Shown: piece after piece, positions 1 through 64,000 of the stretch
How positions within the stretch are numbered: the stretch's first letter is position 1
Layout: every line of letters starts with the position of its first letter
Virus record (IMG/VR): IMGVR_UViG_3300048592_001404
Location: 6,317-70,316 of that record
Length of the DNA: 64,000 nt
From: a virus
Direction: 5' to 3' (one strand)
Translations under genes and position numbers: made by a program
Notes under the pieces: generated by a model
What the model was told of the DNA's origin: nothing
Databases searched by the model: none
Seen by the model: only the letters and a program-made list of their open reading frames with translations

Positions 1-852
1 CGCCCCCGCCCAGGGAAGCACCGGCAGAAGCCAGTCCGTCAGGTTGAGCAGGCCCACGGTGCGCTCGGTGACATCCTTGGCGCGCTCGGCGGTCTCAACG
101 GCGGGCGCCACCACCGAGGCCGCGGCACCAGCCATGCCGATAATGCCTGTGGCGATCTGGGCATCGGCGGCCTTCACGATGCGCGAACCCTCCGGCTTGC
201 CCTCTGCCCGCTCGCGCGAAACTGCGCGGGGCTTCGCCTTCTGCAGCGCCTCGACGACAACTGGATCCACATCCGGGCTGAGGCCCAGACCGTTGTCGGC
301 CCGGAAGGCGAGAACGGCGGCTCGCGTGCGAGCACCGTAGCGCCCGTCGACGTTGCCCACCTCGAAATACCCCAAGTCCTTCAACTGCTGCTGGACGACC
401 TTCATCTCCGGCCGCTGTGATGCGTCGGCGCGCAGGGGCCTTCGGATGCCGAGCAGGCGCGACTTCGCATAGCGCGCGACAGTGACGCCGTCCGACTGGT
501 TGCCGCCCAGAACCTCGATCTGGCCGCCCGACACCTTGAGGAAGAAGGCGACATGACCCTGTGCAACGCTGGAGCCGCGCGTGAACACCACGACGTCGCC
601 CTCCTTCGCCTGCTCGACACCCGCGACCTTCTCGCCCCAGGTCAGATAGGACCGCGCATTGAGTTTGCGCGTAGACGGCATGCTCGCCTTCTCGAGACAA
701 TGGCCGACGAAGGCGGCGCACCAGGCGACCTCGTCATGCTCGACCCAGTCATGGCCGACAGTGCGGTACATCTCCATGACCTTCGGGTTGTCGGCGGAGC
801 CCTTGATCTCTTTCGTGCCGAGATAGCTGCGGGCGATGGTCATGTGGGTCAT
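1..852 (-). CDS. TIGR02594/NlpC-P60-like cell wall hydrolase with peptidoglycan-binding domain (endolysin), 3' end outside window
   Basis: Hand translation MTHMTIARSYLGTKEIKG...DEVAWCAAFVGHCL...GHVAFF...VLGGNQSD, then VQQQLKDLGYFEVGNVDGRYGARTRAAVLAFRADNGL; AGGAGG RBS upstream; not in ORF track because it runs off the edge. Confidence 0.85.
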   Translation of the reverse strand, partial: MTHMTIARSYLGTKEIKGSADNPKVMEMYRTVGHDWVEHDEVAWCAAFVGHCLEKASMPSTRKLNARSYLTWGEKVAGVEQAKEGDVVVFTRGSSVAQGHVAFFLKVSGGQIEVLGGNQSDGVTVARYAKSRLLGIRRPLRADASQRPEMKVVQQQLKDLGYFEVGNVDGRYGARTRAAVLAFRADNGLGLSPDVDPVVVEALQKAKPRAVSRERAEGKPEGSRIVKAADAQIATGIIGMAGAAASVVAPAVETAERAKDVTERTVGLLNLTDWLLPVLPWAGA

Positions 853-941
853 GGACAAAATCCTCCTACTTGCCAGAAGGCCTGTGGCCTTCGGCATTGG
901 TTGGGTCTGGAGATGTGAGAGGGGTGGGAAATGCTTGCCGC

Positions 942-1256
942 TCAGGGCGGCAGCTTGGTCAGATGCTCGAGCAGAAAGTCATAGAGCTTGTCGATCTTGC
1001 CCTCGATGGCGTCGAAGCGCTTGGCAATCGAGGGCTGGTCGATCCGGGCGACGTCAAGTTCCAGCATGCCGACGCGGGCGCGGATATCGTGTATGTCGGC
1101 CTTGATGGCGGCGATGTCCTTCGTGACTTGGCTGGCGGCGTCGGGGACGAGCGCCTCCTTCAGCTTCACCATGGCGAGAAGTGCGCCCGCCACGCCGCCG
1201 AGCCCGACGACGAAGTAAACCACCGTGGGAATATCTCCGGTCCAGTCCTGCACCAT
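942..1256 (-). CDS. Small membrane protein with coiled coil, holin-like
   Basis: One N-terminal hydrophobic segment plus heptad-like C-terminus; directly upstream of endolysin. Confidence 0.6.
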   Translation of the reverse strand: MVQDWTGDIPTVVYFVVGLGGVAGALLAMVKLKEALVPDAASQVTKDIAAIKADIHDIRARVGMLELDVARIDQPSIAKRFDAIEGKIDKLYDFLLEHLTKLPP

Positions 1257-1270
1257 GCGGGAACCTCCTG

Positions 1271-2278
1271 TTACGTGTCGGACGAGGCACCCGACCCCGG
1301 CTGCTTCAGGCTGAGCTGCGTAATGAAGCCCCCGCCCCGCGAATAGCTGTGGGTGACACTTTCGATGCGGTAAGCACCATCGATGCCAGGCCGCGCGCCC
1401 GTCACGATGCAGAGTCCATCCGGAATGGCGGAAGTGTCGCCCTCGATGGTGACGCTGCCCTCGCCGGCATCGCGCTCCGAGGTCGCCCTGTCGGAGGCGG
1501 TCTGCTGCATCGCCTCATCCTCATCCGGCTTTGCATATCTGTGATCGTGCCGGGCCTCGACACTGAGCGCGGTGTCCTCCTCCGCTTCCTGCCATTCGGC
1601 CTTCGCAGAATCGTACCAGCGCGCCCGGACCTGTGAGTACTGCGCCCGCCCGAGCGAGGGCGAGATGTCCCAGCCGTGCAGGTTCCGGCCCCATGCGGCG
1701 ACGACCGCCGCAGTGTAGCTGCCGCCGCGCTTCGACATGATGGCGCGTGTGCCGTGGATCCGGAAATTGCCGCCGATCTCGCGGGCAAGACGCTCGCCCA
1801 TGTGGATGAAGCTCTCGTCGCGCATCTCGAAGTACTTGCGGGTGATCGAGGACAGAGAGGGATCGATCTCGACTTGCCCGACGCCCGCCGCCTTCCCGGC
1901 CTTGCTCAGGATGTCCCCGACGGTACTGTCATCGAAATGGCGCTGCTGGCCTTCCTTTGGCTTGCTTGTGGTGTCCATGCCCTTGGCGGATATCGACAGC
2001 GTGCGCCCGCTGCCGCGGGAGCCCGACGACCTGACCTCGTCCACGGTGCCGGCGAACACCACCCGTACCCCATCGCCCTCCCAGCCCAGCGCCACGATGA
2101 CGGGTGCTCCGATCCGGGGCAGCACGATGCGGCCGTCCGTATCATCGATCTCGAGGGACGCCGTATCGGAGTGGGTGCCGACCTTGTCAGAAACTGAAAG
2201 CGAGATCAGCACCGGCATGAGCGTCGAGGTGATGTTGGAGCCCGCCACCGTGACCATGAACATTGCGCGTTTGGACAT
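1271..2278 (-). CDS. Phage late control D / baseplate hub protein (P2 gpD-like)
   Basis: 335 aa, LISLSVSDKVGTHSDTASLEIDD N-terminus; follows gpU and gpX. Confidence 0.88.
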   Translation of the reverse strand: MSKRAMFMVTVAGSNITSTLMPVLISLSVSDKVGTHSDTASLEIDDTDGRIVLPRIGAPVIVALGWEGDGVRVVFAGTVDEVRSSGSRGSGRTLSISAKGMDTTSKPKEGQQRHFDDSTVGDILSKAGKAAGVGQVEIDPSLSSITRKYFEMRDESFIHMGERLAREIGGNFRIHGTRAIMSKRGGSYTAAVVAAWGRNLHGWDISPSLGRAQYSQVRARWYDSAKAEWQEAEEDTALSVEARHDHRYAKPDEDEAMQQTASDRATSERDAGEGSVTIEGDTSAIPDGLCIVTGARPGIDGAYRIESVTHSYSRGGGFITQLSLKQPGSGASSDT

Positions 2279-2284
2279 GAAGGA

Positions 2285-2506
2285 TCACCACAGCTTGATC
2301 TGTTCGAGAATTATCGGCTCGCGCGGCGTGGGCACCGGCAAGTCGAAGCTCGTGCCGACGGGTAGAAAGGCGCCAAGCTCCGCAAGACCCGGATTGATGT
2401 CGTGGATCTGCTCGACGAGGGCCGGCATGGGACGTTTGAACCGCCGCCACACGATGAGCGACACCGTGATGAACTCGCCCTCGACCGTCACGGGCTCGAC
2501 GATCAT
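2285..2506 (-). CDS. Tail protein X (P2 gpX, LysM-like)
   Basis: 73 aa with INPGLAELGAFLPVG motif and C-terminal IKLW. Confidence 0.88.
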   Translation of the reverse strand: MIVEPVTVEGEFITVSLIVWRRFKRPMPALVEQIHDINPGLAELGAFLPVGTSFDLPVPTPREPIILEQIKLW

Positions 2507-2925
2507 GAAAACATCCCCGAAAACACCGAGAAGAAGGAACCGTTGGATGGCTTCGCCGAGCGCCGCACCGAGATGTCGACGTCAATGACCCGGCCGATGC
2601 CTTCGGCGTCGAGATAGCTGGACCGCTCGCTGACCCTCTCGATCACCACCCAGCCCATCTGCGCGCCGTCGCCGCGCATGAGATAGAGCGGCCTGCCCGC
2701 CGCCCGCGCCTGGTAGAGCTTCTTGAGATCGCCAAGGCCGCCGAAGCGGTGCGGAAAGATGCGGGCCTTGATCGACCAGCTTTCGGCTCCCTCGCCCACC
2801 CATTCGAGCGGCGGCCTGGCACCGAGCACCGGCTTTTCCACGAAGTTCGATTCGTGACCGTGGTCGTATTCCGTCGCGTTGAACGGATAGACCTCGAAGC
2901 GGATGGGGCCCAGCGTCATCAGCAT
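2503..2925 (-). CDS. Tail protein gpU-like (tube initiator)
   Basis: MLMTLGPIRFEV...LEWVGEG...GWVVIERVSE; position after tape measure. Confidence 0.88.
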   Translation of the reverse strand: MLMTLGPIRFEVYPFNATEYDHGHESNFVEKPVLGARPPLEWVGEGAESWSIKARIFPHRFGGLGDLKKLYQARAAGRPLYLMRGDGAQMGWVVIERVSERSSYLDAEGIGRVIDVDISVRRSAKPSNGSFFSVFSGMFS

Positions 2926-5312
2926 CAGGCGAACCTCAGCCCTGCATCGGCATAAACACCGCGGAAGGTCTCACGGACCTCGTCGCGCAGCACGCGGCGG
3001 ATCTGCTGGACGACGTCATCTGGTTCGGTCCTGCCGTTGAAGGTCATGTTGAAGACAGGCGACACGGTGATTCCACCCGCCGGGAAAGAGCCAGCCCGGT
3101 TAACGTAGCCCGAGCGCCCCGCGGTGATGAGTTCGGGGCCTCGCTCGCCCACTAGGTAGCTGGCACCTCGGCTGACCGGGCCTCCGGCGGCGCGCTTCGT
3201 CAGGTCCTCGATGGGGCCGACGCCGTAGGGATCATTCGGATCGACGGCCGACTTGGTCCCCGCCCCGGCCCTACGCGGGTTAACGGCGGGCGTGGGCGTC
3301 CGGCCGGTGAACGACAGGGCGGAGCTGATGCTGCTCGCAATCCCGCTGGCCCAGTTGAGGATATCGTTGCCGATCGAGACGAGGCCGTCGAAGAAGGACT
3401 GCATGAACTGCCGCCCGATGTCGTAGAGACTGCCGAGGGAGGTGGCAATTCTGCCGGGGAGTTCCGCGAACCAGCGTATGACATTGCCCACGGCAGTGCC
3501 TGCCGCCGCACCCCACTCCCGCCACGCCGCAGGCGAGATCTCGAAACTCACCTTCGACAACCAGCCGAACAGCGTACTGACGCCCGATATGACCGGGTCC
3601 AGCATCGGCCTGACCGGCCCGAGGGCCGCGGAGAAGGCCTGCCCGAAGGCGGAGAACATCTGCCCGATGCCCTGCCAGTTGTCATGGATGAACTTGCCCG
3701 CCATGGCGATGCCGATGAGGATTGCGCCGACGCCGGTCAGCATGACCGCGCCGCGGAGCGCCACGGCGGCAGCGGTGACCAGCTTCATGGGGTTGAGCAG
3801 CCCCAGGAGTCCGGAGCCCAGCGTACCGAACACGGCCTTCAGCCCCCCGGCCGATCCCAGCATGGTGAGACCGAGGAGCGATCCCCGGAGGCTGGTGAGG
3901 CCTTTGCCCAGCATGGCGAGCGGAGCCGTGACGGCGACAGCCCGTAGTGCCGTCAGCGCGGCGGTGACGCCCCTGAGCCCGAAGGCCAGGGTGGCCAGCA
4001 TGCCGCCCTTGCCCATCAGGCCGATGAAGGTCAGGCCCGCCAGCGCCGCCTTCAAAGCGACGAAACCCGCCGTGATGGCGACGAGCGCACCTGAGACGCC
4101 CGGGTACTGCGAGACGATGGCGGTCAGCATCTCGAGGACGGGCTTCAGCGCCCCGGCGATGCCGCCCAGCACAGGGATGAGGGCCGAACCAACACTGGTC
4201 TGGAAGTTCTGCAGTGCGATCTGGAACTGCTTGATCTGCTCGACGCCGGTCTGCATCATGCGTGAAAAATCCGCGCTGATGACGCCGTCGGCGCGGGCCG
4301 CCTCGTCGCGGAGCCGGATGTAATCCTCGAGCCCGGTCAGGAGCGGAATCAGGCCCTTCTGGACCTGGGCGTCGGAAAAGAGCTCACCCAGCCGCGACAG
4401 GTCGCCACCGATCGCCTGATTGATGGCGCGAAGCGAAGCCTCGAGAGGGTCCGTTCCATTGGCCTTTGCGTCCTTCAGCACCTTCTGGATGTCGATGCCC
4501 TTCTTGCGGAAGTTCTTGATGGCATCGTTGGAATTGATCTTCTGCAGGATGTTGTTGAAGTTGGTGGCGGCCTCGGAGGCATCGCCCGCACCCCGCCGCA
4601 CGATCTGCAGGGCGGAAGCGATCTGCGCCAGTCCGTCGGCCCCGGTCATGCCCTTGGAACTGGCGAGGGCCGTGATCGACGGCAGATACTGCGCCATATC
4701 GCGCAGCTCGAAGCCGCCCGCCTTGCCGGCCGCCGCCATGATGTCGAAAGAACGGCCCAGGTTCTCGGCCGCGACGCCAAGATTGGACATCGCGGCGAAA
4801 CCCGCCTTCGACAGATCCTCGAGGCTCGCCCCCGTGGCGGTGGCCGCCTGCGCGATGGAGGGCATGGCCTTCGTCGCCCGCTCGACATCTAGGCCCATGC
4901 CGACCAGGAAGTCCTGTGCCTTCACGATGTCTGTGGCGAACTGGTTCATCTGCGAGGATGTCCGCTTCGCGGCCTCGCCGATGACCGCCATCTGCTCCGC
5001 GGTGAGATCTCCCTTGGCGCCGATCTCGGCAAGCGCCCGGTCGAATTCGTGGGCGGCCTGCACAGGCGCGCTGAAGGCGCTCTTCAGGACATAGAGCGTC
5101 CCCACCGCGTCCAGCATGCGCCCGCGCGCCGCGTCGAGCGCGCGATTGTTGCGCGTGATGGCGGCATCCAGCCGGTCGGACATGGTGATGGGCGCCGCGG
5201 TGGCGTCACGCACCGTCCGCGTCAGCCCGCGCAGGCTGTTCGCCACGCCCCGCGCCGGGCCCGAGACCCGGTCGAGCAGTTCGACGATGAGCTGAGTGGT
5301 CTGGCTGGCCAT
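2925..5312 (-). CDS. Tail tape measure protein
   Basis: 795 aa Ala/Gly-rich, TP901-type core, C-terminal RAAGGPV..G..YLVGERGPEL motif. Confidence 0.92.
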   Translation of the reverse strand: MASQTTQLIVELLDRVSGPARGVANSLRGLTRTVRDATAAPITMSDRLDAAITRNNRALDAARGRMLDAVGTLYVLKSAFSAPVQAAHEFDRALAEIGAKGDLTAEQMAVIGEAAKRTSSQMNQFATDIVKAQDFLVGMGLDVERATKAMPSIAQAATATGASLEDLSKAGFAAMSNLGVAAENLGRSFDIMAAAGKAGGFELRDMAQYLPSITALASSKGMTGADGLAQIASALQIVRRGAGDASEAATNFNNILQKINSNDAIKNFRKKGIDIQKVLKDAKANGTDPLEASLRAINQAIGGDLSRLGELFSDAQVQKGLIPLLTGLEDYIRLRDEAARADGVISADFSRMMQTGVEQIKQFQIALQNFQTSVGSALIPVLGGIAGALKPVLEMLTAIVSQYPGVSGALVAITAGFVALKAALAGLTFIGLMGKGGMLATLAFGLRGVTAALTALRAVAVTAPLAMLGKGLTSLRGSLLGLTMLGSAGGLKAVFGTLGSGLLGLLNPMKLVTAAAVALRGAVMLTGVGAILIGIAMAGKFIHDNWQGIGQMFSAFGQAFSAALGPVRPMLDPVISGVSTLFGWLSKVSFEISPAAWREWGAAAGTAVGNVIRWFAELPGRIATSLGSLYDIGRQFMQSFFDGLVSIGNDILNWASGIASSISSALSFTGRTPTPAVNPRRAGAGTKSAVDPNDPYGVGPIEDLTKRAAGGPVSRGASYLVGERGPELITAGRSGYVNRAGSFPAGGITVSPVFNMTFNGRTEPDDVVQQIRRVLRDEVRETFRGVYADAGLRFA

Positions 5313-5315
5313 TCG

Positions 5316-5477
5316 TCAATTCCTCCCGGAACCGGCGATCCGCCGCGCCTCTGCATGCCAGAGCAGCAGCTCGTCCCAGTCCATCCCGTCTAAGGCCGTC
5401 ACCGGCGTGGAGAGCACATGCGCAATGTCCGCGACAATGCCGCGCCAGACGCTCACGTCGGGCCCCTGGGCAAAAAA
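5316..5477 (-). CDS. gpE' extension of tail assembly chaperone, reached by -1 frameshift
   Basis: TTTTTTG at 5477-5471; -1 frame reads FAQGPDVSVWRGIVADIAHVLSTPVTALDGMDWDELLLWHAEARRIAGSGRN*, P2 GpE'-like. Confidence 0.8.
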   Translation of the reverse strand, partial: FFAQGPDVSVWRGIVADIAHVLSTPVTALDGMDWDELLLWHAEARRIAGSGRN

Positions 5478-5749
5478 CCGCCCAGCACCTCCGAGATCGC
5501 CGCGAAATCGGCGGCATCCATCTCGTCCATGGCCTCCATGGGCAGATCGCAGAGCGCTGCCGCCATGGCGATGCCCTGGTCAAGCTCATTCGAGCCCGGC
5601 TCTCGCGCCTTCTCCATCGCCCGAAGGTCCCGAACCTTGGGACGGCGGATGGCGACTTCGGTGATCATGCGATCCTCGACCCTGATTGGGCGAACGAGCT
5701 TCACGCGTGCGGGGTCATTCATGATGCGGTCTCCCTGTTCGCGGGTCAT
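5453..5749 (-). CDS. Tail assembly chaperone (gpE/gp41-like)
   Basis: IRRPKVRDLRA...MDAADF motifs; lies between tube and tape measure. Confidence 0.88.
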   Translation of the reverse strand: MTREQGDRIMNDPARVKLVRPIRVEDRMITEVAIRRPKVRDLRAMEKAREPGSNELDQGIAMAAALCDLPMEAMDEMDAADFAAISEVLGGFLPRGPT

Positions 5750-6279
5750 CAGCGCTGGACGCGCAGGATGCGGCGCTCGTCATCATTCTGCGAGACGCCG
5801 TCCAGCCGCCAATCAGAGGAGAAGAAGTCCCAGAACAGCTTTTCCTTCTCGTTGAACCAGAGCTCGTAGTGCATCACCTCGTTGATGGCGTATTCGTGCC
5901 CCTGCAGCTCGCCGCGCTGGAAGGCGTCGGGCTCGATCTTGCCGAGCCGTCCCTCGATGATGGCCTTGGACTCGATTGCAATGCCGGTTCGCTTGTCACG
6001 GATCACGCCATAGGCTGTGAACACCTTCTGGCGCGACGAGCCGAGGCCGAACTGGGTGAGGAGATCCGGGTCCCAGCCATTGAGCTTGAAGGTCGGCTCC
6101 AGCTTCTGGATGCCGACCGCCACCTCGATCTGCACCCGGGAGCCGCCGGCGTGATGGTCCTGGTACATCTCCTGCAGCGTGGGCAGCTTGAGCTCGGCCA
6201 ACGTCAGGTGTTTCGAGGCGGTGGGGTCGTGATCGCCGGCGAACAGGTTTGCCGCCTCCATGACATGGATGGTGCTCAT
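5749..6279 (-). CDS. Major tail tube protein (P2 FII-like)
   Basis: 176 aa, ELKLPTL...HAGG motif; follows sheath. Confidence 0.88.
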   Translation of the reverse strand: MSTIHVMEAANLFAGDHDPTASKHLTLAELKLPTLQEMYQDHHAGGSRVQIEVAVGIQKLEPTFKLNGWDPDLLTQFGLGSSRQKVFTAYGVIRDKRTGIAIESKAIIEGRLGKIEPDAFQRGELQGHEYAINEVMHYELWFNEKEKLFWDFFSSDWRLDGVSQNDDERRILRVQR

Positions 6280-6305
6280 GGGAATTCCTCCTTGTTGTGT
6301 GGCGA

Positions 6306-7553
6306 TCAGCCGGTGACCGCGTCGACCTGGGCAAGCAGGTCGTCGAGCAGCGCGTCGAGCGCGGGGCGGTAGCGGGCGGACTGGATACCCAGATACCTGA
6401 GCACCGGCGCCTCCTCGGCGGCGAAGTTGACCGTGAACCTGCCCTGCCGCAGCTCTTCCGGCGAGTTCTGGTCGCGGGTGAACTTGACCTCGTAACCGAG
6501 GATGTCGCCGTCGGCCTTCAGGTCGCGCATGGCGAAGCCCATGGTGTTGAGCACCGCCTGGATGGTCTGGCCGGTGAGATTGAAACGCCCGAGATAGAAT
6601 CGGAGCGTCCGCAGGAACATCAGGTGGATGTAATCGCGCCCGCGGGTGACATTATAGAAGCGCCAGAGATCGTCCTCGCCCGCATTGTCGGTGCCGACAT
6701 AGACAAAGCCGCCGGAGGCGATGGCCGTCTCGACGCCGAGTTCGCCCCTGAGAAGGACACCCACATTATTCGAAAGAAGCCGCTGGCCTTCCGTCGCGCC
6801 ATCGGTCAGCGAGAAATTGATCGGCCGCGAGGGTCCGACAATGCCGGCGACCGGCTGGTTCGCCCAGCTATGGAAGGGGCGTCCCTGCTTCTCGTGGTCG
6901 CGCCTGACGCCAATGCCAATGACGGCGGGGGACAGCGGCATCACCGCTACGTCGCTCCCGGCCATGACGCGGACGGCAGGATCGACCGGGATCAGGCGAC
7001 TTGAGGAAATCGTCTCGCGCCAATCGATGGCGGCCTGTTCCGTGGTGGCGGGCCCGTCCACCACGGCATGGGCGAGAAGCTTGTTGCAGATGGCAGGCAA
7101 CGCTGCGCACACCGCATTGGCATCGGTGCCCGTCCGCTGGCTGGTAAATCCCGGCGCACACAACAGCCTCGGAATGACGCCGAGCAGCGGCCCCGCCTGC
7201 ACGAAGGCCTCGAGGCCGGTGGAGATCCAATCGCCCACGACGTTGGCAATGGTCTCGGCAACGGTCTCCCCCTCCTCCACACGCACCACCACGACCTTGG
7301 CCGCGACCTGGAACTCGCCGAGCTGGGAATTGATCAGGGTCAGCGCGTCCGAGATGGTGCCCTCCGTTCCGAGCGCCGTCCGCTTCGCCGTATCGTCGGA
7401 ATAGAGGAACACCGGCGTATCGAGCGGAAACACCGCCGGATCGGCTTCGGGTGCGGTGCCGATGAGCCCCACCACCGACATGTCGCTGTAGACGGCGGGA
7501 CGCGGCTCGTTGTCGATCCGTGTGATCGAAATGCCAAAGGTTGGATCGGACAT
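6306..7553 (-). CDS. Tail sheath protein (P2 FI-like)
   Basis: MSDPTFGISI...SVVGLIGTAPEAD...FPLDTPV...PRLLCAPGF; start chosen at ATG with GGAG RBS. Confidence 0.92.
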   Translation of the reverse strand: MSDPTFGISITRIDNEPRPAVYSDMSVVGLIGTAPEADPAVFPLDTPVFLYSDDTAKRTALGTEGTISDALTLINSQLGEFQVAAKVVVVRVEEGETVAETIANVVGDWISTGLEAFVQAGPLLGVIPRLLCAPGFTSQRTGTDANAVCAALPAICNKLLAHAVVDGPATTEQAAIDWRETISSSRLIPVDPAVRVMAGSDVAVMPLSPAVIGIGVRRDHEKQGRPFHSWANQPVAGIVGPSRPINFSLTDGATEGQRLLSNNVGVLLRGELGVETAIASGGFVYVGTDNAGEDDLWRFYNVTRGRDYIHLMFLRTLRFYLGRFNLTGQTIQAVLNTMGFAMRDLKADGDILGYEVKFTRDQNSPEELRQGRFTVNFAAEEAPVLRYLGIQSARYRPALDALLDDLLAQVDAVTG

Positions 7554-7568
7554 GCGATGTCTCCATTG

Positions 7569-7606
7569 CAGAAAGCCCGCCGCATGGAGATTCCATGCTG
7601 CGAGCA
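7569..7606 (-). terminator. Hairpin with short U-tract just upstream of sheath RBS
   Basis: Minus strand GCTCGCAGCATGG-AATCT-CCATGCGGCGGGC-TTTCT. Confidence 0.45.
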
Positions 7607-7648
7607 CTGATGAACTGGGATCGGGTCAGGAATGGCGATGAGCGAGGA

Positions 7649-7882
7649 TCAGAAATCGATCTCGGGCGTGGTGATGGCGAGTTCGGCCTTCTCGCCGGAC
7701 TGCAGGAGGACTTCGAGGACGAGAAACTTGTTCGCGCCCGAAGCCGGCGTACCGTAGAATCGTACCGAACGGACCCATCCCCCGGCGCCGTCATCAACGA
7801 TGCCAGTCACCTCAATGTCCTTCACGCCGCCGATGGAGAGCTTCTGCGACACCTGCACGATGAGCGACTGCGTCATGTTCAT
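7649..7882 (-). CDS. Hypothetical small tail-module protein
   Basis: 77 aa, GAGG RBS, in operon context. Confidence 0.7.
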   Translation of the reverse strand: MNMTQSLIVQVSQKLSIGGVKDIEVTGIVDDGAGGWVRSVRFYGTPASGANKFLVLEVLLQSGEKAELAITTPEIDF

Positions 7883-7904
7883 TCCTCGCCTTGTCTACGG
7901 GGAT

Positions 7905-8693
7905 TCAGTAGCTGCCGCCGTCGGCGAGGCCATTGAGCGTCGCCTGAAGGTTGGATATCTGAGAGATCGTATGGCCGTGCGTGCCATCCGCCTTTGCGGC
8001 GAGCGTGGACACGAGCCCGGCAATGTCGGACATGCCGAGCACAACCACACCGGTCCTGCCGTTGACTGATGAGACGGGACCGCTTGCGAGAACGGCTTCC
8101 GCCGTCGCAGCCGCCTCCGCCGCGTCCACAGCGGCCTGTTGAGCAAGTGTCAGGGTCTCCTGGACTGCCGTCGCGGCCTCGAGCACCGCCACGCTGATGC
8201 CCGCCGTCGCCGAGATCACCCAATCATCGTGCGCGGCATCCCCAATGTTGCCGTTGACGAGAATGACCTCGAAGGCAAGCCCACCATTGGTCCGGTCGAA
8301 GTCCTCGACGCAAAGAACGGCATAATCGTCCTGTGTCCCCTCCGCCCGCCGGGTGAGCAGCACATAGGGGGTCGGCGAGAAGAGATCGCGCTGCGCCGGA
8401 TCGGTGATGGCGAGCGTCGACTGCAGGCCGGTCGTGATCGTGAGCGAGGTTTCCGACGTGGCGACCAGGAAGCCGTTCTCGGAAACGGCCTGAACCCTGG
8501 CGAGAAGAGGCCCGAGTACCTCGTTGACCCGGGTCAGGCCGAGGGCGACGAGACGGTCGGTATCGCCGGTGACCGAGGCCACCTCCTGCCCAAGCTGTCC
8601 GAAGGTCTCGGCGATCAGACGGAACCGCCGGTTGAAGAAGTCGCGGTCCAGCTCCTGTTGATCCCGGACACGAAGGTCCTCGAACCTCAGCAT
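7905..8693 (-). CDS. Short tail fibre-like protein
   Basis: C-terminal VSSVNGRTGVV and HGHTISQISNLQ fibre-type repeats. Confidence 0.65.
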   Translation of the reverse strand: MLRFEDLRVRDQQELDRDFFNRRFRLIAETFGQLGQEVASVTGDTDRLVALGLTRVNEVLGPLLARVQAVSENGFLVATSETSLTITTGLQSTLAITDPAQRDLFSPTPYVLLTRRAEGTQDDYAVLCVEDFDRTNGGLAFEVILVNGNIGDAAHDDWVISATAGISVAVLEAATAVQETLTLAQQAAVDAAEAAATAEAVLASGPVSSVNGRTGVVVLGMSDIAGLVSTLAAKADGTHGHTISQISNLQATLNGLADGGSY

Positions 8694-8699
8694 TGCACC

Positions 8700-8870
8700 C
8701 TACTCCATGAGCATGGGATCGGCGGACGCAATGGCATCCGCCGCCGCTTCCCTGATCGCGTCGTGGACCGCTGCCTTGACCGTGTACCTGGACCCGGGAT
8801 TGAAGTTCATGCCCGAGGCCGTGACGGGTCGATTGACCGTCAGGCGGTAATGCGTCGGATTCTTTGCCAT
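8700..8870 (-). CDS. Hypothetical 56-aa protein
   Basis: Hand translation MAKNPTHYRLTVNRPVTASGMNFNPGSRYTVKAAVHDAIREAAADAIASADPMLME; fills gap, GGGAG RBS. Confidence 0.7.
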   Translation of the reverse strand: MAKNPTHYRLTVNRPVTASGMNFNPGSRYTVKAAVHDAIREAAADAIASADPMLME

Positions 8871-8882
8871 GTGTCAGCTCCC

Positions 8883-11168
8883 TCAGGTGTTTGCGTATTC
8901 GATCAACTCGGCGACATGGAACGTCTCCGCCGCCGTCGTGGTCGAGCCGACGATCCTCACCGCGTAGTCCGAAACGCTGGTCACGTTGAAGACGCAGGTG
9001 CGCCGGAGCGTGCCGTCGGACTGCACCTGATCTTCGACGGCGTCGGCGGTCTCGGTGCCTGAGAGCGTGGCGCCAGTCAGGAGCGACACCGTGCAGTCGT
9101 GCTTCACCTCGTCATAGCCTTGCAGGTCGATGATGATCTTGATGCTGGTGCTGGGCGAGCCCAGCGTCCGTTTCGTGCCGACCCAGGTGAATGAGGTTTT
9201 GGTGCGGCTCACCGTTGCCTCGGAGACCGCAAGGCCGAACCCCGGCATGAGGTCGGTCGTTCCTGTCAGCACCGCCCGGACCGGCAGGATGGCCGGAAGG
9301 CCTGAGAGGTTCGGGCCATTGGGCGGCGCATCGAGTGCGGCCCACGCGCCGTTGACCTGCACCTCGAAATCCAGCCGGCAGGCCGGCGGCGTGATGGCCT
9401 CGTTCAGGATATCGATGTCGAGGATGCCGCCCGCCAGTTGCAGCGCCGTCAGTTCAACGACCACACGCGGCGCATCGAACTTCGCGAAGTAGAGCTTCAT
9501 CTTCATGTCGGAGACGAGGTTGCCGGCGAAGAAGGCGCCGTCGGTCGACACGAAGAAGGTGCCCTGCACCACGCCGTTGTCGGTGTTGGTCATGGCAACG
9601 TAGTGGTCACCGGTGGTGATGAGCACGATGGCATAGCGGCGGCCCGACTTCAGGTAGGTCGGAACGACCGGCACCATGGTCTCGACCAGCGCCGGGAGTG
9701 CGGCGTTCTGCGCCGTCCCGCCAACCTGGATACCAGCGGCCGGCAGGACGGTCCGCGAGATCACCCGGTTGAGATCGGGCATGCCATAGGCGGTCTCGCA
9801 GACGATGATGTTGACATCGCCGCTTGCCGCCTTGCGCGAGAAGAAGAGGCCGACCTGTGAGAGCCAGCCGTCCTGACTGTTGAGGAACGTCTGCGCGATC
9901 TGCTGCCCGTTGATGCTGGCGGTCGACTTGACGGCATCCCAATAGGGCTCCTCGTAAATGTCCACCCAGAACTGGGTGACGCGGATCCACTGGTGGTTGA
10001 TCGCCGCCTTTGCGCGGTCGACGGCATTGACCTCCCACGTCTCGCCGGTGATGCGGAAGGTGCCGGTGACGGGGTCGTAGCTGCCCTGCCTCCACCACGT
10101 GGAGTTGGTGCAGACCGTGCGCGTGCTGCCATAACGGATGCGCTGGCGCGTCCGGGCAAGCTGGGTGATCGTCGTGGTCTCGAAGGTGTGCTGCGCCAGC
10201 CGGGTCTCGCCATTGTATCCGGCGAGGTTCATGCGGATGCCGTGGATGTGTTTCGGCAGCACGAAGCCGTTGTTCACGGTCACGTAAGGGTTGTTCGGGT
10301 TGAGTAGTGCCAGTGCCGCACTGTTGCTGCCGGCACTTGGGAAGCGGATGCCTTCGCCGACGACGGCATCAAAGCTTGCGTGGGCCGTCTGGCTCCCCAC
10401 AAGGTCGAGGAAGTGATTGCTGCCATAGAAGATATAGGCCGACGGCTTGAAGACCCGCTCGCGCAGCTTCTCGAGCTCGACCAGGACGTCCACGAGATCG
10501 GTCTTCATGGCGTAGAGCTTGAGACGGTCCGCGAGCGCCGCGAGGTCCGTCTTGAGCGTATCGACCTGCCCGCTGATCTGTCCGCGCCAGACCTCGAGAG
10601 CGGTGGTGCGGTTCGAGACGAGCCGGAGGTTCGGCAGCTGCGTCGGCACCCACTGCTCGATCGAGACGATGCCGGACGTGTCGAGCAGGGCGTAGCAGAT
10701 CACGACCACGTTGGCGTCGGTCGGCGGATAGCTCGGATCGGGGCTCTCCGTCCCCGCGACAGCCGAAAGCTCGGCGCGGCGCAGGTTCTCCATGGCGACA
10801 CTCTGCGGCTCGGTCGTGCCGACCTGTGCGTCGATGAGGAAGTCGCGCGGCTGCACGTCGGTATCGACCGACTGCCCGAAGGCGACGATCGCCACGCGCT
10901 TCCTGGTCACCAGCGGCAGGGAATTGAAGACGTCGATGACGACGTTCTCGTTGCGCGCATGGACCTCGCCGCCCGCATAAAGGCGGCCAGCCGACAGCGT
11001 GATCTCGGTCGCTGCGGTCTTCGACGCGGTAAAACCGGAATAGGCCTTGCCGCCATCGATCGCGTCCCTCACCACATGATCGATCGAGGCGCGGGTGAAG
11101 TCCTGCATGTTGTTGAGGTCGGCGGACTGCAACTCCTGCCGGTCCCTGAAGATTACCTGGCTTTCCAC
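8883..11168 (-). CDS. Large baseplate wedge/tail fibre-associated protein (DUF4815-like)
   Basis: 761 aa after gpI; IAQTF...VGLFFSRK motif, beta-rich. Confidence 0.7.
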   Translation of the reverse strand: MESQVIFRDRQELQSADLNNMQDFTRASIDHVVRDAIDGGKAYSGFTASKTAATEITLSAGRLYAGGEVHARNENVVIDVFNSLPLVTRKRVAIVAFGQSVDTDVQPRDFLIDAQVGTTEPQSVAMENLRRAELSAVAGTESPDPSYPPTDANVVVICYALLDTSGIVSIEQWVPTQLPNLRLVSNRTTALEVWRGQISGQVDTLKTDLAALADRLKLYAMKTDLVDVLVELEKLRERVFKPSAYIFYGSNHFLDLVGSQTAHASFDAVVGEGIRFPSAGSNSAALALLNPNNPYVTVNNGFVLPKHIHGIRMNLAGYNGETRLAQHTFETTTITQLARTRQRIRYGSTRTVCTNSTWWRQGSYDPVTGTFRITGETWEVNAVDRAKAAINHQWIRVTQFWVDIYEEPYWDAVKSTASINGQQIAQTFLNSQDGWLSQVGLFFSRKAASGDVNIIVCETAYGMPDLNRVISRTVLPAAGIQVGGTAQNAALPALVETMVPVVPTYLKSGRRYAIVLITTGDHYVAMTNTDNGVVQGTFFVSTDGAFFAGNLVSDMKMKLYFAKFDAPRVVVELTALQLAGGILDIDILNEAITPPACRLDFEVQVNGAWAALDAPPNGPNLSGLPAILPVRAVLTGTTDLMPGFGLAVSEATVSRTKTSFTWVGTKRTLGSPSTSIKIIIDLQGYDEVKHDCTVSLLTGATLSGTETADAVEDQVQSDGTLRRTCVFNVTSVSDYAVRIVGSTTTAAETFHVAELIEYANT

Positions 11169-11181
11169 GACGTGATTCCTT

Positions 11182-12450
11182 CTATGCCTCGATAAAGCGT
11201 CCGAGTGTCACCGTTCCGACCTTGAGGCGGTCGCCCGCACGCGGGAAACGCCAGGTCCTGGTGTCGAGCAGGACCCTGTCCCGGAGAGATTTTGAGACGC
11301 GGACCGCCTCGCGGACCCGACCGATTGGCCTGCGGTCGCCCGTCATCAGATAGCCGTTGACGAAGGGTCCTGCCGTGCGCGGGGCAAGCCTGCCCTTGAT
11401 CCGCGTGCGGATCTCGGCGTGATACGGCGGCATCCCAAGCCGCGTGAACCCGAGGTGCGTCGAGCGGATGCGGACGTCGGGGACCCGGGCAGGATCGTGA
11501 ACATGCCAGCGCTCGTAGATGAAGCGCCACGAGATCGTCGGCGGCAGATGCTTGCCTTGGATGAACTGCCGGCGCGCCGCGTAGAGCGCTGTGGGCTGAC
11601 CCTCGTGCTGCTCCGCGATGTGTTGCGGCCGCACGTCGATCAGGTCCGCATCGGGCCAGGTTGTCGTATAGGTCTCGCGGCCCAGACGATAGCTGTAGCT
11701 GGCATCGCGCGGGATGCGGATCAGGCGCTGCGCCACCCCGAAATCGTCCACCAGAAACGCCCTCGCCTTCGGTGGCGCATCGAGATGCAGCGCCCGGGTC
11801 GGCTTAGCTCCCAGGACCACTTCGTCGAAGGCGGCGGCGTGGAACCGTCCGACGCCTTCGGGCGTCACGGCGCGGATGGTGAGCGTCGTTTCCTCGCCCC
11901 GGTCCCAGAGTTTTGCCGTACGGATGAACCTCGACCACGCGCCGACGTCCTTGATGTTCGAGGCATCGAGAAAGGCCTTCGATCTGCCAAAGGCCGCCGA
12001 CGTGAAATGCGCGAACTGGTACGTGCCCCGCGTCACAAAAGGATAGATGCGCAGCTGCGGAAACCGCGCGAGGAAGGCTTGCCGTTCCTCCTCCGTGAAG
12101 CCCTCCATCATGAAAGTCTTGGCCGGTGGAACGATGAAGCGGCGAGGGTCCGCACCCATGATGCGGATGTGCTCCGCAATCGACGCCTGTGTGCCTTTGC
12201 GAGCATGCATCGGGAGCGAGCGCGCGGCGAGCGTGCGATGCGTGTCCTCTGACCACTCCTTCTCCCAGAGATCCACCGACAGGCCCCAGGCCAGCCATGC
12301 AAGATGCGTGGCCGGGATCTCCCATGGCCGCACCAGTTCCGGGATATCGACGGCGAGCTCATCGATCCGCGCGCCCGTGAGGTCGAAGGCCTTCTCGAAG
12401 GCCGTGTGGTTGGGGGGCAGCAGGGTCTGCCTGGTCATACCGTCACTCAT
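11182..12450 (-). CDS. Phage tail protein I (P2 gpI-like, extended)
   Basis: LLPPNHTAFEKA...LAWLAWGLSVDLW...HARKGT motifs. Confidence 0.88.
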   Translation of the reverse strand: MSDGMTRQTLLPPNHTAFEKAFDLTGARIDELAVDIPELVRPWEIPATHLAWLAWGLSVDLWEKEWSEDTHRTLAARSLPMHARKGTQASIAEHIRIMGADPRRFIVPPAKTFMMEGFTEEERQAFLARFPQLRIYPFVTRGTYQFAHFTSAAFGRSKAFLDASNIKDVGAWSRFIRTAKLWDRGEETTLTIRAVTPEGVGRFHAAAFDEVVLGAKPTRALHLDAPPKARAFLVDDFGVAQRLIRIPRDASYSYRLGRETYTTTWPDADLIDVRPQHIAEQHEGQPTALYAARRQFIQGKHLPPTISWRFIYERWHVHDPARVPDVRIRSTHLGFTRLGMPPYHAEIRTRIKGRLAPRTAGPFVNGYLMTGDRRPIGRVREAVRVSKSLRDRVLLDTRTWRFPRAGDRLKVGTVTLGRFIEA

Positions 12451-13303
12451 CGCGGATAGAACTGACGGTCACTTCGATGGCCTCGACCGCGTAGACCTCG
12501 GTCACATCAAGAACCAGATCCTCCGCCGGGGAGACAAGGTCGACCGAATGGACGCCTTCCTGATGCAGCGCCGCATAGAGCGCCGATCGCCGAAGGTTCA
12601 TGCCGAGCATGCGGTTCTTCTCCACCCATGAGGTGACGGCGGCGAGCGCCCGCTGCCGCACCACTTGCGCATCAGGGCCGGGGTAAAGGGTCAGCTTCGC
12701 AGCGACCCGCGTGCGCCGGATGACGGGCGCCAGCACCTCCACCACATCGGTGAGCGGGCGGATCGCTTCGTTACCCAGTTGAAGCCTTACGGCCTCACGC
12801 TCCGCGAGCGTGGGTATGGGGTCGGCGCCCTCCTTCAGAACGGTGACGCGCACCACGCCGGGACGGCGCGAAACCGCTGAGACATCCCGCGCCCACGGCG
12901 CCACCGTCAGCGCATGATACTGATAGGCGCCCTCTGGCCCCGCGACCGAGAAGGCCTCCGGCGCTAGCTGGATCCGGCGGCGGAACCTGTCGTCCGTCTC
13001 GCCAGCCTGCCGCGCCGTGGCGAACAGCGCACCGAGATGATCGAGGTTCGTACCATATGAAGAGGCGAGCAGCACGGCCCTTGCCGCATCGTTGATGCGC
13101 GCGCGGAGACCCATCTCCCGGTAGGCGAAAGCCTCGATGAGCTTCCGCGCCGGCTCGCTCTCGAGGTCGATCACGCCCGCGATGAGCGGAAAGCGTTCCA
13201 CCAGATCGTTCTGCATCGCGGTAACGATCGCCTCGTAGTCCAGTGTCTCGATGATGTCGGGGGGTGCCAGCCCTGAGAGATCGATGGCGGTGAAGCGGCT
13301 CAT
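12443..13303 (-). CDS. Baseplate J protein
   Basis: IDLSGLAPPDIIETLDYEAI...ETDDRFRRRIQLAPEAFSVAGPEGAY; start trimmed to ATG overlapping gpW stop. Confidence 0.92.
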   Translation of the reverse strand: MSRFTAIDLSGLAPPDIIETLDYEAIVTAMQNDLVERFPLIAGVIDLESEPARKLIEAFAYREMGLRARINDAARAVLLASSYGTNLDHLGALFATARQAGETDDRFRRRIQLAPEAFSVAGPEGAYQYHALTVAPWARDVSAVSRRPGVVRVTVLKEGADPIPTLAEREAVRLQLGNEAIRPLTDVVEVLAPVIRRTRVAAKLTLYPGPDAQVVRQRALAAVTSWVEKNRMLGMNLRRSALYAALHQEGVHSVDLVSPAEDLVLDVTEVYAVEAIEVTVSSIRDE

Positions 13304-13722
13304 TGCGACAGCCTCTCCTCGATCAGCAGGCCGTCCGGATTGGTGTAGGCGTCGAGCCGCCTGGCACCCGCCGCCGTAAAATCCCCGTAAACGGCGCGCG
13401 GCCGGTACTCGCCCTCGAGAAACACATGAAGCTGCCCGTCGCGCGTCACTTTGACGGCCTCGATGCGGGTCACCCGGAAGCGCGGTTCCCACTGCTCGAT
13501 GGCCGAGGTGATTGCCGCGAAGTAGGGCACCACCTCGTCTGGCGTGATCAGACGTCCCAGCAGGTTCGGGACGAAGGAGCCGTACCACTCGCGCATGATG
13601 CGCGAGCCGAAGCGGGTGTCGAATATGTCCCGGAGCGACTGGATCACATGCTCCCAGCCAGTCAGGATGCCACCGGTCGTTGCGTCGAGGCCGACAGAGG
13701 GATCACGGAGATTGACGCTCAT
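13300..13722 (-). CDS. Baseplate wedge protein W (GPW/gp25)
   Basis: EHVIQSLRDIFDTRFGSRIMREWYGS...AIEQWEPR. Confidence 0.92.
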   Translation of the reverse strand: MSVNLRDPSVGLDATTGGILTGWEHVIQSLRDIFDTRFGSRIMREWYGSFVPNLLGRLITPDEVVPYFAAITSAIEQWEPRFRVTRIEAVKVTRDGQLHVFLEGEYRPRAVYGDFTAAGARRLDAYTNPDGLLIEERLSQ

Positions 13723-15281
13723 GTCTCCGCTCCGTCATTCCCGGCTTCCACCATCGCCCTGATGCGCTCGCCGATCCAGCGCATGACGTTGACCGCCATG
13801 GAATTGCCGAGCGCCCGGTAGCGCGGGCCGTCGGGGCAGTCTTCCGCCGGTTTCTTCTTCCACGGGATGCGGGTGTGTCCTCGTGCAAAGCCTTGCAGGA
13901 ATTCCGCCTCTTCGCAGGTCAAACGACGCACCAGCATTGGCAACGCCACGCAGGGCGCGGTATCGCCCTTCCCCGTCTCACCCGACATGGTGAGGGCGTT
14001 GACAAGGTGTCCCATGTCGCCCCGACCGTTGCGAGCGATCCTTGGCTGAAAGGCATAGGCCGCAACACCGTGCTGTGCAGCGGCCTGAAGTGTGTACATG
14101 GGGTCGCCATCATCGCCGATGCCAAGCCCGGCGCGCCGGTCGCCGGTCGAAGACGGTCCGGTGCGCTTGCCCACTTCGAGCAATGGCACCGCAACCGCCA
14201 TCTGCCCGCCGCCGTTGGCGTGGCTCTTATCATGCGGCATGGCCCTGAGCGTGGGCGAAAGATCTTCCGTTGCATCGGCGCCATGATCCTTGGCCGAGAA
14301 GGCCACGGGCACCAGCGGCGTACCTCGGCCCGTGCCATCTTCCGATGCATCGAACCCCTCGCCACGCAGCGCATGCGTGACCAGCGTCTCGGTCTCATAA
14401 TCCTGCCTTCCCATGCCGCCGGCGTTAAGGCAGTGGGAGATATCGCCGGTCGAAGCCTCACCGACGAGCCCCGCGCCGCGCTGACTGAACAGTTCCTGAT
14501 TGCTGTAGCCGATGGCCCCAGTGTTGAAGGACTGATTGAGCGTCGGATGGGGGTGCTCTACGCCGTCCCAGTGGCTGCGACGCTCGTCAGGGCCTGATTG
14601 AGGGCAAGCGGCAGCGTCTTGCCGCGTTTCGCGGCGCGGCGGAGAATCCCGGCGCAGGCCTTCGAACTCAAGAAGAACCGCCGCGGGATCGATCCCCTCT
14701 CGAGCACTTGCGACAACGAACACACGACGGCGGCGTTGGGCCAGTGCGAAATATTGGGCATCGAGGATTCGCCACGCGACTGCGCGCGCGGGTCCAAGAG
14801 CCACACCCGCGTTCGTCCATTTTCCCCGTGGCGGAACGAAGGGGGTGTCCTCTCCAGAAAGGCCCGAGACGAAGCAGCCGAAGGCATTGTCGCGGACCGA
14901 GAGGACGCCGGGCACGTTCTCCCAGACGACGATGCAGGGCGGCAGTCCACACTCGGCGCGGCGTTGATCGATGGCATCGGCAAGCCTCAGAAATTCGAGG
15001 GTGAGGTTTCCACGGGCGTCATCAAGAGAGCGACGAAGGCCCGCGATCGAAAAGCCCTGGCATGGCGTACCGCCCACCAGGATGTCGGCCCCGGCGATCC
15101 AGTCCTCGTCGCGCAGCAGCGTGAAATCGCCATGGAGCGGCACGTCCGGGTAATGGTGAGTGAGCACCGCCCGGGCGAAAGGCTCGATCTCGGAGAAGGC
15201 CAGCGGCCGGAAGCCCAGCGGATGCCAGGCGACCGTCGCCGCCTCGATCCCTGAGCAGACGGACAGATAGCTCAGGCTCAA
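13719..15281 (-). CDS. C5 DNA cytosine methyltransferase (main/alpha chain)
   Basis: Motif I SVCSGIEA, IV GGTPCQGFS, VI WENVPG, VIII QRRRRVF, IX RRLTCEE..LQGF, X YRALGNS. Confidence 0.93.
   Translation of the reverse strand: MSLSYLSVCSGIEAATVAWHPLGFRPLAFSEIEPFARAVLTHHYPDVPLHGDFTLLRDEDWIAGADILVGGTPCQGFSIAGLRRSLDDARGNLTLEFLRLADAIDQRRAECGLPPCIVVWENVPGVLSVRDNAFGCFVSGLSGEDTPFVPPRGKWTNAGVALGPARAVAWRILDAQYFALAQRRRRVFVVASAREGIDPAAVLLEFEGLRRDSPPRRETRQDAAACPQSGPDERRSHWDGVEHPHPTLNQSFNTGAIGYSNQELFSQRGAGLVGEASTGDISHCLNAGGMGRQDYETETLVTHALRGEGFDASEDGTGRGTPLVPVAFSAKDHGADATEDLSPTLRAMPHDKSHANGGGQMAVAVPLLEVGKRTGPSSTGDRRAGLGIGDDGDPMYTLQAAAQHGVAAYAFQPRIARNGRGDMGHLVNALTMSGETGKGDTAPCVALPMLVRRLTCEEAEFLQGFARGHTRIPWKKKPAEDCPDGPRYRALGNSMAVNVMRWIGERIRAMVEAGNDGAET
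14558..14983 (-). CDS. Overlapping out-of-frame ORF, M.EcoHK31I beta-polypeptide-like
   Basis: +1 frame inside the MTase; C-terminal SLSQVLERGSIPRRFFLSSKACAGILRRAAKRGKTLP resembles beta subunits of split C5 MTases; start uncertain. Confidence 0.7.
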   Translation of the reverse strand: MPMPSINAAPSVDCRPASSSGRTCPASSRSATMPSAASSRAFLERTPPSFRHGENGRTRVWLLDPRAQSRGESSMPNISHWPNAAVVCSLSQVLERGSIPRRFFLSSKACAGILRRAAKRGKTLPLALNQALTSVAATGTA

Positions 15282-15559
15282 GTGGCGGACCGCCTAGGCT
15301 TGCGGGACGACGCCTGGGAATCGGTTTTCTGCTCACTGACCGGCGCGGTCGGGAGTTCAGGCGGAGCCGCGACAATGACAGGCGCGACATCGGGCGTGCC
15401 GGTGGCGCTCTGATCAGGGTCGGGCAGTCGGACGAGAGTACCAAGCCGCAACTCATGCTCGGCCTGGCGCTCGGTGAGGTCGAGAACAGTCCCGACCCCG
15501 GCATTGCGATGGGCCGCGACGAAGGAGCCTGCCCTCTCGGTGATGGCGTAGCGTGGCAT
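15278..15559 (-). CDS. Hypothetical protein
   Basis: 93 aa, GAGG RBS, stop overlaps the MTase TTG start. Confidence 0.75.
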   Translation of the reverse strand: MPRYAITERAGSFVAAHRNAGVGTVLDLTERQAEHELRLGTLVRLPDPDQSATGTPDVAPVIVAAPPELPTAPVSEQKTDSQASSRKPRRSAT

Positions 15560-15687
15560 GTCATACCTCGGTGATTAGAAGATGATGTGATGCGGGGAGC
15601 GGATAGCGACCGCAGACAAGGTTTTTCTCCGCACGATCAGCGGAGATTTATTCCCGGTATTCTCCGCACCGGCAGCCGTGACGGATG

Positions 15688-16266
15688 TCAATTCGCCGGC
15701 ACGTCGGTCAGCCCGCCGCCGGGCACCACGCCGCCATGGATGTGTGTGGACCCAATGTTCTTGCCGTTATGCGTGACCTTGCCGCCGGTGATGGCCACGC
15801 CGGTATCGCTCACTTCAATGTTGACGCCGCCAACCTTGATCGTCACGGCGGCGGACGTGAGTTTCAGGGTAGCGGTGCCAACAACGACCTGGCAGAGGTC
15901 GTCTTTCAGTGTTGCATAGACGTTTCCATAGGTAAGGACGTTCTCGTCGGCTTTGGACGACGGAGATTTATTCTGGTCGCTCCATGTCATCGGCAGCGCC
16001 ACGGCCTGCTGCCAGTCGCCATTGGGCGAGAGTGCGGTGAACTGCTGACCCTTCGAGGGCGGTGTGTGAACCTTCAGCGCCCCCGCGATCTGGGCGTAGG
16101 GCACCCAGGGTGACAGGAAGGGCTTGCCCTCGACATCCTTGCCGAAGTTCAGCCGAACGCGCTGTTTGCCAGGATCGACCTCCTCGACCGTTCCGTGGCG
16201 CATGACGCCCGAGAAGCGGCGCTCCAGTTCTGCGATACGGGCGGCAAGCTCGACCACCTCACGCAT
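15688..16266 (-). CDS. Baseplate spike protein V
   Basis: OB-fold N-terminus (RHGTVEEVD...SPWVP...PPSKGQQ) and C-terminal HIHGGV metal tip. Confidence 0.92.
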   Translation of the reverse strand: MREVVELAARIAELERRFSGVMRHGTVEEVDPGKQRVRLNFGKDVEGKPFLSPWVPYAQIAGALKVHTPPSKGQQFTALSPNGDWQQAVALPMTWSDQNKSPSSKADENVLTYGNVYATLKDDLCQVVVGTATLKLTSAAVTIKVGGVNIEVSDTGVAITGGKVTHNGKNIGSTHIHGGVVPGGGLTDVPAN

Positions 16267-17068
16267 CGGCGATGCGGGCCAGCGAAGTGTGGTGGTTCAC
16301 CACGACAGGATCGGGCGCACCCGCGACCTCCGCTTCCTCGAACATCTGCGGATCCTCTGACAAATCCAGCATGGGTCCGAGGCCAATCGCATCTGCGGTT
16401 TCCAGATGAATGCCCAGCATGTTGGCCGCACGGCGCCAGTCGGCGAGTGGCGCACCTTCGATTTCAGCGCGCAGCATTTGAGCGATGGGCGCCAGATCGG
16501 TGTCCTCTTCCATCGCGGACAGCAAATCCGCCCATGCCGTGCCGTCACCGATCGCAGCACCATTGGTGGGCGGCTCGATCAGGTCGCAGGTCAGCACGAT
16601 CTGCCGCGCGGCAAAGCGCACACCCTTCTCGACCGAGGCGCCGCGCCGCGACAGGCGGCGCGAGATGCGCGGCACGAGTTTCATCCAGACGCGCGACCAG
16701 TCACAGCGCTCGCGGGTCAGCGCCTCCATGACCTGATGCTCCATCATGTCAAGCGCGAGTTCCATGCCCTCATCGGTGTGCGGGATGGCAATCATAGTCT
16801 CACCATCCTCCCCCGCCTGAAACTCGACCCGCGCCGCGATGGCAGCCTCGATAACAAGATCACAGGACACATTTCCGTGGAACAGATCGCGCCCCGTAAC
16901 CTCCATCTCGTGATCGTCGGTGGTGACAATCAGGATGGGCTGGCGTTCTTCCGCAACGGTCTGGTCGATGGGCGCGATGGCACTGTCATAGACGCGCGCT
17001 TCCGCCAGTGTTGCACCACGCAAGCAGCGTGCCGCAGCAATACGCATGGCAAGACGGGCGAGGCTCAT
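16259..17068 (-). CDS. Hypothetical virion protein (tail completion/terminator-like)
   Basis: 269 aa between head-tail joining gene and gpV. Confidence 0.65.
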   Translation of the reverse strand: MSLARLAMRIAAARCLRGATLAEARVYDSAIAPIDQTVAEERQPILIVTTDDHEMEVTGRDLFHGNVSCDLVIEAAIAARVEFQAGEDGETMIAIPHTDEGMELALDMMEHQVMEALTRERCDWSRVWMKLVPRISRRLSRRGASVEKGVRFAARQIVLTCDLIEPPTNGAAIGDGTAWADLLSAMEEDTDLAPIAQMLRAEIEGAPLADWRRAANMLGIHLETADAIGLGPMLDLSEDPQMFEEAEVAGAPDPVVVNHHTSLARIADA

Positions 17069-17104
17069 GCCGAAACATCCTTGCTGCTGGAAACGTCAGA
17101 CTGG

Positions 17105-17187
17105 AAACCGTTCCCGAGCGGAACGGTTTTGCCGGAGGGCAACTTCCTGGGGTACTGGGGGCATGTTCCGGTCGGGAACATGCCCCC
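17105..17187. repeat. Twin hairpins sharing GTTCC-N5-GGAAC core
   Basis: AAACCGTTCC-CGAGC-GGAACGGTTT (17105-17129) and GGGGGCATGTTCC-GGTCG-GGAACATGCCCCC (17157-17187). Confidence 0.85.
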
Positions 17188-17201
17188 TGCAGTGCTCAAG
17201 T

Positions 17202-17618
17202 TCATTCCGCAACATCCTCCCGGACCAGAAGAAGGTTGAGATCTCCCATGCTGGTCGGATGAACGGCGGCAATAGCGAAGGATGGGCTTCCACATCGCGC
17301 CGGCAATCTCAGAAGATCACCCTTGGCTGGCCGGAACCCAAGTTCGGCAACCTGAGCAGAGCCGATCCAGAACGCACTCTGCTCAGCGACGATACGCGTC
17401 GTGCCGGTGAACTCCCCGCCCCGGCTCTGCCCCCGGAGATCGGACGGCGCGGCCAGAGATGAGAAGATGCCCCTGACCTTCACCGCCATCCGGTCGGCAT
17501 CGGCTGCTGACTCGACATATTGTGACGCATGCCTTGGGACGAGAACCGCCTCCTCGCCGAAGGATGCAAGCGCCGCCGAGGAGGCCAGCGCGTCGAAGTC
17601 ATCGAAGGCTGACGTCAC
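17202..17618 (-). CDS. Head-tail joining protein (lambda FII-like)
   Basis: 138 aa right after major capsid; PAKGDLL motif. Confidence 0.65.
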   Translation of the reverse strand: MTSAFDDFDALASSAALASFGEEAVLVPRHASQYVESAADADRMAVKVRGIFSSLAAPSDLRGQSRGGEFTGTTRIVAEQSAFWIGSAQVAELGFRPAKGDLLRLPARCGSPSFAIAAVHPTSMGDLNLLLVREDVAE

Positions 17619-17619
17619 C

Positions 17620-18651
17620 TCAGGTGCGCTTGCCCGGAATGAGCACGCGGGGCCGGGTGCAGTAGTGCAGCGCGTTCATCTGGAACTCCAGGTTCACGCC
17701 CTTTCCGTTCATCATCTCCCACTGCTTGCCGTAGAGTCGCTGCCCCGGCGTGTTCACCGTCTCGATGTAATCGGCAGGTCCATAGACGGTGCGGAACAGG
17801 CCGGGCACGCCCATGGGGAAGAGATGGCACTTGTTGGTGTCAATTCCGACACTGCCGCCGCCCCGGTAGTTGGCCCAGGTGATGCCGCCGAAGTCGAAGG
17901 AGCCGTGAAGGCCGCCGGCACCCGGATTTATGTAGGCCCCACGCAGGCTCGCCGCATCGGCATAGCCCTTGTAGGTGTCGCGCACTTCCTTGTGGGCGAT
18001 GAGGTCATCGAAGAAGGTATCACCGCACAGCGCCATGACGCCCGTGTAGGGAATGCCATCGAGGGTCGCCGCCATCTGGCGGATGACCCCAGCGCACTTC
18101 TTGCGGAGAACACCTTCCGCTGGGGTGGCATTGTCGAGGTCGAAGTCGATCTCGGCCGCCGGGGTTTCCCCGAACTCGGTGAAGTAGTCGAACAGCACCG
18201 CCCCGTCTGCATCGAGAAGGCGGCCGGTCTTCAGGATGTTGATGCGATGGTATTCCTCGGTAAGTGCGAAGAACTGCGAGGCCTCCGCCGCACGCTCGGC
18301 AATCTTGGACTGCAGGCGCTCGACGGCCACCTCCTCGCCGAAGACCCGGACCTGCTGGACCTCGTCCGCGTTGATGGCGTCATCGACCTGGAAATGGGGG
18401 ACCCTCAGGGTACGCATGGAGCGCTTGCCCTTGCCGAAGGTCTGGCCCGGGCCGCCGCGGGGGCTTGCCTGGATCAGCATGCCGTTCTGGGCCTTGTCCT
18501 TCTCGATGGCGATGTCGAGCGTGTCGATGCTCACCGTCTGGAACAGGCCCATCTGGCCGATGGCGGACGGGACATAGGAGATCTCGCGGAGGGCGTCCGT
18601 GAGGCGCATGACGCTGAAGGCGTCCTGGGTGAAGATATTGAGAATGGACAT
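17620..18651 (-). CDS. Major capsid protein (lambda gpE family)
   Basis: 343 aa, FTQDAFSVMRLTDAL...QMNALHYCTRP. Confidence 0.92.
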   Translation of the reverse strand: MSILNIFTQDAFSVMRLTDALREISYVPSAIGQMGLFQTVSIDTLDIAIEKDKAQNGMLIQASPRGGPGQTFGKGKRSMRTLRVPHFQVDDAINADEVQQVRVFGEEVAVERLQSKIAERAAEASQFFALTEEYHRINILKTGRLLDADGAVLFDYFTEFGETPAAEIDFDLDNATPAEGVLRKKCAGVIRQMAATLDGIPYTGVMALCGDTFFDDLIAHKEVRDTYKGYADAASLRGAYINPGAGGLHGSFDFGGITWANYRGGGSVGIDTNKCHLFPMGVPGLFRTVYGPADYIETVNTPGQRLYGKQWEMMNGKGVNLEFQMNALHYCTRPRVLIPGKRT

Positions 18652-18669
18652 GTCTGGATTCCTCCGGGA

Positions 18670-19041
18670 TCAGCGCACGATGACGCCGAGGGTGGCGAGG
18701 GCCGTGTTGGCAGCGGCCTTCTCGGCAGGCTGGTCACGGTCGGCGTGGTAGGTGAGGCAGTTGCCGTTCACCTCGGCGTCGCGGACGATGGCCGAGACGG
18801 AAACATCGGCACTGGAGGCGTCAGCGCCATAGATAGCGATGGCGGCAGGCACCTGGCTGCCGTCGGTGGCACCGACGGCGCTGGCGACATACTTCCCGCT
18901 GGCCGTGACCTTGCCGAGCACGGTGCCAGCGGCGATGATCCCGGCGCCAGAGGCGATGGTGATGGCCTCGCGCGAGCGCTGGCCGTTGGCCTCCGAGAGG
19001 ATGAACTCTCCCGGGTGGCGGGTTTCCATGAGAACTGTCAT
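18670..19041 (-). CDS. Head decoration protein (lambda gpD-like)
   Basis: EFILSEANGQRSRE...AGTVLGKVTASGKY...ATDGSQ. Confidence 0.9.
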   Translation of the reverse strand: MTVLMETRHPGEFILSEANGQRSREAITIASGAGIIAAGTVLGKVTASGKYVASAVGATDGSQVPAAIAIYGADASSADVSVSAIVRDAEVNGNCLTYHADRDQPAEKAAANTALATLGVIVR

Positions 19042-19055
19042 GTCGTTTGCTCCTT

Positions 19056-19472
19056 TCAGGCCCGGGCGAAGCGGCGGTTGGCGTTGGCAATGGCCCGCTT
19101 CCAGCCTTCCTCGGCGCGTGCGTTGGGGTTGGGACGTTCAGGTTCACGGGTTGCGCCGAACTCAGACCCAGCGGCAGCGCGCTGGGCGAGCGCCTCGATG
19201 CGGGTTTCCTTGGGCGAGGCAGCGAGAACCTTCTCGGCTTCCGCGACGCTCAGGGCTGTCTCCGTGGCGAGCATCAGGGCCTGCGCCTTGCGGCCTTCGG
19301 AGGCTTCGGCGTTCACGATAGCCCGGATCCGGGCCCGTTCCTCGAGCCGGGCGGTGGCGACCGCGTCCTGCAGCTGCGCGGCGGGCTGCGGTGCCGGAGC
19401 CTGGAGCCTCGGCGGCTCGGGCGGCGGGCCGGCAACCATCTCTGCAGCGGGGCCTGTGTCTTCGGTGCTCAT
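19056..19472 (-). CDS. Nested in-frame scaffold protein (Nu3-like)
   Basis: Internal AAAGGAGGGATATCC-ATG in frame with the protease, starting MSTEDTGPAAE. Confidence 0.7.
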   Translation of the reverse strand: MSTEDTGPAAEMVAGPPPEPPRLQAPAPQPAAQLQDAVATARLEERARIRAIVNAEASEGRKAQALMLATETALSVAEAEKVLAASPKETRIEALAQRAAAGSEFGATREPERPNPNARAEEGWKRAIANANRRFARA

Positions 19473-20405
19473 GGATATCCCTCCTTTGCGAGCGGTGCGC
19501 CCGGATGGGCGGGTGGTAGGCATGTTGTTCTGTGACAGAGACGCCAGCACCTCGTCGAAGCTGGCAATTCGGTCGGCGAGGCCAAGCCTGATGGCCTCTG
19601 AGCCAATGAAGGTGCGAGCCTCGGTGGCGCGCGCCATGTCCGCAGTGAGTTTCCGGCCACGGCCTGACGCGACCGTGTCGAGGAACTGGCGGTAGTGGGC
19701 ATCGACGCTCGCCTGCAGGTCGGCACGAACGGCATCAGACAGGGGTTCGAACGGGTTGCCGTCGACCTTGTGGCTCCCGGCGAAGATCAGCGTCGGCTTC
19801 ACACCTTGCGCTGCCAGTTCTCCCGAACGGTCGGCATGCAGCATGACGACGCCGATCGAGCCCACGATCGAGGTGGGCGAGATGACGATCTCATTTGCCG
19901 CACTGGCAATGCCGTAAGCGGCAGACGCCGCCATGTCATTGACGAAGGCGGTGACGGGCTTGGTCTGGCGAACCGAACGGATCAGATCCGCCAGACCTGC
20001 CATGCCGGCGGCTTCGCCGCCGGGCGAGGAGATGTCGAGCAGGATCGACCGTACCTCCGGGTCAGATCCCGCTGCACGCAGCTGGGCTGCGATCCCCTCG
20101 TAGCTGGTGAGCCCCGACCGGCTGTCGAGCCAGGCGCCGCGATTGACCAGCGTGTCGAGCACCGGAATGATGGCGACGCCGTCGGCAGTACGCATCATGG
20201 AGGTGGTTCCATCAGCGCGGCGGGCGGAGCCGGTGAAGCGATTGGCTTCCGGCGCATCCATGCCATCCTCCGCCGTGAAGAGCGAGGCATCGAGACCGAT
20301 CCGGCCACTCAGCAGGCCGAGAATGATCTGGGCCTTGGCCGGGTGGATGAGGAGCGGCGTGTTGAGCAGGCGGTCGCTGAGGCGGAGAAGCTGTCCGGGC
20401 ATCAC
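19056..20405 (-). CDS. S49 head maturation protease (lambda gpC-like) with C-terminal scaffold
   Basis: LLDISSPGGEAAG, MAASAAYGIASAA, GSIGVV motifs. Confidence 0.93.
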   Translation of the reverse strand: MMPGQLLRLSDRLLNTPLLIHPAKAQIILGLLSGRIGLDASLFTAEDGMDAPEANRFTGSARRADGTTSMMRTADGVAIIPVLDTLVNRGAWLDSRSGLTSYEGIAAQLRAAGSDPEVRSILLDISSPGGEAAGMAGLADLIRSVRQTKPVTAFVNDMAASAAYGIASAANEIVISPTSIVGSIGVVMLHADRSGELAAQGVKPTLIFAGSHKVDGNPFEPLSDAVRADLQASVDAHYRQFLDTVASGRGRKLTADMARATEARTFIGSEAIRLGLADRIASFDEVLASLSQNNMPTTRPSGRTARKGGISMSTEDTGPAAEMVAGPPPEPPRLQAPAPQPAAQLQDAVATARLEERARIRAIVNAEASEGRKAQALMLATETALSVAEAEKVLAASPKETRIEALAQRAAAGSEFGATREPERPNPNARAEEGWKRAIANANRRFARA

Positions 20406-20653
20406 AAACCTCCCGCCCGAAGGCCAAAGCGCCTGCGCACTCCTCCAGTTCTTCCGCAGAGGCTCTCGAGACGGCTCAGTTCCGCCCGCAAGGAGGCAAG
20501 ATCGGTTTTGCCGTATTGCACCTTGCGCCGGACACCATTGCCCGCGTCGAATTCGATAAGTTCCGGCCTTCTGCCCTCAAGCAGCGCGTAATAGGCTTCG
20601 CGAATCCGCGGCAGCACCGCGCACGGATCGGCATAATCGGTGATGATGGTCAT
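20402..20653 (-). CDS. Head completion protein gpW-like
   Basis: 83 aa, EAYYALLEG...RKVQYGKTDLASLRAELSRLE. Confidence 0.8.
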   Translation of the reverse strand: MTIITDYADPCAVLPRIREAYYALLEGRRPELIEFDAGNGVRRKVQYGKTDLASLRAELSRLESLCGRTGGVRRRFGLRAGGL

Positions 20654-22263
20654 TGCTGTGAGCTGTCCTCGGAAGGATCCTGAGCTGCAGGGTCGTCTGT
20701 GGTGTCACCGGAAGGGTTGGTAATCCCCTGGTACTGGTGATCAGGCAGGCCGTAGGTTTGCCTGAGCGCCCTTTCGCGGGCACGCTGGGCATAAACGTCT
20801 TCGATGTCGTGGCCGAGGTCCTCGGCGATCGCCGCATCTGTCATGACGCCGAGCCGGCACCAGATCTCGTGGGCCTTGGCCATCTTGAGATCGTCCGCCT
20901 GGGGTTTCGGTGCTCCCCGCCAGATGGCGCGCGAAGCGGCAGACCGGTTTGCGAGGAAGCCGTCGAGTCCGCCCGGAAAGGGAATGCCACCCCGAGCGAT
21001 CTCTTCTTCGAGCCAGGCCTCGTAGACTGCGGTGCAGAAGGGTCCGAGGATATGCGCCCGGCGGTAGAGCGTGATCTGGAAGATCTCGCCAGACGCCATG
21101 CGCACGCTCGAATAGGTGGCGTTGGTATAATCCGCCGTGGCGCTCTCATAGGTGAGCCCCATGCAGCGGGCGAGTTCCCGGAGCAGGTGCGCTGCGAAGT
21201 CCCTGTAGTCGGAATGCGGGTGCTGGGCGCGATGTAGCTCGAGCTTCTGACCCGGAAAGAGATGGGCAATCCGGCCGTTGATGCCGAGATTTATGGTGGC
21301 GTTGTCGTACCAGCCCGACTGCGCCTGGATATAGGCGTCCCACGGCGAGATGCCGCTGGCCGAGAGCCGTGCCTGCTCCTGCGGCGTGAGCAGGCCCGAG
21401 AGAACTTCCTCCGTCGGCTCGTCCGAGGTGATGGAGGCCGCGAACACGGTCTGCAGGATGGCCGCCGTGAGGGTCGCATCCGAAAGCTGGTCGAACTGGC
21501 GCGCCACCTGCAGTGCGGGTGTGAGCGGCGAGATGCCCCGCACCTGCCCCGGCAAGCCGTCGAAGATGTGAATGACCCGCGACCTGCCGAGATCATCCCG
21601 GGCGGTGACGTCATACTCTACCGATCCGAGCGAGGGATCCTTCCGGGTCGCAACGTAGCCAACCGGCATGCCGTCGCCATCCATGCGCACGCCCTGCACG
21701 ATACGGCGCTGGCTGTCGTTGCGGCGCGGGATACGGTGGGGCGGCACGAGCCTCACCTTGGTGCCGTAGCGGCCACCAGGGCGCTCGCGCCACGGCAGTT
21801 CCGCCCAGATTTCGCCGGTAGCGAACCACGAGCGGAAGGCCGCCGCCTGCATGAGCCCGAACGACCGGCGCCCCTCGATGTCGCATTCGTAAGGTCGGTC
21901 CGCCCACAGGCTCCAGCGCTGCTCGACCGTCTGCGCCCAGGTTTCGGCCTCCGCATTGCTCATGCCGAAGAGATCATTCTCCGGCATGGCCTTGAGGCGG
22001 AGGCCGGTTCCCACCGTATTGGCAACTGCCTGGTCGATGGCGCCCGCCATCCAGCCCGAGTTCTGAATCAGGTCGATGGTGCGGGCGGCGGCCAGATCCC
22101 ACGAGGCGCCGACATCGTCGGCCGCTTCCCTGAGTACAGGCCGCCAGCCTCCGAACACCACGCCGCGGTTGCCGCGCATGAAGTCGCCGCGCACGGCCGG
22201 AGGCAGGACGGATCTTCCACGGGCTGGAGCAAACCAGTCCCGCATCCGATCCATCATGCCCAT
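20650..22263 (-). CDS. Portal protein, lambda family
   Basis: NTVGTGLR, GQVRGISPL, DYTNATYSSVR motifs. Confidence 0.93.
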   Translation of the reverse strand: MGMMDRMRDWFAPARGRSVLPPAVRGDFMRGNRGVVFGGWRPVLREAADDVGASWDLAAARTIDLIQNSGWMAGAIDQAVANTVGTGLRLKAMPENDLFGMSNAEAETWAQTVEQRWSLWADRPYECDIEGRRSFGLMQAAAFRSWFATGEIWAELPWRERPGGRYGTKVRLVPPHRIPRRNDSQRRIVQGVRMDGDGMPVGYVATRKDPSLGSVEYDVTARDDLGRSRVIHIFDGLPGQVRGISPLTPALQVARQFDQLSDATLTAAILQTVFAASITSDEPTEEVLSGLLTPQEQARLSASGISPWDAYIQAQSGWYDNATINLGINGRIAHLFPGQKLELHRAQHPHSDYRDFAAHLLRELARCMGLTYESATADYTNATYSSVRMASGEIFQITLYRRAHILGPFCTAVYEAWLEEEIARGGIPFPGGLDGFLANRSAASRAIWRGAPKPQADDLKMAKAHEIWCRLGVMTDAAIAEDLGHDIEDVYAQRARERALRQTYGLPDHQYQGITNPSGDTTDDPAAQDPSEDSSQQ

Positions 22264-22267
22264 GGAT

Positions 22268-24319
22268 TCACCTGTTCAATCGTGACGACAGCCCTGCGAA
22301 GCGCGAGCGCAAATCCGGCATCGATGCCGCAGCGAGCACCGGAACGGATTTGGCCAGCACTCCATCTTCGATGTGGGCGCCCGAAGCCTTGGCCCCCGGC
22401 GCTTCACCGCCCGGATTTTCCCGCAGCACACCGTCCGGAATGCGCTGGACGTTCAGCGAGTAGCCGATCGCCATGGCGAGCGCCTCGCAGTCGAGATAGT
22501 GGTTGGCCCGTGATTTCTGGACCCACTGCGGCTTGCCGGTGGCGCCGTCCACGACGCGCACCTCCGAGACGAGCTGCTTGGCGTAATCCTCGTCGATGTC
22601 GTCTGGCACGATGAAGGAGCCCGGCTGATCGAGCGGCGTCCGGATCCTCGAGACCAGCAACGACTTGAAGAAGTCGGTCGACAGCCAGACCAGGTCGATC
22701 GAATAGGACGCCTTCTTTCCCCGGGGCGTCACCTCGATCTTCGACACGCGGTAGGGCGGCGACATGGTGGCCCGGCCCTTGGTAGGCGAGACGAGCCACG
22801 GATAGCGCCTCGTGAACTCATAGACCTTGTGCTCGTCACCGGCGTCGGGCTTGTTCGGCCGGAAACCGGAGTCGACGAACACCCGCTCGATCTGCAGCCC
22901 GGCGATGGGCGAAAGCATCAGATCGGCAAGGGCGTTCCACACCTCGTCATCGTCCGTCGGCCCGTAGAGCTGTCCCCGGTCGATGAGCCACGAACGACCC
23001 CGCGCGCCGAAGCCGCGGATCGTGTAGTAGAGCGACAGCTTCTGCACATCGACGCCCATCCCCAATCGCAGGACGCCGCCGGGTACCTCTTTCATGCGGT
23101 AGGGCTCGCGACGCTGCAGGATCTCCTGCCAGTCCAACGCATCGCGGCCCGCTGCCGGGGTAAAGCACTCTCCGAACCCCGCATTCAGTGCGGTCTGCAC
23201 CTGGTCGGGATCACCCGACGCCAGCGCACGCACATAGCGCTCGATTCTGGTGCCCCAGGTGACGAAGGGGCTTGCCAGCCCGCTCGCCCAGAAACTGATC
23301 ACCGCATTCTCTGGCGGCTCGCCCCGGACCTCTCCGTCCTCCACCCATTGCCCCGGCGCCACATAGAGCCCTCGGGCGTTCATCTCCCGCTTGTCGGCAT
23401 CCTGATGCAGCCCGCCGCAATGCGGGCACTGCAGCTGGGCGGACTTCGCGGCTTCCGCGGGCGTCGCATTCTCCGGCCAGCGCATCTGCTCGAAGCGCGG
23501 CACGAAGTAGGCTTCGCAGTGCAGGCAGGGCCAGCAGAAGTGATGCCGCGTCCCGGACTGCCAGAGTTTCCAGATGGCGCTCTCGACCGCGTCGGGCTCC
23601 GCTGGCTTCCAGAAGCGAAGGCCACTCTTTTCGTCGAGTTCGGTTTCGATGAGGCCGCGCGACGGCGTGGACGTGATCGCGGTGACGAAGTCGGCATAGG
23701 TTTCGCCGCGGGCCTCCACCAGTCCCAAGGGATCGCCCTGCCCCTTCACATTGGCCAGCATCTCGTCGTACTCATCGACCAGGGCGAGTGCCGCCGGACT
23801 CGACTTGAGGGACGCCGACGACCCGGCATGCGCAAGCCGTACCGGGACGCCCGCAACGATCTTCAGCGTCTTCTTCATGCGCCGGCCGCGCACCACCTTG
23901 GCAGACAGCGTCTCCGCCTCGTCGAGCAGGCTCATCAGCCGCGGTTCGAACTGGTCGGTCAGAAAGTCCCTGACGGGACCGACGTAGAGGATGGGTGCCG
24001 GACGTTGATCGAGGCGCGCACCGATGAGGTCGATCAGATTTTCCGTCTTACCGCTTTGCGCAGAACACACCATGACCACGCGCTTGTACTGTCCATCGTG
24101 AACCGCCCGGGCCATCGGCACCATGTAAGGCGTGAGCCAGGGATCCCGGGGGCCGGGCAGGCCAGATGTCTCCGGATAGACCCGGTGGAGGCGCGCCCAC
24201 TCGTCAGGCGGAATCTTCGGCGCCGGCCGCAGGATGGCTTCTGCCAGCCTCCAGGCCTTCAGCCTTTTCTGTGGCTCGCTGGGAAAGGCGTGAGAGGACA
24301 CCATCAATCTCTGCTTCAA
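22268..24319 (-). CDS. Terminase large subunit (lambda gpA family); start uncertain
   Basis: SAQSGKTE Walker A, LVDEYD Walker B, STP, CLHC/CPHC zinc motif, GVDVQ nuclease, NHYLDCE. Confidence 0.93.
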   Translation of the reverse strand: MKQRLMVSSHAFPSEPQKRLKAWRLAEAILRPAPKIPPDEWARLHRVYPETSGLPGPRDPWLTPYMVPMARAVHDGQYKRVVMVCSAQSGKTENLIDLIGARLDQRPAPILYVGPVRDFLTDQFEPRLMSLLDEAETLSAKVVRGRRMKKTLKIVAGVPVRLAHAGSSASLKSSPAALALVDEYDEMLANVKGQGDPLGLVEARGETYADFVTAITSTPSRGLIETELDEKSGLRFWKPAEPDAVESAIWKLWQSGTRHHFCWPCLHCEAYFVPRFEQMRWPENATPAEAAKSAQLQCPHCGGLHQDADKREMNARGLYVAPGQWVEDGEVRGEPPENAVISFWASGLASPFVTWGTRIERYVRALASGDPDQVQTALNAGFGECFTPAAGRDALDWQEILQRREPYRMKEVPGGVLRLGMGVDVQKLSLYYTIRGFGARGRSWLIDRGQLYGPTDDDEVWNALADLMLSPIAGLQIERVFVDSGFRPNKPDAGDEHKVYEFTRRYPWLVSPTKGRATMSPPYRVSKIEVTPRGKKASYSIDLVWLSTDFFKSLLVSRIRTPLDQPGSFIVPDDIDEDYAKQLVSEVRVVDGATGKPQWVQKSRANHYLDCEALAMAIGYSLNVQRIPDGVLRENPGGEAPGAKASGAHIEDGVLAKSVPVLAAASMPDLRSRFAGLSSRLNR

Positions 24320-24707
24320 CCTTCTGGCGCTCGGCCACGATGCGGGTCAGCCGCGCGGGAAGGCCTGCAAGCTCCGACCTCACCAGGCCGGCCAACTCCG
24401 CCATGTCGTTCAGCGCATCCTCGACCGGGATCAGTTCGCGCGAGCGCTCCGCAATGCGAAGTTCGATCTCCAGTGCGCGCGCATCGCGCACCCGGCTGTC
24501 GGCCGCTGACTTGGCGGACCGACGCTCGTCGTCCTTCAGGTAACGCAGATATCCTTGCACAGCACCCACGAGTTGAACGAAGCCGCGCTTCTCGGGCTTC
24601 GGAATGAAGCCCTGCTTCACCAGCTGCCGGATGCGCTCCTCGGAGATCATCAGAAGCCGCGCCGCCTGGCCGATGGGGATCAGGCCAGCATGTTCCGCCA
24701 TGACCAC
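24204..24707 (-). CDS. Terminase small subunit (Nu1-like)
   Basis: N-terminal wHTH (QAARLLMISEERIRQLVKQG) plus coiled coil; upstream of large subunit. Confidence 0.82.
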   Translation of the reverse strand: MVMAEHAGLIPIGQAARLLMISEERIRQLVKQGFIPKPEKRGFVQLVGAVQGYLRYLKDDERRSAKSAADSRVRDARALEIELRIAERSRELIPVEDALNDMAELAGLVRSELAGLPARLTRIVAERQKVEAEIDGVLSRLSQRATEKAEGLEAGRSHPAAGAEDSA

Positions 24708-24808
24708 AGATCCCCTTGGAACGCTCGACCATAAAACAGGAATAAACCTCTATTCTGCTTGTCTTCCTGCGCACGTCGAGCATGTATGGGTCCGAAACGG
24801 AGACCAGG

Positions 24809-25033
24809 ATGCACAAGCCACGGAAGGACAACAGCGAAGCGCTCGCCGCCTTCATCACGAAGAAGGCAGAAATCGACGCGATGCTCGCGAGGATCGCAAA
24901 GCTCAGCGAGGACCACTTCGGCACCGACCCTGAAAAGGTGCACTGGGGTCATGTCGGCAACCTCGAGGACTACGCCCGCCACCTCCAGCGCATTACCGAC
25001 GTCGCCTTCCGGGAGGGCGAATATGCCGAATAG
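24809..25033 (+). CDS. Small conserved prophage hypothetical protein
   Basis: ALAAFITKKAEIDAMLARI...VHWGHVG; GGAG RBS. Confidence 0.8.
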   Translation: MHKPRKDNSEALAAFITKKAEIDAMLARIAKLSEDHFGTDPEKVHWGHVGNLEDYARHLQRITDVAFREGEYAE

Positions 25034-25208
25034 CAGATCAGCCCCCGTGAGGATCTTCAGCTACGGCAGGGGCATCTTCGGCCGCAGCATCGAGTGCTAC
25101 CAGATCGGCGACGAGTTCTTTCTCTACGGTGTCACCGAGCACGGCGATGCGAGGGTTCTTCCCAGCATCGGCATGGCGAGGGAGATCGCAGCTTCCGCCT
25201 TACCCTGA
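25023..25208 (+). CDS. Hypothetical 61-aa protein
   Basis: MPNSRSAPVRIFSYGRGIFGRSIECYQ..., GGAGG RBS, overlaps upstream stop. Confidence 0.65.
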   Translation: MPNSRSAPVRIFSYGRGIFGRSIECYQIGDEFFLYGVTEHGDARVLPSIGMAREIAASALP

Positions 25209-25311
25209 TGGATCTGACCACCCCAGTCGCTCCGCCCCGCCTGAAGCGCGGGGACCGGGGTCGTAGGAGCCGGAGATCGTTCCGGCCCGCAATCCCGAAG
25301 GAGCACACTCC

Positions 25312-25836
25312 ATGACAAAACTCACCGACACCCAGCGCGTGATCCTCAGCGCGGCTTCGCAGCGCACCGACCGCCTTGCCCTGCCGCTGCCCAAGAGCCT
25401 GAAGGGTGGTGCAGCCCACAAGGTGGTCAACGCCCTGGTCGACAAGGGCCTCCTCAAGGAGGTGAAAGCCAACCGCAAGCTCAACGATCCGGTCTGGCGC
25501 GAGAACGATGATGGTCAGGGACTGACCCTGATCATCACCGACGCAGGCTTTGCGGCCATCGGCATCGAGATCGAACCTCAGAAGCCCAAGAACCAAAGGC
25601 CAGAGCCAAAACCCGCCACAACGGAACGCAAGACCCGCGAGGGCACCAAGCAGGCGCTGGTGATCGAGATGCTGCGCCGCCCAGAGGGAGCGACCATCCC
25701 GGAAATCGTGGAAGCGACCGACTGGCAGCCCCACACAATTCGAGGGGCCATGGCCGGAAGCCTCAAGAAGAAACTCGGCCTCACCATCACCTCGGAGAAG
25801 GATAATCAGAGAGGCCGCGTGTACAGGGCGTCCTGA
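25312..25836 (+). CDS. DUF3489 domain protein
   Basis: REGTKQALVIEMLRRPEGATI..I..ATDWQPHTIRGAMAG.LKKKLGL. Confidence 0.9.
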   Translation: MTKLTDTQRVILSAASQRTDRLALPLPKSLKGGAAHKVVNALVDKGLLKEVKANRKLNDPVWRENDDGQGLTLIITDAGFAAIGIEIEPQKPKNQRPEPKPATTERKTREGTKQALVIEMLRRPEGATIPEIVEATDWQPHTIRGAMAGSLKKKLGLTITSEKDNQRGRVYRAS

Positions 25837-25860
25837 CCACACGGGAGAGACCAGGGAACC

Positions 25861-25896
25861 GACAGAGCCACCAGTCGCGGAACTGGTGGCTCTGTC
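25861..25896. terminator. Perfect 15-bp stem hairpin after DUF3489
   Basis: GACAGAGCCACCAGT-CGCGGA-ACTGGTGGCTCTGTC; no clear U-tract. Confidence 0.6.
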
Positions 25897-25950
25897 AAAT
25901 CAGGGCTGCTGGGTGGTTTACCAGCCCTGATCAATGCTCGAACCTCAATG

Positions 25951-25967
25951 GTTAACGAATCGTTAAC
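25951..25967. promoter_or_regulatory. CtrA-type box TTAA-N7-TTAAC
   Basis: GTTAACGAATCGTTAAC fits the consensus on both strands; intergenic. Confidence 0.6.
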
Positions 25968-26102
25968 GGCTTCAGCCTGCTCCCCGGCTGTTCATGCGAC
26001 AGGTGGACCGCAGCGCGAGGACAGATCCCCCACGAACTTTGACGGCGGGCAAGGGAATGATAGCCTGCCCACCCCGATGATAGGTGCCAGCTGCCCAGGC
26101 GC

Positions 26103-26732
26103 ATGGAGCGACCGCAGATGATCGAACCGATCGCCCGAATCCGCATCTCGCTTCAGGAGACCACCCCCGAGATCTGGCGGCGGCTCGATGTGCCACTCTC
26201 GACCAGCCTCCTGGCACTGCACGACATCATCCAGATCTCCATGGGCTGGACGGACTCACATCTCTTCGCGTTCAATGTCGGGGACCGGCAATACGGCGTC
26301 ACCTATCCCGAATACGACATGGGCGGTCCGCGGGTGTTCCATGCGAAGTCGATGCATCTGAAGACGCTCGTCGGCCGCGGCATCGAGCGCTTCGTCTACG
26401 AATATGACTTCGGCGACAGCTGGCGCCATGACATCCTCATCGAGGAGTGCATGGATGGGCTGCCGGACCGGGACTATCCCTTCTTCATCGGCGGCGAGGG
26501 CCGGTGCCCGCCGGAAGATGTCGGCGGCATTTCCGGCTTCGAGGAGTTTCTCGAGGCGGTCAGGAAACCGCGCCATCCCGAGCACAGGCGGATGCTTGCG
26601 TGGTATGGCAGGCCCTATGATCCACAAGATATCGATGAGCCTCGCATACGAAGGCTGATCGAGGACATGGCCGCCCGGCGGCGGGGCCCGCTGATGAGCC
26701 ATCGCAAGGGAGGCAGAACAGCATCCCCATGA
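26103..26732 (+). CDS. Plasmid pRiA4b ORF-3 family protein
   Basis: IWRRLDVP...LHDIIQ..MGWTDSHL...YEYDFGDSW.H...CPPEDVGG. Confidence 0.92.
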   Translation: MERPQMIEPIARIRISLQETTPEIWRRLDVPLSTSLLALHDIIQISMGWTDSHLFAFNVGDRQYGVTYPEYDMGGPRVFHAKSMHLKTLVGRGIERFVYEYDFGDSWRHDILIEECMDGLPDRDYPFFIGGEGRCPPEDVGGISGFEEFLEAVRKPRHPEHRRMLAWYGRPYDPQDIDEPRIRRLIEDMAARRRGPLMSHRKGGRTASP

Positions 26733-27004
26733 CCGGGTTCGTCTATGTCATCGGCGCCAGGACCCGGCGCGGAAGCCGGACCTATGTTGGCTGGACGCTC
26801 GATCCCGAGCGGCGGCTTGCGCAACATAATTCCGGCACTGGCGCCAGATCGACGAGAGGGCTGTCATGGGAGCTTCTCTATCTCGAGAAGCTCGATACCC
26901 GCGCCGCCTCCTTGAGCCGGGAGTGGCACCTCAAGCGGGACCGGCGCTTCCGCAGGCAACTGACAGACCTCTGGCCTTCCCTAGCTGGCGGCCACGTTGA
27001 ATAG
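26729..27004 (+). CDS. GIY-YIG nuclease family protein
   Basis: FVYV...TYVGWT.D.ERRLAQHNSG.GARSTRG...REWHLK. Confidence 0.9.
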   Translation: MTGFVYVIGARTRRGSRTYVGWTLDPERRLAQHNSGTGARSTRGLSWELLYLEKLDTRAASLSREWHLKRDRRFRRQLTDLWPSLAGGHVE

Positions 27005-27190
27005 CCGGCGGAGTGCGAAGCTCCGGAGAAGCGAGACAACCGTGAACGTGGCACCGATCAGAAGGTTATCGCCGATGGAAGCATGCAGCTCGAAGAGCGG
27101 GAACACGATGATCTGCGTCAGTATCGCAAGGCCATAGCCCACCACGATGTTGGTGACCGCCTCCACGAGGGACATCCAGCGTGACTGCAT
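26981..27190 (-). CDS. Small two-TM prophage membrane protein
   Basis: MQSRWMSLVEAVTNIVVGYG...SLLRSFALRRLF, coupled to the MTase stop. Confidence 0.8.
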   Translation of the reverse strand: MQSRWMSLVEAVTNIVVGYGLAILTQIIVFPLFELHASIGDNLLIGATFTVVSLLRSFALRRLFNVAAS

Positions 27191-28437
27191 CAGGCGGCAT
27201 CCTTCGACTTGGACTCCCGTGCGACCTTCAGGTCGTCGAAGGTCCGGTCCTCACCGTCCAGCACGGCCTTGTTGCCGGTGTAGCCCTGCCAGCGCTGGAC
27301 GATGACATCGACGTACTTGGGGTCGAGTTCCATGAGCCGCGCCGAGCGGCCGGTGCGCTCGGCGGCGATGAGGGTCGTGCCCGAGCCACCGAAGAGGTCG
27401 AGCACGATGTCCCGGCTCTTGGAGGAATTGGTGATGGCGCGCTCGATCAACTCCACTGGCTTCATGGTGGGATGCAGGTCGTTCACCCGCGGCTTGTCGA
27501 CAAACCAGACGTCGCCCTGGTCACGGGCCCCGCACCAGTAGTGCTGGCTGCCGTCCTTCCAGCCGTACAGGATCGGCTCGTACTGGCGTTGATAATCTGC
27601 GCGGCCCAGCGTGAAGGTGTTCTTCGCCCAGATGATGAAGGTCGACCACTTGCCACCGGCGTCGGTGAAGGCTTTCTGCAGGGTGTGGACCTCCGAGGAA
27701 CTCATGCAGATGTAGCAGGCCCCCTTGGTCACCATGAGCAGGTTGACGCAGGTGTCGTAGAGGAACTGGTAGAACCCCTCACCCAAGGCGTCGTTGAGGA
27801 TGCGGCGGTCCTTGCCGCGCATCTTGTCCTTTGCCGAGTTCCCGTAGTCCACGTTGTAGGGCGGATCGAGGGCCGCCATGTCCGCCAGCTGGCCGCCCAT
27901 CAGCTTCTCGACGTCCGTCATCACGGTGGAGTCGCCGCAGAGAACGCGGTGGTCGCCGAGGATCCAAAGGTCGCCGGGACGGCTGACAGATTGCTCGGGA
28001 ACCGGTGGCGCCTCGTCCGGGTCGGTGAGAGCATCGATCTGCTCGGCGCCCAGAAGCCTGTCGAGCTCGTCGGAAACGAAGCCGGTCAGGGCGAGGTCAA
28101 AGTCGTCGAGCTTCAGGTCGCCGAATTCCAGCCGCAGCAACTCATCGTCCCACTCGGCGTTCTCATGCGAGCGGTTGTCCATCAGCCGGTAGGCTTTGGC
28201 CTGGGCCGGGGTCAGGCCTTCTGCGACATGCACCGGGACGGTCTTGAGGCCTAGCTGCTTGGCAGCCTCGAGCCGGGTGTGGCCGACGATCACCACCATC
28301 TTCTCGTCCACGACGATGGGCTGGCGGAAGCCGAATTCGGCGATGGACGCCTTCACGGCATCGATGGCGGCGGCGTTGTTGCGCGGGTTCCGGGCATAGG
28401 GAATCAGCCTCTCCACCGGCATGTCGGTGACGATCAT
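27190..28437 (-). CDS. ParB N-terminal domain fused to N6A/N4C DNA methyltransferase (beta class)
   Basis: LIPYARNPR...GHTRL ParB; DPPY; HPTMKP; VLDLFGGSGTT. Confidence 0.93.
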   Translation of the reverse strand: MIVTDMPVERLIPYARNPRNNAAAIDAVKASIAEFGFRQPIVVDEKMVVIVGHTRLEAAKQLGLKTVPVHVAEGLTPAQAKAYRLMDNRSHENAEWDDELLRLEFGDLKLDDFDLALTGFVSDELDRLLGAEQIDALTDPDEAPPVPEQSVSRPGDLWILGDHRVLCGDSTVMTDVEKLMGGQLADMAALDPPYNVDYGNSAKDKMRGKDRRILNDALGEGFYQFLYDTCVNLLMVTKGACYICMSSSEVHTLQKAFTDAGGKWSTFIIWAKNTFTLGRADYQRQYEPILYGWKDGSQHYWCGARDQGDVWFVDKPRVNDLHPTMKPVELIERAITNSSKSRDIVLDLFGGSGTTLIAAERTGRSARLMELDPKYVDVIVQRWQGYTGNKAVLDGEDRTFDDLKVARESKSKDAA

Positions 28438-28473
28438 CAGCTACCCCACAGATGGATTGGAATTCGAAGGCCG

Positions 28474-28902
28474 TCAGCGCGACGGGTGGATGCCCAGAAG
28501 ATCAAACGTCGCAGCGTCTTCGCGGCCCCTGCAATAGCGGGTCAGGGCCTCCCGGAACGGCTTGTCGCCGCCGCTCGCCAGAGCGAAGAGCGTCATCGAT
28601 GAACAGAACTTCACATCATCGGGCGAGCCGAAGATTTCGTGGAGCGTCTTGCCCGTGACGCCCAGGACAGCATCGACGCACTCCTTCAGCCGCGGGCCGA
28701 GGATCGCATGGCCAAGATAGGCGCGGGCCTCGGCAAGATTCTCGATCCCATAGTGCTGGGCCATGAACGACTGGCCCAGGCCCCGGAGCTGCGGGAAGAC
28801 GAACCACATCCAGTGGGTCTCCTTGCGCCCGGCGCGAAGCTCGCGGAGCACGGTCTCGATGACCGGATCCTGCGCCTTCACGAAGCGGTCGAGATCGAAC
28901 AT
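28474..28902 (-). CDS. DUF1810 family protein (moron)
   Basis: FDLDRFVKAQ...ELRAGRKETHWMWFVFPQLRGLG...SSMTLF. Confidence 0.9.
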   Translation of the reverse strand: MFDLDRFVKAQDPVIETVLRELRAGRKETHWMWFVFPQLRGLGQSFMAQHYGIENLAEARAYLGHAILGPRLKECVDAVLGVTGKTLHEIFGSPDDVKFCSSMTLFALASGGDKPFREALTRYCRGREDAATFDLLGIHPSR

Positions 28903-28979
28903 GAACTTCCCGGGAATTGCATGATTATCGGCAGTCTTAGCGCCTATCGGGCGCTGATCAAACCGGACCAACCAGCTAT

Positions 28980-29095
28980 CCGATTCAAAACAAAATGGAA
29001 AAACTGAAACCAGAAAAATGCTCGAAAACCGGGCGGCGGCGGCAGCGCATATCTCAGGTTGAAAATGGGGCTCCTACCGCCCCCTCCCCCATCGG
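28980..29095 (-). other. Candidate cos packaging region
   Basis: Intergenic; minus strand GC core followed by CGCCCGGTTTTCG and T-tracts, reminiscent of lambda cosN/cosB; lambda-type terminase present. Confidence 0.35.
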
Positions 29096-29099
29096 GGCA

Positions 29100-29660
29100 T
29101 CACCGGCGGACCCCTGCCCGGAGGTCGGCGCCCGAGAGCATCAGCGCAATGAGACGCGCGGACTCGGTGAGGACACGCGGGTGCTGTTCCTTCCAGGCAT
29201 CATAGGCTTCGTCCCGCAGCATTTCGGTGGGCACCGACGGTCCCCACAGTTGCTCGATCGGGAAGCGCGCCTTGCCGGTGCGCTTGAACACCCCGCCGCC
29301 GTCCCGCTTGACCACGAAGGCTGAGCGGAAGCTTTGCGCCTTGCCCCAGATCTTCGCGCGCACGCCGTATGAGAACTGCTTCGCACCAAAGAAGGACAGC
29401 GGGAGATGACGGCCGGTGCCAGAGGTCACGGTCGACATCGTGTTGCGCGTTGCGGACGTGAATCGCGTTGCAGCGTTGACGGCGCCGCGCGGAATGGACG
29501 ACTGCTGGGCGAGCGACCGGCGTAGCTGCGTGAAGGACTTGCGGCCTTCCTTGTTCAGCGCCATCGAGAACGCACGGCGGGCCTCGCCCTCACCGAGACG
29601 GGTGCAAGCAGCCTCGAAGCGGATGCGGACATCGTCGGCCTCGAGGAAGCGAACCCGCAT
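29100..29660 (-). CDS. Minor tail protein Z-like (lambda gpZ)
   Basis: RAFSMALNK...SAFVVK..GGVFKRTGKARFPIEQLWGPSVP. Confidence 0.75.
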   Translation of the reverse strand: MRVRFLEADDVRIRFEAACTRLGEGEARRAFSMALNKEGRKSFTQLRRSLAQQSSIPRGAVNAATRFTSATRNTMSTVTSGTGRHLPLSFFGAKQFSYGVRAKIWGKAQSFRSAFVVKRDGGGVFKRTGKARFPIEQLWGPSVPTEMLRDEAYDAWKEQHPRVLTESARLIALMLSGADLRAGVRR

Positions 29661-29671
29661 GAGAAGCCTCC

Positions 29672-29708
29672 CAAAAGAAAAACGCCCAGGGATCTCATCT
29701 CCAGGCGC
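29672..29708 (-). terminator. Intrinsic terminator in late leader (tR'-like)
   Basis: Minus CGCCTGGAGAT-GAG-ATCCCTGGGCG-TTTTTCTTTT immediately before the GGAGG RBS of the gpZ-like gene. Confidence 0.65.
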
Positions 29709-29732
29709 AATTCCGATCTTTCAATATCGGAA

Positions 29733-29761
29733 CTTTTAGCCGCGCCGCACGAGGGCGTCAA
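29733..29761 (-). promoter_or_regulatory. Sigma70-type late promoter candidate (pR'-like)
   Basis: TTGACG-17 nt-TAAAAG on minus strand upstream of the terminator. Confidence 0.5.
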
Positions 29762-29908
29762 GAGTGTTTTTCAAGTAATCACGAATTTTCTGGAGTAAGT
29801 TTGTTTCCAGCACCTTCCGGTTAGCAATAGAAAGATACAAACCCTGACAATTCCGATGTATGGGATCTGCTATAGGGGTACAATATCCGTATCATAGGAA
29901 TTCGAAGA

Positions 29909-30235
29909 ATGCTCAAATCCGAACTGGTTCAGAAACTAGCCGAGAAGAACCCGCACCTGTACCATCAGGATCTTGAGCGCCTCGTGAACATCGTCCTGAA
30001 CGAAATCATCGGGGCGCTGAAGGATGCCGGCCGCGTCGAACTGCGGGGCTTCGGCGCATTCTCGATAAAGTCGCGAGACGGCCGAGTGGGTCGCAATCCT
30101 CGAACCGGCGCACCTGTTGTGGTCGAGCCGAAGCTGGCGCCTTGTTTTCGGACAAGCAGAGATCTGCTTGAACGCATGAGCGGCGATCCGCCTCGCCTCA
30201 CACCACAAACATCCTCTGAGCCGATTACATCCTGA
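29909..30235 (+). CDS. ihfB: Integration host factor beta subunit homolog (phage-borne)
   Basis: [18 protein letters not shown]...[11 protein letters not shown]...GRNPRTG. Confidence 0.9.
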
Positions 30236-30273
30236 ACAGTCGGACCAGCGCATTCAACGCCACACGCAGGTTG
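30222..30273 (-). repeat. Degenerate copy of the 3' end of the 32284-32841 gene
   Basis: 41/52 nt identical to 32281-32332 by hand alignment; encodes [15 protein letters not shown] vs NLRVALNALTRVFRM*. Confidence 0.85.
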
Positions 30274-30304
30274 GGCCGCAGAAAGGTCCTCGCAGGAGAG
30301 GCCA

Positions 30305-31204
30305 TCAAGACTTTGATGTCAGGAATACCCCGACCAGGGTTACAGCTAGTCCAGCAAACATTGCGATGGTCAGGGGCTCGGAGAACATGGCCCAGGCCCA
30401 GAGCATCGTGACCGGTGGACTGAGGTAGATCGCGGCGCTGACCTTGGCCACCGGAAACAGCCGCAGGCTCGTGTAGTAGACGAAGTAGGTGGCGAAGGTA
30501 GCGATCAGCACGAGCCACGCCATGCCGACGGCAAAATCTATCGTCAGGGGCGGACCGAGACCATCACCTTGCAGGAGCGCAGCAGCACCGAACAAGACCG
30601 CCCCGGTGAGCGTCTGAATGCACAGGCTCTGATGGACAGGCATGTGCAATGATTTCTGCCTTCTGAAAATCACCGAGGCGAATGCGAACACGAGCATAGA
30701 TCCAACCGTGAGCCCGTATGCCCACACTGGAGCAGCTCCAAAGCTGAGGCTGTCGAAGGAGACGATCAGGACGCCCGCAACGGCGACGGCAGTCCCAAGC
30801 CACTGGCGGCCACTCAGTCTTTCTCCGAGTACCGGTTGAGACAGCACGGCAATTGTCAGTGGCAGGAGGTCCGAAATCAGGGCGACAAGTCCGGTGGGCA
30901 CGCGCTGTTCGATCGCGAGTGCAAATCCCCCAAGATAGAGGAACACCGACATCACCCCAAACGTAGCCTGTGCACGAATTGCACGAAGACTTGGGCGGGG
31001 TCCGAATGCCAGCGCGAAGGGAAGCAGGATCACGCCCGACAGGAGCGTGCGCCAGAACAGGAGGAGGAAGACGCTCGCCTCCTCATTGGCAAAACGGATG
31101 CCGACGAAGCCTGAACTCCAACCGATGATCAGCATCGCAGCCATCACCGGCCAGAGCAGTGATTTCCGTAGCGGGGACTTGGCGGGTAGGACGAGGTCGG
31201 TCAT
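30305..31204 (-). CDS. DMT/EamA family transporter
   Basis: About 10 TM segments, WSSGF and GERLSGRQWLG motifs. Confidence 0.92.
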   Translation of the reverse strand: MTDLVLPAKSPLRKSLLWPVMAAMLIIGWSSGFVGIRFANEEASVFLLLFWRTLLSGVILLPFALAFGPRPSLRAIRAQATFGVMSVFLYLGGFALAIEQRVPTGLVALISDLLPLTIAVLSQPVLGERLSGRQWLGTAVAVAGVLIVSFDSLSFGAAPVWAYGLTVGSMLVFAFASVIFRRQKSLHMPVHQSLCIQTLTGAVLFGAAALLQGDGLGPPLTIDFAVGMAWLVLIATFATYFVYYTSLRLFPVAKVSAAIYLSPPVTMLWAWAMFSEPLTIAMFAGLAVTLVGVFLTSKS

Positions 31205-31371
31205 GAACGGCTCGGATACAGGGCTTTGTGGGGCCGTGAATATTTGAAGGCATACTGGCCTGCACATGACAAATATCGATCACTCGATGACAAACTATGC
31301 GGGAAGAGCAGAAAAGTTTGCCAGAAGTCGGCACCTCAGTCATATTTGGGATCCTGACGTGAGGATTTCTA

Positions 31372-32262
31372 ATGATTGACTTCGGCACGCGGCGTCTGGA
31401 CATCGATGCGCTCAGGGCCCTCAGGGCGATCCGACTGCAGGGCGGGGTCACCCGGGCGGCGGAGGCGCTAGGACTTACCCAATCAGCTGTCAGTCACAAG
31501 ATCAAACGCCTGGAAATCAGCTTGGACTGTGACCTCCTCAGCCGAAAGGCAGGCACCGCCACGTTCACGGCCGCAGGCGAAGAGTTGCTGGAATACGCCA
31601 GCCGGATTCTCGAACTCCATGACGAAGCGCTTGTCAGCCTTACCAAGACGGATCTTGCCGGCCGCATTCTCCTCGGAATGACTGAGGACACCACCTGCAG
31701 CGACTTAGCGCGCATTCTGGGACGCTTCCGCCGCCTCCATCCACAGGTCACCGTCCGCACAAAGGTTCGCATGAGCCTCGTTCTTCGCGAACTTCTCGAG
31801 CGGGGAGAACTGGACGCAGCGATCGCTCAGGTGTTCTCCCATGAGGTGCGCTCGGCGGACATCGTCCTGTTCCGGGAGGGGCTCCACTGGGTGAAGTCCA
31901 GGGAACTGCACTTGCCCGCCGAGGGAGCTATCCCGTTCCTGTCCTTCGATGACCACTGCTTCTACCGCCAATGGGCACTCGAGGTGGGACAAGGCGGGGG
32001 AGCCTACCTCGATACGGTCCTCGAATGTTCGAGTGCCGCTGGCATCGTCACCGCCGTCTATGCCAGGATGGGCATAGCCCTGCTGAGCGACCGGTATATT
32101 GGCGGCGACATGGAGATCATCACCGAAAGGCTTCCGCCTCCCCCTCCGTTTGCATACGTCGTGCGCCGGTCCCGGAAGGCTCGGAATCCGGCGCTGGACA
32201 GTTTGATCGCCGAGGTGGAGGCAGAGGTCAGCCGCAGCGGGGGTCTGTCTTTGGCAGGCTGA
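31372..32262 (+). CDS. LysR family transcriptional regulator
   Basis: TRAAEALGLTQSAVSHKIKRLE HTH; divergent from the transporter. Confidence 0.94.
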   Translation: MIDFGTRRLDIDALRALRAIRLQGGVTRAAEALGLTQSAVSHKIKRLEISLDCDLLSRKAGTATFTAAGEELLEYASRILELHDEALVSLTKTDLAGRILLGMTEDTTCSDLARILGRFRRLHPQVTVRTKVRMSLVLRELLERGELDAAIAQVFSHEVRSADIVLFREGLHWVKSRELHLPAEGAIPFLSFDDHCFYRQWALEVGQGGGAYLDTVLECSSAAGIVTAVYARMGIALLSDRYIGGDMEIITERLPPPPPFAYVVRRSRKARNPALDSLIAEVEAEVSRSGGLSLAG

Positions 32263-32283
32263 CCATCTCCGAAGTTCCTGCGA

Positions 32284-32841
32284 TCACATCCTGAACACCC
32301 TCGTCAGCGCATTCAATGCCACCCGCAAATTGCCGATGTCCTCCTCGGGCCAGTGCATCGCATCCTCGTCGGTGCAGATGACGCGGTAGACCAGCAACGT
32401 CGGGCGCCTGCCCTGCGACATGCGATGCTCCCGGTCACAGGCGTCCAGCGCATTGGTCGCATCGCTGAACCGCCTCTTGAGCTTCTCGATAACCTCCAGC
32501 ACAGGCTCGCTGGGACTGGCCCCGAAGATGCCTTCGTTGACGAGCAACCCGGCGATGGAACGTGGGCTGGGCGAAGGCAGCCCACATACCGCATGGTGCT
32601 GCCGGTACAGCTCTGCGAAGGCTACGCCCGCCTGGTACTGGGTCTCGCTGATCAACTCGCGGAAGGCAAGCCGGCCCAGCGCCGTGCCGAGGCGCTCGTC
32701 CTTCGCCTGCTTCGCGGTCACGCCGAAATGACGCTTCCGGGCTTCGATGGCCACGCTCATGGCATCCCTCTCCGTTTCATGTCTGGTGCGCTTACCGCAG
32801 GCATAGCGCTTGCCGGGTTTGCGCTTGCGTCCAGGTGCCAT
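32284..32841 (-). CDS. Hypothetical protein, candidate late-gene regulator/antiterminator
   Basis: Basic N-terminus GRKRKPGKRYACGK; last gene of early operon, at the position of lambda Q. Confidence 0.6.
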   Translation of the reverse strand: MAPGRKRKPGKRYACGKRTRHETERDAMSVAIEARKRHFGVTAKQAKDERLGTALGRLAFRELISETQYQAGVAFAELYRQHHAVCGLPSPSPRSIAGLLVNEGIFGASPSEPVLEVIEKLKRRFSDATNALDACDREHRMSQGRRPTLLVYRVICTDEDAMHWPEEDIGNLRVALNALTRVFRM

Positions 32842-32844
32842 GGT

Positions 32845-33129
32845 TCACATTCCTTCCGAGTTTGAGGTTTGGGTCAGCTCGCGCAGCAACGCGGCGTAGC
32901 CGCAGACATCGACTGCCGAGTCTTCGTGAGTGGGATCGTGTGCAAGGCGCGCAAGCTTCAGGTCGAGGAGGCAGAGGACGACCTGCGCCGGCGTGATCTC
33001 GCGCCCCAGCGTCGCCGACCACCGCGCCGCGATAGTCGTCATGTTGCTGTGGACATCGCCGTACTGGGTGCTGCGCTCGGCGATAACGTTGGCGACATGC
33101 TTCAGGAACATCTCCGCTGGGGTGCTCAT
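32845..33129 (-). CDS. DUF6378 domain protein
   Basis: ERSTQYGD...IAARWS...LKLARL...DSAVDVCGYAA. Confidence 0.85.
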   Translation of the reverse strand: MSTPAEMFLKHVANVIAERSTQYGDVHSNMTTIAARWSATLGREITPAQVVLCLLDLKLARLAHDPTHEDSAVDVCGYAALLRELTQTSNSEGM

Positions 33130-33653
33130 GCCAGACCTCCGTTGGTCTCAAGGGCCCAAAGCAGAATTGCGATGGCGTCGGCTTCGTTGTCGTCTGCCGG
33201 CTCGAAGCCGCGCTCGCGGACAGCAGCGATCATCGCCGCCTTGTCGGCATTGCCCTTGCCGGCGGCGAAACGTTTGATGGTCCCAACCGGCACGCCCTGG
33301 TACGGCAGGCCATGCTGCTCGCACCAGCTGGTCAGCGTGGCGAGCAGGCCGCCGAACACGTGAGCTGCGTCCGTGCCTGCGTGTCTGCGTATTTCTTCGA
33401 AATAGACGGCATCGATACCGGCGGTAACATCCAGCGTCTGGTCCAGCCACTTGCCGAAGCGCAGGTAGCGCATGCCGCCGCCCTCATAGCGGCTGGGCCG
33501 GAACTCGGCTGTGCCGTGGAGGATCCGGCAGCGAGCCGTGCGAACAGCCCAGCCGGTGGTGGTGCCCAGATCGAGGGCGAGGATGGATGGAATCGTCGGG
33601 GTTGCCTTTGCCGCAGGGGCAGGCAGAGTCGCGGGTACCATGATGGTCTCCAT
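33126..33653 (-). CDS. RuvC-like Holliday junction resolvase
   Basis: ILALDLGTTTGWA, FEE, IKRFAAGKGNA.K, DNEADA. Confidence 0.88.
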   Translation of the reverse strand: METIMVPATLPAPAAKATPTIPSILALDLGTTTGWAVRTARCRILHGTAEFRPSRYEGGGMRYLRFGKWLDQTLDVTAGIDAVYFEEIRRHAGTDAAHVFGGLLATLTSWCEQHGLPYQGVPVGTIKRFAAGKGNADKAAMIAAVRERGFEPADDNEADAIAILLWALETNGGLA

Positions 33654-33832
33654 TCCCTGTTGGGTTGATCGTCGTGGTGGAGGACGGCGGCAGCCTCGTG
33701 CTTGGCGGTACTGGCTGCCGTCCGTCTGACTTGGGTGGCAATGGGATCAGTTATCCATCGTCCCACCAGTACGGCTCCGGGTTAGGTGTCACACCCAGCT
33801 TCAGCGGGTGGCACCTACCCGTAAGGGAGGAA

Positions 33833-34024
33833 AATTTGCGCTTTTGCGCTTTGATCAAGTCGTTGATTTCATTTGGCAAATAACAAACCGCAGATTTGAT
33901 CAGTCTACTGAGCAAGTTGCGCTCTTGCGGTCCGTGTAACCTGTTGATCTTGCTGGTATTTTGGGAACCGCAAAAGCGCAAATTGAAAAGTTGCGGTCGT
34001 TGCGGTTGGTGCGGTTGCGTTTGA
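33833..34024. repeat. Candidate replication origin: 16-bp iterons, IHF sites, TGCGG repeats
   Basis: AATTTGCGCTTTTGCG at 33833, 14/16 copy at 33914, exact inverted copy at 33969; AATCAACGACTTG on minus strand 33856-33868. Confidence 0.65.
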
Positions 34025-34056
34025 TACGTGGTCCATTCGGTGGCGAAAAGCATGGT

Positions 34057-36411
34057 TCAAACCTCCTCCTGATCGACCCACACATCGGGGTTCTCGACGG
34101 TCAGCAGCGCACCTGTCTGGGGGCACATGAAATCGGTTGGCAGCACTCTCACGACGACCGGCTCGATCTCCCCGGTCTCCGGGTTCAATTCCTCGGCGGT
34201 GGTCTGGAACAGCATGTCCTTCACACACAGGTAGCCGTACTTCATGCTTGCCCGGGGCAGGCCGAGGCGCTCGGCTTCCTCGCCGCGCACGAACTTGATG
34301 TGGCCCTTCGTGGCGAGGACATGGATCCGGTTGCGAATGCTGGTCTCGCCACCGAGGCTCCCCTTGTTCTCGAACTTCGCCGCGAACTGGCTCAGGGTGA
34401 ACATCCTGCCCTGCGCGGCCTGGGCAGCGATCATGTCCACGATCACGCCACCCTTGCGCTCACGCTCCGCGTCATGCTTCGCGCCAACTTCCTTGCGCAC
34501 CAGGCGCTCGTTCATCGGGTTGATCTCAACCCAGCGGCCGTTCTCCTTGTCGATGAGCTTGGGCTGAAGCGCCGGCCCGTTGCGAAGCTCGATCTCCAGC
34601 CTGCGCATGGTGCTGTCCTCGTCGGACCGGTGCATCAGCAGCCCTGAGGTGTAAAAGCCACGCAGCGCGCTGGCGCCGGACAGGGCCTGGAAGGGATCCT
34701 CCGTCACGGCCTTGCGGTTCATCTTCTTGGTGTGATGGGCGAGGATGACGCCGCAATCGGGCGCCACGGCCTCGCGCAGGCGTTCCACCCGCTCGGTGAG
34801 GAAGAACATCATGGCGGCGTTGTCGTTCTCGCTGCTGCCTTCCTCTCCGCCGTCGAACAGGTTGCGGATCGGGTCCAGGCAGATGATGTCCGGCGGGGCG
34901 TCGGGGAACCGGACCCGGACGGCCTCAACGACCAGGGCCAGACCCTTGTCGTCGAGGATCATGCGCAGCTTCGGCGTGGCGAAAAGATTATCGCGCGCAC
35001 CGGCCATCACCGCCGTGTCCAGCCTGATCTGCTGCATGCGCTCGCGGAGATAGTGGTACTGGATCTCGGCCTGCAGATAGAAGACGCGCAGCGCCTGCGG
35101 CGGCGTGAAACCGAGGAACGGCACACCGGCGGCCATGTGGGCGAGAAGGCTGATGAGGAAATCGCTCTTTCCCACCTTCGGCGCGCCGCCCAGGACCAGC
35201 AGGCCTCCCGGTGTCAGTACGCGCGGCGCAATGATGTCCGGGGGCATGGGCGAGCGGTCGTCGAGCAACTGGCCTAGGGAGAACACCGGCAGCGGCTGGG
35301 CCTCCTGCTCAGGGTCCGCCTCGTTGCGCAGCAGCGCCGGGCCGTTCTTCTTCACATGCAGCGCCCAGATGCGTTCTGATTCCTGCTTGAGCCGCTCCTC
35401 CGGCCATGCAGGCCGCAGCATGGCCGCGTTGTACTGGCAGATGGCCTCCCAACCATCGTTGGGGCTGAGTTTTCCCTCATGCACCAGGCGCACGTAATGA
35501 CCGATTGCCGCGCTGGCACCCTCAAACCGCGTCCATGCATCGCCGCCGCCTTCGTGCACGGGCGTGGTGAGGATGGCGTCGATGGAGGGCTTGGTGGATC
35601 CCTCGGGCGGTGGTTCAGCGCCCATGCCGGGAATGAACGGCATAGCCGCCACGCGCTCGCCTAAATCGGCAAGGTCTACCTCGATGGCATTATGCTCGCG
35701 GATCTGCACAAGCCGCTGAAAGCCGCCCTTGTGATAGACGGAACCGGCAACGCGTATCGGCTGGTGGGCCGAGCGGAAGTGGGTGTCGCCGCCCACCTTC
35801 ATGGCGATATCGCCGCGCAGACGGCACAACGTGGCGAGATCATCGCCTGTCGCGGCCTCGGTGAGCTTCCACCACACATGCAGCTTGAGGGCGCCCTCCG
35901 GCGTGCGGCCGCCGCTCTCCACAACCAGCGTGGGCGTGCCCAGATGGTGGACCAGGTGCGTCAGCTTCGCCAGGATGTCGCCGGCGTCGAGATCCACGAC
36001 CACCGCCTGCATCTGGAGCACTTCATGCGCGCGCGCCTGACCCTGGGCGGCCACGGTGCCGGGGATGACATAGAGGGCTGCCCCCTCGCGCCACGCCCAG
36101 GTAGCGAAGGTCTTCAGCTTGTCAAAGGCGGAAGCGTCGGCGTCGATCCAGATGTTGTTGGGCTTGCCGTCCCTGCCCTGCCCCTTGTCCACGAAGCCGC
36201 GGACGGGGATGAGGCCCTCGCAATAGCTGAACACCACATCCAGAAACGTTGCAAGCTGCTCCGGATCCGGCTCGATGCCGAACGGGTCTTCCTGCAGGGG
36301 CGCGTCGTTGAAGTCGCGCCACGGGTTGAAGTGGATCACCTCGCCGATAGGCTTCTGCTCAGTCTGCTGGCCTTCACCCGAACCGGTCGTATCGTCGGTC
36401 TGTTCGGTCAT
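34057..36411 (-). CDS. Primase (RepB'/AEP-like) fused to AAA_25 helicase
   Basis: VVDLD, PTLVVESGG, LHVWW, IRVAGS; GAPKVGKS Walker A, LAHHTKK, SGASAL; start trimmed to ATG overlapping upstream stop. Confidence 0.88.
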   Translation of the reverse strand: MTEQTDDTTGSGEGQQTEQKPIGEVIHFNPWRDFNDAPLQEDPFGIEPDPEQLATFLDVVFSYCEGLIPVRGFVDKGQGRDGKPNNIWIDADASAFDKLKTFATWAWREGAALYVIPGTVAAQGQARAHEVLQMQAVVVDLDAGDILAKLTHLVHHLGTPTLVVESGGRTPEGALKLHVWWKLTEAATGDDLATLCRLRGDIAMKVGGDTHFRSAHQPIRVAGSVYHKGGFQRLVQIREHNAIEVDLADLGERVAAMPFIPGMGAEPPPEGSTKPSIDAILTTPVHEGGGDAWTRFEGASAAIGHYVRLVHEGKLSPNDGWEAICQYNAAMLRPAWPEERLKQESERIWALHVKKNGPALLRNEADPEQEAQPLPVFSLGQLLDDRSPMPPDIIAPRVLTPGGLLVLGGAPKVGKSDFLISLLAHMAAGVPFLGFTPPQALRVFYLQAEIQYHYLRERMQQIRLDTAVMAGARDNLFATPKLRMILDDKGLALVVEAVRVRFPDAPPDIICLDPIRNLFDGGEEGSSENDNAAMMFFLTERVERLREAVAPDCGVILAHHTKKMNRKAVTEDPFQALSGASALRGFYTSGLLMHRSDEDSTMRRLEIELRNGPALQPKLIDKENGRWVEINPMNERLVRKEVGAKHDAERERKGGVIVDMIAAQAAQGRMFTLSQFAAKFENKGSLGGETSIRNRIHVLATKGHIKFVRGEEAERLGLPRASMKYGYLCVKDMLFQTTAEELNPETGEIEPVVVRVLPTDFMCPQTGALLTVENPDVWVDQEEV

Positions 36412-37175
36412 TGGGCCAGGCTCCAGCAACGGTTGGCGTAAGGGCACATGCGGCACTCGAAATGGTCGCGCTCGCGCGCCACGCGCGGCAGCAGCTCGCC
36501 ACCATCGGTGGCGCGGAGGATACTCACCGCCCGGTCGCTCATCCGCTGCGCCAGTTCGGCATTGAACGGCACAAGCTCGTGGTGCAGCTCGGCGGTGTCC
36601 TTGTTGATGGCGGTGAACAGCGCAGGGTTGGAGGCAAGCCCCGGAATGCTGGCATCCATGTAGGCCTGATACAGCGCAATCTGGGCGGCGTAGATGGGCT
36701 TCGCCGCGGCAACACCGGACTTTACCGTTTCGCGCCAGTTCTTCGCATTCATGGTCTTGCATTCCCACAGCGCGGGAACGCCGAGCTTCAGCGCCTCCGG
36801 CGCAGTAGCAATGATGCCGTCGGCATGGCCCCGGATGCGCCCGCTGGCCACCGAGAAGCCGAACTGCTGGCCTTCCGGATCGTTGCCCTTGCGGGTGTAG
36901 AGATCGATGCCGGCGGCGCGGAGCCAGCGGATAGCAAGGTCCTCGAGCGCATGGCCGATGGCGAAGATGCGCAGGGTACGCCCGGAGAAATCCGCGCCTT
37001 CGTCCTTCGGCGCCTGGGCGAACTCGAACTGCAGGGCGCGCTCGCAGGCGTGCCCGACACGCGAGCCGCCCAGATAGTCGCGCGGCACCCTCGTGGCGTT
37101 TTCAGAGGTGAGCGCGGCGTCAACCTCATTGTTGAGTAATTCCGCGAAACTGCGCGTATGATTATAGTCCAGCAT
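36408..37175 (-). CDS. PD-(D/E)XK Cas4-like exonuclease
   Basis: RDYLGGS..GHACER...GHADG...WECKT...Y.AQ..LY...CRMCPY...C. Confidence 0.85.
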   Translation of the reverse strand: MLDYNHTRSFAELLNNEVDAALTSENATRVPRDYLGGSRVGHACERALQFEFAQAPKDEGADFSGRTLRIFAIGHALEDLAIRWLRAAGIDLYTRKGNDPEGQQFGFSVASGRIRGHADGIIATAPEALKLGVPALWECKTMNAKNWRETVKSGVAAAKPIYAAQIALYQAYMDASIPGLASNPALFTAINKDTAELHHELVPFNAELAQRMSDRAVSILRATDGGELLPRVARERDHFECRMCPYANRCWSLAQ

Positions 37176-37591
37176 CAGAAGGGCACCTCGGTGGATTGCT
37201 TGTTGGCGGCGGCGATGTCGCGCATCGCATCCTGAAAGCCGCCGACGGCGGCCTCCATGAGGGTGAGAACCTGCTGTTCGGAGAGATCGGAGAGGCGGGT
37301 GTTCCAGCCGATCTCCTCCATGATCTCCGCCGCCATCGTCATGGCGTGACGCAGGGCGGATTTTTCCTCCTCGGTGAGATCAACCATGGCGAAGGATCTC
37401 CTGGCGCGTTCCCAGAAGAAGGTCTGGCAGGCCATGGAGCAGAACCAAGTGGACGGGCGCGGCCTGCTCACCCGCTGCGGCTCCTGCCAGCCGAAGCCAT
37501 GTGTCGGACTGCTGCAGACGGCGCAGAGCAAGAAGCGCGGCTGCCAGCGGACGAAGCGCTCGCGGACGGTGACGGGTGATGCGTGTGACAT
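37175..37591 (-). CDS. DUF6511-like protein with N-terminal Cys motif
   Basis: CAVC...FCSMACQ then MVDLTEEEKSA...MEEIGW...EVPF; start uncertain. Confidence 0.7.
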   Translation of the reverse strand: MSHASPVTVRERFVRWQPRFLLCAVCSSPTHGFGWQEPQRVSRPRPSTWFCSMACQTFFWERARRSFAMVDLTEEEKSALRHAMTMAAEIMEEIGWNTRLSDLSEQQVLTLMEAAVGGFQDAMRDIAAANKQSTEVPF

Positions 37592-37603
37592 GAAACTCCC
37601 CCA

Positions 37604-39286
37604 TCACGCTGCCGCCGCGAGGCTGGCGCCCTTCGCCTCCGCGATGCGGCTACGAATGGCGTGGAGGTTGAACTTCAGGCTCAGCATGGCGGAGGCCTGA
37701 TAGCGGGTCAGGCTGTAATCCATGCGGCAGGCCGGGGGCAGATACGCAAGCTGCTTGCCCGTCGCGGGCTGGTTCAGCCACCCTTTGGTCTTGTGTGCGG
37801 ACTCGTCTGTCTCATTGGTGTTGAGCCAGTCGTCGGCCGCGGCGAGGCAGGTAATGTTCTCGCCGACACCGAGGAGCAAGGCGGTCTGGTTCTTCGCGCC
37901 GCCAATGGCATAGAAGCGTCCGTCCTCGTTAAAGACGCCGGCCCAGGCCGTGAAGCCGGCGGCCATCATGGCCGAGCCGTCGCCCTGGACGTCGACCCAC
38001 TGGAAGCTGGAGCGTGCCAGCAGGTCGATCTCGGTCATCACGAAGTGTCCGAGCGCCTCAGGCCCGCGATCTTCCCGCTCGCTCTCCCAGACATGACCGC
38101 ACAGCGGGCATTCCATCACAGCGGCGGGAACTTCCGCTTCGCAGAACGGGCATGCCTTGGTCGGCGCGTCACCCGTGGCCTGGCGGCCATCCAGATCCAC
38201 ATCCTGCTCAAGAGAGCCGTGGATGAGGCTGGAGGTGCCGAAGTCGAGGATCACGCAGTCGGTCTTGACCACACCGGGGTATTCGTCCGGGTTCACGGTG
38301 CGCAGGCCACGGCCCACCATCTGGATCATGGTGGACTTGTAGGACGACGGCCGCAGCAGCACGACGCAGGAGGTCGGCGGATGGTCCCAGCCTTCCGTCA
38401 GCACCGCGACATTGGTGATGACCTGGATCTCGCCCCTGTCGTAGGCGGTAAGCGTCGCCTTGCGGTCCGTATCGCCCATGTCGCCATGGACCAGTGCCGC
38501 TGTCACCCCCGCAGCCTTGAAGGCGTCGGCCACGTTGCGGGCATGGTCGACGGTGGAGCAGAACACCACCGTCTGGCGGTTTCCGGCCTTCTCCTTCCAG
38601 TTCTCGATCACCGAGTCGGTGACCGGCGCCTTGTTCATGATGGCATCGACCTCGCCCATATCGAAGTCGGCAGCGACCCGGCGCACCTTGCGGAGCGCAT
38701 CCTGCACGCCAATATCCACCACGAAAGTGCGGGGCATCACGAGGTGACCGGAGGCGATGAGCTCGGCGATGCGAATCTGGTCGGCGACATTGTCGAAGAC
38801 GTCGCGAAGCCCTTGGCGGTCGCCCCGGTTCGGCGTGGCGGTGACTCCAAACACCTTGGCGGACGGGTTGAGCTTCAGGGTGCGGTCAATGATGCGGCGG
38901 TAACTGTCGGCCACCGCATGGTGCGCCTCATCGATCACGAGCAGGTCCAACACCGGCATAGTGTCAAGATTGGACGCGCGCGACAGGGTCGGGACCATGG
39001 CAAAGGTCGCCCGCCCGTCCCACGACTTTTCGTTCGCATCCATCACGGAGGTGGTGATGCCCGGATTGACGCGGGTGAACTTCGAGCGGTTCTGGTCCGT
39101 CAGCTCGTCACGGTGGGCGATGACGCAGGCCTTGGCATCCGGCTCCTTCAGGAGCTCTCCGGCCACGGCCGACAGCATGACGGTCTTGCCGGCCGCGGTC
39201 GGCGCGATGCCGAGCGTGTTGTTGCGGGTGCCGAGCGCAGACAGGCTGCGCTCGACGAAGAGTTTTTGGCGGGGACGGAGAATCAT
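37604..39286 (-). CDS. SF2 DEAD/DEAH helicase with Zn ribbon
   Basis: MILRPRQ, APTAAGKT, DEAHH, TATP, QMVGRGLR, CPFC/CPLC. Confidence 0.92.
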   Translation of the reverse strand: MILRPRQKLFVERSLSALGTRNNTLGIAPTAAGKTVMLSAVAGELLKEPDAKACVIAHRDELTDQNRSKFTRVNPGITTSVMDANEKSWDGRATFAMVPTLSRASNLDTMPVLDLLVIDEAHHAVADSYRRIIDRTLKLNPSAKVFGVTATPNRGDRQGLRDVFDNVADQIRIAELIASGHLVMPRTFVVDIGVQDALRKVRRVAADFDMGEVDAIMNKAPVTDSVIENWKEKAGNRQTVVFCSTVDHARNVADAFKAAGVTAALVHGDMGDTDRKATLTAYDRGEIQVITNVAVLTEGWDHPPTSCVVLLRPSSYKSTMIQMVGRGLRTVNPDEYPGVVKTDCVILDFGTSSLIHGSLEQDVDLDGRQATGDAPTKACPFCEAEVPAAVMECPLCGHVWESEREDRGPEALGHFVMTEIDLLARSSFQWVDVQGDGSAMMAAGFTAWAGVFNEDGRFYAIGGAKNQTALLLGVGENITCLAAADDWLNTNETDESAHKTKGWLNQPATGKQLAYLPPACRMDYSLTRYQASAMLSLKFNLHAIRSRIAEAKGASLAAAA

Positions 39287-39296
39287 AGCTGTTGTC

Positions 39297-39980
39297 TCAC
39301 TTCGCCCAGGTGGGGCGCACGCCAGTGGACGGCGCAGGCTCGGCCTGCTGCGGCGCGTAAGTCGGCGGCTGGGCCTGCGGTGCAGCGTAGACGTGCTGCT
39401 GCTGCGGAGGGGTATAGGCGGCCTGCTGGGGCGGTGCTGAATAGGCAGGCTGGGGCGCGGCATAGACCATGGGCACGGCCACGCCGCCCATCACGGACGC
39501 GTAGTCCTTGTGGTCACGCGTCACCGGCTGACGGATTTCGTTCTTGTCCTCGCCGTTGCTGTCCTTGCCGACGTCGATACGGGCCACGAACTCGATGCCA
39601 TCGAGATCGCCGAGGCCGGAGATCCGGCGGGCGTTCTGCGCCTCCGGCGAGTTGTCCTTGTCGGACAGCCCGCGCGCCGAGTTGAGCACGCCGCGCACGA
39701 AGCCGCGGCCCATGTTGCCCCAGCCCGGGCCGTTGGGGCTGTAAAGGCCGATCATCGACCAGACCTTGCGCTTGGCGTAGGGGCCTTCAAGCACCGTGTA
39801 TTCGACATCGAGATAGACGGAGCCCGTCGAACCGCGGCGAGCATAGCCGCCGGTCCAGCCCTGCGACGGATCGTCAAAGCCACCCGGACGGATGGTCAGG
39901 CGCACCTTGGCGATGGTGCCCTTTGGAATGAGGTTGGAGTTCTGCTTGGCGTCGTTGAAGTCGTTCCATGCACCGGTCAT
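39297..39980 (-). CDS. Phage single-stranded DNA-binding protein-like
   Basis: YTVLEGPYAKRKVW core, P/Q-rich linker, C-terminal RPTWAK; follows AAA_24 gene. Confidence 0.65.
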   Translation of the reverse strand: MTGAWNDFNDAKQNSNLIPKGTIAKVRLTIRPGGFDDPSQGWTGGYARRGSTGSVYLDVEYTVLEGPYAKRKVWSMIGLYSPNGPGWGNMGRGFVRGVLNSARGLSDKDNSPEAQNARRISGLGDLDGIEFVARIDVGKDSNGEDKNEIRQPVTRDHKDYASVMGGVAVPMVYAAPQPAYSAPPQQAAYTPPQQQHVYAAPQAQPPTYAPQQAEPAPSTGVRPTWAK

Positions 39981-39995
39981 GAGTGTTCTCCTGGA

Positions 39996-40892
39996 TCAGA
40001 TGTTGGACTTGGGGTGAGAGGCTGCAGCGGCCGGAGCGACAGGCGCCGGACGGCTGAAGACGAGGCGTTCGATGGGAGAGCGGCCGGGCTCGCCGATCTT
40101 GGCGATGAGGCGCCCGAGGTGGGCTTCCTCGATGACATCGAGGCGGCCCGAGCGATCTTTCGCAGGCAGGTTCAGGGCGTTCAGCGTCTGGCAGACGAAT
40201 ACGCGGTGAAGGACCGTCTGCTCGCCCCTTGTCTCCGCAACCTCCGTCATCGTCAGAACTTCATCGACGATGCCGGGCAGCTCCAAACCGGTCTTTGCGC
40301 CATCGATCTGCGGCACGTAGATCTTGCGGTTGAAGTCATCGAGCTTCTCGTCGAGGATGCCGACGAAGAAGACGTTCTTCACGCGCGTGTGCTGCAGGTG
40401 GGTGATCCAGCCGAGCATCTCGCGGCCATGCAGGCCATAGGCGCCACGGACGTCTTGTTTTCCCGTCTTCTCCGAAAAGGCTTCGGGCTGCTCCTTCGCC
40501 CAGTTGAAGCACAACCGCCCCGCTACCGTGATGGAGTCGATGAACACGGTTTCGTACTTGTCGAGCGCACGCGGGTCGCCGAACTTCGCGCAAGCCTCGT
40601 TGAAGTGACGCTGGCTGTAAGGACGCCCGTCGGGAATGGCGGGGTTCGGACCGCCGATGAACACCGCGAAGTCGCGGCATTCTTCCCAGGTGCGCGGGCG
40701 GATCGTGTCGCCGCTCCACCCCTCGATGGCGAGATCACCAGCTTCGAGGTCGAAGAACAACGTCGTCTCCGGCGGCAGCGTCCAGAGCAGAGAGGTTTTC
40801 CCAATTCCGCTCTTCCCGAAGATCACGGCCTTGATGCCGCGGCGCTCCGAGAGGCGCTGGTCGGCGAGGATGATGGGGAGCACGCCGGTCAT
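39996..40892 (-). CDS. AAA_24 / Sak4-like ATPase recombinase
   Basis: GKSGIGKT, FIDSIT, PAKDRSGRL. Confidence 0.85.
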   Translation of the reverse strand: MTGVLPIILADQRLSERRGIKAVIFGKSGIGKTSLLWTLPPETTLFFDLEAGDLAIEGWSGDTIRPRTWEECRDFAVFIGGPNPAIPDGRPYSQRHFNEACAKFGDPRALDKYETVFIDSITVAGRLCFNWAKEQPEAFSEKTGKQDVRGAYGLHGREMLGWITHLQHTRVKNVFFVGILDEKLDDFNRKIYVPQIDGAKTGLELPGIVDEVLTMTEVAETRGEQTVLHRVFVCQTLNALNLPAKDRSGRLDVIEEAHLGRLIAKIGEPGRSPIERLVFSRPAPVAPAAAASHPKSNI

Positions 40893-41368
40893 GCCGGTTC
40901 CTCACCGATCAGCTCAGCCTCAGCTCCATTGCCGGTCACTGCCGTGTAGAGCGCATCCAGGCGATTGGCCTCGGCAAGGCATTCCAGGCCCTTGCGCCGC
41001 ATGAAGCGTCGCGCATCGTCGAGAAGATCGGGCTCTGCAATGAGGTCCGGGACCGCGACGTATTCTTCAGCGCTTTCGACGAAATAGGACTTCGAGCGCA
41101 GATCGCTGACGAGGGGCGCAAAGGCGTCGCAGCGGTTGGCAAAATCCGTCTGGCGCTCCAGGTCCCGGCGGTTGCGCAGGATCCGCTTCACCTCGGAAAT
41201 GATCCCGGTGCGCAGCATCCGCATCGCCCCTTCCGCGCGGGCCTGCGAACAGGTCAGCGGGAAAGCAGCCTCCATGATGTCATCGGCGATTTTCGGGGCA
41301 TTGTTGCCAAGCTGGGACGCAACGTCCCAGACGCGCTCGGCAAATGCCGCTGATTGACTATCAAGCAT
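40889..41368 (-). CDS. Hypothetical protein
   Basis: MLDSQSAAFAERVWDVA..., AAGGAG RBS, coupled to neighbours. Confidence 0.75.
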   Translation of the reverse strand: MLDSQSAAFAERVWDVASQLGNNAPKIADDIMEAAFPLTCSQARAEGAMRMLRTGIISEVKRILRNRRDLERQTDFANRCDAFAPLVSDLRSKSYFVESAEEYVAVPDLIAEPDLLDDARRFMRRKGLECLAEANRLDALYTAVTGNGAEAELIGEEPA

Positions 41369-42134
41369 CGGACCACTCCTTGATTTTGATGAAACATTCC
41401 GCCCCCTGGGCGATGGCCTTGACGTCGAGGTGGTGAAACGGGCCCGCCCTGGCCTCGCGCATGCCTTCGTGAGCCAGCGCGAGATTGTCGTCCGTGGCCC
41501 ATTCGGCGAAGGCGCGGAACGTGCCGGTGACATGCTGCCAGGCTGCCTGTTCCGGCGTTGGCGGGACGTAGAGCGGGTTCCGGCGGCTGGGCTTGCGCTG
41601 GGGACGCAATCCCCGCATGGCCGCGTCGACGACCATCTTGCGCAGCGCCGCCCGCGTTGGTTCCTCGCCCCGGGCCAACTTTTCATTGAGCGTGCGGCGC
41701 ACGATACCCGGCTCCGTCTTCTCGGCATCGCGAATGAGGCGGGCCTCGTGGATCTCCTTGTGGGTGAGCCCCAGTTCAGCAGCTGTCGCTACTTTCTTCT
41801 CGTCGGGAAGAAGGTCTGTGCGCTGCCCTTGGGCCGAAGCAGTTCCGTTGATGCGGGCCTGGTCGTATTCATCTGCCAGACGCCGCTTCGCCTGTGATTC
41901 AATTGCAAGGGCATCCGCCTGGGCGCGGTGCGCGGCGGCGATCAGCTCATCATGGGCATGCTTCGCATTGGCAAGACGGGCGGCGCGTTTGGCGGCGTCA
42001 TACGCGAACGATGCAACATCCTTGGCCTCGAGCACTTCGGCGGCGGTGCGGGCATTGGCAAGCGCAGCGGCCGCATGGTCGACGAGCTGCAGAAGGCTGC
42101 ATGGCGGATGGTCGATTTTTGCGGGACCGCTCAT
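41361..42134 (-). CDS. Hypothetical helical DNA-binding-like protein
   Basis: 257 aa; GQRTDL and TAAELGLTHKEIHEAR HTH-like segment. Confidence 0.7.
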   Translation of the reverse strand: MSGPAKIDHPPCSLLQLVDHAAAALANARTAAEVLEAKDVASFAYDAAKRAARLANAKHAHDELIAAAHRAQADALAIESQAKRRLADEYDQARINGTASAQGQRTDLLPDEKKVATAAELGLTHKEIHEARLIRDAEKTEPGIVRRTLNEKLARGEEPTRAALRKMVVDAAMRGLRPQRKPSRRNPLYVPPTPEQAAWQHVTGTFRAFAEWATDDNLALAHEGMREARAGPFHHLDVKAIAQGAECFIKIKEWSDA

Positions 42135-42793
42135 GCGTCACCTGCGATCAGCTGGAAGGACTCCCTGCCCGTGCGGACCGTGCGCGCCGGTTCGAACACC
42201 CTGCGGATATGCGGCGGCCAGGCTGCGTACCTGCGCTCGGAAACCTTGAAGGTGATTTCCACGTAATGACGGGGGTCTTCGCCTTCAGTGGTGAGGAGTT
42301 CCACAACTCCGCTGAGGGCGTCCTGATCCCAATCGATTTTCTTCGCGAGGTCGGCCACGACCGTGACGCCGTTGTCGTCGAAGCGGACGGTTCCCGTGTC
42401 CTTGAGGCCGGCAGCGCGTGCTTGATGAACCCTCGCGGAGTAGCGCAGGGACAGCGCACCATCGAGCCATGCAGCCGCGAGCTTCGCCTTGCGCAGCGTC
42501 TCTTCCACCCCACGCTGAAGGCGGGCCAGTTCGCCGGCGGGAAGTGCGGCAATCTCACCGATGGGCGTCCGGACCAGGCGGTCCGGATTGTCGCCCGAGA
42601 GGTCAACAGCAGACGAGCCAGCGTCAGCCTCGCTGAAAAATACGGCCACGAGAGGGGTTCCGTCTGCGTGAGCGCCGGCGTCCTCGATCTGGCAGTTGCG
42701 GTGTTGCTCGAGAACTTCGGTCAATTCCCAGCGGCGGTAGAGGCCGGGGAGGCGCCGCGGCTCTCCGGAAAGGGGTTCGGGGGAAGGGTTCAT
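42131..42793 (-). CDS. Hypothetical early protein, first gene of replication operon
   Basis: KDTGTVRFDD...KKIDWDQ..L...KVSERRYAAWP. Confidence 0.75.
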   Translation of the reverse strand: MNPSPEPLSGEPRRLPGLYRRWELTEVLEQHRNCQIEDAGAHADGTPLVAVFFSEADAGSSAVDLSGDNPDRLVRTPIGEIAALPAGELARLQRGVEETLRKAKLAAAWLDGALSLRYSARVHQARAAGLKDTGTVRFDDNGVTVVADLAKKIDWDQDALSGVVELLTTEGEDPRHYVEITFKVSERRYAAWPPHIRRVFEPARTVRTGRESFQLIAGDA

Positions 42794-42832
42794 GTGGGCA
42801 GGCTTTCCAATTGAGTGGGACGCAACGGGGCG

Positions 42833-42872
42833 TCTGAATGGGAAAAGCCGGGCGGCCTCCCGGATCGGGACA
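42833..42872 (-). promoter_or_regulatory. Candidate phage-sigma promoter, copy 1 (replication operon)
   Basis: TGTCCC-N17-GGCTTTTCCCATTCAGA, 39 nt before ATG 42793. Confidence 0.7.
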
Positions 42873-42877
42873 CGTGC

Positions 42878-43600
42878 TCATGCATTTTTTTCCAGAGCCC
42901 GGCGGAGCCTCTGCGCCGCACGCTGGTAGCGCTTGCGGGCCGCACCTTCGGAGATGCCAAGTTCCACAGCGACTTCGGCCTGCATGAACCCCTCGACTGC
43001 GACCCGGATGACCAGGGAGGCCTCGTCTCCGATGAGCCTGCCCAAATCGGAATGCAGCAGGGCGGAGCTGAGTCGCTGGCCATCAGGTGCCCCGTCGTCC
43101 GGCAGATCGTCGGGAAAAGTGCTGGAGGTGACGCGCTGGCGCTGGGCCTCCCCGCGGCATGCGCGGACCATGTCGCGCTGAATATTTTTCAGGGCGGTGG
43201 CGGCAATCCAGTTCACGCGGCCGAGGTCGAGCCCGCGGAGGGTTTCCGTGGCGCGGGCAAGAATGTCGGAGGTGATTTCGGCGGGGGTGCCGATCCTGAG
43301 TCGGAGGGAACGCCGCCGGACGGCGTCGAGGCCCGGCCAGAGCGCGAGAAGCAGGACCGTGAGCGCAGTGTCTGTTTCAGGTCCGGTGCGATGAGCTTCC
43401 CGCACCAGTGCCTTGAGGCAATCATTCTTGCCGTCAGGACTTCCGGACTGGCGGTGCAGCGCATCAAGCAGGGCCGCCGGGTCACGGAACGGCGCGAGAG
43501 GCGAACAATTCCGGCGGATCAGGTCGAAGCGGCGCTGGAAGGTGAGTGTACGAGAGGAATGGAGAAGATTGTCATGGATCGCGTGCCACGCGAGAGACAT
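42878..43600 (-). CDS. Phage-encoded ECF/sigma70-like factor
   Basis: Region-4 HTH GFMQAEVAVELGISEGAARKRYQRA; region-2-like WIAATALKNIQRD. Confidence 0.75.
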   Translation of the reverse strand: MSLAWHAIHDNLLHSSRTLTFQRRFDLIRRNCSPLAPFRDPAALLDALHRQSGSPDGKNDCLKALVREAHRTGPETDTALTVLLLALWPGLDAVRRRSLRLRIGTPAEITSDILARATETLRGLDLGRVNWIAATALKNIQRDMVRACRGEAQRQRVTSSTFPDDLPDDGAPDGQRLSSALLHSDLGRLIGDEASLVIRVAVEGFMQAEVAVELGISEGAARKRYQRAAQRLRRALEKNA

Positions 43601-43668
43601 CGGACGCCTGCCTTGCGGCCAGGCGTCGGGCGCCTTGTCTTGGCCAGGTCAGGACGTCGCGCGTCTCT
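43593..43668 (-). promoter_or_regulatory. Structured 5' leader occluding the sigma start codon
   Basis: AGAGACG can pair with TGTCTCT spanning the start; inner GACGCCT-G-GCC-GCAA-GGC-AGGCGTC hairpin. Confidence 0.6.
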
Positions 43669-43698
43669 AGGGTTGTGGGGAGGAGGAGGAGTCGGGTG

Positions 43699-43941
43699 TC
43701 AGCGCCTCGGCGCTGACATCTTGTTCAGGCTGCCGCAGCCATGGCACTTTGCCGTGACCGGATAGGCGACCAAATATTCCTGGCAGCTCTTGATCCTGAT
43801 GTGCATCTCCTCGCCCTGGGGGATTCCAAGGAGCTTGCCACAACAATGGCAGCGCCATTCATCCCGCGCCGGCACGCGGCTCTGCCCTCCGGACTTGAAA
43901 CTGCGGCCGTAAGAATATTCGGCTCGGGTCGTCTGCTTCAT
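43699..43941 (-). CDS. Mu Com-like zinc-finger protein
   Basis: WRCHCCGKLL...TAKCHGCGSLN four-Cys pattern; AGGAG RBS. Confidence 0.72.
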   Translation of the reverse strand: MKQTTRAEYSYGRSFKSGGQSRVPARDEWRCHCCGKLLGIPQGEEMHIRIKSCQEYLVAYPVTAKCHGCGSLNKMSAPRR

Positions 43942-44051
43942 GCGCTACTCCTATGGGGGTGAAATGACGTAAGGGCGCGAGGAACCTGTCGGAGAAACAG
44001 CGTGGGCTGCTCCGTCAGGATCTCGACGTTTTGGGAAAGGGCTAGGAGGTC

Positions 44052-44573
44052 TTAGTCGGGGGTGACCGACTCAGGTTTGGGCTTCTTCTTCGGGCGCCAG
44101 CCGGGCGCACCCGCTTCTTGCTTCTTCTTGCGGGCGGTCTCTCGCGCCTCTTTGTAATCCGGCTCGATCGCAGCAAGCTTGTCGACCAAGCCCTGCAGGT
44201 CATAGGTATTGCTCAGGCGACCGCCGAACTCCCCATAGCGCTCATGGCGGGTGAGCAAGCCTTCCTGCTCGAGCTCAGTGAGGTAACGCTGAACCTGCCG
44301 TTCTCCGATTCCGAGGCGGCTGGAGAGCTCCTTCTTGCTGGGGTACGGCTTCCGGCCGGCGTCCCACCAGTGGTCGATGATCTGCAGAAGCACTGCGAGC
44401 TGCGTGGGATTGAGGTGCAGGCGGCGCTGCGCACGCAGCAGGAGCGACGGGATGGAACAATACCCGTGCGCAATCACCTTCGCCCCCCACTTCTCCGACA
44501 GCGGCGACTTGGCCTTCTTCTTCTGGCCATCGACCGCATCTGCTTGATTTTCGGCTTGATTCTGTTTGTCCAT
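44052..44573 (-). CDS. Winged-HTH protein (replication-initiator/DnaD-N-like)
   Basis: GYCSIPSLLL...YPSKKELSSRLGIGERQVQRYLTELEQEGLL...SNTYDL. Confidence 0.8.
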   Translation of the reverse strand: MDKQNQAENQADAVDGQKKKAKSPLSEKWGAKVIAHGYCSIPSLLLRAQRRLHLNPTQLAVLLQIIDHWWDAGRKPYPSKKELSSRLGIGERQVQRYLTELEQEGLLTRHERYGEFGGRLSNTYDLQGLVDKLAAIEPDYKEARETARKKKQEAGAPGWRPKKKPKPESVTPD

Positions 44574-44590
44574 AGTGGTCTCCTGAAGAC

Positions 44591-44686
44591 CTATTTGACG
44601 CTGCTTCGCGCTCGATACAAGGGCTCCCAGGGAGGCGGGTATGTCTGGGGGCAAGAGGTAATTGTGACCGGAAGGCCCAGTCGCAT
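44591..44686 (-). CDS. Putative 31-aa leader peptide
   Basis: AGGAGG RBS, MRLGLPVTITSCPQTYPPPWEPLYRARSSVK*, stop abuts hairpin over downstream RBS. Confidence 0.45.
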   Translation of the reverse strand: MRLGLPVTITSCPQTYPPPWEPLYRARSSVK

Positions 44687-44745
44687 GCGCCTCCTGAAGT
44701 AGGACGTAGCCAACCAGGTTAATTGGAAGTCGTATAACAAGGTAA

Positions 44746-44787
44746 GGCGGCCCCAGTCGTACGTGACTAGGGGGTCTCCTCTTTTTT
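44746..44787 (+). terminator. Plus-strand hairpin with T6, possible end of an antisense RNA
   Basis: CCCCAGTC-GTACGT-GACTAGGGG...TTTTTT, opposite to local gene direction. Confidence 0.45.
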
Positions 44788-44925
44788 GTGGAAATCGTCC
44801 ACAGCAGGTGGGTTCCCCGCAGCTTCCACGGCGCTCCCACACCTTGCAGGGACACTAGTTCCCGCCCGCTCCGGGCGGCATGGCAGGTCAGTTTGGTGCG
44901 GCCATGCTGAATTCGCGTCGATCAT
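44767..44925 (-). CDS. Possible 52-aa ORF
   Basis: CGGAGG RBS then MIDANSAWPHQTDLP...; no recognisable motif. Confidence 0.3.
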   Translation of the reverse strand: MIDANSAWPHQTDLPCRPERAGTSVPARCGSAVEAAGNPPAVDDFHKKEETP

Positions 44926-45095
44926 GATTCCTCCGTTCGTGTTGGAGACGGAGAATGGGCTTTGTGCCGGGCCGCCAAAAGGTCCGTCCCCCGGAGCTAG
45001 AACGTTCTCAGGCTGCGGCCGTACATCTTCCGCACATCACGTACGGTGTGCGCATGGGAAGTGGCGACGTACGATCTCCTGCGGAGACCGCAGTC

Positions 45096-46046
45096 CTATG
45101 CGCGCCACTTTATGCCCGCTTGCTTCGCGTAGCCGCGTATCCAGTCCGCAACGGTCCGCTGCTCCCGCTCAATGCCTTCGTCGCTCAACATGGCGCAGAA
45201 GTGCTTGGCCGCTTTTTCAGCGCTGGGGAACTTGGTGGGGTCCTCCGCGAACCACTCCAGTACCCGGGCTTTGATTTCCCGGTTTTGCTCGTGCCGGACA
45301 TTGTTCCGCGCAGCAGATTGTTCTTTGCGACGTTGAATATCTTTCTCGATAAACTCCGCCCTCACCTGTTCGGCTATCGTCTGCAAACTGGATTCAGCGC
45401 CCTGATCACGCTTCTTCAGTTCTTCGATCTTCTTTTCATATCGATCGGTGAGATCCTCCTTCGCGCGGAGCAACTCGGCTCGTCCCACCGCATCCTGGGC
45501 TCCAATGAGGTTCTCAGCAGCAGCACGATAGTCTGCTGCAGTGAAATCCTTCGGGTCCCGCTTTAGACTTTCTCCACTACTGGAGTCGTATTTGAATTTC
45601 CAATCACGCACAAAGTCATCCAACTTCGAAAGAGCGAAGCAAGCCAAGTATTCGTATTCTCTGACATCCAGCGCTTCGGAACTGGACGGATCGAAGAATG
45701 AGTCCAAGGCCTCCATGAGCGCATCGAGCTCTGAGGTATTCCCTCGGTTACGAATGTCATATTCATCGTATGCGTCACTGTGAATACCGCTGCTGTAGTG
45801 TTCCCCGTCCTCAAAAAGATCAACGCGACCGTCCCGCCGAATTAGATCCTCTAATCTGTCACGTTCGCTGTCGAAAAACACATCAATTGTCGAAGCGACA
45901 TCGCGAGCAATTTCAACGATTTCTTCCCGCGTCCGCCGCCGAACAAGAGAGCGTGCACGCCAAAGAATGCCGTAAGCACTCTGATGAGCTGGCCAGTAAG
46001 GTAACTGGTCGGATGTCGGGTCGAAGTACCTAAACCAGGGTGCCAA
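45096..46046 (-). CDS. Hypothetical protein with C-terminal HTH-like segment
   Basis: 316 aa, TTG start with GGAGG RBS, coiled coil then FPSAEKAA...QRTVADWIR. Confidence 0.8.
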   Translation of the reverse strand: MAPWFRYFDPTSDQLPYWPAHQSAYGILWRARSLVRRRTREEIVEIARDVASTIDVFFDSERDRLEDLIRRDGRVDLFEDGEHYSSGIHSDAYDEYDIRNRGNTSELDALMEALDSFFDPSSSEALDVREYEYLACFALSKLDDFVRDWKFKYDSSSGESLKRDPKDFTAADYRAAAENLIGAQDAVGRAELLRAKEDLTDRYEKKIEELKKRDQGAESSLQTIAEQVRAEFIEKDIQRRKEQSAARNNVRHEQNREIKARVLEWFAEDPTKFPSAEKAAKHFCAMLSDEGIEREQRTVADWIRGYAKQAGIKWRA

Positions 46047-46191
46047 CTCATACCTCCATAGGCCCGGATTTCTGCGGCCACGAGAGGTAGAGTAGCCGAG
46101 ATATTTCGGGGTTGAAAAGAGCGCCTATATCAATCCGGAGGTGGGCCCGTATTCGTCAGCGCACATTTTCCTGCGGGGCCGACGGTGGCGA

Positions 46192-46231
46192 TGTCCCGTA
46201 ATAGCTTAGCGGATGGCTTTTCCCTTTCAGA
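46192..46231 (+). promoter_or_regulatory. Candidate phage-sigma promoter, copy 2 (recombinase operon)
   Basis: TGTCCC-N17-GGCTTTTCCCTTTCAGA, 38 nt before ATG 46270. Confidence 0.7.
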
Positions 46232-46269
46232 TACGCCCAGTCCTTCTGGGTTTCTGATGGAGGCCGCCA

Positions 46270-46479
46270 ATGGAACGCCCGAACCCCCTCGACCCAGCCC
46301 GCATGACGCCCGCCGAACGCCTCGCCGAACTCGGCCGCACTCTCGCGGCTGGGTTCATTCGCATGAAGGCCCGCCAGTCCAGTCCTTTATCTGCTGACCG
46401 GGGAGAGAGTTCCGTCGACTTGTCCCCGCCACAGAGCGGTCATGCAACCCGCAACTCAGATAGAGGCATGACACGATGA
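46270..46479 (+). CDS. Small hypothetical protein preceding DUF2924
   Basis: PNPLDPARMTPAERLAELGRTLAAG; GGAGG RBS; ATGA coupling. Confidence 0.75.
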   Translation: MERPNPLDPARMTPAERLAELGRTLAAGFIRMKARQSSPLSADRGESSVDLSPPQSGHATRNSDRGMTR

Positions 46480-46919
46480 CTGATGCAGTACTGGCGCGGC
46501 TAGCCGCATTGAAGACCACCCCGACGCCCAAGCTGAAGGAGCAGTGGCGGCAATTGTTCGAGCGCGAGCCCCCCGCCTTCAACCGCCGTTACCTTGAAAG
46601 CCGCCTCGCCTACCGGATCCAGGAACTGGCCTATGGCGGCCTGAAGCCGGAGACGGTGCGGCGGCTGGAAAAGCTCGGCGAGGAACTGGACGGCGGCAGC
46701 AAGGCGAAGCGGCAGACGCGGGCGGACAGCAGGCCGATTTCCGGGACGCGCCTGATCCGGGAGTATCAGGGCGTCGAGCACTGCGTCACGGTGCGGGACA
46801 ATGATTTCGAATATCAGGGGCGACCCTACAATTCCCTTTCGGCAATTGCGCGAGCCATTACCGGCACGCAGTGGAACGGGGTAGTCTTCTTTGGGTTGAA
46901 ATCCGGGAGGCGCGCATGA
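46476..46919 (+). CDS. DUF2924 domain protein (candidate recombination directionality factor)
   Basis: LAYRIQELAYGGL...GTRLIREYQG..H.VTV...SLSAIARAITGTQWNG..FFGL. Confidence 0.92.
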   Translation: MTDAVLARLAALKTTPTPKLKEQWRQLFEREPPAFNRRYLESRLAYRIQELAYGGLKPETVRRLEKLGEELDGGSKAKRQTRADSRPISGTRLIREYQGVEHCVTVRDNDFEYQGRPYNSLSAIARAITGTQWNGVVFFGLKSGRRA

Positions 46920-48235
46920 CCAAGCCAGCTGCCCGAAAGTTTCGCTGCGCCGTCTACACCCGCAAATCTTCCGAGGAAGGTCTCGAGCAGGAGTTCAACA
47001 GCCTCGACGCCCAGCGCGAGGCCTGTGAGGCCTACATCGCCAGTCAGCGCTCCGAGGGCTGGGTGCTGGTGCGCGGCCATTATGATGATGGCGGGATTTC
47101 CGGCGGCACGCTAGACCGCCCTGCCCTCCAGCGGCTCCTTTCCGACATCGAGGACGGCCTCATCGATGTGGTCGTGGTCTACAAGATCGACCGCCTGTCG
47201 CGCTCGCTGATCGATTTTTCCAAGCTGGTGGAGGTCTTCGACCGGAACAACGTGACCTTCGTGTCCGTAACCCAGAGCTTCAATACCACCACCTCCATGG
47301 GGCGGCTCACCCTCAACATCCTGCTGTCCTTCGCCCAGTTCGAACGCGAGGTGACCGCCGAGCGTATCCGCGATAAGGTTCGCGCCAGCCGGATGAAGGG
47401 GATATTCATGGGCGGCACCCCGCCCTACGGCTACAAGCCGAAGGACCGGAAGCTGGTGATCGATGAAGAGGAAGCCAAGAACGTCCGCTGGATCTTCGCG
47501 CGCTTCCTCGAGATTGGCTCCGCCACGGAACTGGCGCGGGAGGTGTCGAAACGCGGCATCCGCACGCCGCGCGGCAACCCCATGAGCAAGAACTTCCTCT
47601 ACCGGATGCTGAACAACCGCGCCTACATCGGCGAGGCCGTCCATAAGGGCACAGGCTATGCGGGAGAGCACGAGCGCCTCATCGACCAGCGGACATGGGA
47701 GCAGGTTCAGTCCATCCTGCAACAAAGTCCCCGCCTCCGCGCCAGCAATACGCGTGCAGAGACACCGGCCCTGCTGAAGGGCCTGCTCTTCGGGCCGGAT
47801 GGTGCCGCCTTCTCGCCGACGCACACGCGCAAGGGCGACCGCCTCTATCGGTACTATGTCAGCCAGACAGTTCTGAAGCATGGCGCAGGCAAATGCCCCG
47901 TGGCGCGTGTGCCCGCCGCCGAGATCGAGGCCGCCGTCATCGGCCAGATCCGTGGCATGCTGCGCGCGCCGGAAGTGGTTATGTCCACTTGGCGGACGGC
48001 ACAGCCAGAATGTGAGGGCCTCGCGGAAGATGAGGTGCGCGAGGCTTTGGCTGCACTCGACCCGCTCTGGTCTGAACTCTTCCCTGCCGAGCAGGCCCGT
48101 ATCGTCCAGTTGCTGATCGAGCGCGTGGACATCGGCACAGATGGTCTGAGACTCAGGTTCAGAGACAAGGGGCTGGCGCAGATGGTGACGGAGGTCGGCA
48201 TTATTACCGGCAAGAGCCGAAAGGCGGCGGCATGA
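46916..48235 (+). CDS. Large serine recombinase (integrase)
   Basis: CAVYTRKS catalytic motif, YDDGGISG, VYKIDRLSRS, recombinase domain. Confidence 0.95.
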   Translation: MTKPAARKFRCAVYTRKSSEEGLEQEFNSLDAQREACEAYIASQRSEGWVLVRGHYDDGGISGGTLDRPALQRLLSDIEDGLIDVVVVYKIDRLSRSLIDFSKLVEVFDRNNVTFVSVTQSFNTTTSMGRLTLNILLSFAQFEREVTAERIRDKVRASRMKGIFMGGTPPYGYKPKDRKLVIDEEEAKNVRWIFARFLEIGSATELAREVSKRGIRTPRGNPMSKNFLYRMLNNRAYIGEAVHKGTGYAGEHERLIDQRTWEQVQSILQQSPRLRASNTRAETPALLKGLLFGPDGAAFSPTHTRKGDRLYRYYVSQTVLKHGAGKCPVARVPAAEIEAAVIGQIRGMLRAPEVVMSTWRTAQPECEGLAEDEVREALAALDPLWSELFPAEQARIVQLLIERVDIGTDGLRLRFRDKGLAQMVTEVGIITGKSRKAAA

Positions 48236-48615
48236 CAGAACAGACCACTACCGTCATGGTGCCATTCGCCATCCGCAAGCGAGGCGGACGGAAGATTGTC
48301 ATCACGCCGGACGGCACCGCGTCGACGCCGGCACCAAGGGCACGGGTCGATAGCGCCCTGCTCAAGGCTCTCGCCCGCGGCTTTCGCTGGCGCAAGCTGC
48401 TGGAGACCGGCGACTACGCCACCATCCAGGAAATCGCTGACGCGGAGAACATCAACTCATCCTACGTCAGCCGCGTGCTGCGCATGACGCTGCTGGCGCC
48501 GGAGATCGTGGAGGCCATACTGGCCGGGCGGCAGCCGGAGGGGCTGACGATGGCGCGGGCGATGCAGGCATTTCCCAATGTCTGGGCCTACCAACGAAAG
48601 GTATGGCACTTGTAA
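48232..48615 (+). CDS. Recombinase-associated HTH protein
   Basis: RKRGGRK...LKALARGFRW...YVSRVLRMTLLAPEIVEAILAGRQP. Confidence 0.85.
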   Translation: MTEQTTTVMVPFAIRKRGGRKIVITPDGTASTPAPRARVDSALLKALARGFRWRKLLETGDYATIQEIADAENINSSYVSRVLRMTLLAPEIVEAILAGRQPEGLTMARAMQAFPNVWAYQRKVWHL

Positions 48616-48630
48616 ATAGCGTCTGCGTCG

Positions 48631-49278
48631 CTAGCGACACGACCGAACAATGGGTAACGCCGCAGCCCATGTGTCAGGGATTGATTGCCAGGCCGAAGGC
48701 CGTGATGCCCGCACGATCGGGGAGGGATGAGGAGACTGGAGTACAGGAATTCCCCTTCCTTCCAGATGAGAACGTGCCCGGGCAGCCTTCCTGCCCACCA
48801 GCACGACGACCCGCAAGTTCTCCATCAGTTTGAGCAATTCATCGAGTGCCGTCGTGCCCGCATGAAGCTCTTCCGCTTTGATTGCGCGCGTGCCATTCCA
48901 CCACGGCACCATGTTCCACACCGTCGTAAGGCGCCGATCCAGTCCGGCCTTACGCATGAAAAGAAAAGTTGCCTCCGCAGTGGGGTCGTCGTTGTCGCGG
49001 GATATGAAGCCGGACCCTTTTCTCTCCTGTCCACGCCAGAGCGACGTCATCGGACCCGGCTTCTCGAAGAGAAAAAGCACCTTTGCCGTGTGGCCTCCGT
49101 CCAACGGATCAAAGTCCGGCACCTCTCCCCGCCCCATGGCTCTCAGGCGCATGACATAATCCGCAAGCGTCCGGGCACTCTGCTCCGCCAAGAGCTCACG
49201 TCTTTTGGCGACGGCAGTCGGATCTCGCAATGACCTGGGCTCATTCGGAGCAGGAAGCATGGCTATTGAACTATCCAC
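48631..49278 (-). CDS. Uracil-DNA glycosylase superfamily protein
   Basis: VLFLFEKPGP, WNMVPW, VVVLVGRKA, HPSP motifs. Confidence 0.85.
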   Translation of the reverse strand: MDSSIAMLPAPNEPRSLRDPTAVAKRRELLAEQSARTLADYVMRLRAMGRGEVPDFDPLDGGHTAKVLFLFEKPGPMTSLWRGQERKGSGFISRDNDDPTAEATFLFMRKAGLDRRLTTVWNMVPWWNGTRAIKAEELHAGTTALDELLKLMENLRVVVLVGRKAARARSHLEGRGIPVLQSPHPSPIVRASRPSAWQSIPDTWAAALPIVRSCR

Positions 49279-49322
49279 TATTCAGCCAGTTTCTTCTTCT
49301 GCAGGTAGTATGCACAGCGTTT

Positions 49323-50018
49323 TCACTGGTGACTTTCGAGCAATGTGCTGACCCACCTCGGCACCACTTCGGTCGCGAGCCCCAGTATGACGTTGCGGGC
49401 CCGGCTTGCGACAGCTGAAGGCTCGAGATTCAATTCGACCGTGTCGGCACCATTATCGTGAGCGAGCTTCATGAACTCCGATGCCGGACTCACCTGGCCC
49501 GAACTTCCGATCATTGCGAACAGGTCGGCCTTCCGGATCTCCGACTCGATCTCGGAGAGGAAACGTACCGGCTCGCCGAACCAGACCACATCTGGGCGGC
49601 ACCCTTTGGCCCAGCAGCTGGGGCAGCGTCCCTGTGCGGTCATGACGGCTGGGGCAGGCCAAGTAGATGAGCAATAGTTACACCTCGCCTTGTCCAGTTC
49701 GCCGTGCATCTGCAGGACGTTCCTCGATCCCGCCCGCTGATGAAGGTCATCGACATTCTGAGTGACAATCAGCACCTTCCCGGCATGCCGCGCCTCAAGC
49801 TCTGCGAGCGCCAGGTGTGCGCTGTTGGGTTGAGCCTTGCGGCAGTTGGCACGGCGCATGTTGTAGAAATCGTGAACCAGCCCGGGATTACGCGCAAAGG
49901 CCTGAGGTGTCGCGACGTCCTCGAGATTATAGTTCGACCACATCCCGTCCTGATCCCGGAAGGTGCCCAGACCGGATTCGGCGGAAATGCCGGCACCTGT
50001 GAGAATGACGATGTTCAG
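49323..50018 (-). CDS. cobB: Sir2-family NAD-dependent deacylase (CobB-like), CTG start or frameshifted 5' end
   Basis: NIVILTGAGISAESGLGTFRD, TQNVDDLH, MHG, Zn-binding Cys pairs, RPDVVWFGE. Confidence 0.85.
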   Translation of the reverse strand: MNIVILTGAGISAESGLGTFRDQDGMWSNYNLEDVATPQAFARNPGLVHDFYNMRRANCRKAQPNSAHLALAELEARHAGKVLIVTQNVDDLHQRAGSRNVLQMHGELDKARCNYCSSTWPAPAVMTAQGRCPSCWAKGCRPDVVWFGEPVRFLSEIESEIRKADLFAMIGSSGQVSPASEFMKLAHDNGADTVELNLEPSAVASRARNVILGLATEVVPRWVSTLLESHQ

Positions 50019-50069
50019 GGGGCTCTCCTACTTCTTTTGGCATCCGCGAGTAGCACGTGATTTCCCCGG

Positions 50070-51035
50070 TCAAACGATCATTCGATGCTCACCAAATGGC
50101 AACTCAAGATGCCTTTCCACGGTGCCGGCAACTTTTAGAATGCGATGCAGATCTAATTGGTCGAAGGCACATTTGTAGCGGTCCAGATAGCTCTCGCTGC
50201 GAGGCGTCACGCCGGTTCGCTTTGCAACAAGGTAGGCCACTGTTTCGGCTTCCACCTCGCGCAACGCCAAATCTGCCGGACGATTGAACTTAACGCCACG
50301 CTTCTCATCGCCACCGCAATGTCCCAGGTAGATGTGCGCCATCTCATGTGCGAGGTTAACGAGCTGTGATGCAGGTGGATGGTTGCGGTTAACACCGACT
50401 TCAAATGTCTCTAGCCGGAAATTGTCACCATGGTCTGTAAGTCGCCGGGCATGGCCAGCGGTGTAATCTCCACGATCAAGCCAGTGTATACGGATACTTA
50501 CGCGACCAAGAACCTGCTCGGCTCGCGACAGCCAATCAGCTGGAACGTCTCCATACGTGGGGAAGGAAAACACAGCCTCCGGCAGCGGATCACCTTCGGT
50601 GTCGAGAATGTCATAGACGAATTCGACAGGACCAAAGTTTCTTAGAACAACCAGTGGTCGCGCGTATGGCTTGGGCCGTCTTCCGAAACGCACCTGCCAT
50701 TCCCTTGGTCTGGCAGCGAAACTCAAGCCTGGCTTCTGGATATGCAGAAGCATCGCATTGAACGGCGCGATGTGACGAAGCCGCGCGACGAACGCAAGTA
50801 ACTCCTTCAGATCTGATGCGGAATTGTAGAGCCGCGTATCGGCAACCAATTGATCGACAAGCGCGCGATCTCGAATATGCTCAGCTTCATCAGCCGCATC
50901 AAAAAGATCCGCCTCTGGTGAATCAATCGGCTTTGCGGATAGGGTCTGGGGGAAGAAATCTACTTGCTCGTCAACCCGTTTTTTCTGCCTCGGGCGCCTA
51001 GGAGCAATCCATCTCTGTGGTGTCGGCCTAGCCAT
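50070..51035 (-). CDS. ArdC-N-like plus zincin metallopeptidase (ImmA/IrrE-like)
   Basis: PFNAMLLHIQ N-domain; HEMAH and EVEAETVAY. Confidence 0.78.
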   Translation of the reverse strand: MARPTPQRWIAPRRPRQKKRVDEQVDFFPQTLSAKPIDSPEADLFDAADEAEHIRDRALVDQLVADTRLYNSASDLKELLAFVARLRHIAPFNAMLLHIQKPGLSFAARPREWQVRFGRRPKPYARPLVVLRNFGPVEFVYDILDTEGDPLPEAVFSFPTYGDVPADWLSRAEQVLGRVSIRIHWLDRGDYTAGHARRLTDHGDNFRLETFEVGVNRNHPPASQLVNLAHEMAHIYLGHCGGDEKRGVKFNRPADLALREVEAETVAYLVAKRTGVTPRSESYLDRYKCAFDQLDLHRILKVAGTVERHLELPFGEHRMIV

Positions 51036-51318
51036 CTCATATTTCCGTTTCCGCTGATTTGAAGCGATAGGAAAGTCTCTGCCATGCCGTGAAGCGTGCT
51101 AGCGACAACCAATACAGCTACGCACCCCGGCAACTTCAATACCATAACAAAAGGAAAGCAGTTCGTCAGGACAGATCTTCACAATCAACAATCGGCGCCA
51201 CCGGAACTGAGGTAGTTAGTGTGGCCTCCTCCGGCGACATTCTTCCAGTGCAATTAAGAAGCTACCACCCAATCACGGCGCGCCCCGAACGCGGCTACCA
51301 ACGAAAGAAACGAGGCAA

Positions 51319-52356
51319 TCATAACCCGGGTTCATCTGGCGGGGACAAAGCCATCGGGATTGTTTCACCATAGCGCGGATGTATCTGATCTAGTTTATCT
51401 AAGAAATCGTTATAGCCCTTGCTCAATTTCATAATCGTTACAACCGACGCCAGGTGTTCCCTGAGTTTTGGATGCCCAATACTCGGGGTGAGATTTCTGA
51501 AGAAATGATGCTTCCGACGACCGTCTTCCCTCTTGGGCACCGTCCTCTTCAATTCTTCCAGCACGCCAGGCGCAAGCCTGCGATACACGATGTCATTGGT
51601 GAGATGGCCAAAATACTGGGGGCGCTTTACTTTGTCCTGGGGAAAGCTCAATCCTCTCAATCGGAAGAGCTGCTCGTAGAATTCGTTAGGAAAGGTCAGG
51701 ATCCACGGCTGCAACTCCTTAGCAATAAAGGCCTCAAGAATGGTTGCAAGCGCATCAACAGCGCGATCTCTCTGGAAGCCTGTTGCCTCGTCGACTAATG
51801 CAATAATGCCAACATTGGCCAGTGCGCGAACAAGGATATCGGCCGCTGCCACCATTGCCTGATATCTCGCTGGCACCGCTCCCTTTTCGCGGATGGCTGC
51901 GTCTCTCATCTGTAGGTAGACGTCGGCAACTTGCGGCAATAGTCGCGCGTCATACCCCACCCCCTTGCCGCCTGACTTGGTCCGGTAGAAAATGGGGTTC
52001 GTCGACTGCGCTAATTCTTCCGAAATGAAGGGGTTCAAGGCATCTGCCTGCAGAAAGAATGGCAGTTGGTCGACTGTGGACAGAACACCTGTTCCTGCTT
52101 TCGGAGAGCGACTGCGGCCAAGCGCGCGCAGAAATGTTGCTTGTGTGATGATGCGCGATCCATTTGGCAACACCGCACAAGAAATCTGCGCTCCGCCAAT
52201 GCTAAACTCCCCCTCGTAGGCCGCTTCAGGCAAATCTCCACCCCACCGGGTTTCAGCAGCTCTTTTTGCAATTTCGGCACGTCTCTCGGGCGTCAGCGAG
52301 TTTGCACGCGCTTTTGCTGCTTTAACTTTGGCATCATTCTTTGGCTCACTGATCAT
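51319..52356 (-). CDS. P63C domain protein
   Basis: ARANSLTPERRAEIAKRAA..RW; GIIALVDEATGFQ..R; F..EFYEQLFRL; TNDIVYRRL. Confidence 0.9.
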   Translation of the reverse strand: MISEPKNDAKVKAAKARANSLTPERRAEIAKRAAETRWGGDLPEAAYEGEFSIGGAQISCAVLPNGSRIITQATFLRALGRSRSPKAGTGVLSTVDQLPFFLQADALNPFISEELAQSTNPIFYRTKSGGKGVGYDARLLPQVADVYLQMRDAAIREKGAVPARYQAMVAAADILVRALANVGIIALVDEATGFQRDRAVDALATILEAFIAKELQPWILTFPNEFYEQLFRLRGLSFPQDKVKRPQYFGHLTNDIVYRRLAPGVLEELKRTVPKREDGRRKHHFFRNLTPSIGHPKLREHLASVVTIMKLSKGYNDFLDKLDQIHPRYGETIPMALSPPDEPGL

Positions 52357-52367
52357 TTATTTGTTCC

Positions 52368-52432
52368 ATGCTAGCAACATTTTGTCTTTTATGCTTGCGC
52401 GGAGTATATTGCAAGCATATTCTTGCAAGCAT
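52368..52432. promoter_or_regulatory. Four ATGCTTGCAA-type boxes between divergent P63C and WYL genes
   Basis: ATGCTAGCAA 52368, ATGCTTGCGC 52391, TTGCAAGCAT 52409 and 52423. Confidence 0.65.
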
Positions 52433-52575
52433 GAAATGGGTCGCCGCGCACAACAACTGCCGCTCCGCGTCATGTTGGGCTCGCCTCAGTCGGCCAAAGC
52501 TATTGACAGCTGACTTAGATCAGAATAGAAACACGATGGATCACTAAACACGACCCATCGCGGGATTTTGGTCAA

Positions 52576-53448
52576 ATGGTTGCCGCAGACACAAAGGGAT
52601 TTCGTTGGGGAGTCGAGCGAAGGCTTGAGTTCGTCGAATTCCGTTTGTTCTGGGAGGGCGGCGTCAACCGATCTGATATCGTTGACGAGTTCGGCGTGTC
52701 GGTTCCCCAAGCTTCCAAGGACCTGGCACTCTATCAGGAGCAGGCACCCGGCAATATTGTCTACGATCGTAGCGAAAAGCGATACTTTGCTTCCGATTCG
52801 TTTCAGCCGAAGTTCATCGAACTGGACGCAGCGGACTATCTGGATCGGCTGGCGCCGCCTACAGCCACTGGCCCCAGTTCGGACGGCAGTGATCACAGCA
52901 CGCTTATTGCCGACAGGCTACCTATTCCCCAACGGCATATTGCGCCCAATTCGCTGCGGCGCTTGCTGGCAGCCGTGCGCGGAAATCGCTCAATTGAGAT
53001 TCTCTACCAGTCAATGAGTGCTGCGCATCCGGAACTGCTTTGGAGGCGGGTGTCGCCTCATGCATTTGCGAGCGACGGGCTTCGGTGGCATACTCGGGCT
53101 TATTGCCATATCGATCAGAAGTTCAAGGACTTCATTCTGTCCCGCTGCTTGGATTGCCGAGACCTAGGCGAAGCAGGAAGCAGTGCGGGATATGATGAGC
53201 TTTGGAATTCTCTTTTCCAAGTCATATTGATCCCGAATCCAGCATTGACGTCGGGCCGACAGGAGGTTGTCGCCCAGGACTTCGCCATGGTGGATGGGCG
53301 CGTTGTCGTACCAGTTCGCCGCGCCATGTTGTATTACTTCAGCAAGAGGTTGCGCCTGGATTTGGCGTCAGGCGATCCAAGAGAAACTCCGGTTGTCATT
53401 GCCAATCGCGAGGAGTTTGACGCCGCCCTTTCGGAGGCGATGCGATGA
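52576..53448 (+). CDS. WYL-domain transcriptional regulator (CapW/BrxR-like)
   Basis: RLEFVEFRLFWEG.VNRSD...FGVSVPQASKDL wHTH; YQSMS; RWHTRAYC; DFILSR. Confidence 0.92.
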   Translation: MVAADTKGFRWGVERRLEFVEFRLFWEGGVNRSDIVDEFGVSVPQASKDLALYQEQAPGNIVYDRSEKRYFASDSFQPKFIELDAADYLDRLAPPTATGPSSDGSDHSTLIADRLPIPQRHIAPNSLRRLLAAVRGNRSIEILYQSMSAAHPELLWRRVSPHAFASDGLRWHTRAYCHIDQKFKDFILSRCLDCRDLGEAGSSAGYDELWNSLFQVILIPNPALTSGRQEVVAQDFAMVDGRVVVPVRRAMLYYFSKRLRLDLASGDPRETPVVIANREEFDAALSEAMR

Positions 53449-56400
53449 AATCTCGCAACTTCGAAATCCTTCGCGGAGGTTGGCCCGAGCTCGCATCGCT
53501 TGGCGGCTTTGCCGAGGCGTATGCGCACGACGACCCCGCGAGCGCGCTCGTAAAACTGAGGCTTTTTGCCGAGAACCTCACCAAGGACATCTATCGTGAC
53601 TTGAGCTTGCCCAAGCCCGAACACGCGACTTTCGTCGACCTGCTGGGAAATCAGTCTTTTGCAACCATCACACCAAAGGTGGTTCTCGACAAGCTCCACG
53701 CCCTTCGAATTCACGGCAACAAAGCCGCGCACGGTGAGCCTGCGACAGTTCGAACCGCCCTCTGGCTGCTTCAAGAAGCGTTCGACCTGGGCCGATGGCT
53801 TTTCGTGCAATATGGCAAAGGCGATGCAGCTGCCATACCGGTTTTCGTCCAACCTTTGGCGGAATCTGTCGAAGAGAGCAAAGGTCATCTAAAGCGAGAA
53901 AAGCGCCAAGTCCTCGAAAAGCTGGCCGCGCAAGAAGCACAGATGGAAGCGCTTCTCCGGGAACTGGACGCAGCGCGCGGAGCCGCTGTGACAGCGGAAA
54001 AGAAGGTTGAAGAGATCCAGTCGCTTGCGTCATCCGGCGCGGCAACGGCCAACTTGCTCGCGTTCAACGAGGCGACGACCCGCGCCCGTATCATCGACAG
54101 CTTTCTTGCCGCGGCCAACTGGGACGTTGGCCTTGGCAACGCCAGCACAGCGGGGGTTGGCAAGGAGATTGAGGTCAAACATCAACCCACTGCCTCGGGC
54201 CTTGGCTATGCCGACTATGTGCTCTGGGATGACAACGGGAATCCCCTGGCGGTCATTGAGGCCAAGAAGACTGCTGTAGACCCGGAGCGGGGACGGCAAC
54301 AGGCGAAACTGTATGCCGACGGCCTTGAGAAGATGCACGGACAACGCCCAGTCATCTTCTACACCAATGGATACGATATCTGGATGTGGGACGACATTCT
54401 GGGTTATCCGCCCCGGAAAGTGTTCGGTTATTATTCCAAGGACAGCCTGCAGTACCTCGTGAATTTTCAGCGGTCTGGTAGGAAGCCGCTCAACTCGCTT
54501 GAGCCCAACGCCACGATCGTCAATCGACTTTATCAGATCGAGGCCATCAAGCGCGTTTCTGAGCGCTTCGCAGATAGCCATCGGAAGGCGCTCATCGTTC
54601 AGGCAACCGGCACCGGCAAGACCCGGGTCGCAATCGCCCTGTCCGAGTTGCTAATCCGCGCCGGCTGGGTCAAGCGCGTCTTATTCCTGTGCGATCGTCG
54701 CGAGCTACGCAAGCAAGCCAAGAACGCCTTCGGCGACTTCCTGTCTGAGCCCATTCGCATCGTCAGCTCGCGCGTGAACCAATCGGCGAGCGAACGAATA
54801 TTCCTCGCGACCTATCCAGCCATGCAAAAGGTCTACCAATCCTTCGATATTGGGTTCTTCGATCTGATCATAGCCGACGAGTCGCATCGCAGCATCTACA
54901 ATGTCTATGGTGACATGTTTCACTACTTCGATTGCCTTCAGATCGGCTTGACCGCAACGCCTATTGATTTCGTGTCGCGCAACACGTTTAGCCTGTTCGG
55001 GTGCGAAGGGCAGTTGCCGACAGCGAACTACGATCTTGAACAGGCAGTCAAGGACGGGTTCCTGACACCGTTTGAAGTCTTCGAACATACGACGCAGTTC
55101 CTGCGCGAGGGGATCAGGCTCGACATCCTGACCAAAGAGCAGATTCAGCAGCTCGAGGAACAGGGCGAGGACCCGGCCCGGTACGATTTTTCATCAGAGC
55201 AGATCGACAAGATCATCTACAACAAGGACACCAACCGCGCGATCCTTCGCAACCTGATGGAGAACGGATTGCGTGACGCGACCGGACAGCTTCCGGGCAA
55301 GAGCATCATCTTCGCGCGGAACCACCAACATGCTGTGCTCATGCGGCAGATGTTCGATGAGATGTATCCGCAGTACGGCGGGCGCTTCTGTCAGGTGATT
55401 GACAACTACGATCCACGCGCGGAGCAGCTTATCGATGATTTCAAGGGTGACGGTTCAAACTCCGAGCTAACGATCGCGATATCAGTCGATATGCTCGATA
55501 CGGGCATCGACATCCCGGAAATCCTGAACCTCGTGTTCGCCAAACCAGTGCGTTCGCCCGTCAAGTTCTGGCAGATGATCGGGCGCGGAACGCGGCTGAG
55601 GCCCGATCTATTCGGCCCAGGCCAGGACAAGACACTCTTCCGGATTTTTGATCACTGGGGGAACTTCGAGCGCTTTGAGATGGGCTATAGGCCGGCCGAG
55701 CCGACCCAGTCGAAGCCCTTGCTTCAGCTGGTTTTCGAAGAGCGCGTCTTGCTCGCCGAGACGGCGCTCCGCATGAGTGAAGTGGCGATCTTCGAAGAAG
55801 TGATAGAGCTCATCGCGAAAGATATCGAGGCGCTGCCAGAGGAGTCTGTCTCGGTTCGTGAAAGGTGGCGCGAGAAGCGCGCGGTTTCAGTTCCGGCAAC
55901 GCTGAAAGCCTTCGCACCCGCGACGGTTGCGATGCTTCGACAGGTTATCGCGCCCCTTATGCAGTGGCGAAACGTTCGCGGTTTGAGCGATGCCTACGCC
56001 TTGGATCTCTTGATGGCGCGCGCCCAGATCGCGGTGCTCCGCAATTCAGCGGACGTTGCCGACCTGAAGATTGAACTTCTCGATCGGTTGTCGGTACTCC
56101 AGATGCACCTCAACCCCGTCCGGGAGAAGGCTGAAGTCATCAAGCGTGTCAAATCCGAGACTTTCTGGAACGACGTGACCGTCGCCGACCTGGAAGCGGT
56201 GCGTGAACCGCTTCGGGAAATCATGCATCACCGAGACCGCCTAGGTGCTATGCCTCTGCCGGCGAAGATTATCGACGTGACGGAAGATGCCGCGGGCTTC
56301 CAGACAAAACGTCGGGCGACTAGTCTGAAGACCGTCGACATGAAGGCATACCAGCAGATCGTCGAAGCCGAACTGAAGCGGCACTTCGATACGAACCCGA

Positions 56401-56861
56401 CGCTCAATAGGATTCGCGCCGGCGAGGCCGTTTCCGACGCCGACATTCAGGCCCTTGTTTCGCTGGTCCTGATCCAAAGCCCGAGCGCGAGCCGCGACGT
56501 GCTCGAAGAGTTTTTCGCCGACACGGCGCGACCTTTGGATTTCGCGATCCGGGAGATCATCGGACTAGACCCAGATGCAGTTGCGGCACGATTCGCGGAG
56601 TTTGCGCGCCGCCATCCCAGCCTTACGGCGAAGCAGACGCGTTTCCTCGGGTTGCTCCAAAATCACATCGCCCGCTTCGGGTCCGTCACGCTGGATCGCC
56701 TCTACGAGCAGCCGTTCACGGTGGTGGACGCAGACGGCCTGGATGGCGTCTTCGAGAAACCAGAGGAGATCGACGATCTTCTCGACATCCTCAGCGTGTT
56801 CGCACCGCCCATAGCGGCCAGCGCGAGCACGAAAGAATCCCCTGAAAGGACGAAACACTAA
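53445..56861 (+). CDS. hsdR: Type I restriction enzyme R subunit
   Basis: ADYVL...VIEAKK nuclease, ATGTGKT, DESHRS, QMIGRGTR. Confidence 0.95.
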   Translation: MKSRNFEILRGGWPELASLGGFAEAYAHDDPASALVKLRLFAENLTKDIYRDLSLPKPEHATFVDLLGNQSFATITPKVVLDKLHALRIHGNKAAHGEPATVRTALWLLQEAFDLGRWLFVQYGKGDAAAIPVFVQPLAESVEESKGHLKREKRQVLEKLAAQEAQMEALLRELDAARGAAVTAEKKVEEIQSLASSGAATANLLAFNEATTRARIIDSFLAAANWDVGLGNASTAGVGKEIEVKHQPTASGLGYADYVLWDDNGNPLAVIEAKKTAVDPERGRQQAKLYADGLEKMHGQRPVIFYTNGYDIWMWDDILGYPPRKVFGYYSKDSLQYLVNFQRSGRKPLNSLEPNATIVNRLYQIEAIKRVSERFADSHRKALIVQATGTGKTRVAIALSELLIRAGWVKRVLFLCDRRELRKQAKNAFGDFLSEPIRIVSSRVNQSASERIFLATYPAMQKVYQSFDIGFFDLIIADESHRSIYNVYGDMFHYFDCLQIGLTATPIDFVSRNTFSLFGCEGQLPTANYDLEQAVKDGFLTPFEVFEHTTQFLREGIRLDILTKEQIQQLEEQGEDPARYDFSSEQIDKIIYNKDTNRAILRNLMENGLRDATGQLPGKSIIFARNHQHAVLMRQMFDEMYPQYGGRFCQVIDNYDPRAEQLIDDFKGDGSNSELTIAISVDMLDTGIDIPEILNLVFAKPVRSPVKFWQMIGRGTRLRPDLFGPGQDKTLFRIFDHWGNFERFEMGYRPAEPTQSKPLLQLVFEERVLLAETALRMSEVAIFEEVIELIAKDIEALPEESVSVRERWREKRAVSVPATLKAFAPATVAMLRQVIAPLMQWRNVRGLSDAYALDLLMARAQIAVLRNSADVADLKIELLDRLSVLQMHLNPVREKAEVIKRVKSETFWNDVTVADLEAVREPLREIMHHRDRLGAMPLPAKIIDVTEDAAGFQTKRRATSLKTVDMKAYQQIVEAELKRHFDTNPTLNRIRAGEAVSDADIQALVSLVLIQSPSASRDVLEEFFADTARPLDFAIREIIGLDPDAVAARFAEFARRHPSLTAKQTRFLGLLQNHIARFGSVTLDRLYEQPFTVVDADGLDGVFEKPEEIDDLLDILSVFAPPIAASASTKESPERTKH

Positions 56862-58385
56862 ATGATTACCGGAGATCTGAAGCGCAGGGTAGACGCCCTC
56901 TGGACCGAGTTCTGGCAGGGCGGCATCACCAACCCGTTGACCGTGATCGAGCAGATCACGTTCCTCATGTTTGCGCGCCTGCTCGACATAAACGAAACGC
57001 GCGACGAGAACCGGTTGAGGCGCACGGGCAAGTCGTTTGAACGGCGGTTCTCGGACGATGAACAGAGCCTGCGTTGGTCGCAGTTCCGGCATCTGGGCGC
57101 CGATGCCATGCTGCCGTTGGTGCGCGACAAGGTGTTCCCGCACTTCAGGAAGTCATCGACGAGCGGCTCTGCCTTTGCAGAGTTCATGAAGGACGCTCAG
57201 CTGATGATCCAGAAGCCAAGCCTTCTGGTGAAGGCTGTCAACATGATCGATCAGCTGCCGCTGACCGAGGGCGACGCGAAGGGTGATCTCTACGAGTACC
57301 TGCTGAGCAAGCTCACAACCGCCGGCATCAACGGTCAGTTCCGTACGCCGCGCCACATTATCCGGCTGATGGTTGATATGCTGGAGCCCAAGCCCACCGA
57401 CGTGATCGGCGATCCGTCGTGCGGCACCGGCGGCTTCCTTGTCCAGACGATGCAATATCTGCTGGAAACCTACACCTCGCCCGAGGGTGTTCTCGAAGAG
57501 ACCGATCCGGAAACGGGCAAGGCCGAGAAGATTTACACCGGCGATTTGCTGGAGGCGCACCGCGACCACATCCGCAGCGGCATGTTCCATGGCTTCGACT
57601 TCGACGCCACGATGCTGCGCATCGCCGCCATGAACCTGATGCTTCACGGCGTTGATGATCCCGACATCCACTATCAGGATACGTTGAGCGCAGGCTTCAC
57701 CGACAAGTTCCCGAAAGCAGCAGCCGAAGGCTTCAACGTCATCCTAGCCAATCCGCCGTTCAAGGGCAGCCTCGACTTCGAAGATGTTCATGCCTCGCTG
57801 CTTCGTCAGGTGAAAACGAAGAAGACGGAGCTGCTCTTCCTCGTGCTGATCCTGCGCATGCTGAAGAATGGCGGCCGATCGGCGACCATCGTGCCTGATG
57901 GCGTTTTGTTTGGCTCCTCGACGGCTCACGTTGCCCTGCGCAAACTGCTGCTGGATCACAACCAGATCGAAGCTGTAATTTCGCTGCCCAGCGGCGTATT
58001 CAAGCCATATGCGGGAGTGTCGACCGGCATCTTAGTCTTCACTAAAGGCGGGCGCACCGACGACGTGTTCTTTTACGACGTGGAAGCAGACGGGTATTCG
58101 CTCGACGATAAGCGCGACCCAGTTTCGACCAACGATCTGCCGGGCTGTTTGGCAGCATGGCGGACTCGCGATGCCAAGCGCGACACGGACCGGACGCAGA
58201 AGGCTTTCGTCGTACCGGCCCAGGAAATACGCGATGCGAACTATGACTTGTCGCTGAGCAAGTACAAGGTTCGGGCACATATCGCGGAGGAGTATGACGC
58301 TCCGGCGGTCATTCTCGACCGGATGAAGAAGCTCAACGAAGACATCGCGACCGATCTCACCGAGCTTGAGGAACTGCTCGGATGA
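56862..58385 (+). CDS. hsdM: Type I RM methyltransferase subunit
   Basis: [24 protein letters not shown]. Confidence 0.96.
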
Positions 58386-59566
58386 CAGTTTTTACCACCC
58401 ATCTCGGCAAAGTAGTGGACGTCTCCGCCGGACAGCCAGCGCCCAAACCCAACGATTTCTCAGACGATGGGTTTCCGTTCATCCGTGCCGGAAGCCTTGA
58501 AGGTCTGCTTTCCGGGCAAACGGAAGATGATTGTGAAAAAATCGACGCCGAGACCGCGCGTCGATACCGCATGAGGCTGTACCCGAAGGACACTATCCTG
58601 TTCGCCAAGAGCGGGATGTCTGCAAAAATTGGCCGAGTTTATCGAATACGTCAACCGGCCTACGTTGTTAGCCATCTTGCGGCATTGGCGCCCACTGGGA
58701 TGTATGAACCATCCTATCTTGCCCATTGGCTGCGTGCGCATCCTCCGTCAAAACTAATCAAGGACGATGCGTATCCTTCGATCCGTACATCCGAAGTCTC
58801 ATCGCTAGAAGTTCCGGACCTTCATATCGATGAACAGCGCCGGATCGCGGCGATCCTCGACAAGGCCGACGCCATCCGCCGCAAACGCGAACAGGCCCTT
58901 ACCCTGGCGGATGACTTCCTCCAGTCGGTGTTTCTGGAGATGTTCGGTGATCTGAACGAGAACCCACATCGTTGGCAGTCCCTGCCAGTGGTCAAGGTTT
59001 TGGCAACAGACCCTCAGAATGGACTGTATCGCCATTCGAGTGACTATGGCAACGGAACCCAAATCCTCCGTATCGACGGTTTCTATGATGGTTACCTGTT
59101 GGGCAGTGAAACCTTCAAGCGGCTCCGGATCGATCAGGCCACCCGAGAGAAATACCTCCTGCGAGAGAACGACATTGTTATCAACCGTGTGAACAGCATA
59201 GAATACCTTGGGAAATGCGCTTTGATTTCGGGGCTCACGGAGGATACCGTTTTTGAATCCAACATGATGCGGTTCAGTGTTGACCCCACCAAGGTGAACC
59301 CGCGCTTCCTTGTCGATCAATTCAGATCGCCATACATGAAGCGTCAGATCGCCACGTCAGCGAAACCGGCAGTCAACCAGAGCAGCATTAACCAGACTGA
59401 CGTTAAGTCCTTTGTGGTTCGGCTTCCGCCGATTGAACTACAGAACTGCTATGCCGACATCGTCGGAGCGAAGGATCGTGCTGACACAAGGCTTCGGGTT
59501 GCTGTTGATGCGGCAAACGACCTTTTCGCCGCCCTCTCCCAACGTGCCTTTGCCGGGGATCTTTAG
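58382..59566 (+). CDS. hsdS: Type I RM specificity subunit
   Basis: Two TRDs with [13 protein letters not shown] and LPPIELQ conserved helices. Confidence 0.94.
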
Positions 59567-59575
59567 GAGCACGAC

Positions 59576-60136
59576 ATGAGCACCCAGACTCTCCCGGACG
59601 ATCAGACCCCCGGCGGTGCCATAACTACGGCCAGTCTGCATTGCCTGACGCTTCCCGGCCCGATACTACAGCGGGGATTCTGGCTCTATGTCTGGCGGGT
59701 CCAGACCCCCAAGGGTGAGCGGTTGTATGTGGGTCGCACCGGTGACAGCAGCAGCCCCCACGCCACAGCCCCCTACACCCGCATGGGCCAACACCTTGGC
59801 TTCTCCAAGGCCCAGAACAGCCTGCGGCGTCTGCTGATCGAGACTGGGGTGGAACCGGAAAGCTGTAGTCAGTTTGACTTGATCTCTTACGGCCCGATCT
59901 TTCCGGAAATCGGAATGACCAAGGACCAGCTTCGTGCCGATCAGATGCTGCTGCACACCCCTGTGCGTGACCAGATGGCCGCACTGGAAAAGAAACTCCG
60001 TGATGAGCTGGTGGCTGCGGGTTACCTGGTGCTGAACGTGGTCCACAGCAAGAAGCCCCACGATACCGACCAATGGAACGTGGTGCGTCTGGCCTTCGCC
60101 GACCACTTTCCAAGCTTGCGGCGGATTGATCCATGA
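59576..60136 (+). CDS. Divergent GIY-YIG-like protein
   Basis: WLYVW...LYVGRTG...RMGQHL pattern. Confidence 0.65.
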   Translation: MSTQTLPDDQTPGGAITTASLHCLTLPGPILQRGFWLYVWRVQTPKGERLYVGRTGDSSSPHATAPYTRMGQHLGFSKAQNSLRRLLIETGVEPESCSQFDLISYGPIFPEIGMTKDQLRADQMLLHTPVRDQMAALEKKLRDELVAAGYLVLNVVHSKKPHDTDQWNVVRLAFADHFPSLRRIDP

Positions 60137-60354
60137 GATTCTCCAGAATCGAGGCCGAGAACCTCAAGGGATTCAGAACAACTCAAGGCATCGACTTGAA
60201 GCCGATCACGCTGCTCTTTGGCTCGAACAACGCGGGCAGGAGGACGATCCTTCAAGCGCTGTATTGCCTGTGGCATATCCCTGAATGCCGAAACGTTCAT
60301 TTGGACCAGACTAGCCCTGACAGATGGCTCAGCTCGGATCACGAACATGTCTGA
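60133..60354 (+). pseudogene. Degenerate N-terminal fragment of AAA ATPase
   Basis: First 60 aa align with the 61389 gene; Walker A GPNSAGKS decayed to GSNNAGRR. Confidence 0.85.
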
Positions 60355-61339
60355 TGTTTCTTTTGGCGGAATCGAACTGGATGCTCGACAAGTCTGGTTG
60401 CGCGCGTTCTATGGCTTTAACCCAGAGGAAGATGGGTACATCGGTTTTACCCATGAGACCCAGCGCGAGTCCGTTCTGGAGAGGATGCGTGACGGTGATC
60501 TTGTTCTGATTTACGGTGCAGTCGAGAGCTTGACTCAGCCCGATCTTCGCAGCCAAGCGCTTGGCTTTCTCGAAGTCACATGTGAGCGGTGCGTTGACAG
60601 GGAAAGGCAGAGCACGAAGTCGATCGCCTGGAAGATCGAAAGAGGATTTGAAGACCGCTGGACATACGGCATCAAGGTTCGCAGAGCCTGGCGCGTTCAG
60701 AATCGCGTGAGCATAAAGACAATTGCTCCTAAGGCATACGCCAACCGGAATCGCTTCGAGCGCACCACCCGTGCAATTCTACTGGAGCAGGATGAAAGGC
60801 GTCGAGCGCTAAGCCATCCTGTCCGGCAAGTGAACGTATATGGTGAGCCTCTGATTGCAGCAGGAGATCTCCCAAGTGGTCCGATGGAGGCACTTCTCAA
60901 GCCATCCAAGGGCATTCCACCTTCCTACGGGCACCGTACATCGGAGCACGAAGATGGCGAAAACCATCTCTATCTGATGATGCTATCTGCTAGCGCCGAG
61001 GTCATTCTTGGCAGGACTTCCGAAAATGTTGGAAAGGCTCTGGTCAAGATCGGTAGGTCAAACGACCCGCGAAGACGCATCAAGGAGATAAATGAAGGTT
61101 TCCCTGAACGTGCGGCCTTCAGATGGAAGTTGGTTCACCATCAAGCCTTTGAAAGTGGTGAAGTTGCGCACAAGTTTGAGACAGAGCTCAAGCGCCTTTT
61201 TGACAGTCAGTTCAAATCCCAAGGCAATGAGTTTTTTACGGGCGAAAGACAATGTCTTGAAACGCAATTTCAGACCTTTTGTGTTTCAAGGATGCCAAGA
61301 ATCATGGGCGCTGCTGCTAAAGCAAAAGGTATCAAATGA
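60347..61339 (+). CDS. PUA/EVE-like N-domain fused to GIY-YIG (T5orf172-like) nuclease
   Basis: ERMRDGDLVLIYG N-terminal motif; HLYLM...VKIGRSNDPRRRIKEIN...E..LK...GNEFF. Confidence 0.7.
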   Translation: MSDVSFGGIELDARQVWLRAFYGFNPEEDGYIGFTHETQRESVLERMRDGDLVLIYGAVESLTQPDLRSQALGFLEVTCERCVDRERQSTKSIAWKIERGFEDRWTYGIKVRRAWRVQNRVSIKTIAPKAYANRNRFERTTRAILLEQDERRRALSHPVRQVNVYGEPLIAAGDLPSGPMEALLKPSKGIPPSYGHRTSEHEDGENHLYLMMLSASAEVILGRTSENVGKALVKIGRSNDPRRRIKEINEGFPERAAFRWKLVHHQAFESGEVAHKFETELKRLFDSQFKSQGNEFFTGERQCLETQFQTFCVSRMPRIMGAAAKAKGIK

Positions 61340-61388
61340 TCTACCGGACGTTTGAACACCGACTTGATAAATACTGCGGGTCAAATAT

Positions 61389-63068
61389 ATGCGTTTAACT
61401 CGTATTGAGATTGAGAACTTCAAGGGAATCGGCGCCGCACAGTTTATCGACCTGAAGCCGATTACGCTGTTGTTCGGCCCGAATAGCGCCGGCAAGAGTA
61501 CGATCCTTCAATCGCTGCACTATCTGCGCGAAATCCTTGAGCGCCGGAACGCTGACCCGGACCAGACCATTGCCGGCGGGCTGATCGATCTCGGTGGCTT
61601 CGCAACGCTGGTGCACGACCATGACCTGAGTCGAACTATCGTCATCAAGGTTGAGATCGATGGTGTTGACGGTCACGGTGCCGAGCGACTGCCCTTGAAC
61701 TCAGGTGCGTCCCTGACCGCGGCGGAGTTCGAAAGTCTGCCCATCCGTTACCTTGTGGGCGAGAATACTGACCTGAAAGACTATGCAGTGGTGCAGTCCA
61801 TCGGCGTTAGCCTATCGATCTCGTGGAGCGACTTGCTGGCAGGTCCCTACGTTTCGGCGATCACCGTGATGATGGACGGCGCCGAAATCGGCTCGATTAC
61901 GTCGCCCGCACAGTCAGGACAGGCAATACTATCAAAGTTCAATTTCGATCATCCTCTGTTCTGTCACTTTCGCGACGCGGATGAGCCACCGGAACCGGAC
62001 CAGGAATTGTCGCCGTATCCGCTTGCGGACGAAATCCTCGACCTGTCCCGACAGATGTCCAGAAACAACGACGTGCAGCTGCATGACTATCGAGTTGGCG
62101 TGCAGACATTCCTGGGCGCGCTTCCGGACCTCAGCCGGCCGATGGTCAGCGACCTTCGCGACCCAGAGGTGACGAAGTTTGAACTTGAGAGCAGAACCCC
62201 ACGGGTTCGAGGTCTAAACGCTCTTCTCGACGAATTGATAGTCGGCCCGCTTCGGTTGGTTCGCGACTACCTCAGCGCGATGACCTACGTCGGCCCGCTG
62301 CGTGAAATTCCCAGCCGGAAGTATCGCCCGCGCCTGTCGCCGGATGAATCACGCTGGGCGCAGGGGCTTGCCGCCTGGGATCTGCTCTACACCGACCCGT
62401 CCGGCAAGCTGCTGGAAGACGTCAATATCTGGCTTGGCGACGGAGAACGGCTGAAGACTGGCTATCGACTTGAGAAGTTCCAGTTCAAAGAGGTTCCGGT
62501 TCCCAGCCGGTTCCACCAGCTGTTCGAGCGCGGGCTTTCAGAAGATGATCTAGGCGAGCTGCAAGATCTGTATGAGGCGCTCGGCGGGCGTTCCGAGATC
62601 GCCCTGCGCGATTTCGAGAAGGGCATCATCGTCGCGCCGAGCGACGTGGGCGTCGGCATATCGCAGATGATCCCGGTGGTCGTCGGTTGCCTTCGAAGCC
62701 AGCAGGGTATTCTCGCGATCGAGCAGCCAGAACTGCACGTCCATCCCGCCATTCAGGTCGGACTGGGCGATCTGTTCATCCAGGCCGTACAGACGAGCGA
62801 GAGCGTCGTGGGTGCGGGCAAGACGCTGCTCGTCGAAACCCACAGCGAGCACATCATGCTGCGCCTGCTTCGCCGCATCCGCGAGACGACCGAGAACGAG
62901 GTGCCGCCCGGCGCGATCGGCTTGTCGCCGGATGATCTGTCGGTGATCTATGTCGAAGGCAGCGACGATGGCGTGCGCTTCCGGCCCCTCCGTGTGAGCC
63001 CAGACGGCGATTTCGTCGATCGCTGGCCACATGGGTTCTTTGCAGAACGTGCGGAGGAGCTATTCTGA
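61389..63068 (+). CDS. ABC/SMC-type AAA_15/21 ATPase with DUF3696-like C-terminus
   Basis: ENFKG, GPNSAGKS, DVGVGISQ, IEQPELHVHP, ETHSEH, C-terminal GDFVDRWPHGFF. Confidence 0.9.
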   Translation: MRLTRIEIENFKGIGAAQFIDLKPITLLFGPNSAGKSTILQSLHYLREILERRNADPDQTIAGGLIDLGGFATLVHDHDLSRTIVIKVEIDGVDGHGAERLPLNSGASLTAAEFESLPIRYLVGENTDLKDYAVVQSIGVSLSISWSDLLAGPYVSAITVMMDGAEIGSITSPAQSGQAILSKFNFDHPLFCHFRDADEPPEPDQELSPYPLADEILDLSRQMSRNNDVQLHDYRVGVQTFLGALPDLSRPMVSDLRDPEVTKFELESRTPRVRGLNALLDELIVGPLRLVRDYLSAMTYVGPLREIPSRKYRPRLSPDESRWAQGLAAWDLLYTDPSGKLLEDVNIWLGDGERLKTGYRLEKFQFKEVPVPSRFHQLFERGLSEDDLGELQDLYEALGGRSEIALRDFEKGIIVAPSDVGVGISQMIPVVVGCLRSQQGILAIEQPELHVHPAIQVGLGDLFIQAVQTSESVVGAGKTLLVETHSEHIMLRLLRRIRETTENEVPPGAIGLSPDDLSVIYVEGSDDGVRFRPLRVSPDGDFVDRWPHGFFAERAEELF

Positions 63069-64000
63069 TGCTCTCGGAGTATGCTGTAGAGCCTGCGGCC
63101 ATCGGCGCGGACTGGCGGACCTTCAAGGACCTGATCGACCGCTTCGGTGCCGACAAGGGGCGACTGATCTCACGCTTCCCAGCCAAATGGGAGAAGAAGG
63201 TCATTCAGGCGGCAAAAGACGCCGGTGTTCCCGACGTCCGCATGGCCGCGATCGTCCAGAGGCTGCACGACTCGAAGCAGAAGATTGTTGATTTCAATAG
63301 GGCGTATCTACACGACGCAGAGTGGATCAGTAACGCCCTCCGCGAACATGGAAGCAGACCCTTCAAGGCGATCATATGCGCTGCCGGCGGAGTAGCTTGC
63401 GCTGAGGCCCTACAGCCAGACGACTGCTCGGATGGACATCCGCTGTTCAAGGCTGCGACCAGTCAGAACGTGATCAGGACAGCAGATGAAATTGCAGGTG
63501 CCCTGCACACCATTGCTGCCGTGTCCAAGGAGGTCGACATCATCGACCCGTTTTTCGACCTTCGGCCGACCAGGGGAAATTATCTTGCCCCTCTGGTCTC
63601 GCTGCTTGCTCGACTTGCCGGTGGGCCGGGCCAGCCCAAGGCCATAAGAATTCACTTCCGTGACCATGATTCACGCCCGTCAGCCCAGGTCCTCGCGCGA
63701 GACGGATCCGCTCAAGTTAGGGGAATGCTACCACCCGGCTATTGCTTAGAGCTCTATGCGTGGTCGGAGATTCAAGGCGGCGAAGATTTTCACGACCGCT
63801 TCGTATTAACGGACCTTGGCGGTATAATGATCGGCGCAGGGTTATCGGCAGATGGTCCTGGAGAGTCAGCCAACTACACTCTGCTGAACTTCGATCATGC
63901 CCAGGGTCTTCGTAGTCGTTTTGCAGACGGATCAACAGCATACGCTCGTGTCGGATTGGCGGTCCGCTTCCGAGATGACGGCAGCGTTGAGCTGTTTTGA
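63068..64000 (+). CDS. Hypothetical protein with C-terminal PLD-like nuclease motif
   Basis: IIDPFF and FHDRFVLTD..GIMIGAGL; TGATG coupling to the ATPase. Confidence 0.7.
   Translation: MLSEYAVEPAAIGADWRTFKDLIDRFGADKGRLISRFPAKWEKKVIQAAKDAGVPDVRMAAIVQRLHDSKQKIVDFNRAYLHDAEWISNALREHGSRPFKAIICAAGGVACAEALQPDDCSDGHPLFKAATSQNVIRTADEIAGALHTIAAVSKEVDIIDPFFDLRPTRGNYLAPLVSLLARLAGGPGQPKAIRIHFRDHDSRPSAQVLARDGSAQVRGMLPPGYCLELYAWSEIQGGEDFHDRFVLTDLGGIMIGAGLSADGPGESANYTLLNFDHAQGLRSRFADGSTAYARVGLAVRFRDDGSVELF

Follow-up and report, generated by a model that had tools for sequence, protein, structure and literature searches.

A putative RNA-gated sigma-factor switch in the early-control locus of an alphaproteobacterial prophage family

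How a prophage controls its lysogeny when the interval between its replication operon and its recombinase holds no cI/Cro pair is the question raised by the window analyzed here, a 64,000-nt stretch of viral DNA (positions 6,317-70,316 of IMGVR_UViG_3300048592_001404, a provirus record of 70,316 bases). A preliminary description had proposed a repressor-less cascade running from a Com-like zinc finger over an RNA leader to a phage sigma factor and its target operons, and had called for a survey of how often these parts co-occur. ORF calling, sequence inspection, and Pfam searches recovered all of them where they had been placed (Table 1), with the minus-strand order 316-aa gene, HTH_36 gene, 80-aa zinc-ribbon gene, 98-nt leader, and 240-aa ECF-like sigma gene. 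Comparison with 160 related alphaproteobacterial loci, including subsets of 106 (early-promoter side) and 115 (with the small recombinase-side ORF), revealed that this arrangement is kept and not due to chance: the zinc-ribbon gene lies upstream of the sigma gene in 150 loci, and synteny extends to the 220-aa gene (154), AAA_24 (142), DUF2924 (117), the small ORF (115), the recombinase (111), and the helicase (107).

Table 1. Features of the early-control locus and its target operons (window coordinates)
Feature	Position	Strand	Description
Replication operon	37604..42793	-	Downstream of P_rep; 220-aa phrog_2480 protein, 257-aa protein, AAA_24 ATPase, 227-aa phrog_2300 protein, DEAD/ResIII helicase
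P_rep (predicted promoter)	42833..42872	-	TGTCCC-N17-GGCTTTT plus 10 more shared bases; begins 5 nt past sigma stop, ends 39 nt before replication-operon ATG (42793)
ECF-like sigma factor, 240 aa	42878..43600	-	Family-specific N-terminal extension of ~83 residues; Pfam, profile, Foldseek
Leader	43601..43698	-	Between zinc-ribbon and sigma genes; near-invariant core 43672-43601
Long hairpin of leader	43634-43596	-	GNRA tetraloop; encloses AGG ribosome site and AUG (43600-43598)
Short 5' hairpin of leader	43668-43651	-	Folded leader structure, covariation
Zinc-ribbon protein, 80 aa	43699..43941	-	Two CxxC pairs; variable N-terminal third, conserved beta-rich core ~27-80
Winged-helix protein (HTH_36/DnaD_N), 178 aa	44052..44588	-	First conserved early-operon gene in the window's variant
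Non-coding region upstream of HTH_36 gene	44589..45095	-	Proximal ~260 nt common to HTH_36-type relatives (alignment with L006, L019, L153)
316-aa protein	45096..46046	-	Lower-GC stretch, inserted between P_rec and HTH_36 module
P_rec (predicted promoter)	46192..46231	+	Second motif copy; ends 38 nt before ATG of small ORF
Recombinase operon	46270..48615	+	DUF2924-linked large serine recombinase; four ORFs below
Small ORF, 69 aa	46270-46479	+	Heads recombinase operon
DUF2924 gene	46476-46919	+	Pfam DUF2924 2.5e-52
Large serine recombinase	46871-48235 (probable start 46919)	+	Pfam Resolvase, Recombinase, Zn_ribbon_recom
Accessory protein, 127 aa	48232-48615	+	Recombinase operon

We favor, with moderate confidence in the whole, the explanation that this locus is the early-control module of a widespread alphaproteobacterial prophage family integrating via a DUF2924-linked serine recombinase, and that it comprises a doubly gated sigma factor, its cognate promoters, and a zinc-ribbon opener. 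The early operon, ending in the zinc-ribbon gene, the conserved leader, and the sigma gene, would yield a sigma factor that guides the host's RNA polymerase to cognate promoters of the form TGTCCC-N17-GGCTTTT. P_rep, right behind the sigma stop codon, would drive the replication operon, and the oppositely directed P_rec the recombinase operon; since two cognate promoters would thus serve two operons, an element that makes sigma would be committed to replicating and to expressing its recombinase at the same time. The first gate would be transcription of the early operon: in most relatives a host LexA box overlaps its promoter, and the window has a different input, apparently built around the HTH_36 winged-helix protein. 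The second gate would be the leader RNA, in which the long hairpin is predicted to sequester the ribosome-binding site and AUG. Such a hairpin would need an opener, and if Mu Com and mom are taken as the analogy, the co-transcribed zinc-ribbon protein would be the most parsimonious choice.

With regard to the first gate, a lambda-type cI/Cro switch is ruled against by the missing XRE-type HTH and S24 families: Peptidase_S24 (PF00717), HTH_19 (PF12844), HTH_31 (PF13560), and Phage_CI_repr (PF07022) gave no match at E<=1 across the whole 70,316-base record, and HTH_3 (PF01381) gave only a sub-threshold 16.2 bits inside a LysR cargo gene. The HMM search that the preliminary description had suggested is therefore in line with its claim that no such pair is present. 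In most relatives the first slot of the early operon is taken by a protein of ~700-770 aa (97/106), and the HTH_36 protein occupies it in the remaining 9. A LexA box, GAAC-N7-GAAC, is present in 73 of the 106 relatives at a constant distance from P_rec (26-30 nt), with 29 different box sequences and a background expectation of 0.003 per 200 nt; read on the opposite strand, it corresponds to GTTC-N7-GTTC, the alphaproteobacterial LexA site as given in PMC8565304 and PMC3323433. With the box located at their early promoter, these relatives most likely have their early operon held off by a host repressor, which is probably LexA. This input is not transferable to the window, which lacks an exact box between 42500 and 46600 and has three one-mismatch boxes where 1.8 are expected (i.e., chance level), and none of the 9 HTH_36-type loci carries the box either.

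What silences the early operon of the window itself we can thus only infer, and it is here that the strongest alternative arises. A phage repressor of an unrecognized family (the HTH_36 protein, the 316-aa protein, or a DUF3489 protein at 25312-25836(+)) may keep the early promoter off, in which case the sigma cascade would be a mere early-to-middle step of a normal switch; we regard this as a serious though minority possibility. The HTH_36 protein (Pfam HTH_36 2.1e-13, DnaD_N 2.2e-12), a DNA-binding protein of the winged-helix type, has weak GntR/HutC-like matches and sits exactly where relatives have their LexA-controlled first gene, and the conserved ~260 nt ahead of its gene presumably contain this variant's early promoter and operator (no match to a sigma-70 promoter of the E. 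coli type, the consensus used, was found in the non-coding region there). However, its best family matches are replication initiators (PHROG replication-initiation and O-like families at 1e-11), and its gene runs in the same direction as the zinc-ribbon and sigma genes and immediately precedes them. If it were the repressor of the lysogen, repressor and activator would share a transcript, barring a terminator or the RNA lock in between. The protein may act simply as a repressor, or it may initiate replication. The 316-aa gene, divergent from P_rec, occupies a typical place for a lysogeny gene, but it is absent from all 160 relatives and thus cannot be the family's switch. Its product has no Pfam, PHROG, NCBIfam, or PADLOC family, and its arrangement recurs on a 2,640-nt estuary metagenome contig with 22 differences. 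The proposal that translational silencing, and not a repressor, maintains lysogeny is hence weakened by the LexA boxes of the relatives and by HTH_36 as a possible repressor. Translational locking seems to add a second gate without being the sole mechanism of lysogeny, and the label "repressor-less" needs qualifying, with host LexA as the probable repressor in the box-bearing relatives and a rarer HTH_36 input in the window.

The candidate opener of this lock, the zinc-ribbon protein, has the invariant residues W29, R30, C31, C34, L37, L38, G39, C66, C69, and N73, with the four cysteines of its two CxxC pairs (as in Com-type proteins) constant in 22 sequences and a core modeled by AF2 at pLDDT 83-92. 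As far as the Com-mom layout of Mu is laid out in PMC6483171, with a zinc finger encoded before its target and a two-hairpin leader, both systems encode a small four-cysteine zinc protein directly upstream of the target, and in both the target start lies inside an inhibitory (in the window, predicted) hairpin with a short hairpin ahead. The first finger also shares the local motif RCxxCxKLL with Mu Com. The prophage fingers are, however, farther apart owing to an extra beta-hairpin, the zinc-ribbon and target genes do not overlap as com and mom do, and the target is a sigma factor instead of a DNA-modification enzyme. Of the earlier "Com-like" assignment the four-cysteine pattern and the gene-and-leader layout survive; membership in the Mu Com family is unsupported by Pfam Zn_ribbon_Com (PF10122; E 0.45, 10.4 bits vs. 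a cut-off of 22.9) and by hhalign (probability 25.9%, 20 columns), because of which a role in opening the leader is an analogy only. No significant Pfam, PHROG, or NCBIfam family was found for the protein, and it has no significant similarity to any solved fold or RNA-binding fold.

This lack of similarity to Com or RNA-binding folds also speaks for a different function, in which the zinc-ribbon protein would be a partner of sigma (anti-sigma or co-factor) or a DNA-binding protein, and something else (for instance, a host factor, processing, temperature, or a small RNA) would open or exploit the hairpin. ECF sigma factors are commonly paired with small zinc-binding partners. Moreover, the zinc-ribbon core is ~40% identical between variants while the leader hardly changes, a pattern not obviously expected of a tightly matched protein and RNA. 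On the other hand, the sequence has no HxxxCxxC anti-sigma motif, the invariant W29 and R30 beside the first CxxC would suit nucleic-acid binding, and the order of zinc finger, two-hairpin leader, and sigma gene fits the Com-mom layout as outlined in PMC6483171. We consider a sigma partner or DNA-binding protein the less likely reading and retain the zinc-ribbon protein as candidate opener.

The leader itself is better conserved than its flanking genes, with a mean pairwise nucleotide identity of 0.93 compared to 0.71 for the sigma coding sequence among 50 dereplicated loci, and no Rfam family matches it. Its folded structure accounts for the variation that does occur: 92.2% of cells are paired compared to 21-46% with slid partners, and the observed covariation score was reached by none of 500 shuffles, though with so invariant a leader the covariation rests on few pairs (5 with compensatory changes) and on related sequences. 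In the short hairpin one pair is AU in 20 and GC in 17 sequences, the pair adjoining the AUG is UA in 42, CG in 33, UG in 6, and other in 8, and the loop of the long hairpin stays GNRA in most variants (GCAA, GUAA, GUGA, GCGA, GAAA, GGAA). Not every position conforms, as 20 of 40 sequences lack pairing between columns 61 and 73 of the stem and the window has a C-C mismatch near the stem base (43628/43602) where 87 of 89 sequences have G-C. In this fold the long hairpin hides the ribosome site and AUG, and it would block sigma translation. The heptamer CCTGGCC occurs twice in the leader, and many assemblies break beside it. These two features and the extreme nucleotide conservation might indicate that the leader works as DNA (as a replication origin element, recombination site, or promoter) and not as a translation-blocking RNA, but this seems improbable given that the substitutions present preserve base pairs and the GNRA loop, that the stem terminates at the start codon, and that the recombinase genes are 2.6 kb distant.

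The gene behind this start codon encodes a protein resembling ECF (group 4) sigma factors, with modest scores. For region 4, the helix-turn-helix that reads the -35 box, Pfam Sigma70_r4 is barely above its cut-off (24.8 vs. 24.1 bits), as is Sigma70_r4_2, which matches residues 194-233 (27.4 vs. 25.7 bits); no Pfam match to region 2, the domain for core binding and -10 recognition, was found, and the curated NCBIfam model TIGR02937 (sigma70-ECF) stays below its cut-off (26.3 vs. 42.9 bits). The family profile aligns with Mycobacterium tuberculosis SigL (chain 6dv9_F; query 84-238, chain 15-172, E 6.4e-6), and all 48 Foldseek matches listed between ranks 1 and 50, with gaps, are sigma factors (best E 2.2e-3, TM ~0.2-0.3). 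The protein resembles ECF sigma factors in its apparent two-domain sigma2-sigma4 architecture, its profile and fold matches to SigL, SigE, and SigH, and its putative bipartite promoter with 17-nt spacer, but differs in a family-wide N-terminal extension, in scoring below curated ECF cut-offs, and in lacking an adjoining gene for a membrane anti-sigma factor. There are 713 close homologs of ~240 aa and 1,424 clusters at E<=1e-3 in a 50%-identity library, found in Rhodobacterales, Hyphomicrobiales, and other alphaproteobacterial genomes as well as in hundreds of viral contigs.

The sequences that this sigma factor would recognize first appear as an inverted 17-mer (42833-42849 and 46215-46231; 16/17 identical) that extends to a 40-nt bipartite motif, TGTCCC-N17-GGCTTTTCCCWTTCAGA. 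The window has only two perfect copies (a looser pattern averages 1.9 matches in 30 shuffles of the window), and they face outward, one to the replication operon and the other to the DUF2924/serine-recombinase operon, bearing out the earlier report of two oppositely directed copies. The motif directly follows the sigma stop in all 160 related loci with 56 distinct spacer sequences, and of the 115 relatives having the small ORF, 103 carry a copy within the 150 nt ahead of it (64 distinct spacers). An extra copy is found deeper within the replication operon of 69 loci, and there are none elsewhere in the 160. The second box changes with the sigma clade: 11 of the 13 loci with a sigma factor <=41% identical to that of the window read GCGTTT and not GGCTTT behind the sigma gene, and 5 of the 6 recombinase-side copies present among those 11 also show GCGTTT. 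A sigma cascade is thus well supported by position, conservation, and co-variation, with the motif pair as putative cognate promoters that the element's sigma factor would read.

The most common type of ECF promoter is GGAAC/CGTC, unlike the boxes TGTCCC and GGCTTTT seen here. This departure, together with a shared 17-mer that runs beyond the usual -10 element, might suggest that the motif is no promoter but the operator of some sequence-specific DNA-binding regulator, or that it acts at the RNA level. We find this improbable in view of two invariant boxes that enclose exactly 17 nt of free sequence in each of 263 copies, a constant orientation toward an operon start ~40 nt away, a second box that follows the sigma clade, and an unchanged motif across loci whose first early gene differs. 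Of the cascade as originally proposed, a sigma factor heading two outward-facing putative cognate promoters behind a start-burying leader has held up, conserved with co-variation in at least 160 loci, whereas Com family membership has not. As for the target operons, on the P_rec side the DUF2924 gene is followed by a gene with Resolvase, Recombinase, and zinc-ribbon recombinase domains, as is characteristic of DUF2924-linked operons. This operon, which also contains a phrog_14161 match (5.9e-42), is retained, pointing away from the early operon, in 99-117 of the 160 loci.

Parts of this logic are known from other elements. SigN (ZpdN) of Bacillus subtilis plasmid pBS32 is, as summarized in PMC6751061, expressed from a main promoter repressed by host LexA; after DNA damage, genes of the element are expressed in a sigma-dependent manner and the element hyper-replicates. 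It shares with the scheme proposed for our prophages an element-encoded master switch of the sigma-70 family and, with the 73 box-bearing relatives, LexA at the promoter. However, SigN as presented there has its own SigN-dependent promoter (no cognate motif is seen upstream of the prophage sigma gene), features no zinc-ribbon gene or structured leader, and belongs to a gram-positive host, while the putative prophage targets include a serine-recombinase operon and the window has no LexA box. Temperate phage GIL01, according to the account in PMC6182141, has no dedicated phage repressor and is kept silent by LexA boxes at its early promoter, similar to what we propose for the relatives of the window. 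It differs as a linear plasmid prophage of Bacillus that needs the co-repressor gp7 and activates its late genes through a LexA homolog, not a sigma factor, and again in that the window has no LexA box.

A literature search found no description of a zinc-ribbon/leader/sigma module. More tentatively, and in our view doubtful as yet, the module may be a portable commitment switch in which the zinc-ribbon protein unlocks an RNA-locked sigma factor that alone fires the replication and recombinase operons, with an exchangeable sensor (LexA box and large protein in most members, a winged-helix module in the window). This would place a Com-type translational activator over a master transcription factor and create a lysis-lysogeny switch without an element-encoded repressor in most members. 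The module would help to account for the failure of repressor-based tools to find the control region of such prophages, would provide an orthogonal pair of sigma factor and promoter that is compact and translationally locked, and makes directly testable predictions regarding promoter boxes, stem mutants, and LexA binding. If true, a large share of alphaproteobacterial prophages would run on a switch unlike cI/Cro logic, leading from a host or modular sensor over an RNA-locked sigma factor to dedicated promoters.

The window belongs to a 70,316-base provirus record, in which minus-strand genes for tail, baseplate and terminase proteins are followed by a stretch of cargo and by blocks of replication and of serine-recombinase genes. 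ORF, Pfam and motif evidence confirmed the parts that the preliminary description had listed for the control region, i.e., an HTH gene, a four-cysteine zinc finger, a leader, a sigma-like gene and two opposed copies of a bipartite motif. These copies, P_rep (behind the sigma gene and facing the replication operon) and P_rec (facing the recombinase operon), are the only perfect ones in 64 kb. The first gene of the replication operon begins 39 nt beyond P_rep, and 38 nt separate the end of P_rec from a 69-aa ORF that heads the operon of DUF2924, serine recombinase and accessory genes. Relative to HTH_36, a 10-bp palindrome (AGAACGTTCT, 44999-45008) lies upstream of a terminator-like hairpin with a T run (44769-44783, plus strand) that is antisense to the HTH_36 leader. 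Genes for DUF3489 and PRiA4_ORF3 proteins (25312-26732, plus strand) lie on the opposite strand between the late block and the early one, a location where lysogen-expressed genes are typically found; for the DUF3489 protein there is a weak winged-helix hint.

Features of the control region (window coordinates)
Feature	Position	Strand	Remarks
P_rec motif	46192-46231	plus	long box 16/17 identical to the P_rep copy
316-aa gene	46046-45096	minus	family not recognised
Non-coding stretch	between 316-aa and HTH_36 genes		507 nt
HTH_36/DnaD_N winged-helix gene	44588-44052	minus	178 aa
80-aa gene (zinc ribbon)	43941-43699	minus	two CxxC pairs
Leader	between 80-aa and sigma genes	minus	98 nt
Sigma gene	43600-42878	minus	240 aa, sigma-70 region 4
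P_rep motif	42872-42833	minus	TGTCCC-N17-GGCTTTTCCCATTCAGA; five bases past the sigma stop

The module is conserved over a set of 160 loci, 80 of them genomic (Rhodobacterales, Hyphomicrobiales and other alphaproteobacteria) and 80 from viral contigs; a further scan brought up essentially no loci beyond these. Named carriers among them include Roseobacter sp. MED193 (L026), Paracoccus aminovorans HPD-2 (L060), Devosia enhydra ATCC 23634 (L022) and Rubellimicrobium thermophilum DSM 16684 (L010). At E≤1e-3 we found 713 homologues of the sigma-like protein, nearly all of exactly 240 aa, and it matches 1,424 clusters in a 50%-identity library. As scored by tblastn, the zinc-ribbon gene directly precedes sigma in 150 of the 160 loci and a 220-aa gene directly follows it in 154, with AAA_24 (142), helicase (107) and a 159-aa gene (14) also found; the opposite strand carries, some 3 kb upstream, DUF2924 (117/160), the small ORF (115/160), the recombinase (111/160) and the accessory gene (99/160). 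A tblastn search of 50,697 deposited phage genomes with sigma gave no match, searches of viral contigs with the single sigma or zinc-finger protein returned no relative so that alignment-based searches were needed to find the loci, and our literature searches gave no description of the module. Excerpts of PMC13386836 and PMC6473078 contain nothing that bears on it. Phage phiPam-6 of Paracoccus aminophilus, a mitomycin-inducible serine-recombinase prophage according to excerpts of PMC3925955, may belong to this prophage family. Several genomes contain two or three copies of the module (L034, L035 and L058; L045, L047 and L049; L009 and L073), and many contigs end no more than about 100-260 nt from the start of sigma, as though assemblies broke at the near-identical leader and sigma sequences.

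The bipartite motif, searched as TGTCC[CT]-N16-18-GGC[CT]TTT, stands behind the sigma stop in all 160 loci; among the 115 loci with the small ORF that heads the recombinase operon, 103 have the motif upstream of this ORF. Apart from these sites it occurs only deeper in the replication operon, in 69 of the 160 loci, where the additional copy (in L005-L061 and others) lies between AAA_24 and the next gene at about +2232 from the sigma start; the window lacks this copy. A third, near-perfect motif in the window (TGTCCG-N17-GGCTTTT, 34682-34643, minus strand), with the GT of the family consensus in front of it, sits inside a 903-aa AAA_25 primase/helicase-like gene about 600 nt ahead of its stop and could be a putative internal sigma-dependent promoter. 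At the two main sites the spacer measures 17 nt in 263 of 263 copies, with 56 distinct spacer sequences behind sigma and 64 on the recombinase side. Boxes and spacing that are fixed, a spacer of free sequence and an orientation towards an operon start some 40 nt away together make a promoter-like picture. Distant relatives, fetched separately, include 13 loci with a sigma protein at most 41% identical to that of the window, and in 11 of these GGCTTT is replaced by GCGTTT in the box behind the sigma stop, with TGTCCC unchanged except in L226 (TGTCAC); one of the remaining two retains GGCTTT and the other has no motif. Six of the 11 GCGTTT loci also have a recombinase-side copy, which has changed likewise in five and makes one element mixed. 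This mixed element, L233, has the GCGTTT type behind sigma and the GGCTTT type on the recombinase side, which suggests recombination between clades. Since sigma clade and second box change together at two separate sites, the motif appears tied to sigma and not to the variable early proteins. As judged from these sequence comparisons, a cascade from sigma to both the replication and the recombinase operons is well supported and probably operates. A 261-nt contig from a metatranscriptome library matches 42817-43077 with one difference and covers the sigma 3' end and P_rep, though it gives no start or strand and may stem from DNA carry-over. Among the public contigs, none of RNA origin covered the other parts, which carries no weight as evidence. 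A simple sigma-70 promoter scan of 42700-46400 found no sites.

The sigma protein itself is ECF-like and is not assigned to a curated ECF group, as it does not reach the cut-offs of the curated ECF models. Pfam models of region 4 score slightly over their cut-offs, and the Mycobacterium tuberculosis ECF factor SigL (6dv9_F) is matched over both domains by a profile built from 25 members of the family, at E 6.4e-6. With the AlphaFold model (mean pLDDT 70) as query, all 48 Foldseek matches listed (ranks 1-50, with gaps) are sigma factors, albeit with a best E of only 2.2e-3. The first approximately 83 residues form a conserved extension specific to the family.

Between the zinc-ribbon and sigma genes, the leader is more conserved than the coding sequences on either side. 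Among 50 loci dereplicated at 92% identity, mean pairwise identity is 0.93 for the 72 nt before the sigma AUG, compared to 0.83 for the zinc-ribbon core and 0.71 for the sigma coding sequence; conservation is far lower at third codon positions of the neighbouring genes, and the leader is retained also in the distant sigma clade. Its predicted fold comprises two hairpins, one short (43668-43651) and one long (43634-43596); the long hairpin has a GNRA tetraloop in most variants, and its 3' arm includes the AGG ribosome site and passes through the AUG. In a set of 40 diverse sequences, 92.2% of the structure is paired, and sliding the partners by one to three columns lowers this to 21-46%. Compensatory changes occur at five leader pairs, with a covariation score that none of 500 shuffles reached among sequences that are themselves related, and the pair beside the AUG is UA in 42, CG in 33, UG in six and something else in eight of 89 closer sequences. 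Most pairs of the leader never vary, one stem pair (columns 61-73) does not form in half (20) of the 40 diverse sequences, the leader folded alone gives a z of only -2.1, and Rfam has no match at E≤1 in 42500-46600. Overall, it seems reasonable, and somewhat favoured by conservation and covariation, to regard the leader as a translational lock on sigma. The window has a C-C mismatch at the basal pair of the long hairpin (43628/43602, minus strand), which is G-C in 87 of 89 sequences; this mismatch may weaken the lock in the present element.

The zinc finger had been likened to Com of phage Mu, yet membership in that family was not borne out. The Pfam model Zn_ribbon_Com scores 10.4 bits against a cut-off of 22.9, and hhalign against Com from the annotated Mu record yields 25.9% probability over 20 columns around RCxxCxKLL. 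The core is predicted with high confidence as a small beta structure and its invariant residues are W29, R30, C31, C34, L37, L38, G39, C66, C69 and N73. Foldseek against the PDB with the zinc-finger model found nothing at E≤1e-3 (best 0.41, to ribosomal zinc ribbons), and a wide VIA-align search matched no solved fold (best Z 2.5). What resembles Com-mom, as far as excerpts of PMC6483171 describe it, is the layout of a small zinc protein gene, a short hairpin and a translation-inhibition hairpin over the target start. By this analogy the zinc-ribbon protein might conceivably be the key that opens the leader lock, a plausible though tentative role. A complex prediction of sigma with the zinc-ribbon core scored 0.00, which is no verdict either way.

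We found no match at E≤1 to Peptidase_S24, HTH_19, HTH_31 or Phage_CI_repr in the whole 70-kb record, where HTH_3 gives only a below-threshold score within a LysR cargo gene; a canonical cI/Cro pair is thus absent, as the preliminary description had stated for the stretch between the replication operon and the recombinase. Among 106 related loci, however, 73 have GAAC-N7-GAAC in the gap separating the recombinase and early operons, at a fixed distance of 26-30 nt from the box of P_rec, with 29 different box sequences and a background expectation of 0.003 per 200 nt. This is the reverse complement of GTTC-N7-GTTC, the alphaproteobacterial LexA site according to excerpts of PMC8565304 and PMC3323433. 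The first early gene of these loci encodes a protein of approximately 700-770 aa without known domains in 97 of 106 cases and HTH_36 in the other nine, none of which has a LexA box; neither did we find one in the window, which is of the HTH_36 type. Here, the 316-aa gene, of lower GC, forms an insertion that separates P_rec from the HTH_36 module; all 160 relatives lack this gene, while a 2,640-nt estuary metagenome contig carries it with the same neighbours and 22 differences. BLASTP detected no similarity of the HTH_36 and 316-aa proteins to the large protein, ESM Atlas placed the 749-aa and 316-aa proteins in unnamed clusters only, and PADLOC returned nothing for these two and only weak winged-helix matches for HTH_36. 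For the HTH_36 protein, the roles of repressor, initiator and activator are all conceivable. The interpretation given in the preliminary description stands in part: the sigma cascade and the leader lock are supported, but the LexA boxes of relatives weaken its claim that lysogeny is kept by translational silencing rather than by a repressor, and we consider it very unlikely that lysogeny rests on translational silencing alone. Where the box is present, its sequence and position suggest that host LexA is most likely the repressor, similar to what excerpts of PMC6182141 and PMC6751061 describe for phage GIL01 and for SigN of pBS32, respectively.

Follow-up and report, generated by a model that had tools for sequence, protein, structure and literature searches.

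The sequence analysed here is a 64,000-nt window, positions 6,317-70,316 of the 70,316-bp virus record IMGVR_UViG_3300048592_001404. Within the window, a leftward array of genes starts beside plus-strand genes for a DUF2924 protein and a serine recombinase (46476-48235). Three genes of this array follow one another on the minus strand: an upstream operon gene that resembles replication initiators (DnaD_N/HTH_36; 44855-44052, true start uncertain), a gene for an 80-residue, putatively Com-like protein with a four-cysteine zinc ribbon (43941-43699; core at residues 28-75), and a gene for a 240-residue ECF-like sigma factor (43600-42878). Genes 3' of the sigma gene encode a Sak4-like ATPase, a helicase, a primase and methyltransferases, and the array ends in terminase, portal and tail genes, with the tape-measure gene at 5312-2925. 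This gene content and order place the cassette among the early genes of a temperate tailed phage.

A leader of 98 nt (43698-43601, minus strand) extends from the zinc-finger stop to the sigma start. The zinc-finger gene has a canonical Shine-Dalgarno sequence, AGGAG (43952-43948), 6 nt 5' of its AUG, whereas the sigma gene has no canonical one. A search of the minus strand between the two genes for promoter-like or terminator-like sites found none. For one relative, L058, RNA-library contigs (four runs from four studies) span the zinc-finger ORF, the leader and the sigma start; we do not count them as evidence, because contigs cannot prove a single transcript and DNA was possibly present.

The sigma start codon, ATG at 43600-43598 on the minus strand, is the first start past an in-frame TGA (43651-43649), and of the 150 best homologues, most have alignments that begin at residues 1-5; the assigned start is therefore sound. 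Pfam matched the protein above cut-off to Sigma70_r4_2 (27.4 bits; cut-off 25.7) and Sigma70_r4 (24.8 bits; cut-off 24.1). Region 2 gave no Pfam Sigma70_r2 match, and NCBIfam and PDB alignments reach residues 62-237 and 102-236. The NCBIfam sigma70-ECF model TIGR02937 was missed (26.3 against 42.9 bits), with sub-threshold ECF sigma matches in that database reaching back to residue 62. The family profile matched solved ECF sigma structures (CnrH, E 2.7e-5). Foldseek searches with a confident AlphaFold2 model (pLDDT 92.6) returned nearly all sigma factors among the top matches, including whole ECF sigmas (best E 4.4e-3, none at or below 0.001). At its N terminus the protein has about 100 additional, conserved residues. 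We class it as a divergent ECF-like sigma factor, with a presumed role in directing RNA polymerase to promoters.

The zinc-ribbon protein was harder to place. The window protein had no PHROG assignment and no Pfam match at threshold, and single-protein scans of viral contigs gave no match, so that alignment queries were needed to find relatives. In an alignment of 27 homologues, the four cysteines of the CxxC...CxxC ribbon (C31, C34, C66 and C69) are invariant in all 27, as are R30, L38, L72 and N73; two distant loci have C-x4-C as their second knuckle. The first knuckle, R-C-x2-C-x-K-L-L, is common to these homologues and the Com family. When the members were scanned singly, PF10122 (Zn_ribbon_Com) was the Pfam family that most of them matched (19/27 at E<=10; best E 2.6e-4), although precomputed Pfam annotation assigned no family to any of seven close zinc-ribbon clusters. 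For a direct family comparison we started from Mu Com (AF083977), collected 21 relatives and aligned 16. Comparison of the two alignments by hhalign gave a probability of 89.4% over 38 columns with E 2e-6, a pairwise value that is not database-corrected; both zinc knuckles align, with a 16-residue insertion on the zinc-ribbon side. Against Mu Com alone the probability was only 22.6%.

A structural model of the zinc ribbon (AlphaFold2, pLDDT 74.8, five beta strands) matched only generic zinc ribbons in Foldseek (best E 9.9e-3 in BFVD and 0.68 in the PDB, none at or below 0.001). An earlier note on this DNA had called the protein Com-like from its letters. The family comparison upholds that description, while the window protein falls short of the Pfam gathering cut-off (10.4 bits, E 0.45, against 22.9) and its model matched generic ribbons only. 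Because the family profiles match but the single protein, Mu Com alone and the fold searches give weak results, the label Com-like is supported as a distant relationship. Com homologues are named 'DNA-binding transcriptional regulator' in some sources. A tblastn search of the cultured-phage collection gave no match to the zinc finger, the window sigma or the main-group sigma.

Linkage of zinc finger, leader and sigma gene

The sigma family comprises 618 clusters at 50% identity (E<=1e-3) and was present in 7 of 401 genomes sampled from its class. We took loci from four scans, keeping the best 80 of each: 80 from species genomes, 160 from viral contigs and 80 from metagenomes, the last obtained with a distant query to widen the sample. 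Some contigs were drawn twice and the loci are thus not all independent. The best 80 species-genome loci were mostly from Alphaproteobacteria, chiefly Rhodobacterales and Hyphomicrobiales.

The sigma start could be located in 319 loci, and the 290 with at least 260 nt of upstream sequence were used to assess synteny. In 284 of these an ORF with the CxxC...CxxC pattern ends 69-143 nt 5' of the sigma start, and the spacer is exactly 99 nt in 165 of the 284. The other six loci, inspected by eye, all have a zinc-finger homologue as well: two with the C-x4-C knuckle, one intact, and three truncated or frameshifted. Searching in the reverse direction, with the zinc-finger alignment against viral loci, found the sigma gene downstream in all of the best 80, and both RNA motifs described below in 79 of them. 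The downstream gene was sigma-like whether loci were reached through the sigma factor (290/290) or the zinc finger (80/80), and it was never a DNA-modification gene. Zinc finger, leader and sigma gene are inseparable in every locus examined.

A conserved structured RNA over the sigma start codon

From 304 leaders with enough sequence we obtained 137 distinct sequences (alignment A6). The leader is held far more strictly than the adjoining proteins: over its last 69 nt, the window leader shares 91-94% identity with those of main-group loci, against 58-60% for the zinc-finger coding sequence, 49-60% for the 5' part of the spacer and 64-75% for the sigma coding sequence. Translation of the block itself was ruled out as an explanation, as it has no start codon and TGA interrupts its sole open frame in two relatives (L047 and L123). 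The Rfam search proposed in the earlier note yielded no family: the leader had no match at E<=10, and the whole window had no family at the gathering score. A covariance model of the motif (R2) scored 99.9 bits on the leader, while the next best place in the window reached at most 12.8 bits. The leader is a new, uncatalogued RNA motif.

Three hairpin elements make up the motif, all on the minus strand. P1 (43669-43650) is a 7-bp hairpin with a bulged A (UAG-A-GACG / CGCGA / CGUC-CUG) and a candidate protein-binding site. P1' (43634-43622; GGCG / CCCGA / CGCC) is a second copy of the same motif, with 98.4% of its alignment cells paired. P2 (43634-43596) is a long helix of 16 pairs with a 1-nt bulge and a GCAA loop (43616-43613); its pairs take in nucleotide -1, the second and third nucleotides of the AUG, and nucleotides 1 and 2 of codon 2. 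P1' and the 5' arm of P2 overlap, and P1' is incompatible with the lower half of the helix. Between P1 and P2 lies a linker, ACCUGGCCA with a 5-nt variable patch at 43640-43636 (43649-43635 in all), which is conserved in alignment A6 and holds another copy of the CCUGGCC found in the 5' arm of P2. The repeat noted earlier, CCTGGCC...CAAGG, is indeed present twice, at 43648-43633 and 43623-43611. A third match to GRCGCNNGACGYC, at 16197-16209 on the plus strand, is not meaningful: three matches compare with 0.66 expected, and 5 of 100 shuffles reach three.

The hairpin described in the earlier note, GACGCCT (43627-43621)-G-GCC / GCAA (43616-43613) / GGC-AGGCGTC (43612-43603), is present as claimed; it is the core of P2 and folds at -17.5 kcal/mol by itself. 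Its loop and 3' arm contain the SD-like run AAGGCAGG (43614-43607, positions -14 to -7), with a computed probability of being unpaired of 0.16. The claim that this was the only such run holds at Shine-Dalgarno distance; other purine-rich runs occur elsewhere in the spacer.

Pairing is retained across the family. P1 and P2 together (23 pairs) had 95.5% of cells paired in the 137 leaders, as opposed to 23-44% for slid controls, with 96.4% for P1 and 95.1% for P2 taken separately. Start-codon pairing is nearly invariant: the U pairs with G60 (60:94) in 137 of 137 leaders and the G pairs with C59 (59:95) in 136. Eight pairs of P1 and P2 change on both sides. Pair 62:92 in P2 includes nucleotide -1 and occurs as U-A (50), C-G (46), U-G (11), G-C (5) or other combinations (24), with 35 state changes on the sigma tree. 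In P1, 22:33 is paired in every leader (112 A-U, 25 G-C) but changes only three times on the tree. Further exchanges in P2 affect 71:84 (U-A 110, C-G 6) and 66:88 (C-G 132, U-A 2), and P1' varies at 60:66 (G-C 134, A-U 2). One clade (L191 and L265) changed three P2 pairs at once with pairing kept, its helix running through a GUG start. The covariation amounts to few independent events: tests by independent contrasts on the sigma tree were underpowered, with only two to six supported contrasts, and no sign test reached 0.05. The sigma start region nonetheless lies, as had been proposed, within a conserved helix that has covariation support.

Loop identities and wobble pairs point the same way. 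A GNRA tetraloop caps P2 in 131 of 137 leaders. Both smaller hairpins carry a C-N-N-G-A loop in which the two middle positions vary and the others hardly do so: C 136/137, G 137/137 and A 136/137 in P1, and C 136/137, G 137/137 and A 137/137 in P1'. G-U wobbles occur 11 times at 62:92 and 8 times at 64:90 on this strand, which argues for an RNA rather than a DNA element. RNAalifold on a MAFFT alignment recovered P1, P1' and a fragment and missed P2, which we attribute to bulge and gap columns.

The earlier note had further proposed an outer stem, in which AGAGACG (43668-43662) pairs with TGTCTCT (43599-43593) over the UG of the start codon. Both strands lie where described, and the zinc-finger gene ends at 43699, 30 nt before AGAGACG. 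The inner four pairs of this stem are kept across the family (116, 137, 137 and 136 of 137), and pair 22:96 covaries (A-U 112, G-C 22, G-U 3); the outer three are not kept (52, 77 and 116). The 5' strand of the outer stem also goes into P1.

Energy calculations indicated that the window leader has more than one way to bury its start site. For the stretch from -72 to +25 (97 nt) the minimum free energy is -46.4 kcal/mol (z = -3.04), a value that 1 of 200 shuffles equalled; of 12 leaders folded, 8 gave z-scores under -2. The combination of outer stem and hairpin folds at -41.1 kcal/mol, 5.3 above the minimum, and P1 with P2 lies 10 kcal/mol above it. The minimum itself is another fold, in which the first repeat, including the linker, is paired to the 3' arm of P2 and to the start codon, with P1' at the tip of a long-range rod. 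This alternative is 89.8% paired across the family, although the likeness of the two repeats makes part of that value automatic. In the computations, both folds conceal the SD-like run together with the AUG. P2 and its extensions form a long, nearly continuous duplex, a rod of about 27 bp, in 8-9 of the 12 predicted folds.

Interpretation of the cassette

Com has been a textbook one-off: by opening a hairpin in the mRNA, this zinc finger allows mom or a related DNA-modification gene to be translated. Our preferred reading, to which we give a probability of about 0.55, is that translation of a phage sigma factor is activated here in the manner of Com; the evidence supports in part this mechanism, which the earlier note had proposed. 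The leader fold would keep sigma translation off while the zinc-ribbon protein is made from the same transcript by way of its good Shine-Dalgarno sequence. That protein would then bind one or both C-N-N-G-A hairpins, as Com binds a hairpin beside the mom translation-inhibition structure, and its binding would remodel P2 and let ribosomes start on the sigma gene. Sigma factor would be made only once the zinc-finger protein had accumulated, a translational delay timer, and would presumably turn the host RNA polymerase to later phage genes.

How P1' might be captured is constrained by the energies. Forcing both hairpins cost 7.5-24 kcal/mol relative to the free ensemble and left the AUG no more accessible in the computation, which speaks against capture of P1' at equilibrium as the entire mechanism. 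Given so stable a folded state, capture would probably take place during transcription, or else be aided by another factor. The near-invariance of the 69 nt exceeds what a Com-type model needs, and none of the readings considered here fully accounts for it.

A more elaborate version, which we offer tentatively as a possibility that is probably not correct in full, treats the leader as a three-state, protein-responsive RNA switch. Two mutually exclusive folds whose capacity to pair is conserved in both cases, P1 with P2 and the long-range rod (P1' at its tip, and the stem over the AUG from the earlier note), would each hide the ribosome binding site and each show one C-N-N-G-A hairpin, and the protein would lock a third state, with both hairpins, during transcription. 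If this were true, sigma translation would constitute a concentration-dependent developmental timer and Com-type activators would be a general phage device that extends beyond mom.

The same rod could instead be the regulated object. RNase III cuts such duplexes in phage leaders, including those of the lambda N and T7 early mRNAs, and a duplex of about 27 bp, present in most of the predicted folds, is an RNase III-type substrate. We consider it unlikely that the leader is a cis-acting translational block lifted by RNase III, a host factor, a ligand or temperature while the zinc ribbon does some other job. The high cost of equilibrium hairpin capture in silico would suit such a block, and a more elaborate RNA would fit the near-invariance of the 69 nt, but the constant presence of a zinc-finger gene directly upstream would be left unexplained, as would the two invariant hairpins that resemble Com sites.

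High identity with little covariation would also suit protein-DNA recognition. The conserved block does contain two real direct repeats (GAGRCGC-NN-GACGYCC, each about 16 bp long and spaced by 32 bp), and 94 of 137 leaders have a TGAAAY box about 15 nt 5' of the CGTC of P1, a combination that resembles the -35/-10 pair of ECF promoters. With Com homologues called DNA-binding regulators in some sources, the block might be imagined to act as DNA, as operators or an autoregulated ECF-type promoter bound by the zinc finger, the sigma factor or another protein. The facts of the leader make this improbable. The TGAAAY-N15-CGTC promoter is not general, its first box being missing in the window and in divergent clades, and a transcript from a promoter within P1 would be without P1, yet P1 covaries. 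Compensatory changes and G-U wobbles track RNA pairing on this strand, GNRA loops are retained though their N and R positions vary, and the helix extends precisely to nucleotide -1 and into the AUG.

ECF sigma factors are often co-encoded with a small, frequently zinc-binding regulator, and the linkage of zinc finger and sigma is strict, but a reading of the zinc ribbon as a sigma partner or anti-sigma factor, with leader hairpins that are ordinary mRNA structure, is very improbable: the zinc-finger gene lies upstream rather than downstream of sigma in all loci, the 27 homologues have no invariant His of the ZAS HxxxCxxC motif, Com is the closest family by profile, and the invariant leader would be left unexplained.

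Relation to known activators and phage regulators

What the cassette adds is a distant Com relative, unrecognised by Pfam, that is tied to a sigma gene through a leader RNA. The arrangement is widespread in prophages of Alphaproteobacteria, with hundreds of loci from Rhodobacterales, Hyphomicrobiales and related groups. The leader by itself is worth describing as a new cis-regulatory RNA family. If Com-type activation of the sigma factor is the correct reading, these phages time their transcription programme through translational activation, and the cassette offers a compact system of protein and RNA for study or for use as a genetic part. A search of open-access papers and preprints did not find a Com-like protein paired with a sigma factor.

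Phage factors that time development include SPO1 gp28 and gp34, T4 gp55 and P2 Ogr. The sigma factor described here is like them in its presumed redirection of RNA polymerase and in being encoded in an early region ahead of replication and structural genes; we know of none of them that is gated by a Com-type activator and a conserved leader. Group 4 ECF sigmas are similar in being two-domain sigma-like proteins with a region 4 and a linked small zinc protein. The cassette differs from ECF/regulator pairs in the N-terminal extension of some 100 residues, in missing TIGR02937, in having the small protein upstream and more like an RNA-binding activator than an anti-sigma factor, and in being phage-borne.

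The likeness to Mu extends from protein to RNA. As with Mu Com and mom, a small four-cysteine ribbon with the R-C-x2-C-x-K-L-L knuckle is encoded upstream of its presumed target in one operon. The Com target hairpin adjoins the mom translation-inhibition structure, whose hairpin holds the mom start codon; in the Com site the GA of the loop is essential and the loop's first C is protected, and there are several copies of the motif, partly overlying the inhibitory structure (PMC6483171). The arrangement predicted in silico here, a C...GA-loop hairpin just 5' of a start-codon hairpin with overlapping motif copies, matches the one that PMC6483171 describes for com-mom.

There are also clear differences from Mu. 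The downstream gene encodes a sigma factor and not a DNA-modification enzyme, and the gap of about 99 nt contrasts with genes that overlap in Mu (com 35768-35956, mom from 35907). The loop motif here, GC-NN-GAC, is similar but not identical to the CC(N)2-3GAG of Com. The protein has a 16-residue beta-hairpin insertion that Mu Com lacks, and misses the PF10122 cut-off. The hosts are Alphaproteobacteria, and the phage has a serine recombinase rather than a transposase.

Com-type regulators paired with downstream genes other than mom have a precedent in the FluMu and Pnm1 prophages, where Com homologues precede non-Mom adenine methyltransferases (PMC3299994). Those homologues, according to that source, are close to Mu Com (44% identity), reside in Mu-like prophages and have a DNA-modification target, unlike the cassette described here.

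Pairing in the leader RNA of the window and its relatives

For the window leader and the start of the sigma gene (43576-43672), the predicted minimum-free-energy (MFE) fold was not the one that most relatives are predicted to adopt. P2, the long GNRA-capped helix at the sigma AUG, carries a C-C mismatch in the window at pair 63:91 (columns of A6, our alignment of 137 distinct leaders), and its extension there faces a competitor, a hairpin within the coding sequence (CGCG-UGGCA-CGCG, about 43592-43580). We noted that in two relative loci, L164 and L189, the second sigma codon is CCC (Pro), whereas close relatives have UCC (Ser), and that CCC converts a G-U pair with the leader to G-C. RNA pairing may have driven the amino-acid change.

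Sequence elements in and beside the leader

Upstream of P1, the 5' hairpin of the leader with its CGUC arm, a TGAAAY box lies about 10 nt from the hairpin in 94 of the 137 distinct leaders; it is missing from the window (43670-43682) and from the divergent clades in the same alignment. In main-group relatives, the box and the CGTC of P1 could together form a promoter of the ECF type.

In the window, a GC-rich hairpin, AGCGC-CGAG-GCGCU (43701-43714, minus strand), directly adjoins the zinc-finger stop codon. Its equivalent in main-group relatives is GCGCGC-UGAC-GCGCGC, with the stop codon contained in the loop. We rejected this hairpin as a classical terminator because no U-tract follows it on the 3' side. 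Scanning the whole window with the sequence pattern of the leader hairpins, GRCGCNNGACGYC, placed a third exact match at 16197-16209 on the plus strand, opposite the phage genes; the number of matches in the window is within chance.

Copies and carriers of the module

Several genomes hold the module of zinc-finger gene, leader and sigma gene in two to four copies (loci L031/L032/L054, L007/L069, L040/L047/L078 and L041/L043/L045). Some of these copies sit on high-coverage contigs of 1-2 kb, the pattern to be expected when assembly collapses several related prophages. One locus, L022, lies in a record labelled as a Woesearchaeota archaeon MAG, probably a binning artefact; the module's other records are alphaproteobacterial. 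Three loci, L047, L247 and L270, have a truncated or frameshifted zinc-finger gene, with sigma gene and leader apparently intact, and may represent decaying prophages or assembly errors.

Methyltransferase genes in the window

The window encodes two large DNA methyltransferase genes, both on the minus strand (27190-28437 and 13719-15281), one of which is a fusion with a ParB-like domain. Two genes downstream of sigma, a 257-aa ORF (42134-41361, minus strand) has a match to a methyltransferase PHROG, in the N-terminal part of that family.
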